Shown: positions 1-7,220 of the stretch, piece after piece | How the letters are laid out: every line of letters starts with the position of its first letter | Numbering within the stretch: position 1 is the first letter of the stretch | Virus record (IMG/VR): IMGVR_UViG_2585427790_000002 | From: a virus | Lineage: Duplodnaviria; Heunggongvirae; Uroviricota; Caudoviricetes | Direction: 5' to 3' (one strand) | DNA length: 7,220 nucleotides | The notes under the pieces: generated by a model | Told to the model about the DNA's origin: nothing | The model's database searches: none | What the model saw: only the letters and a program-made list of their open reading frames with translations | Translations under genes and position numbers: made by a program

Positions 1-50
1 GCGAGGTCGCCGCCCCGTAACCTGTCGGATCGCCGGAAAGGACCCGCAAA
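1..50 (-). other. cos: Lambda-type cos packaging site (cosN cohesive-end sequence at 4-15, cosQ-like element around 38-46), in reverse orientation; the cosB side lies beyond the left window edge
   Basis: Positions 1-15 gcgaggtcgccgccc are the reverse complement of the lambda left end GGGCGGCGACCTCGC (12-nt cohesive end GGGCGGCGACCT). Positions 16-50 are the reverse complement of the lambda right terminus ...GCGGGTCCTTTCCGGCGATCCGACAGGTTACG. This match is from recalled lambda sequence, not an alignment. Confidence 0.85.
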
Positions 51-214
51 ATGATAATAATTATCATCTACATGTCACAACGTGCATCTACGCCATCAAA
101 CCACGTCAAATAATCAATTATGACGCAGGTATCGTATTAATTGATCTGCATCAACTTAACGTAAAAACAACTTCAGACAATACAAATCAGCGACACTGAA
201 TACGGGGCAACCTC

Positions 215-409
215 ATGTCAACGAAGAACAGAACCCGCAGAACAACAACCCGCAACATCCGCTTTCCTAACCAAATGATTGAACAAATTAACATCGCTCT
301 TGAGCAAAAAGGGTCCGGGAATTTCTCAGCCTGGGTCATTGAAGCCTGCCGTCGGAGACTAACGTCAGAAAAGAGAGCATATACATCAATTAAAAGTGAT
401 GAAGAATGA
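215..409 (+). CDS. ylcI: Small basic protein of unknown function (YlcI/DUF3950-like, 64 aa); sequence pattern suggests a ribbon-helix-helix DNA-binding fold
   Basis: ATG at 215 with GGGG 9 nt upstream; 64-aa ORF. Size and position (between cos and ybcW) match the DLP12 gene order. Arg-rich N-terminus followed by RNIRFP / NQMIEQINIALEQ / GSGNFS / AWVIEACRRRL, which fits a strand-helix-turn-helix RHH pattern. Confidence 0.75.
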   Translation: MSTKNRTRRTTTRNIRFPNQMIEQINIALEQKGSGNFSAWVIEACRRRLTSEKRAYTSIKSDEE

Positions 410-573
410 ACATCCCGCGTTCTTCCCTCCGAACAGGACGATATTGTAAATTCACTTAATTACGAGGGCATTGCAGTAATTGAGTTGCAGTTTTACCACT
501 TTCCTGACAGTGACAGACTGCGTGTTGGCTCTGTCACAGGCTAAATAGTTTGAATGATTAGCAGTTATGGTGA

Positions 574-780
574 TCAGTCAACCACCAGGGAATAATCCTT
601 CATATTATTATCGTGCTTCACCAACGCTGCCTCAATTGCTCTGAATGCTTCCAGAGACACCTTATGTTCTATACATGCAATTACAACATCAGGGTAACTC
701 ATAGAAATGGTGCTATTAAGCATATTTTTTACACGAATCAGATCCACGGAGGGATCATCAGCAGATTGTTCTTTATTCAT
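574..780 (-). CDS. ybcW: Small acidic hypothetical protein (YbcW-like, 68 aa)
   Basis: 68-aa ORF on the minus strand with ATG at 780 and GGAG 8 nt upstream. Convergent with ylcI and divergent from ybcV, as in DLP12. Function unknown. Confidence 0.7.
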
Positions 781-1065
781 TTTGTCGCTCCATGCGCTTG
801 CTCTTCATCTAGCGGTTAAAATATTACTTCAAATCTTTCTGTATGAAGATTTGAGCACGTTGGCCTTACATACATCTGTCGGTTGTATTTCCCTCCAGAA
901 TGCCAGCAGGACCGCACTTTGTTACGCAACCAATACTATTAAGTGAAAACATTCCTAATATTTGACATAAATCATCAACAAAACACAAAGAGGTCAGACC
1001 AGATTGAAACGATAAAAACGATAATGCAAACTACGCGCCCTCGTATCACATGGAAGGTTTTACCA

Positions 1066-1476
1066 ATGGCTCAGGTTGCCATTTTTAAAGAAATATTCGA
1101 TCAAGTGCGAAAAGATTTAAACTGTGAATTGTTTTATTCTGAACTAAAACGTCACAACGTCTCACATTATATTTACTATCTAGCCACAGATAATATTCAC
1201 ATCGTGTTAGAAAACGATAACACCGTGTTAATAAAAGGACTTAAAAAGGTTGTAAATGTTAAATTCTCAAGAAACACGCATCTTATAGAAACGTCCTATG
1301 ATAGGTTGAAATCAAGAGAAATCACATTTCAGCAATACAGGGAAAATCTTGCTAAAGCAGGAGTTTTCCGATGGGTTACAAATATCCATGAACATAAAAG
1401 ATATTACTATACCTTTGATAATTCATTACTATTTACTGAGAGCATTCAGAACACTACACAAATCTTTCCACGCTAA
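1066..1476 (+). CDS. ybcV: DUF1398-family prophage protein (YbcV-like, 136 aa from ATG 1066); alternative upstream in-frame starts at 1024 and 943
   Basis: The ORF track gives 943..1476 (177 aa). The internal ATG at 1066 is preceded by GGAAGG with 8-nt spacing and gives a 136-aa product, the length I recall for YbcV. The upstream ATGs lack a comparable RBS. Confidence 0.7.
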
Positions 1477-1766
1477 ATCATAACGTCCGGTTTCTTCCGT
1501 GTCAGCACCGGGGCGTTGGCATAATGCAATACGTGTACGCGCTAAACCCTGTGTGCATCGTTTTTAATTATTCCCGGACACTCCCGCAGAGAAGTTCCCC
1601 GTCAGGGCTGTGGACATAGTTAATCCGGGAATACAATGACGATTCATCGCACCTGACATACATTAATAAATATTAACAATATGAAATTTCAACTCATTGT
1701 TTAGGGTTTGTTTAATTTTCTACACATACGATTCTGCGAACTTCAAAAAGCATCGGGAATAACACC

Positions 1767-2060
1767 ATGAAAAAAATGCTACTCGCTACTGCGCTGGCCC
1801 TGCTTATTACAGGATGTGCTCAACAGACGTTTACTGTTCAAAACAAACCGGCAGCAGTAGCACCAAAGGAAACCATCACCCATCATTTCTTCGTTTCTGG
1901 AATTGGGCAGAAGAAAACTGTCGATGCAGCCAAAATTTGTGGCGGCGCAGAAAATGTTGTTAAAACAGAAACCCAGCAAACATTCGTAAATGGATTGCTC
2001 GGTTTTATTACTTTAGGCATTTATACTCCGCTGGAAGCGCGTGTGTATTGCTCACAATAA
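1767..2060 (+). CDS. bor: Bor outer-membrane lipoprotein (serum-resistance lipoprotein of lambdoid phages), 97 aa precursor
   Basis: N-terminal signal peptide with lipobox LITGC (MKKMLLATALALLITGC). Sequence is recognisably lambda Bor/BorD. Opposite strand to the lysis genes, as in lambda. Confidence 0.92.
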   Translation: MKKMLLATALALLITGCAQQTFTVQNKPAAVAPKETITHHFFVSGIGQKKTVDAAKICGGAENVVKTETQQTFVNGLLGFITLGIYTPLEARVYCSQ

Positions 2061-2066
2061 TTGCAT

Positions 2067-2092
2067 GAGTTGCCCATCGATATGGGCAACTC
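2067..2092. terminator. Perfect 26-bp palindrome (GAGTTGCCCAT CGAT ATGGGCAACTC) between convergent bor and Rz; candidate bidirectional terminator or protein-binding site
   Basis: Seen directly. It sits 7 nt after the bor stop and includes the Rz stop codon. Flanks are only modestly U-rich on either strand. Confidence 0.45.
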
Positions 2093-2553
2093 TATCTGCA
2101 CTGCTCATTAATATACTTCTGGGTTCCTTCCAGTTGTTTTTGCATAGTGATCAGCCTCTCTCTGAGGGTGAAATAATCCCGTTCAGCGGTGTCTGCCAGT
2201 CGGGGGGAGGCTGCATTATCCACGCCGGAGGCGGTGGTGGCTTCACGCACTGACTGACAGACTGCTTTGATGTGCAACCGACGACGACCAGCGGCAACAT
2301 CATCACGCAGAGCATCATTTTCAGCTTTCGCATTAGCTAACTCCTTCGTGTATTTTTCATCCAGTGCAGCAACATCACGCTGGCGCATCTGCATGTCAGT
2401 AATTGCCGCGTTCGCCAGCTTCAGTTCTCTGGCATTTTTGTCGCGCTGGGCTTTGTAGGTAATGGCGTTATCACGGTAATGATTAACAGCCCATGACAGG
2501 CAGACGATGATGCAGATAACCAGAGCGGAGATAATCGCGGTTACTCTGTTCAT
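2092..2553 (-). CDS. rzpD: Rz i-spanin (inner-membrane spanin subunit), 153 aa from ATG 2553
   Basis: N-terminal transmembrane segment ([18 protein letters not shown]) followed by a charged, coiled-coil-like periplasmic domain. ATG at 2553 overlaps the endolysin stop (ATGA). The ORF-track start at 2565 is a GTG four codons upstream. Confidence 0.9.
2151..2333 (-). CDS. rzoD: Rz1 o-spanin (outer-membrane lipoprotein spanin subunit), embedded in the +1 frame of Rz
   Basis: 60-aa ORF wholly inside Rz in a different frame. Signal peptide with lipobox VVVGC, then a proline-rich mature segment (PPPPPAW...PPPDW), the typical Rz1 signature. Confidence 0.8.
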
Positions 2554-3047
2554 TGCTGACCCCACAAACAGATTTCACGCTCAATCTCACGACGAGTCAT
2601 GAGACCTTTCCATTGCTTACCGCCAGAATATGTCCAGCGACGTAGCTGATCACATGCGCCTTTGATATCGCCCTGGTTTATTTTGCGAAGAAGCGTCGAT
2701 GTTCTGAAATTGCCAGCGCCCACGTTGTAAACGAACGAGTAAAGAGCGCCGCGCGTTGTTTCCGGTATATCAACTTTTATGTACGGGTTAATTTGTCTGG
2801 CGACCGTGGCAAGGTCTTTATTCAGGAGGGCTTTGCATTCTGCTTTGGTATACGTTTTACCGAGCATGATGTCTTTTCCTGTATGCCCGTGACATACAGT
2901 CCATACACCAACAATATCTTTGTATGGTATGTAGCTGACACCTTCCAGACCATCGTTACCACTTGGGCCAGTGATTAACACTGATGCTATAGCAATTGCT
3001 CCGCCACCAATAGCAGCAGCAACGGCTTTTCGTAATGATGGAGGCAT
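2550..3047 (-). CDS. rrrD: SAR endolysin (phage-21 R-type lysozyme with N-terminal signal-anchor-release domain), 165 aa
   Basis: Gly/Ala-rich weakly hydrophobic N-terminal segment ([20 protein letters not shown]) characteristic of a SAR domain, followed by a lysozyme catalytic region ([17 protein letters not shown]). Near-identical to my recollection of phage 21 R / DLP12 RrrD. Start overlaps the holin stop (TAATG). Confidence 0.93.
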
Positions 3048-3262
3048 TATTCACCTCTCGCAGCCTTGCGCTTATCTTCTTTAATCTTGAAATAAAGGTT
3101 TGTCAGGTACGTCAGCAGGCCAAATACCAGGCTACCCAGCACACCTATTGCTGCCCACTGTGAGGGCGTGACTTTATCGAGCAGCTGTAAAAACCAGTAA
3201 CCGGCACTACCTGCTGAGGTGCCATAGGCGACACCCGTTGTTAACTTATCCATGGATTTCAT
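3047..3262 (-). CDS. essD: Class II pinholin (phage-21 S-type) with dual-start motif MKSM (antiholin from Met1, holin from Met4), 71 aa
   Basis: Sequence [24 protein letters not shown]...[22 protein letters not shown] has two transmembrane segments and a charged C-terminus. RBS GAGGTGGGG precedes ATG 3262. The ORF-track start at 3307 adds 15 residues without an RBS and is rejected. Confidence 0.9.
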
Positions 3263-3649
3263 AACCCCACCTCGCAGACAAAGCGGGTGTAAATTGAGGG
3301 AATACAACGTATCGCAAAAAAGCAGAAACGTAACAGACTCGGAGTCAGTGAATAACTCAGGTATTGAGTTATCAGCTAATATCGAGACTCAGAAAATGGA
3401 AAAACCAGCTCGACGGCGGGTTTAAGCTGTGTGACGAAGTAACCACTCTTAACAGCATAACCAATTTTTTACGTACGTAAACCACTGAATGATATTTATG
3501 AGAATGCTACCGAGTGTTCAAAACACCACCACAAATACATAAGAAAACCTCAACAAATAACCAATAAATAATTTCAGGCGTTATTTTTAGTTGATTTAAA
3601 TTAAACTGCCGAATTATAGAGCCTCCATAAATAACAACTATTAATATAA

Positions 3650-3849
3650 ATTAGCTAATAGGTTTACTTTTGTTCAAATAAGAGCCACAAATAGGTTTCG
3701 ATAGAAAAAGTTCAGATAAAAATAGAGATCTACTTCACAAATTAAATGAGAAACTAAAACTTACATCTTGAAATAATCACATTGATTAGATGAATATTTA
3801 TCGCGCAGTGACATCATTTTTTAATAATAGTTCAAAAAAAGGGCTCACG
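3650..3849 (+). promoter_or_regulatory. nmpC upstream regulatory region with two OmpR-box-like sequences (about 3661-3680 and 3761-3780); promoter not precisely mapped
   Basis: GGTTTACTTTTGTTCAAATA (3661-3680) and TTACATCTTGAAATAATCAC (3761-3780) resemble the TTTAC(A/T)TTTTG-type OmpR half-sites of ompF/ompC as I recall them. Strongly AT-rich; candidate -35 TTGATT/TTGAAA hexamers but no clean -10. Confidence 0.3.
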
Positions 3850-4932
3850 ATGAAAAAATTAACAGTGGCAATTTCTGCTGTAGCTGCATCAGTACTGATG
3901 GCGATGTCTGCTCAGGCAGCTGAAATTTATAATAAAGACAGTAACAAGCTGGATCTATATGGGAAAGTTAATGCCAAGCACTACTTCTCCTCTAATGATG
4001 CAGATGATGGTGATACTACTTATGCCCGTCTTGGCTTCAAAGGTGAAACCCAAATCAACGATCAACTGACTGGTTTCGGTCAGTGGGAATATGAATTCAA
4101 AGGCAACCGCGCTGAATCTCAAGGCTCCTCCAAAGACAAAACCCGTCTTGCATTTGCAGGCCTGAAATTCGGGGACTACGGCTCAATCGATTACGGCCGT
4201 AACTACGGTGTAGCATATGACATCGGTGCGTGGACTGACGTTCTGCCAGAATTCGGTGGCGATACCTGGACCCAAACAGATGTGTTCATGACTGGTCGCA
4301 CCACTGGTGTTGCAACTTATCGTAACAACGACTTCTTTGGTCTGGTTGATGGTCTGAACTTTGCTGCTCAGTATCAGGGTAAAAATGACCGCACTGACGT
4401 AACTGAAGCTAATGGTGATGGTTTCGGTTTCTCCACTACTTATGAGTATGAAGGATTCGGTGTAGGTGCAACCTATGCTAAATCTGACCGCACTAATAAT
4501 CAGGTTATCTACGGTAACAACAGCCTGAATGCATCTGGTCAAAATGCTGAAGTATGGGCAGCTGGTCTGAAATATGATGCGAACAACATCTATCTGGCTA
4601 CCACCTATTCTGAAACCCAGAACATGACTGTTTTTGGTAATAACCATATTGCCAACAAAGCACAAAACTTCGAAGTAGTTGCACAATATCAGTTCGACTT
4701 CGGTCTGCGTCCGTCCGTTGCTTACCTGCAATCTAAAGGAAAAGACTTGGGTGCGTGGGGTGATCAGGACCTGGTTGAATATATTGATGTAGGTGCAACC
4801 TATTACTTCAACAAAAATATGTCCACTTTTGTTGATTACAAAATCAACCTGATTGATAAGAGCGATTTCACGAAAGCATCTGGCGTTGCTACCGATGATA
4901 TCGTTGCTGTAGGTATGGTTTACCAGTTCTAA
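3850..4932 (+). CDS. nmpC: General bacterial porin of the OmpC/OmpF/PhoE family (prophage-encoded NmpC/Lc-type), 360-aa precursor, apparently intact
   Basis: Signal peptide [23 protein letters not shown] then AEIYNKD..., porin motifs and C-terminal ...VGMVYQF with terminal Phe. ATG at 3850; the ORF-track start at 3790 is a 20-codon extension. No internal stop or IS. Confidence 0.93.
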
Positions 4933-4940
4933 TTTGATTA

Positions 4941-4979
4941 CTAAAAGATATGTTGCGGGAGGCTTTGCCTCCCCAACAT
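4941..4979 (-). terminator. Candidate intrinsic terminator on the minus strand (tR'-like, downstream of the late promoter); the same hairpin sits directly 3' of the nmpC stop on the plus strand
   Basis: GC-rich stem GGGAGGC/GCCTCCC extended by ATGTTG/CAACAT, loop TTT. On the minus strand it is followed by AUAUCUUUU. A second hairpin AAGTGGCT-CCCTCA-AGCCACTT lies at 4982-5003. Confidence 0.4.
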
Positions 4980-5039
4980 ATAAGTGGCTCCCTCAAGCCA
5001 CTTCCTTTAGGAGCACAACCTTGCTTCTAACTATATAAA

Positions 5040-5120
5040 CCTTCTGTTATATATTACCCTTTATTTTTGGGGGCGTTGCAACGCCCCATTTTTAATAATT
5101 TTTAGTAAACAATTGGCATA
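5040..5120 (-). promoter_or_regulatory. Candidate Q-dependent late promoter (pR') and qut region immediately downstream of Q; exact -35/-10 not resolved
   Basis: Placed by analogy with lambdoid phages, where pR'/qut lies just 3' of Q. Minus-strand candidates include TTGCAA (5081-5076) with GTAATA/TAATAT 17-19 nt downstream. Purely positional and motif-based. Confidence 0.3.
5069..5105 (+). terminator. Rho-independent terminator for the plus strand (likely nmpC terminator): GC hairpin plus T-tract
   Basis: GGGGCGTTGCAACGCCCC (perfect inverted repeat) followed by ATTTTTAATAATTTTT on the plus strand. On the minus strand the hairpin is followed by A-rich sequence, so it is not a good minus-strand terminator. 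Confidence 0.55.
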
Positions 5121-5504
5121 TTAATTAGAGTTATTAACAACGATATCCATCTCTAACCGGATATCTAATGCCATTAACATCCCTTCAATTATGCCCTCAG
5201 CCTTCTGTAACCTTTTCCCGATATAACCATCAGAGCAGCAATGCTTACCTGCCAGTGACATGAATGTCATACCGACTACATAATAATCTACTAATAAATC
5301 GTGCAAATCGCTGTTGTTCTTTTTCAGACGGGCCATGCACCCGCAAATAATCATCGCGTCATCGTCACAACATTGCGGGCGAGATTTTACTTTTGAAGTA
5401 ATTAATCCCTTAAAACCGGCGGCAATGGACGACCAGGTCACATCTTCATGATTATTAGCCGCCCACGCTCCCCAACGCTCAAGAACCATCTGAATATCAC
5501 GCAT
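5121..5504 (-). CDS. quuD: Late-gene antiterminator Q (phage 82/DLP12 QuuD type), 127 aa
   Basis: [24 protein letters not shown]... with Cys-rich segments ([15 protein letters not shown]). ATG at 5504 preceded by GGAG. The ORF-track start at 5519 is a TTG five codons upstream. Confidence 0.92.
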
Positions 5505-5589
5505 CAACTTACTCCACAAAAATCAGACCAGAACGCCAATTACAAGCAAAAATCAACAAAACAGTATTAGTTGATTGTTATCTCTGACT

Positions 5590-5730
5590 TCATACTCCTG
5601 CTCCTGTCAGGGTTTTGGCGTAATTCTTCAGTATTCGGTAATCGGTCAAAACAGAACCGGGGAAACGATATAAGCGCAGATGCCCCCAGCGGTGGCGAAG
5701 AAGTTCTGCCATATAAAACTCAAACATCAT
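5590..5730 (-). CDS. ylcG: Small hypothetical protein (YlcG-like, 46 aa); absent from the ORF track because it is under 60 aa
   Basis: Hand translation of the minus strand gives [46 protein letters not shown]. The ATG at 5730 overlaps the rusA stop (ATGA). Size and position between rusA and Q match DLP12 ylcG. Confidence 0.6.
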
Positions 5731-6089
5731 TCATTCCCCATTTCGGTGATGGTCAGTTCCAGCCTCCCACCTTTGGTAACAGGCATCTTCACAACGCGGT
5801 AATCAACGACCTGAGCATCATCCAGCCAGAAACCTGCTTTGGTGAGTGCGTCAAAAGCGGCTTTTTGCAGATTATCCAGGTCACGGCGACGGCGATCCGG
5901 CATGTGGCACTCAATACGGATTTTCACTGGCATAGCCAGGCCGATATCCAGCATTGCGTTTTTAATGATTCGGGTGACGTTATCGCGGTATGCCTGCCCT
6001 TCTGCGCTGATGTGCGTGCGCCCGCGATTATGGCGGTAATAGCGATTATTGCTCGGAGGCCAGGGTAATGTGATGCTGTAGGTATTCAC
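5727..6089 (-). CDS. rusA: RusA Holliday-junction resolvase (endodeoxyribonuclease RUS), 120 aa
   Basis: [38 protein letters not shown]... is recognisably RusA. Start codon is GTG at 6089, overlapping the ybcO stop (GTGA). Confidence 0.93.
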
Positions 6090-6376
6090 GCCTTAATAAC
6101 CCCCTCTTTCAGCCAGATAACCTGTGTTCTCGCCATACCTTCCAGCGCGCATTCTTTTGCATATGCAGCATCGACAAAATGTGTGCGGCGGTCGATTTCG
6201 TCGTGGCAGGCAGAACATGCAATGGTGGCAATCAGGTCTGGCGGTTTGATACCGGTACCGCACAATCCAGCCAGCCGGATATGTGCCAGTACAGACGTTT
6301 CAGAATTGCCATTACATACGCCAGGGATTCTTACCTGGCATTCCCGACCACGCGCTGCTTTTCTCAAATCAGCCAT
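6086..6376 (-). CDS. ybcO: DUF1364-family Cys-rich putative nuclease/zinc-binding protein (YbcO-like), 96 aa from ATG 6376
   Basis: ATG at 6376 preceded by AGGAGGAATC. Several Cys/His residues ([11 protein letters not shown]). The ORF-track start at 6415 is 13 codons upstream with no RBS. Confidence 0.85.
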
Positions 6377-6539
6377 GATTCCTCCTTGCTGCCAGTCGCA
6401 ACCATTTTTTATCAACCAGGCTGGCGGTATATCCGAGCAGAGTTGGTATTTCGGATGGCTTCAGCTCAGGTTTACGCTTACGACGATTTGGTACTTTGTA
6501 GATGTGTCCGTTCATGACACGAATAAGCGGTGTAGCCAT
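6369..6539 (-). CDS. ninE: NinE-family small protein, 56 aa
   Basis: [59 protein letters not shown] at 6539 preceded by AGGAGG and overlapping the upstream gene's stop (TAATG). Its 3' end overlaps the ybcO start by 8 nt. Confidence 0.85.
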   Translation of the reverse strand: MATPLIRVMNGHIYKVPNRRKRKPELKPSEIPTLLGYTASLVDKKWLRLAARRNHG

Positions 6540-6939
6540 TACGCCTCCTGCTTGTCGCGCAGCAGCTGGAACTCGCAGCGCTGCGGAATAGTCAGGTGGC
6601 AACCAATATTCATCGCCCAGGCTTCAACCTTACACAGGAAGACATACATCTCTCCGGTATCAAGATCGGAGGTATGGCGTAACGACTGGATAGTGGTGAT
6701 ATCACCGGTTACGACATCAACCAGTTCTTTGGTTTCATAACCGAGATAAGTGTGTTTCAGAGCATCCTTCACCCACTCTGGCGTAGCGAAAGTCTTACCC
6801 CGGCTGATGAGGTATTCGCTGATTTCGGTGTACCACATGTGGCTTAAGCTATTTTGAGACAGGCTGCGCTTATCGCGCCATGGCTTCAGTACCATGCGGA
6901 AGCACTTGCCGTCCTCCAGATAAGGCTGGAGCTGCTGAC
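6539..6939 (-). pseudogene. ybcN: NinB/Orf-family recombination protein gene (YbcN-like), 5'-truncated by the IS insertion at about 6940
   Basis: Contains RSLSQNSLSHMW, resembling the lambda NinB motif RSLDQNRKLW. The frame stays open upstream of the track's Met (6895) right up to the IS end, with no start codon, and the product is about 20-30 aa shorter at the N-terminus than lambda NinB. Confidence 0.7.
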
Positions 6940-7220
6940 TGAACCGCCCCGGGTTTCCTGGAGAGTGTTTTATCTGTGAACTCAGGCTGCCAGATCATCG
7001 TTTCCGATGGAAGCATAATAAGCTTTTTCTGCTTCTGCCGGAGGAGTATGGCCCAGCCTTTCCAGCAATCGTCGATTGTTATACCAGTCCACCCACGTGA
7101 GTGTGGCCAGTTCCACTTCTGCACGGTTTTTCCAGCTCTTACGGTGTATTACCTCCGCTTTGTAAAGACCATTGATGCTCTCCGCCATCGCGTTGTCATA
7201 CGAGTCGCCTGTACTTCCTG
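6940..7220 (-). mobile_element. Right end of an IS3-family insertion sequence (IS629/IS3411-like terminal inverted repeat); element continues beyond the window
   Basis: Terminal sequence TGAACCGCCCCGGGTTTCCTGGAGAGTG starting at 6940 (5'-TG end typical of IS3 family; matches my recollection of the IS629 inverted repeat). It abuts the truncated ninB-like gene and lies 42 bp beyond the transposase stop. Confidence 0.75.
6982..7220 (-). CDS. IS3-family transposase OrfB (DDE integrase core), C-terminal fragment; N-terminus outside the window
   Basis: The frame is open from the window edge: ...GSTGDSYDNAMAESINGLYKAEVIHRKSWKNRAEVELATLTWVDWYNNRRLLERLGHTPPAEAEKAYY..., a typical rve-domain C-terminus (YDNA...ES.NG motif region). 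Confidence 0.85.
   Translation of the reverse strand, partial: GSTGDSYDNAMAESINGLYKAEVIHRKSWKNRAEVELATLTWVDWYNNRRLLERLGHTPPAEAEKAYYASIGNDDLAA

Follow-up and report, generated by a model that had tools for sequence, protein, structure and literature searches.

The stretch of phage DNA analysed here (the window; 7,220 nt of a Caudoviricetes genome, IMG/VR record IMGVR_UViG_2585427790_000002) carries on its minus strand a gene for an S21-type holin (3047-3262, in a longest ORF that reaches 3307) and on its plus strand a porin gene whose ATG is at 3850. Judged from the ORF lists and the base composition, the block between them (3308-3849) is a divergent intergenic control region. Pfam matches of the neighbouring genes are PF04971 and PF00959 on the holin and SAR endolysin side, and PF00267 (Porin_1) and PF06530 (antiterminator Q) on the other. 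The initial annotation had described the block as AT-rich and free of ORFs of 60 aa or more, and both statements hold: its G+C content is 32.5% (28.6% at 3500-3849) compared to 44.2% for the whole window, and the largest ORF inside it encodes 57 aa (3252-3425, plus strand) and is broken in K-12 by a 16-bp deletion. Small ORFs that are called inside the block in phage ev099 were discarded, being conserved neither in the window nor in K-12. Searches of the whole window with Rfam 15 covariance models (permissive, E ≤1) and ARAGORN returned no RNA families and no tRNAs. Consensus scans for promoters and for terminators (the latter over 3200-3900) called nothing in the block, which indicates that both of its promoters are sub-consensus and does not imply that promoters are absent.

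A known control region with two conserved islands

The block is 91.8% identical to its counterpart in the K-12 prophage DLP12, 93.2% to that in phage PA-2 and 98.2% to that in phage ev099; more broadly, 36 phage records contain it at 92-99% identity, and 3167 of 5426 complete E. coli genomes have a match. The order S21-type holin, block, porin and Q is shared with the K-12 and PA-2 annotations. In the conservation profile, two sharply conserved islands border a variable spacer: the sequence at 3700-3849 is almost invariant among relatives, conservation drops to 0.72-0.90 at 3560-3700, and it is 0.96-0.97 in the second island, which holds the proposed late promoter and terminator module described below. 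Relative to DLP12 nmpC and PA-2 lc (J02580), near identity holds for the proximal 150 nt, from the CRP site and OmpR-bound stretch to promoter and leader, whereas many positions differ in the distal spacer. Moreover, the porin gene is intact here while the K-12 copy bears IS5, window positions 3309-3324 (16 bp) are missing from K-12, and the terminator stem that is perfect in K-12 has GCTGG in this window. Copies with 80% identity near yedK and fliE were considered as the yedS porin locus, a reading rejected for want of homology to the region upstream of yedS in K-12; these copies are degenerate DLP12-like remnants with ybcM, ybcL and emrE. The block is an ordinary copy of the known and already studied prophage nmpC/lc control region, of which the first reading was partly right.

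The porin promoter and its CRP site

The porin promoter, PnmpC (3768-3797, plus strand), is predicted from its sequence to comprise the -35 hexamer TTGAAA (3768-3773), an 18-bp spacer and the -10 hexamer GAATAT (3792-3797). Binding and effects of OmpR, CRP and H-NS at this promoter, as well as its start at a G, are taken from the K-12 papers. In K-12, PnmpC is a typical sigma-70 promoter with a G start mapped by 5'RACE and with an activity that is lost on deleting -199 to -1 (PMC11677980). Only G3803 and G3805 sit 6-8 nt past the -10, and the porin 5' UTR (3803-3849, plus strand) would accordingly begin at one or the other, with a leader of ~45 nt. The 43 nt listed between ChIP-exo peak centre and start agrees with G3805 provided that the sign given in the table is inverted; the literal value (+43) would move the start to an A, 131 nt before the ATG, in conflict with the 5'RACE G.

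In K-12, two CRP sites serve to activate PnmpC, OmpR, IHF and MprA act as its repressors, and RyhB targets it (PMC11677980), with RyhB pairing reported within the porin leader. The CRP site in the window (3719-3740, plus strand; core AGAGA-N6-TCACA at 3724-3739) follows the PA-2 annotation, where it lies at 1363-1383 of J02580, equivalent to window 3722-3742, and it is 0.99 conserved. Its core has 2 mismatches to the TGTGA-N6-TCACA consensus, a match that is not rare by chance, and its centre is at -71.5 to -73.5, depending on the G chosen as the porin start. In K-12, nmpC was recovered by CRP genomic SELEX and its activation by CRP is reported. By the K-12 evidence, CRP, which the initial annotation missed, would be the main activator of the porin promoter. 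A search with the strict IHF consensus WATCAANNNNTTR gave no matches and hence no position for the IHF site reported in K-12.

OmpR as a probable repressor of the porin promoter

Two strings in the block, found at 3661-3680 and 3761-3780 as quoted, had been taken to resemble OmpR half-sites of ompF and ompC. By eye the likeness stands, with 15/20 identities to ompF F1 for the first (GGTTTACTTTTGTTCAAATA, plus strand) and 14/20 to ompC C1 for the second, but it is not above chance. The OmpR boxes used were confirmed to be present upstream of ompF and ompC in K-12, and the scans were compared with 1000-2000 dinucleotide shuffles of the block. A best match of at least 15/20 arose in 21% of shuffle trials, and at least three matches of at least 14/20 in 19%. 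Weight-matrix scans gave P = 0.54 with a 20-mer matrix and P = 0.08-0.10 with a half-site matrix, both derived from six K-12 boxes and poorly discriminating (leave-one-out scores of C2 and C3 were negative). By sequence statistics, therefore, the motifs score no better than shuffled AT-rich DNA.

The first string is most likely a chance match to F1. It lies 125-145 nt upstream of the porin start, where the block is least conserved (local conservation 0.78), and outside the K-12 ChIP-exo peak, and its matching bases vary among relatives, with TTTAC here and TTTAT in K-12, PA-2 and others. The second is part of a candidate OmpR operator (3750-3781, plus strand) made up of three 10-bp phased repeats, GAAACTAAAA, CTTACATCTT and GAAATAATCA, which also includes the porin -35, differs from K-12 at one base and is conserved at 0.98-0.99. 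OmpR ChIP-exo peak P4 of K-12, 58-118 nt upstream of the nmpC ATG (window 3732-3792), covers this second motif with a weak signal (signal to noise 2.26), and nmpC mRNA goes from 19 to 46.5 FPKM in the comparison which the ChIP-exo paper summarises as OmpR repression. The proposal that EnvZ/OmpR controls the porin thus survives in that K-12 nmpC is a known OmpR target with a peak over the second motif, but the mode is repression. On the K-12 evidence, OmpR represses from a site over the porin -35 and does not activate, in the ompF/ompC style, from tandem upstream boxes. Support for OmpR comes from the published, near-identical K-12 DLP12 locus and not from motif statistics.

The ompF and ompC promoters are similar in that they serve porin genes, are under EnvZ/OmpR control and have TTTAC/GAAAC-type half-sites with 10-bp phasing. 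There, however, OmpR boxes F1-F3 and C1-C3 recruit polymerase, whereas here a single short site would repress and the activator would be CRP. An array of the ompF/ompC type (three adjoining boxes of 20 bp each between about -100 and -40, with a weak -35) is absent upstream of the porin, where one ~30-bp site lies over the -35. The initial annotation had combined ompF/ompC-style activation from two boxes with a late transcript that starts beside Q, crosses the block and is processed or holds a small RNA. Although the strings resemble F1 and C1 and OmpR does bind the K-12 homologue, the published mode of action is repression, the peak covers only the proximal motif, over the -35, relatives do not conserve the distal one and there is no three-box array between -100 and -40; the combined model, whose transcript half is taken up below, is very improbable.

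A spacer bound by H-NS in K-12

The AT-rich variable spacer (3483-3700) is the counterpart of most of the H-NS-bound 'promoter island' of K-12, whose coordinates, transferred through the alignment, correspond to about window 3417-3769. An involvement of H-NS had been suspected and is supported by the literature, with the K-12 nmpC/essD intergenic region (576129_354 in Table 1 of PMC3661553) being H-NS bound in 'all studies' compiled there. Its listing as an H-NS-bound island with little productive transcription, and motif statistics at chance level, would also suit a view of the whole block as AT-rich filler of a horizontally acquired cassette, silenced by H-NS and with only incidental factor sites. 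We give this view hardly any credence, since filler would not account for two sharply conserved islands around a variable spacer, nor for a K-12 PnmpC that is strong enough to drive IS5 transposase expression and whose deletion has a phenotype. Mutation of ompR and temperature, besides, both shift transcript levels (16.5-fold induction of nmpC at 37 °C relative to 23 °C), and porin-side responses to regulators are already reported for K-12. While promoter islands are seen as largely silent (Panyukov and Ozoline 2013), at this one two specific regulated promoters explain the conserved parts.

A probable late promoter and terminator inside the block

The conserved island on the holin side (3392-3481, minus strand) is homologous to pR', the late promoter of Stx phages, and to the terminator that follows it, the match to their annotated features covering 3400-3482. 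Its -35, TTTACG (3476-3481), aligns with that of the feature annotated as 'pR' putative late promoter' in Stx phages 06-3462 and Ss-VASD, and alignment with the Stx homologues places the -10, TATGCT (3454-3459), 16 bp from it, with a predicted start at ~3447-3450. These putative hexamers match the consensus at 8/12 positions (the scan threshold was 9), compared to 9/12 for the Stx homologue with TATCAT. A consensus scan of the Stx phage picks the same hexamers as its annotated pR', a feature that is labelled 'putative' and copied among Stx-phage records by similarity. The initially transcribed block that follows, TAAGAGTGGTTAC (3439-3451, minus strand), is invariant in all five aligned sequences and has a single exact copy in the window. 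Within this region, TGGTTACTT (3437-3445) repeats the promoter's own TGGTTATGCT, and is hence a candidate sigma-dependent pause element, a role suggested by analogy with described Q systems.

About 50 nt from the pR' start is a predicted tR'-type intrinsic terminator (3392-3420, minus strand), with the stem-loop CCCGC-CGTCGA-GCTGG at 3405-3420 and then a U tract at 3392-3404. The stem has a C.U mismatch in this window, where the hairpin fails the terminator scan that its homologues in K-12 and the Stx phage pass, and the leader fold with tR' is weak (-9.5 kcal/mol, z = -0.2 against shuffles). With a mismatched stem and a fold no better than that of shuffles, termination may be leaky, and an alternative stem, CAGCUU/GAGCUG, may substitute for the mismatched one. 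The mismatched version is also found in the phage records of PA-2 and ev099 and in 16-17 IMG/VR loci, and other lineages have unrelated hairpins with U runs at the tR' position. Between tR' and the holin ribosome-binding site, a late-leader hairpin is predicted at 3334-3391 (minus strand; core 3351-3373); the fold of 3250-3449 on this strand has -52 kcal/mol and z = -2.2, and the hairpin stretch is conserved at 0.87-0.93 among porin-type loci.

That the late transcript crosses the block, as was first proposed, is at odds with this arrangement: from the homology of 3392-3481 to the Stx pR' and terminator, it would start inside the block. Nothing promoter-like was found in a consensus scan of both strands between Q and the porin gene (4933-5120), and the window has no second pR' block. 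Nor did a small RNA hidden in the block find support, with no Rfam or tRNA match and the ~50-nt leader as the sole small RNA predicted. The model that couples ompF/ompC-style activation to a crossing transcript is already largely contradicted.

The leader finds parallels in lambda 6S RNA and in StxS of Stx phages, for which there is likewise a constitutive late promoter, nearby termination and a short RNA expected in lysogens. The lambda 6S RNA is 194 nt long. StxS has 258 nt and is processed to 74 nt, compared to only ~50 nt for the RNA predicted here, which has no sequence relation to StxS.

Overlapping the pR' -35 is a perfect 14-bp dyad, TTTACGTACGTAAA (3468-3481, minus strand). Every Q subtype has a dyad in this place but with another sequence (TTTACGATCGTAAA, GCGTACGC, GCGGTCCGC, TGTTATAACA or TGGAATTCCA), and the background frequency of a dyad arm of at least 7 in 40 nt is 0.7%. 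We regard it as a candidate site for protein binding, possibly by Q. The repeat bound by Q21 is direct, in contrast to the symmetric dyad over the -35 seen in this lineage.

A porin cassette separates Q from its probable late promoter

The antiterminator gene (5121-5504, minus strand) encodes a Q of the QuuD type with 127 aa and a match to the full 118-position PF06530 model (3.5e-53), and shows a distant relation to the solved Q21 structures. Placement of QuuD in the Q82 family was rejected, since phage 82 Q belongs to PF06323 and is unrelated, whereas QuuD, as a PF06530 protein, belongs to the Q21/Q933W family. Over residues 1-120, Q is 80% identical to Q of Stx1 phage Ss-VASD and it is unrelated beyond; the similarity to Stx1-phage Q stops exactly where the porin cassette begins. 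It lacks the 24 C-terminal residues of Stx1-type Q and ends 7 residues past the conserved domain. The cassette, comprising promoter, gene, 3' UTR and terminator (~3483-5144), separates Q from pR' and is oriented the other way, and no flanking repeats that would suggest a transposition-type insertion were found. With the Q gene 1.64 kb away (1640 bp between its stop codon and the pR' -35) and the cassette in between, Q must act in trans on a non-adjacent promoter.

An IMG/VR search for the pR' block, run as an exact 18-mer, found it in 120 stretches, 99 of which have a PF06530 Q upstream on the same strand; the remaining ones have no Q match, and several of these have little upstream sequence. 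In 75 of the 99 related loci with Q, pR' is likewise separated from it. The late cassette in the window otherwise resembles that of the Q21/Q933W family in H-19B-like Stx phages, with which it has in common a Q of PF06530, a promoter homologous to theirs, the conserved initial block, a predicted intrinsic terminator ~50 nt further on and the lysis genes after it. It differs in layout: in the Q21 structure paper, the Q gene is followed directly by the pR' unit, and in Stx phages the 3' end of Q runs into pR', whereas here an oppositely oriented porin cassette splits the two and the terminator stem is mismatched.

For DLP12, control of the essD operon by a Q-type antiterminator is published, and a sigma-E-dependent (RpoE) promoter has also been reported for the lysis genes. 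An alternative reading would treat 3392-3481 as a relic, with the lysis genes transcribed from the sigma-E promoter or by N-modified read-through past Q, antisense through the porin. The 8/12 hexamers, the mismatched terminator stem, the published RpoE control and the 24 residues missing from Q would fit such decay. Yet the version with the mismatched terminator recurs in PA-2, ev099 and the 16-17 IMG/VR loci, the module equals the porin promoter in conservation, its pR' block is accompanied by a PF06530 Q in 99 of the 120 stretches, the Pfam domain of Q is complete, and Q-dependent control of the DLP12 cassette is on record. We consider a relic unlikely and the module probably a working Q-dependent late switch.

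Across the QuuD/H-19B branch, the Q-pR' junction carries porins, Kiwa, a KAP NTPase, or HNH or NYN nucleases, and this cargo is usually opposite in orientation and low in G+C. Phage 'morons' are usually described downstream of pR', whereas in this branch the late switch and its regulator are routinely kept apart. The junction as a hotspot for cargo and defence genes, and a dyad that changes with the Q subtype, may both be new observations. It is conceivable, if rather doubtful, that both of two further points apply: that the junction is a preferred landing site for cargo in this branch, and that the dyad is a symmetric Q-recognition element.

Two divergent modules, probably under separate control

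Taking the sequence homologies, conservation pattern, Q family and cassette position found in this analysis together with the K-12 reports, the block probably consists of two divergent, independently regulated modules separated by an AT-rich, H-NS-binding spacer. It is more fully occupied than the initial annotation had it, combining porin control with a phage late promoter and terminator in opposite directions. On the porin side, CRP would activate from ~72-74 nt upstream of the start, OmpR would repress via the phased half-sites at 3750-3781 over the -35, and H-NS would coat the AT-rich DNA upstream of the promoter. The porin would then be made in the lysogen under host control, in a catabolite-sensitive manner, at lower levels at high osmolarity and at higher levels at 37 °C. 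The holin side would be the late-gene switch, at which polymerase would pause in the conserved initial block and be modified there by Q; transcripts would end at tR' without Q, leaving a short leader RNA, and with Q would read through into holin, endolysin and spanins.

For the finding as first given, little changes, the wiring of OmpR, CRP and H-NS having been published for K-12. In annotation, pR' and tR' belong beside the holin and not beside Q. The porin unit is best treated as a self-contained, host-controlled cassette inserted between an antiterminator and its target promoter, a layout that accounts for porin expression in the lysogen with the late switch left undisturbed. The site it occupies is a recurrent one for cargo, and in related prophages it carries anti-phage defence genes.

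An AT-rich spacer in a late region of DLP12/PA-2 type

The window corresponds to the late region of a DLP12/PA-2-type lambdoid prophage, with rusA (5727-6089), ylcG (5590-5730), the antiterminator gene Q (5121-5504; PF06530), an S21-type holin gene (3047-3262; PF04971), the endolysin gene (2550-3047) and Rz/Rz1 on the minus strand, and the porin gene (3850-4932; Porin_1), an nmpC/lc orthologue, and bor on the plus strand. The gap under study (3308-3849) separates the divergently oriented holin and porin genes. At the right edge, a minus-strand ORF (6982-7188) that abuts the nin-region genes resembles by eye the C-terminal portion of an IS3-family transposase, and the prophage may be interrupted near this point.

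The block is AT-rich and contains no ORF of at least 60 aa, as first noted: its G+C content is 32.5% (28.6% at 3500-3849) versus 44.2% for the whole window, in which Rfam families (E <= 1) and tRNAs were searched for and gave no match. Small ORFs called automatically in the block of phage ev099 lack conservation. A 57-aa ORF (3252-3425) is disrupted in K-12 by a 16-bp deletion; the missing 16 bp (3309-3324, GTATCGCAAAAAAGCA) are present in the window, PA-2 and ev099 and, read on the minus strand, include a U run of the late leader.

The block is 92-99% identical across 36 phage records, and 3167 of 5426 complete E. coli genomes contain a match. Among the copies are that of PA-2 (J02580, the lc sequence first determined) and that of K-12 DLP12, which lies between essD and nmpC. 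A four-way alignment showed the 150 nt adjoining the porin ATG to be almost invariant. When the 600 nt preceding this ATG were aligned in 39 distinct versions, the fraction identical to the window was 0.96-0.97 at 3400-3480, 0.72-0.90 at 3560-3700 and 0.98-0.99 at 3700-3849, and 3705-3850 is almost unchanged even in copies only ~80% identical overall, which are degenerate remnants of prophages, located near yedK and fliE (their identification as the yedS locus was ruled out by checking K-12 yedS). Altogether, the block combines the known control region of nmpC/lc with the oppositely oriented phage late promoter (pR') and its terminator (tR').

A probable late promoter inside the block

A sensitive search with 3263-3560 matched more than 300 Stx-phage records, over 3400-3482 only and in every case at the 3' end of Q. 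In phages 06-3462 and Ss-VASD this stretch carries the annotation of a putative late promoter pR', which in 06-3462 is followed closely by an annotated rho-independent terminator. Alignment to Stx phages places the pR' -35 (TTTACG, 3481-3476) and -10 (TATGCT, 3459-3454; 16-bp spacer) on the minus strand, followed by an invariant block (TAAGAGTGGTTAC, 3451-3439) and the tR' hairpin (CCCGC-CGTCGA-GCTGG, 3420-3405) with its U tract (3404-3392). The window hexamers match 8 of 12 consensus positions; a consensus scan recovered the aligned pR' and terminator in an Stx phage and the terminator in K-12, and called no terminator at 3200-3900 in the window. No second copy of the pR' block was found in the window, and at 4933-5120, between the porin gene and Q, the scan gave nothing resembling a promoter. 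The late transcript, thought initially to cross the block, is therefore predicted to begin within it, at ~3447-3450, and a terminated pR' transcript of ~50 nt is expected.

The tR' stem reads GCTGG in the window, PA-2 and ev099, and GCGGG in K-12, SfII and Stx phages. This G-to-T change breaks the stem: the 58-nt leader of the window folds at -9.5 kcal/mol (z = -0.2), against -21.9 kcal/mol (z = -3.2) for its Stx homologue. The change also gives rise to an alternative stem (CAGCUU/GAGCUG) immediately ahead of the U tract, and late termination may be leaky in this lineage. The remaining leader, as far as the holin start, is structured (z = -2.2). GCTGG also occurs in 16-17 of ~40 IMG/VR pR' loci with a porin cassette, besides PA-2 and ev099, and is thus a frequent allele in copies from phages and prophages.

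Overlapping the pR' -35 is a perfect 14-bp dyad (TTTACGTACGTAAA, 3468-3481, minus strand). At this position other Q subtypes have other perfect dyads (TTTACGATCGTAAA, GCGTACGC, GCGGTCCGC, TGTTATAACA and TGGAATTCCA), each Q cluster having its own, and homology between lineages begins exactly at the dyad. Because symmetry is maintained by paired changes across Q subtypes, this comparison suggests that the dyad may be a Q-recognition site.

The porin promoter and its regulators

The porin promoter could be assigned, partly by inference, to a -35 (TTGAAA, 3768-3773) and a -10 (GAATAT, 3792-3797; 18-bp spacer) on the plus strand, transcription starting at G3803 or G3805 and giving a ~45-nt leader. 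The CRP site annotated in PA-2 corresponds to 3722-3742 (core AGAGA-N6-TCACA), its centre ~72-74 nt upstream of the start, near a class I position. The second 'CRP binding site' of the 1986 PA-2 record falls at 3427-3447, ~400 nt from the porin ATG and inside the conserved initially transcribed region of pR', and is more likely part of the late-promoter pause/loading region than a porin CRP site. In K-12, the nmpC promoter is of the sigma-70 type, with a G start found by 5'RACE; it is activated by CRP via two sites, repressed by OmpR, IHF and MprA, and abolished in activity by deletion of -199 to -1, and its leader is targeted by RyhB (PMC11677980); nmpC was also recovered by CRP genomic SELEX. 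CRP was overlooked in the initial account of porin control.

That account had pointed to two OmpR-box-like strings, which we find at 3661-3680 and 3761-3780, and suggested that the porin is wired into osmoregulation. Reference boxes F1-F4 and C1-C3 were confirmed upstream of K-12 ompF and ompC at the expected distances. The best matches were to F1 at 3663-3682 (15/20 identities) and to C1 at 3760-3779 (14/20). Dinucleotide shuffles of the block gave a best match of at least 15/20 in 21% of cases and three or more matches of at least 14/20 in 19%, and in the block the top score of a 20-mer OmpR matrix had P = 0.54 and a half-site matrix P ~0.1. Motif scores are hence no better than for shuffled sequence, the very outcome that the initial account had named as refuting, and the case for OmpR rests on other evidence.

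That evidence is from the literature: nmpC, previously known to be OmpR-repressed, was confirmed by ChIP-exo (peak P4, 576106-576166), its mRNA going from 19.0 to 46.5 FPKM in the comparison summarised there as OmpR repression (PMC5438342). The table coordinates are those of U00096.2, and an offset of 777 was needed to fit the ompF peak and start to the ompF ATG in NC_000913.3. The mapping used the ompF leader of 110 nt and, as anchor, the nmpC ATG at 576825 in NC_000913.3. P4 thereby lies 58-118 nt upstream of the nmpC ATG, or at window 3732-3792, so that it covers the second motif and a CRP half-site and not the first motif; across it the window and K-12 are equal in length and differ at 3 bases, only 1 within 3750-3792. 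The peak-to-start distance listed for nmpC (+43; PMC5438342, Supplementary Table 1) is opposite in sign to that expected from the 5'RACE G start and the table's own ompF row; taken literally, it puts the start at an A 131 nt upstream of the ATG. With the sign reversed, the start is G3805, in agreement with the 5'RACE G.

The second motif contains the porin -35 hexamer, and three 10-bp phased repeats on the plus strand (GAAACTAAAA/CTTACATCTT/GAAATAATCA, 3750-3779) would suit tandem OmpR binding and steric repression. The first motif sits in a variable stretch (identity 0.78), has the sequence TTTATTTTTATTCAGCC in K-12 and PA-2 and yet others in more distant copies, and is probably a chance match. 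For the proximal motif the idea of OmpR control was right in substance, the published mode being repression. An imperfect direct repeat, TGTTCAAAACACCACCACAAATA (3515-3537) and TGTTCAAATAAGAGCCACAAATA (3671-3693), 78% identical and 156 nt apart, overlaps with its second copy the right half of the first motif.

The suggested role of H-NS was right in substance, again from the literature: the K-12 nmpC/essD intergenic region (576129, length 354; window ~3417-3769) is one of 78 'promoter islands' and is H-NS-bound in all compiled ChIP studies (PMC3661553). Published work places the DLP12 essD operon under a Q-type antiterminator, RpoE and Hha, and an essD/lysis promoter-region fusion is repressed by high osmolarity (NaCl or sucrose), low pH and 28 C. 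Expression of nmpC is 16.5-fold higher at 37 C than at 23 C, and for nmpC the effects of OmpR and temperature go the same way. H-NS and OmpR may act jointly on both divergent promoters by way of the spacer they have in common.

The porin cassette and the Q-pR' junction

The PF06530 domain of the window Q, of the Q21/Q933W family according to the Q21 structure paper, is complete; the protein is distantly related to the solved Q21 structures and unrelated to phage 82 Q (PF06323). Over residues 1-120 it has 80% identity to Stx1-phage Q; it then diverges and ends (5121-5144, minus strand) 7 residues after the similarity stops, and so is without the last 24 residues of the 144-aa Stx1-type Q. The C-terminal residues of Q21 contact RNA polymerase; the window Q suggests that this tail is replaceable or dispensable in its prophage.

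In Stx phages pR' overlaps the end of Q, whereas in the window they are 1640 bp apart, the interval being a porin cassette of AT-rich promoter, gene, 3' UTR and terminator. The segment 4933-5125 was found only in porin-carrying phages. The 3' UTR (4933-5097), which has no Rfam match, shares 96.9% identity with the DNA that follows lc in PA-2 and closes with a strong terminator (5070-5087 and a T run). It is the region to which ipeX, an sRNA-like inhibitor of OmpC and OmpF expression, was reportedly mapped (Castillo-Keller et al. 2006).

A wider search with an exact 18-mer around the invariant pR' block returned 120 IMG/VR stretches, a sample that is redundant and selected by exact word, so that its counts are indicative only. 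A PF06530 Q lies upstream on the same strand in 99 of these and abuts pR' in only 24 of the 99; in the remaining 75 the two are 0.6-2.4 kb apart, the intervening DNA being low in G+C and its ORFs mostly on the opposite strand. The porin is the cargo in 38 loci; other cargo includes KwaB and a membrane partner (Kiwa), a KAP NTPase (PDC-S20), an HNH-like protein (PDC-M68A), an NYN nuclease and an NA37 protein. Moron insertion is usually described as downstream of pR'; the Q-pR' junction (window 3483-5144; IMG/VR loci L011-L130) is a cargo site.

Follow-up and report, generated by a model that had tools for sequence, protein, structure and literature searches.

An intact NmpC/Lc-type porin gene between the antiterminator gene Q and a putative Stx-type late promoter in a DLP12-type prophage segment

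Introduction

In phage lambda, the late promoter pR' directly follows the antiterminator gene Q. The closest described relatives of the locus studied here are lc of phage PA-2 and nmpC of the DLP12 prophage in Escherichia coli K-12, for which the porin, its antisense position, the IS5 lesion of the K-12 copy, the IpeX 3' untranslated region (3'UTR) and the promoter immediately upstream of essD are all already known. Castillo-Keller et al. reportedly found in 2006 that the IpeX 3'UTR lowers OmpC and OmpF. IpeX is also listed as an ompC regulator (PMC3333887). On the lysis side of the K-12 locus, a fragment from upstream of essD drives a lux reporter, control of the essD operon by Q and RpoE is cited, and the DLP12 lysis genes are expressed in K-12 with phenotypes (PMC7918800). 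In the Shiga toxin (Stx) phages of the Sakai strain, the pR' transcript, StxS, has a length of 258 nt (PMC7547250).

Here we describe a 7,220-nt stretch of a tailed-phage record (IMG/VR IMGVR_UViG_2585427790_000002), hereafter the window, and compare its porin gene and late promoter with those of these systems.

Results

Gene content of the window

The window is a Q-to-lysis segment, and its late region follows the standard lambdoid order of the DLP12/qsr' type, as judged from a six-frame list of open reading frames (ORFs) and Pfam scans (Table 1). The phage genes of the late region are on the minus strand and the porin gene is on the plus strand; the annotations of K-12 DLP12 and E. coli STEC17-190 show the identical gene order. 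The C-terminus of an IS3-family transposase (6982-7188, minus strand; Pfam rve_3 and rve_2) adjoins the prophage. The resemblance to E. coli prophages of the DLP12 type ends at about 6937-6939, and the ybcN/NinB-like ORF has therefore been 5'-truncated by insertion (118 aa against 151 aa in K-12).

Two side observations concern the neighbouring annotation. The bor gene is found between Rz and the packaging side, antisense to the late operon, as in lambda. Several database records carry small 'hypothetical proteins' that overlap the pR' leader or the porin ORF, equivalent to window 3252-3425 (plus strand) and 4183-4731 (minus strand), and more such annotations occur at 2995-3126 and 3208-3342 of comparison record L002 and at 2428-2637 of L001. 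These annotations, which fall within the late leader or the spacer or run antisense to the porin, look like spurious calls.

Table 1. Coordinates of genes and regulatory features in the window, with the basis of each or a remark
Feature	Position	Strand	Basis or remark
ybcN/NinB-like gene, truncated	6539-6895	minus	ORF list, Pfam
ninE		minus	ORF list, Pfam; listed between the ybcN/NinB-like gene and ybcO
ybcO	6086-6415	minus	ORF list, Pfam
rusA	5727-6089	minus	ORF list, Pfam
ylcG		minus	Listed between rusA and Q
Antiterminator Q	5121-5504	minus	QuuD type, 127 aa; Pfam PF06530 (Phage_antitermQ), E 4e-53
Structured porin 3'UTR	4933-5093	plus	About 97% identical to the K-12 and PA-2 sequence published as IpeX
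Hairpin 4948-4981 read in the Q direction	4943-4981	minus	Followed by CUUUU; -22.7 kcal/mol, z -5.0
Porin, NmpC/Lc-type	3850-4932	plus	360 aa plus stop
Porin promoter and 5'UTR	3701-3849	plus	K-12 start-site mapping, conservation
pR' unit, homologue of the Stx-phage late promoter	3400-3481	minus	Local alignments to H-19B, 933W and PhiR40_1
pR' -35, TTTACG	3481-3476	minus	16-nt spacer to -10
pR' -10, TATGCT	3459-3454	minus	TATCAT in H-19B
Conserved initial transcribed block, AAGAGTGGTTAC	3450-3439	minus	Invariant core
Putative late start, A	3447	minus	Checked against the 258-nt StxS length
pR'-proximal hairpin with U5	3429-3400	minus	Hairpin and T-run shared with H-19B and 933W
Late leader, from hairpin/U-tract to holin start	3263-3399	minus	Stem-loop just before the holin ribosome-binding site; dual start MKSM; putative function
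Lysis cassette, holin to Rz/Rz1	2092-3262	minus	ORF list, Pfam
Holin, P21-type	3047-3262	minus	ORF list, Pfam; homologous K-12 and STEC17-190 annotation
Lysozyme, SAR-type	2550-3047	minus	ORF list, Pfam; homologous K-12 and STEC17-190 annotation
Rz	2092-2553	minus	ORF list, Pfam; homologous K-12 and STEC17-190 annotation
Rz1	2151-2333	minus	ORF list, Pfam; homologous K-12 and STEC17-190 annotation
bor	1767-2060	plus	Beyond Rz; antisense inside the late operon
ybcV, ybcW, ylcI			Listed after bor

The porin gene and its prevalence

The plus-strand ORF spans 3790-4932. All annotated homologues use the start at ATG 3850, and the in-frame ATG at 3790 is not the start codon because it lies upstream of the mapped transcription start. 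Read from 3850, the gene encodes 360 aa and reaches its stop codon (4930-4932) without frameshift or internal stop. The signal peptide (3850-3918) is identical to the 23-aa sig_peptide annotated for PA-2 Lc (J02580), the mature protein begins AEIYNK and the C-terminus reads VYQF. Pfam Porin_1 (PF00267) is matched end to end, over profile positions 1-337 of 337 (E 3e-153) and with no truncation; the PHROG 410 match also covers the full length, and the NCBIfam model 'porin OmpC' is matched at 518 bits against a cut-off of 484. Matches to solved OmpC, OmpK36, PhoE and OmpF chains extend from mature residue 24 to the last residue, the C-terminal Phe, with E values down to 1e-137. Given this end-to-end similarity to solved OmpC, PhoE and OmpF chains, the protein would be expected to form a trimeric 16-strand barrel with pore activity.

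The protein shares 91% identity with PA-2 Lc and 92% with fragment 1 of K-12 NmpC, at least 90% with both type members, and the value rises to 98% for phage ev099, about 100% for E. coli STEC17-190 and 100% for E. coli strain 504239. For the window as a whole, the closest of the complete E. coli genomes matches at 97.9%. By every sequence criterion tested, the protein is a member of the general bacterial porins, within the NmpC/Lc subgroup. Compared with the Lc/K-12 type, it differs in three short segments (alignment columns of about 182-188, 218-232 and 268-272), which presumably are surface loops. The gene is antisense to both of its flanking genes, Q and holin. K-12 nmpC is split by IS5B after codon 346.

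Thirty-six phage records, those of PA-2, ev099, Perceval and the PhiR series among them, contain the 1.8-kb segment from Q through the porin to the holin with 91-98% identity. Among 5,426 complete E. coli genomes, 2,503 have 80% or more of the porin gene, and the exact porin protein is indexed in 17,488 blocks of an assembly collection. We sampled 80 IMG/VR viral contigs encoding an identical Q. The layout of spacer, antisense porin, second spacer and holin was seen in all 76 of these that were long enough, and the porin was intact, at 360 or 365 aa, in 75 of 77 informative copies; of the other two, one is interrupted by an insertion, like the K-12 copy, and one has a lesion at the start. Intact porin genes are normal at this locus, and the K-12 copy is exceptional. 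The porin alleles occur in free combination with various spacer and holin alleles, a sign of recombination inside the module. Two allele classes accompany the identical Q, one of 360 aa (44 loci) and one of 365 aa, the Lc/K-12 type (31 loci).

Porin promoter, 3'UTR and terminator

The porin gene has its own promoter. A published K-12 nmpC start site, placed 45 nt upstream of the gene by SMRT-Cappable-seq (576870(-), b0553|b0552; PMC6131387), maps to window 3805 (G), and the window is identical to K-12 over 3765-3815. A plausible promoter consists of TTGAAA (3768-3773), an 18-nt spacer and GAATAT (3792-3797), and the block 3701-3880 is almost invariant among 56 distinct sequences. In prophage Perceval, expression of a close homologue of the porin exceeds the prophage background 10-fold (PMC9928086); by analogy, the window porin is probably a lysogen-expressed moron. 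The 1986 PA-2 record annotates two 'CRP binding sites', of which one maps to 3427-3447, within the initial transcribed region of the late promoter unit, and the other to 3722-3742, about 73 nt upstream of the porin start.

Q and the porin gene are arranged tail to tail, with 188 nt between their stops. This spacer is almost invariant (block identities 0.92-1.00) and about 97% identical to PA-2 and K-12 over the 188 nt. On the porin strand it forms a structured 3'UTR, which we take to be the IpeX element of Castillo-Keller 2006, with hairpins at 4948-4981 and 4982-5003 and an intrinsic terminator hairpin at 5070-5087 whose U-tract ends at 5093. The fold has a minimum free energy of -63.2 kcal/mol (z -8.35). 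There was no Rfam match anywhere in the whole window at E<=1, and IpeX is thus not a curated family. K-12 Term-seq gives porin-strand 3' ends at 574367(-) and 574476(-) (PMC7815308, supplement 1), which map to window 5093 and 4984, respectively. The former follows hairpin 5070-5087 and its U-tract, so that the porin has its own terminator as well as its own promoter, and the latter is 3 nt past hairpin 4948-4981.

Read in the Q direction, the hairpin at 4943-4981 could stop unmodified early transcripts and is a putative terminator on that strand. The K-12 Term-seq listing contains no Q-sense 3' end at the equivalent of this hairpin (PMC7815308). Rho-dependent read-through of the K-12 porin-sense transcript into quuD is recorded in the same source (Rho region 574331(-); PMC7815308, supplement 2), and the porin and Q units are therefore not perfectly insulated from each other.

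Much of what the first-pass annotation had said of the gene is borne out by these results. It had named an NmpC/Lc-type porin, intact with a full signal peptide and a C-terminal Phe, on the strand opposite to the late genes, and had described the K-12 DLP12 copy as disrupted by IS5; each of these points agrees with what was found above. It had also pictured the porin gene as a lysogen-expressed outer-membrane gene able to alter surface permeability and the phage-receptor profile, for which expression of the Perceval homologue and the K-12 nmpC start site provide support.

The late promoter

Q of the window belongs to the Q933W/H-19B family. Over residues 1-117, it is identical to H-19B Q at 98 of 117 positions (84%) and to 933W Q at 94 of 117 (80%), and it has a distant match to the Q21 structures 6JNX and 6P18. 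Because of this identity, a promoter type shared with these phages is expected. On the minus strand, positions 3482-3399 can be aligned with what immediately follows or overlaps the end of Q in H-19B and 933W, and also with a segment of PhiR40_1. With a 111-nt pR' query, 362 phage records match, and in the Stx phages the match falls where Q ends; in the 933W record, the matching stretch carries the labels 'promoter, homologous to pR'' and 'terminator, homologous to tR'', both as putative. The window thus contains a cognate pR', a conserved initial transcribed region and a hairpin, the last weakened in this allele. By homology, this is a candidate Q-responsive promoter in this strain, and hairpin 3429-3400 is a predicted terminator.

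In H-19B, 258 nt separate the A located 7 nt after TATCAT from the end of the U-tract of the second terminator. Since this distance equals the reported length of the pR' transcript, we fixed the late start at window 3447. The pR' unit is about 140-220 nt upstream of the holin gene, with pR' itself about 185 nt before the holin ATG, and pR' (3481-3454) does not adjoin Q, whose stop (5121) is about 1.64 kb away. Conservation was measured over 56 distinct porin-holin spacer sequences: 3481-3421 is invariant, and block identities over 3700-3485 are 0.72-0.96.

The late promoter was located by homology, not by consensus scoring. The pR' hexamers match the consensus at only 8 of 12 positions, and consensus scoring cannot place the late promoter because a relaxed hexamer scan gives 8/12 everywhere, the pR' homologue included. 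A promoter and terminator scan returned no late-sense promoter in either spacer, only the porin terminator and a site inside Q. Within 4933-5120, the best late-sense matches were 8/12 with spacers of 15-19 nt, none above the scan threshold, and local alignment against the Q-downstream regions of related phages revealed no pR' homology in the 188-nt Q-porin spacer.

Three other guides to the late promoter were set aside. A pR'/tR' read by hand in the Q-porin spacer (TTGCAA, 19 nt, TAATAT, then a hairpin and CUUUU) was dropped after the alignment with H-19B and 933W. Phage 1H12 was unusable, having a related Q without a homologue of the pR' unit. The reporter fragment of PMC7918800, once its primers were mapped, proved equivalent to window 3139-3916, or -654 to +123 relative to the essD ATG; its label of '-121 to +650' was accordingly rejected as denoting a start inside the porin 5'UTR, and it fixes no start site.

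K-12 Term-seq has no late-sense 3' end at the equivalent of hairpin 3400-3429, and K-12 SMRT-Cappable-seq lists no forward essD operon (PMC6131387), so that pR' activity is not directly seen in uninduced K-12. Cappable-seq tables gave no usable entry for the region. The hairpin is polymorphic at position 3407. G, found in K-12 and about two thirds of distinct sequences, gives a perfect CCCGC/GCGGG stem, whereas T, found in the window, PA-2, ev099 and about one third of distinct sequences, breaks the 5-bp GC stem of K-12 and favours an alternative CAGCUU/GAGCUG pairing. The window allele of hairpin 3400-3429 folds no better than shuffled sequence (z 0.38). This G/T polymorphism may alter the leakiness of the lysis cassette. 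With a weakened hairpin and no counterpart of the second Stx terminator at +258, the Q dependence of the lysis genes may be partial, which would fit the reports of DLP12 lysis gene expression and phenotypes in K-12.

The first-pass annotation had set the porin between a Q/late-promoter region and the holin. The porin does lie between Q and holin, but the late promoter does not accompany Q, its homologue at 3481-3400 being on the holin side. That reading had also required late transcription to cross about 1.6 kb of antisense porin sequence and the porin promoter, and had described porin and late transcription as convergent. Neither statement is supported: the sole homologue in the window of a known pR' for this Q family is on the minus strand past the porin, leaving no forced traversal, and the two predicted starts, about 3805 (plus) and about 3447 (minus), are divergent. 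They are some 358 bp apart in a region of 29-37% GC. Convergence with the porin is confined to the early transcript encoding Q.

The interval between the porin promoter block and pR' (3483-3700) is the most variable stretch of the module, with identities in the range given above, indels and 29-36% GC. The corresponding K-12 nmpC/essD spacer has been listed among H-NS-bound 'promoter islands' (PMC3661553). It is also listed as an RpoS-holoenzyme SELEX peak.

The end of Q as a junction

The C-terminal tail of Q diverges after LEMD (codon 117-118, window position of about 5150). Homology among the Q proteins of the window, 1H12, PhiR40_1, H-19B and 933W ends right after this motif (comparison loci 4216-4593 in record L016, 4216-4581 in L017 and 2503-2937 in L007), and past it both the short tail and the insert differ from phage to phage. 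In PhiR40_1, an antisense gene of 148 aa with no Pfam match is situated between Q and the pR' unit; in 1H12, where Q is 84% identical, an antisense Blc lipocalin gene follows Q. Cargo seems to have been inserted repeatedly at the Q/pR' junction. In the window, the cassette at this junction is about 1.67 kb long, from roughly 3483 to 5150, and comprises an AT-rich promoter region, the porin ORF, the structured 3'UTR and the terminator.

Discussion

We propose a model in which the porin cassette is inserted between Q and the pR' on which Q acts, the porin and late units are divergent, and Q-modified polymerase need not cross the porin. We give this reading a probability of about 0.8. The porin would be transcribed rightward from its own sigma-70 promoter (about 3805) and transcription would stop at the terminator at 5070-5093, adding an OmpC/OmpF-like channel in the lysogen. 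The late operon would start leftward at about 3447 from the Stx-type pR'. Q, supplied in trans, would load at pR', and the polymerase would then be carried past the hairpin and U-tract at 3429-3400 into the genes for holin, lysozyme and Rz/Rz1. Since Q acts in trans, viable phages with a Q-porin-pR' layout fit this model. The layout is present in the active prophage Perceval, in ev099 and in the PhiR phages, PhiR40_1 has the same order of Q, antisense gene and pR' unit, and in 434B the whole DLP12 block of Q, late promoter and lysis genes is found together with nmpC::IS5 (PMC9119081). Also in favour of the model, the K-12 fragment equivalent to window 3139-3916 drives a lux reporter (PMC7918800).

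The early transcript may add a further layer to this arrangement, although we regard this as a doubtful possibility. In such a complement to the model, the N-antiterminated delayed-early transcript from pR that includes Q would, during lytic growth, pass hairpin 4981-4948 and continue antisense through the porin, where interference or pairing would shut off the porin and IpeX, with a degree of read-through into the lysis genes. There is true convergence of Q and the porin across the 188 nt between their stops, and the late-sense hairpin, with 4 U only, is likely a modest terminator. N-type antitermination overrides terminators of this sort, as is established for lambda. The read-through of the porin-sense transcript into quuD in K-12 also speaks of imperfect insulation (PMC7815308). 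However, crossing of the porin by the early transcript is not required for late gene expression.

It is quite unlikely that the porin is a silent passenger, kept off by H-NS under normal conditions, and that its arrangement is without regulatory consequence. The low GC content upstream of the gene (29-37%) and the H-NS-bound 'promoter island' in the K-12 nmpC/essD spacer (PMC3661553) are in line with silencing. Against it, the K-12 nmpC start site is detected and strong 3' ends occur at the nmpC terminator, Perceval NmpC stands 10-fold above prophage background (PMC9928086), and the intact ORF in 75 of 77 informative viral loci argues for selection.

A pR' directly downstream of Q as in lambda, from which Q-modified polymerase would cross about 1.8 kb of antisense porin 3'UTR, ORF and promoter in convergent transcription, is very improbable: pR' does adjoin or overlap the end of Q in H-19B and 933W, the conserved Q-porin spacer with its strong late-sense hairpin and CUUUU is readable as a tR', and 1H12 has a promoter-like site and a sense terminator after Q and before its antisense lipocalin gene, but the spacer and the pR' unit of this Q family are not homologous, its promoter-like matches (8/12, 15-19 nt spacers) do not pass the threshold, its conservation is accounted for because it holds the 3'UTR and terminator of the porin, K-12 3' ends having been mapped on the porin strand alone, and a bona fide, invariant pR' homologue exists on the holin side.

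Under the divergent model, one may speculate further about the junction itself, in an extension that we think rather unlikely as a whole. The LEMD-pR' junction would be a recurrent insertion point for opposite-strand cargo that is independent of Q and yet faces the early transcript. The double-faced hairpin region of the 188-nt spacer would then have a triple role, as the IpeX 3'UTR, as a stop in the lysogen for early transcripts bearing Q, and as a collision zone that silences the porin upon N-type antitermination.

The useful correction is one of architecture, namely that cargo is placed between Q and pR' in this module. With the cargo so placed, gene order alone is not enough to predict antisense read-through, shut-off of the porin by late transcription or Q-dependent effects on the porin. 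Beyond correct annotation the locus has little significance, and an intact copy is the common state.

Of the known systems, PA-2 lc and K-12 DLP12 nmpC are closest, sharing with the window the gene family, the locus and the order of Q, 188-nt spacer, antisense porin, AT-rich spacer with pR', P21-type holin, lysozyme and Rz. The proteins are 91-92% identical and their signal peptides are the same. The window allele differs in encoding 360 rather than 365 aa and in point changes in the terminator loop and the pR' hairpin; unlike K-12 nmpC, it is not interrupted by IS5.

The Stx phages H-19B and 933W have in common with the window the Q family (80-84% over 117 aa), pR', the initial transcribed region and the first hairpin with its U-tract, as well as the use of the Q-to-holin interval as a cargo site. 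In these phages, the end of Q and pR' overlap; their cargo (tRNAs and stx) is downstream of pR', on the same strand and Q-dependent. In the window, by contrast, the cargo is upstream of pR', on the opposite strand, under its own promoter and Q-independent. The effective tR' of the Stx phages is the second terminator at +258, which ends StxS and has no counterpart in the window.

Likewise, the bor and lom morons of lambda encode outer-membrane proteins, have their own promoters in the lysogen and are embedded in the late region. The difference is that bor, which the window also carries, is antisense inside the late operon and the porin is not; it is bor, unlike the porin, that is truly crossed antisense by late transcription in the window. 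With chromosomal OmpC, OmpF, PhoE and OmpK36, the porin shares a full-length match to the 16-strand family (E 1e-116 to 1e-137 to solved structures). It differs from these general porins in being borne by a prophage under another promoter and in having a 3'UTR that, according to the published IpeX work, acts against host porins.

Follow-up and report, generated by a model that had tools for sequence, protein, structure and literature searches.

Hairpins between the late antiterminator gene Q and the porin gene of a lambdoid phage match the porin 3' untranslated region (ipeX), with a putative late promoter beside the holin gene

The window, by which we mean the whole stretch of viral DNA that was analyzed (IMGVR_UViG_2585427790_000002; 7,220 nucleotides), corresponds, in minus-strand reading, to the late-control region of a lambdoid phage. 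The minus-strand order is a ninB-like gene, ybcO, rusA, and Q (5504-5121), followed by a 188-bp spacer (5120-4933). Past the spacer comes a porin gene (3850-4932), which is on the plus strand, and after a further 587 bp there follow an S21-type holin gene (3262-3047) and the genes for a SAR-type lysozyme and Rz. The genes that matter for what follows are these:

5121-5504, minus strand: late antiterminator gene Q (QuuD type), 127 amino acids from MRDIQ (Pfam PF06530, E = 4e-53).
3850-4932, plus strand: phage porin gene (NmpC/Lc type), 360 amino acids, starting MKKLTVAIS (Pfam Porin_1, E = 4e-153).
3047-3262, minus strand: S21-type holin gene with the dual start MKSM (Pfam PF04971; annotation of the homologous genes of 434B and DLP12).

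The Q open reading frame reaches 5519 with a TTG start in the ORF lister. The Q protein of the window has the same sequence as QuuD in many E. coli prophages (100% identity) and is 77.8% identical to the Q protein of 933W and about 29% identical to Q21, with a distant match to the solved Q21 structures 6P18 and 6JNX (E = 7e-7). Judged by these alignments, it is a QuuD/Q933-type protein. The porin and Q genes are convergent, and related phages annotate the porin as porin, OmpD, or NmpC. The same arrangement is present in the E. coli K-12 prophage DLP12 (quuD, nmpC, essD), in phage PA-2, and in many sequenced coliphages, and the spacer was found in 2,515 of 5,426 complete E. coli genomes. The 1986 PA-2 record (J02580) carries an "ORF1" (2428-2637, minus strand; window 4771-4980, minus strand) that overlaps the porin 3' end and the hairpin called H1 below; it is probably not a gene, because it is not preserved in the window as an open reading frame of at least 50 amino acids. 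An apparent module boundary at window position 5057 (hit H65) was rejected, since it is an ISKpn26 insertion.

The spacer contains the following hairpins, listed in plus-strand order:

4948-4981, plus strand: H1, ATATGTTG-C-GGGAGGC / TTT / GCCTCCC-CAACATAT, 15 bp with a bulged C4956.
4982-5003, plus strand: H2, AAGTGGCT / CCCTCA / AGCCACTT, 8 bp, directly abutting H1 (-11.1 kcal/mol, z = -2.4).
5007-5030, plus strand: H4, 9 bp, found by folding and absent from the original prediction (-9.7 kcal/mol, z = -4.5).
5032-5053, plus strand: H5, weak and AT-only, from folding.
5070-5087, plus strand: H3, GGGGCGT / TGCA / ACGCCCC, 7 bp, of which 6 are GC (-13.9 kcal/mol, z = -2.6).

The original prediction, made from the sequence of this stretch, had described hairpins with T-tracts on one strand only, and direct reading of the sequence confirms that they are real. 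The GGGAGGC/GCCTCCC stem that it named is the core of H1. Next to H1, the minus strand reads CUUUUAGU, a U-run with 4 consecutive U and 5 U in the next 8 nucleotides, and the plus strand reads AAGUGGCU. Next to H3, the U-run is on the plus strand (AUUUUUAAUAAUUUUU), and the minus strand reads CAAAAAUAAA. H1 has a stability of -23.3 kcal/mol (z = -5.2) on the plus strand and of -22.7 kcal/mol (z = -5.5) on the minus strand, as compared with dinucleotide shuffles. Folding of both strands, which had been proposed as a check, likewise found the whole spacer to be far more stable than dinucleotide shuffles (z = -5.9 for the minus strand and -8.0 for the plus strand; none of 200 shuffles reached this stability), and the plus-strand fold of 4930-5099 has a stability of -61.8 kcal/mol (z = -7.75). 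A search of the whole window against Rfam at E ≤ 1 returned no matching family.

Natural variation follows the predicted pairing. In an alignment of 26 natural variants, variable positions account for 7 of the 92 paired columns, as against 21 of the 77 unpaired ones (Fisher p = 7.6e-4). The changes are concentrated in loops, the bulge, and linkers, and the hot spots are the H1 loop, the H3 loop, and the H1 bulge. The natural changes in H1 are in the loop (4964), in the bulge (4956), or register-neutral (4973). The upper two pairs of H2 are missing from the CFT073-type variants, and a common A/G polymorphism at position 5011 in H4 converts A-U to G-U (18 versus 7 sequences). The H3 stem is constant save for one G-C to G-U change in 1 sequence, while its loop is TGCA, CTCA, TTCA, or TTCC. 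There are no compensatory pairs or double changes in these hairpins among the 26 variants, which are 96% identical. A set of 80 viral-contig loci found by means of the Q protein, all of which are 100% identical in Q, is useful for polymorphism only.

The terminator scan flagged H3 on the plus strand as the sole terminator within the spacer. By our terminator score, which is a rough d'Aubenton-Carafa-type score with modern energies and is uncalibrated, H3 on the plus strand is the best in the spacer (-5.2) and H1 on the minus strand is second (-17), with all others below -40; the scores of two 933W hairpins are +22 and +24. The terminator feature is as follows:

5070-5093, plus strand: H3 with its A-U5 tract, porin/ipeX intrinsic terminator (AUUUUU after the stem; terminator scan; K-12 Term-seq).

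The Term-seq data (Adams et al. 2021, supplementary file 1) are from uninduced K-12 MG1655, whose nmpC gene is interrupted by IS5; the sequences listed there run 10 nucleotides past each 3' end, which creates an apparent 10-nucleotide offset. Strong K-12 3' ends on the porin strand are reported at 574,367 and 574,366 (Adams et al. 2021). These are window positions 5093 and 5094, at the last U of the H3 U5 tract, with the coordinates checked on the K-12 sequence. Another strong porin-strand 3' end, at 574,476 on the K-12 minus strand (Adams et al. 2021), is window position 4984 on the plus strand, which is 3 nucleotides past H1 where the plus strand has no U-tract, and it probably arises within the ipeX region by processing or by protection from exonucleases. 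In addition, the Rho table of Adams et al. 2021 contains a bicyclomycin-sensitive region at 574,331 (minus strand), which is at about window position 5129 (plus strand), inside antisense Q/quuD and just past H3; this Rho-dependent region would be a second barrier to porin-strand readthrough into Q. Because K-12 3' ends are in its U5 tract and a Rho region lies beyond it, we conclude that H3 is a working, Rho-backed terminator of porin-strand transcripts. The assignment of H3 to the porin in the original prediction is therefore supported by a GC stem, a U-tract on the plus strand only, and K-12 3' ends at window positions 5093/5094. The accompanying claim that the porin transcript halts before Q is likewise supported, as the end at about 5093 is 28 nucleotides short of the Q stop codon.

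The porin-strand transcript from this spacer has a close relative that is already known. The spacer is 96.8% identical to the K-12 DLP12 nmpC-quuD spacer and to the flank of PA-2 lc (J02580) over 186 to 251 nucleotides (K-12 strain C600). IpeX is a 167-nucleotide RNA of DLP12 that is also present in PA-2 (PMC12197685), and reviews describe it as a part of the porin transcript that is made from the porin promoter and then processed, and that lowers OmpC and OmpF (PMC12197685; PMC5069750; PMC8065619). In the window, 161 to 164 nucleotides separate the porin stop codon (4930-4932) from the last U of the U5 tract (5093), which fits the reported 167 nucleotides. Castillo-Keller, Vuong and Misra (J Bacteriol 2006) are said to have located ipeX in the interval that begins at the stop codon of nmpC and reaches to the Rho-independent terminator predicted for that gene, and IpeX reportedly acts on ompC without obvious base-pairing and, for ompC, independently of Hfq. 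The window element shares with the IpeX of DLP12 and PA-2 its position (3' of the stop codon of an nmpC/lc-type porin gene, on the porin strand, before Q, in K-12 and PA-2 alike), the 96.8% identity, the terminator hairpin, and the stop-to-terminator length. It differs in the H3 loop (TGCA in the window versus CTCA in K-12 and PA-2), in the H1 loop (TTT versus GTT), and by a 1-nucleotide indel before H1, and the porin gene is intact in the window, in contrast to the IS5-split gene of K-12. We therefore assign the region as follows:

4933-5093, plus strand: porin 3' untranslated region matching the ipeX locus, reaching from the stop codon as far as the intrinsic termination point mapped in K-12.

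On these sequence grounds, the spacer is an element that has already been described, the porin 3' untranslated region/ipeX locus with its terminator, and we infer that IpeX is processed and functions in the window phage as well. The simplest role for H1 is that of a hairpin that gives IpeX structure or protects its end. Like other 3'UTR-derived enterobacterial sRNAs, IpeX is released from an mRNA 3' end and ends at the mRNA's own Rho-independent terminator. CpxQ, DapZ, and SroC are 3'UTR-derived enterobacterial sRNAs of this kind, which share the mRNA terminator and have an A/U-rich stretch before it. In contrast to typical seed-bearing 3'UTR sRNAs, IpeX is far more structured.

To locate the late promoter, we compared the DNA downstream of Q from about 30 species-representative genomes and several phages. 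The informative diversity came from the species-representative genomes. One promoter block is common to nearly all of the collected loci and accompanies about 25 diverse Q homologues, the 933W Q included. It consists of a palindrome, TTTACG(AT/TA)CGTAAA, which supplies the -35 element with its left half; a -10 element after a further 16 bp; GWTAAGAGTG; a small inverted repeat; CACACAGCTTA; and a GC hairpin with a T-run, the stem sequence of which varies between genera but stays self-complementary. In 933W, the annotated pR' is this promoter block, and it comes directly after Q. In the window, the block is at 3481-3400, between the porin and the holin, 1.6 kb away from the hairpin spacer and 185 nucleotides upstream of the holin ATG, so that the holin is the first late gene downstream of it:

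3468-3481, minus strand: palindrome TTTACGTACGTAAA, with the -35 element TTTACG at 3481-3476; presumed Q-binding element (exact family match).
3447-3459, minus strand: -10 element TATGCT (3459-3454) and predicted start A3447, with a 16-bp spacer as in 933W (column alignment).
3400-3446, minus strand: initial transcribed region GTGGTTACTTCGTCACACAGCTTAA and remnant of the pR'-proximal terminator (blastn, alignment).
3420-3400, minus strand: the terminator remnant itself, CCCGC/CGTCGA/GCTGG plus T5 (homologous to the hairpin of the family block).

The family palindrome occurs once in the window, with 0 mismatches, at 3468-3481. The window block aligns column for column with 933W (-10 TATCAT, GATAAGA) and with 13 other loci, and TTTACG..CGTAAAA is invariant in the 15 aligned loci, which come from six genera. 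By blastn, 3400-3482 has an 83-nucleotide similarity to the 3' end of the Q gene in more than 300 Stx phages. The palindrome with its -35 element, the family-spaced -10 element, the initial transcript, and the orientation toward the lysis genes are thus all present at 3481-3400. The 933W start was placed 7 nucleotides after the -10 element by counting 258 nucleotides back from the annotated 933W terminator, 258 nucleotides being the length of StxS reported by Sy et al. (PMC7547250); the corresponding pR' start in the window would be at about A3447. The DLP12 lysis operon has been described as controlled through a Q-type antiterminator, and its regulatory region was cloned from just upstream of essD (PMC7918800). 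The expert annotation of phage 434B marks no pR' or ipeX feature in the corresponding region.

The palindrome is a strong candidate for a Q-binding element that is recognized by a dimer. Q21 uses direct repeats, whereas the QuuD/Q933 family has a palindrome. A 14-bp perfect palindrome overlapping the -35 element was observed in Escherichia, Shigella, Trabulsiella, Pantoea, Citrobacter, Xenorhabdus, Providencia, and Morganella, and it is invariant in Q933/QuuD loci (1923-1936 in the 933W locus, L083, and at about 1,890-2,010 in each of L094-L118).

The pR'-proximal hairpin is CCCGC/GCGGG in K-12, CFT073, and Lambda_4C10 and CCCGC/GCTGG in the window and PA-2. The G-to-T change leaves the terminator of the window at -5 to -8 kcal/mol (z about 0), and its d-score is -52 versus +8 for K-12. 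Because the GCTGG mismatch cuts the stem to about -5 kcal/mol, late-leader termination in the window phage may be leaky, or another signal may be used; there is no second StxS-type terminator before the window holin. Term-seq of uninduced K-12 lists no 3' end for the predicted pR'-proximal terminator of DLP12, so that constitutive activity of this promoter is putative. The leaders of lambda (6S RNA) and of Stx phages (StxS) start at a constitutive promoter after Q and give a short terminated RNA with Q-dependent readthrough. Unlike in those phages, the 933W-type pR' module of the window, at 3481-3400, is beside the holin, and its proximal terminator is weakened. In the 933W locus, the proximal family terminator is at 1983-2005 (about +27 to +49) and a second terminator is at 2186-2214; StxS ends at +258, at the second terminator, despite the first 933W hairpin (PMC7547250).

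The distance between Q and pR' is also variable in other phages. Shigella phage POCJ13 has about 780 nucleotides between Q and the promoter block (1882-2660), including a 594-bp open reading frame, and Citrobacter amalonaticus has about 140 nucleotides (1870-2008), including a hairpin, so the Q-pR' junction appears to be a recurrent site of insertion of unrelated DNA. Just past the Q stop codon of the window, the string GTTTAC-TAAAAAT (5098-5110, minus strand) resembles the family string GTTTACGATCGTAAAAAT without its central 5 bp; it may be what remains of an original Q-proximal pR' after the porin cassette was inserted, or it may be a chance match in an AT-rich stretch. A different situation was observed in phage 1H12 (1879-1960; also L119), whose Q protein is 87% identical over residues 1 to 120 and then has a different C-terminal helix, RSDCWIGRMLQKAEG. 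The 1H12 Q gene is followed by a promoter of a different type, TTGCTG-N17-TAATGT, and then by TGTTAGAAT, and after this promoter there is a close copy of the second 933W terminator (GCCAGCCTCCCC...GGCTGG). This suggests a specificity switch within one Q family, and phage 1H12 may be nearer to the phage 82 class.

The original prediction had proposed that a late promoter 3' of Q produces a short 6S-like leader that ends at H1 as tR', with Q antitermination needed to reach the lysis genes. Spelled out, the promoter would be constitutive and lie in the spacer, and Q-dependent readthrough would cross the antisense porin gene. This has some attractions: pR' is directly after Q in lambda, 21, 82, and 933W; H1 on the minus strand is stable (-22.7 kcal/mol, z = -5.5) and is followed by CUUUUAGU; and the minus strand of the spacer contains an invariant TAATAT (5056-5051) and the -10-like TATAGT (5035-5030). 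However, the promoter scan found no sigma-70-like site in 4933-5120 on either strand. The lone -35 candidate for TAATAT, TTGCAA, is 19 bp away in the variable H3 loop, where natural variants have TTGAGA, TTGAAA, and TGGAAA, and it is gone from the CFT073-type variants; TTGCAA-N19-TAATAT was consequently rejected as a spacer promoter for its 19-bp spacing and its nonconserved -35 element. Since the loop that would hold the -35 element varies while the H3 stem stays nearly constant, the pattern of variation indicates selection for a hairpin and not for a promoter. The family palindrome, TTTACGWWCGTAAA, has no match in the spacer within 3 mismatches, and the closest spacer string, TTTACTAAAAATTA, has six, while the exact palindrome with all of its flanking conserved blocks is present at 3481-3400. 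As a terminator, H1 on the minus strand has a stable stem and the tail noted above, but its d-score of -17 is below threshold and compares with +22 and +24 for the 933W hairpins. Late transcription from a pR' in the spacer would also meet the actively expressed porin gene head-on over a distance of 1.1 kb. Other templates for a spacer promoter fit no better. The published features of phage 82 pR' (an initial AAA, a -10-like element at about +9 to +14, and GCC at +15-17; PMC5001585) do not fit the spacer, and the window Q is not of the 82 type; the Q21 QBE, which consists of direct repeats of TGAGCA (PMC6606751), is absent, and the window Q is only about 29% identical to Q21. Finally, K-12 Term-seq has no Q-strand 3' end within 568,708-578,444 (LB, optical density of 0.4) and no Q-strand entries at 5745xx in three conditions; Q-strand transcription may be very low or absent in this cryptic, uninduced prophage. 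This negative result is weak, because the predicted DLP12 pR'-proximal terminator likewise gives no 3' end. The promoter block is thus missing from the spacer and occurs once, at 3481-3400, and a late promoter upstream of the holin, 185 nucleotides from its ATG, is what the original prediction had said would refute its account. We consider a spacer promoter with H1 as tR' to be extremely improbable. The original reading of the hairpins was half right: the porin terminator on the plus strand is borne out by H3 and Term-seq, and the tR' and late promoter on the minus strand are contradicted by homology.

A more limited role for H1 on the minus strand deserves consideration. H1 might belong to IpeX and also be a factor-independent terminator, though not a tR', of unmodified transcription leaving Q, which would shield the porin gene from antisense transcription and make the spacer a bidirectional insulator between convergent genes. 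The stem is stable, with 5 U in the next 8 nucleotides on the minus strand; by the rough terminator score, H3 on the plus strand is the one hairpin in the spacer that ranks above it; and most variants retain the U-run or extend it to CUUUUUCGU. Moreover, a terminator inserted in the K-12 spacer had no extra effect on IS5 ins5CB-dependent transposition, which the authors ascribed to pre-existing intrinsic terminators (PMC11677980). Against this, the U-tract is short and interrupted (and is CUUUGAGU in one variant), a 15-bp bulged stem is atypical of intrinsic terminators, the score is below threshold, K-12 reports no Q-strand 3' end, N-modified early transcription would pass H1, and the plus-strand RNA already accounts for the same bases. 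On balance we regard this dual role as doubtful. The proposal that H1 works in both directions, setting or protecting an IpeX-related end on the porin strand while terminating unmodified Q-strand transcription, is similarly tentative and, in our estimate, unlikely. If it were true, H1 and H3 together with the Rho site in antisense Q would turn the spacer into a bidirectional insulator, which would allow a moron expressed in the lysogen to reside between the gene for an antiterminator and the promoter on which that antiterminator acts. A weak Q-independent promoter with TAATAT (5056-5051) as its -10 element could instead give a cis-antisense RNA of about 100 nucleotides, with complementarity to the IpeX 5' half, that ends at H1 on the minus strand and modulates the stability of IpeX or of the porin mRNA. 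TAATAT and the A-rich tract upstream of it are invariant in the 26 variants, and H1 is at a suitable distance of about 100 nucleotides; however, there is no acceptable -35 element or extended -10 element, the invariance is common to nearly the whole spacer (96% column identity), and the K-12 plus strand has no 3' end within 568,708-578,444 (LB, optical density of 0.4) and no 5745xx entries in three conditions. We view such an RNA as very unlikely.

The interpretation that we favor, and hold to be highly probable, is that the spacer is the porin 3' untranslated region/ipeX locus on the plus strand, that the late promoter is elsewhere, at 3481-3447 on the minus strand, and that the porin-ipeX moron lies between Q and this promoter. 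Transcription in a lysogen would begin at the porin's own promoter and run through the porin open reading frame, and the 3' tail would then fold into four to five hairpins (H1, H2, H4, H5, and H3). Transcription would stop at H3 and its U5 tract, at about 5093; because this is 28 nucleotides before the Q stop codon on the opposite strand, Q would not be read antisense. The stable tail fragment of about 167 nucleotides, IpeX, would lower synthesis of the host porins OmpC and OmpF, as described in the literature. After induction, Q would act in trans at 3481-3447, and late RNA from about A3447 would pass the remnant of the proximal terminator straight into the holin gene and never cross the porin. 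The porin promoter, porin, ipeX, and terminator would constitute a 1.64-kb moron inserted in reverse orientation between Q and pR'; since the cassette sits between Q and its pR', late transcription need not cross it.

This cassette resembles phage morons such as lambda bor and lom in that it is an autonomous promoter-gene-terminator unit, expressed in the lysogen, that leaves its neighbors undisturbed; its own promoter has CRP sites annotated in PA-2. Unlike bor and lom, it lies between an antiterminator gene and the target promoter of the antiterminator, and its 3' untranslated region has, according to the literature, a regulatory RNA function. The hairpins thus appear to belong to an element that is already known, and homology contradicts their reading as a tR' with a late promoter. 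The main value of this result is correct annotation: the hairpins that follow Q in DLP12/PA-2-type phages are not the late-gene switch. Nearly half of the complete E. coli genomes carry a hairpin spacer of this type, and those who engineer or interpret the control of late genes, lysis, or toxins in such prophages should examine the region corresponding to 3481-3400 and not the Q-proximal spacer.

Follow-up and report, generated by a model that had tools for sequence, protein, structure and literature searches.

The window, by which we mean the whole 7,220-nt stretch of DNA analysed here, carries on its minus strand (the operon strand) a run of prophage genes, ninE, ybcO, rusA, ylcG and quuD, preceded by a truncated ybcN and, at the end of the stretch, by part of an insertion sequence (Table 1). 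The region is orthologous to the DLP12 prophage of Escherichia coli K-12, with 94.9-96.6% nucleotide identity and an EssD identical at 71 of 71 residues, so knowledge of the K-12 locus is a fair guide to it. The gene order ybcN-ninE-ybcO-rusA is conserved, the ninE ATG overlaps the ybcN stop (TAATG), and intact genes for holin, lysozyme and Rz are present. The closest complete E. coli genomes reach only 97.9% identity across positions 1-6939, and an Rfam scan of the whole window gave no match.

Two further observations concern the distal part of the window. Between quuD and the lysis genes the window has an uninterrupted nmpC/ompC-like porin gene, whose K-12 counterpart is split by IS5; the gene lies antisense to the path of the Q-dependent late transcript. 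Position 2627 holds a private SNP (A, against C in 6/6 related contigs), which gives the lysozyme RrrD a Ser where the relatives and K-12 have Ala.

Table 1. Features of the window and of related contigs. Positions are those of the window unless a contig is named.
Feature	Position	Strand	Basis or remark
Lysis cassette essD/rrrD/rzpD	3262-2092	-	then bor
Porin gene	3850-4932	+	beyond quuD
quuD, 127 aa, Q-family antiterminator	5121..5504	-	intact; Pfam Phage_antitermQ E=3.5e-53; 127/127 identical to K-12
ylcG, 46 aa	5590..5730	-	intact; 44/46 identical to K-12
rusA, 120 aa, Holliday-junction resolvase	5727..6089	-	intact; Pfam RusA E=1.6e-22; 118/120 identical to K-12
ybcO, 96 aa	6086..6376	-	intact; Pfam YbcO E=6e-41; 92/96 identical to K-12
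ninE, 56 aa	6369..6539	-	intact; 54/56 residues identical to K-12
Truncated ybcN (putative Orf/NinB family member), nt 56-456 of 456	6539..6939	-	aligned with the uninterrupted gene of E. coli L73 and K-12
118-aa ORF from internal ATG at 6895 (Met34 of YbcN)	6539..6895	-	first in-frame start left; same product called in relatives
3-bp target-site duplication, right copy	6937..6939	-	GTC on operon strand, GAC on + strand
IS629 right-hand 281 nt (IS3 family)	6940..7220	-	nt 1026-1306 of the 1,306-bp pCP301 copy; continues past window end
IRR of IS629, TGAACCGCCCCGGGTTTCCTGGAGAG read inward on + strand	6940..6965	-	matches left repeat TGAACCGCCCCGGGAATCCTGGAGAC at 23 of the first 25 positions
Transposase orfB 3' end, last 78 codons and stop TGA at 6984-6982	6982..7220	-	ORF list, translation, pCP301 'IS629 ORF2' annotation
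IS629-like insertions at ybcN in other contigs	L001 4486-5708; L009 4148-5457; L016 2140-3450; L015 2197-3495; L017 2296-3610; L010 4736-6050
4-bp deletion	L003 5769-5799; L004 9942-9972; L005 and L006 4625-4655		matches window ~6935-6940 together with the 5' flank that the window lacks

An IS629 copy in the 5' part of ybcN

The last 281 nt of the window are the right end of IS629, identical at 281/281 positions to many copies on Shigella and E. coli plasmids, among them one annotated 'IS629 ORF2' on Shigella flexneri pCP301. Translation of the minus strand between 6982 and 7218 matches Pfam rve_3 (E=2.3e-12) and rve_2, the C-terminal domains of the integrase core, and the position of the orfB stop on that strand makes this the orfB-distal (right) end, with the transposase on the operon strand. 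Of orfB, the window contains no more than the C-terminal 78 codons. A second contig, L012 (IMG/VR UViG 2585427782_000006), has the beginning of orfA, with its ATG 54 nt inside the element, and a programmed frameshift is annotated in related copies. The first 279 nt of IS629 in L012 agree with the pCP301 copy except for one mismatch, as judged by eye. The left repeat TGAACCGCCCCGGGAATCCTGGAGAC is present in both L012 and pCP301, and it begins with TGAACCGCCCCGGG, as does the right repeat in the window, so that the element has the imperfect terminal inverted repeats, with 5'-TG...CA-3' ends, of an IS3-family insertion sequence. The names IS1203 and IS3411 belong to the same element group. An earlier sequence-only reading of the window had proposed that an IS3-family element ends at about 6940, that it cuts the 5' part of a NinB-family gene and that it is co-oriented with ninE-ybcO-rusA-ylcG-Q. 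All three proposals hold: the element is IS629 with its terminus at 6940, the junction falls at nt 56 of ybcN, and orfB is on the operon strand.

The same reading had suggested alignment to reference ends, to fix the junction, and a search for a target duplication. On the + strand the sequence runs GCTGCTGAC and then TGAACCGCCCCGGGTTTCC; position 6940 is the first letter of TGAACC, and TGAACCGCCCCGGGTTTCCTGGAGAG leads into the element. Relatives free of the element align with the window through 6938/6939 and then part from it, which places the junction between 6939 and 6940. Read on the operon strand, the right junction joins GGCGGTTCA to GTCAGCAGC (in longer form, GGGGCGGTTCA to GTCAGCAGCTCC). 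A pattern built for the predicted left junction had a single match in viral contigs, in L012, and none in metagenome contigs; there CACCGCTATCGGTC is joined to TGAACCGCC (in longer form, GGTAACTTCACCGCTATCGGTC to TGAACCGCCCCGGGAATCCTGGAGACTAAACTTCC). The intact target is TATCGGTCAGCAGC, in which GTC occurs once, and GTC stands at both ends of IS629 after insertion. Taken together, the two junctions, which come from different records (the window and L012) with the middle of the element seen in no single contig, are those of a simple insertion that duplicated 3 bp, GTC. Across the 2.2 kb upstream of ybcN, L012 and the IS-free relatives share 99.96% identity, so L012 is of the same haplotype.

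Could the junction be a chimeric join, made during assembly, between a prophage contig and a repeated IS? IS629 is highly repeated, IS ends are places where short-read assemblies are often interrupted or joined wrongly, and one contig with this junction, L007, continues oddly after 57 nt of the element. However, the window, L007 and L008 share an identical right junction, and since the last two are independent ENA contigs it is not the artefact of one assembly. The join also falls precisely at the IS terminus TGAACC, and the reciprocal left junction in L012 comes with a perfect 3-bp target duplication. An artefact has next to no probability against these observations. An exact 30-mer of the right junction had no match in genome, viral or metagenome contigs.

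L007 (1-3193) has its own peculiarity, in that only the last 57 nt of IS629 adjoin ybcN, and upstream of them lies unrelated DNA with another IS3-family transposase and an IS110-family transposase. One IS rearranged inside another, or a chimera made in metagenome assembly, would explain this contig, which was rejected as a view of the full-length element.

The event that would account for both junctions is the transposition of a complete IS629, an IS3-family element of the copy-out-paste-in type, into codon 19/20 of ybcN with duplication of GTC. The gene that was hit heads the ybcN-ninE-ybcO-rusA-ylcG-quuD block in a cryptic prophage orthologous to DLP12.

The ybcN remnant and recurrent insertion around it

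In E. coli L73 the uninterrupted ybcN encodes 151 aa, and the GTCAGCAGC that directly follows the element begins at its nt 56, in codon 19, so that the remnant on the operon side has neither the GTG start nor any of the first 55 nt and 18 codons. The 118-aa frame that is left has its nearest GGAGG 17 nt upstream of the ATG at 6895, too far for an efficient Shine-Dalgarno interaction, and it is therefore probably translated poorly. With the start codon lost and the internal ATG deprived of a usable Shine-Dalgarno, the main effect of the insertion would be inactivation of ybcN. A fusion of transposase to YbcN was considered and rejected, as orfB ends 42 nt before the end of the element. The remnant is identical to K-12 YbcN at 112/118 residues and scores 20.5-20.7 bits against Pfam NinB, under the curated cut-off of 23.8. 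K-12 YbcN has been characterised biochemically as an Orf-family protein (PMC4118853). YbcN probably belongs, as a remote relative, to the family of lambda Orf (NinB), and the label 'NinB-like' is acceptable.

The 5' region of ybcN is a recurrent landing place for IS629-like elements. Independent insertions are found in the 5' part of the gene and in the ~200 bp upstream of it, in several E. coli lineages and in both orientations (examples in Table 1), and some are accompanied by adjacent deletions that reach int/xis. Among 5,426 complete E. coli genomes, an IS629-like element beside ybcN is co-oriented in 7 genomes and opposite in 9, or ~5 against 7 when distinct layouts are counted; the co-oriented query combined part of ybcN with the IS end as in the window, and the opposite query was synthetic, with the IS flipped. 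Co-oriented examples that were inspected are CRE287, O157 FDAARGOS_293, Z1323PEC0008 and strain 1613, and opposite ones are UTME-7 (inside ybcN) and J6. Because the counts are similar, orientation looks unselected, and the co-orientation seen in the window would be the outcome of a coin flip. The same element, IS629/IS1203, is inserted in lambdoid prophages of E. coli, EHEC among them, and of Shigella, often in this very gene. The CRE287 insertion lies 12 bp from that of the window, whereas the exact site itself (GTC, ybcN nt 56-58) is used in none of the 5,426 complete genomes.

Sister alleles without the element and the state of the prophage

Contigs of the same haplotype that are free of the element (L003-L006, 4/4, from independent samples) do not carry the intact target. 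They read CACCGCTATC and then, across a 4-bp deletion, AGCAGC, while the flanks of the IS-bearing allele reconstruct the intact CACCGCTATCGGTCAGCAGC. The deletion exactly overlaps the GTC duplication and frameshifts ybcN, which is why the 118-aa ORF is called in L003-L006. Between 2177 and 6938 the window differs from L004 at a single position, a SNP private to the window. In 1,008 complete E. coli genomes that contain the ybcN region the deletion was never seen, their best matches standing at 97.2% identity, equivalent to a 4-nt gap, and a 31-mer of the scar had no match in genome or viral contigs. The chance that a random 4-bp deletion in ~9 kb of shared sequence would fall on a given 3-bp site is estimated here at <1/1,000. 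Since the IS allele keeps the 4 bp, it is not derivable from the scar allele.

The simplest history would run from an intact allele through IS629 insertion to loss of the element along with 7 flanking bp (G GTC [IS] GTC), the ends being joined at a TC microhomology with a net loss of 4 bp from the target as it stood before insertion. The 4-bp deletion is thus probably the scar of an imprecise, microhomology-mediated excision of IS629, and the insertion would be unstable in the population. Independent slippage at the TC..TC repeat is a possible alternative. Excision of IS629 together with 1-7 flanking bp has been described (PMC9330008), the IS excision enhancer IEE has microhomology-joining activity (PMC9943667), and other IS elements leave scars with 2-4 bp of microhomology (bioRxiv 10.1101/2023.06.07.543989). 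In IEE-promoted, microhomology-mediated excision (Kusumoto et al. 2011; Calvo et al. 2023), IS629 is likewise described as lost with 1-7 flanking bp, with the ends joined at microhomology; the difference is that here the direction of change is deduced from the position of the deletion and the identity of the haplotypes.

The IS-free relatives also bear on what lies upstream. The full-length contigs L003 and L004 have the normal lambdoid layout, with an S24 repressor, ydaS/ydaT, O and P upstream. Compared with L004, L012 has a clean 4,739-bp deletion (L004 2984-7722), with GCGCGTATT joined to TCGACG at L012 ~2515, that removes exactly this block: an N-like gene, the S24 repressor, ydaS/ydaT, O and P, along with a gene for 137 aa. 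In that genome, at least, the prophage is a cryptic remnant with neither repressor nor pR, like DLP12 in K-12, rather than a repressed inducible prophage. The sequence-only reading had spoken of a repressed prophage, which the loss of these 4.7 kb, with repressor, cro-like gene, O and P, makes doubtful.

Just upstream of ybcN in this haplotype is a PRTase-CE and NADAR gene pair (L003 3840-5472; L002 3756-5388; L012 594-2226), in the place occupied by ybcL and ybcM in K-12. The pair may be a defence or anti-defence cargo module.

An insertion at the head of the block could also act as a polar barrier, cutting the operon off from early (pR-type) transcription so that less Q and less late expression would follow induction, which would help to immobilise the prophage. 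The layout of L003 and L004, where repressor, cro-like gene, O and P lie upstream in the same orientation, makes ybcN-to-Q the distal part of an early right operon, and the element adds 1.3 kb with a weak terminator-like hairpin on the transposase strand. However, the repressor-to-P region is already gone from L012, the only contig that shows the left side, so that there may be no promoter left to block, and in textbook lambda biology antiterminated transcription usually passes IS polarity. We regard a polar block as unlikely.

Transcription toward rusA and quuD

The sequence-only reading had gone further and proposed, from what is known of K-12, that the element switches on rusA and Q. The premise is sound: K-12 rusA is silent and is activated by insertion sequences (PMC1636454; PMC3533792; PMC4118853). 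In three accounts the gene is normally quiescent and is turned on by upstream insertions of IS2 (rus-1) or IS10 (rus-2) (PMC1636454; PMC10956419; PMC3533792), and Curtis et al. state that adequate expression of the operon needs insertions that supply an active promoter (PMC4118853). The original isolates (Mahdi et al. 1996, as cited in PMC1636454 and PMC3533792), rus-1 and rus-2, likewise have an IS upstream of rusA in the same prophage block, but those alleles were selected as ruv suppressors and involve IS2 and IS10, whereas here the element is IS629 and sits inside ybcN, where 850 nt separate its end from the start of rusA. By its location and orientation IS629 could act as a rus-type insertion, since it lies upstream of rusA and is turned so that transcription could run into the gene. 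The other half of the mechanism is an outward promoter in the element or created by it, and both IS2 (in orientation II) and IS10 (through pOUT) have outward promoter activity.

Scans of IS629 and the junction did not find such a promoter. A sigma-70-like consensus scan of the operon strand from 7220 to 6100 returned no site, and no sigma-70-like site with at least 9/12 matches occurs on either strand of a whole IS629 copy; consensus scanning of this kind is insensitive to atypical promoters. When the threshold was relaxed over the IS end and junction, only two 8/12 sites appeared, with poor spacers of 15 or 19 nt. Run on IS3 as a rough positive control, the same scan picks out two co-oriented candidates within the right part; a strong outward promoter, P3R, is documented for IS3 (PMC8860574). 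A hybrid promoter, formed from a -35 in the IRR and a -10 in the ybcN flank, was rejected by eye and by the relaxed scan, in which none aligned. No report of an outward promoter in IS629 was found in the literature.

Passage of a transcript from the element is a separate matter. From the element to the quuD stop the operon strand has no predicted intrinsic terminator, and the junction shows no significant RNA structure or terminator (fold z-score -1.2); no C-rich, G-poor, rut-like stretch is evident in the ybcN remnant. Since no intrinsic terminator is predicted on the way to quuD, weak read-through is physically possible.

Could IS629 nonetheless behave as IS2 does in rus-1, with a promoter or read-through running to rusA, ylcG and quuD and making resolvase and Q constitutive? 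Its co-orientation with rusA 850 nt away, the lack of a predicted terminator before quuD and the K-12 precedent would allow it, as would the strong outward promoter of IS3, the type element of the family (PMC8860574), and in Stx phage PA2 the gene after one disrupted by IS629 is reported to be still expressed (bioRxiv 10.1101/2023.09.20.558713). However, besides the empty promoter scans and the literature search, which gave no report of such a promoter, the unbiased orientation of elements beside ybcN argues against it. The ~400 nt of ybcN remnant ahead of ninE, probably untranslated, would favour Rho-dependent polarity, and with the lysis genes intact a strong constitutive Q would probably be counter-selected. 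K-12 itself provides a counter-example. In DLP12 (L013/L014, K-12 566777-568034) an IS3C in renD is co-oriented with the block, 4.4 kb upstream of ybcN, and rusA is quiescent all the same, so a co-oriented IS3-family element upstream is not sufficient for activation. Activation after the manner of rus-1 is, on this balance, quite unlikely. An extended form is a speculation to which we attach little weight: in a wild strain, IS629 inserted at nt 56-58 of ybcN would work as a natural switch of the rus type, read-through supplying constitutive low-level RusA and QuuD and imprecise excision, which would have left the 4-bp scar of the sister genomes, ending the supply, so that the locus would toggle within a gut population.

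The reading that we prefer, at a probability of roughly three in four for the account as a whole, is that of a simple IS629 insertion that inactivated ybcN, that acts as no mobile promoter, whose co-orientation with the operon arose by chance, and that is unstable and prone to imprecise excision. Here IS629 would not serve as a mobile promoter, and its effect on rusA and quuD would be at most weak read-through of a low-level transposase transcript. The proposed activation of rusA and Q is an analogy with K-12 that neither the sequence-level checks, in which IS629 and the junction gave no site scoring 9/12 or better, nor the comparative ones, with orientations divided 7 to 9, tend to favour.

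The insertion site is new; the element and the cryptic prophage are both well known, and the case is ordinary apart from the pairing of insertion and scar alleles. As it stands, it is one more IS629 insertion, which would inactivate ybcN and add to the decay of the prophage. If rusA or Q were shown to be switched on in a natural isolate, the mechanism of the rus-1 and rus-2 laboratory suppressors would be extended to wild strains. The IS-present and 4-bp-deletion alleles, on a near-identical haplotype, would make a tidy natural example of IS629 excision, and the pair may be useful for tracking IS dynamics and IEE activity in gut populations of E. coli and Shigella.
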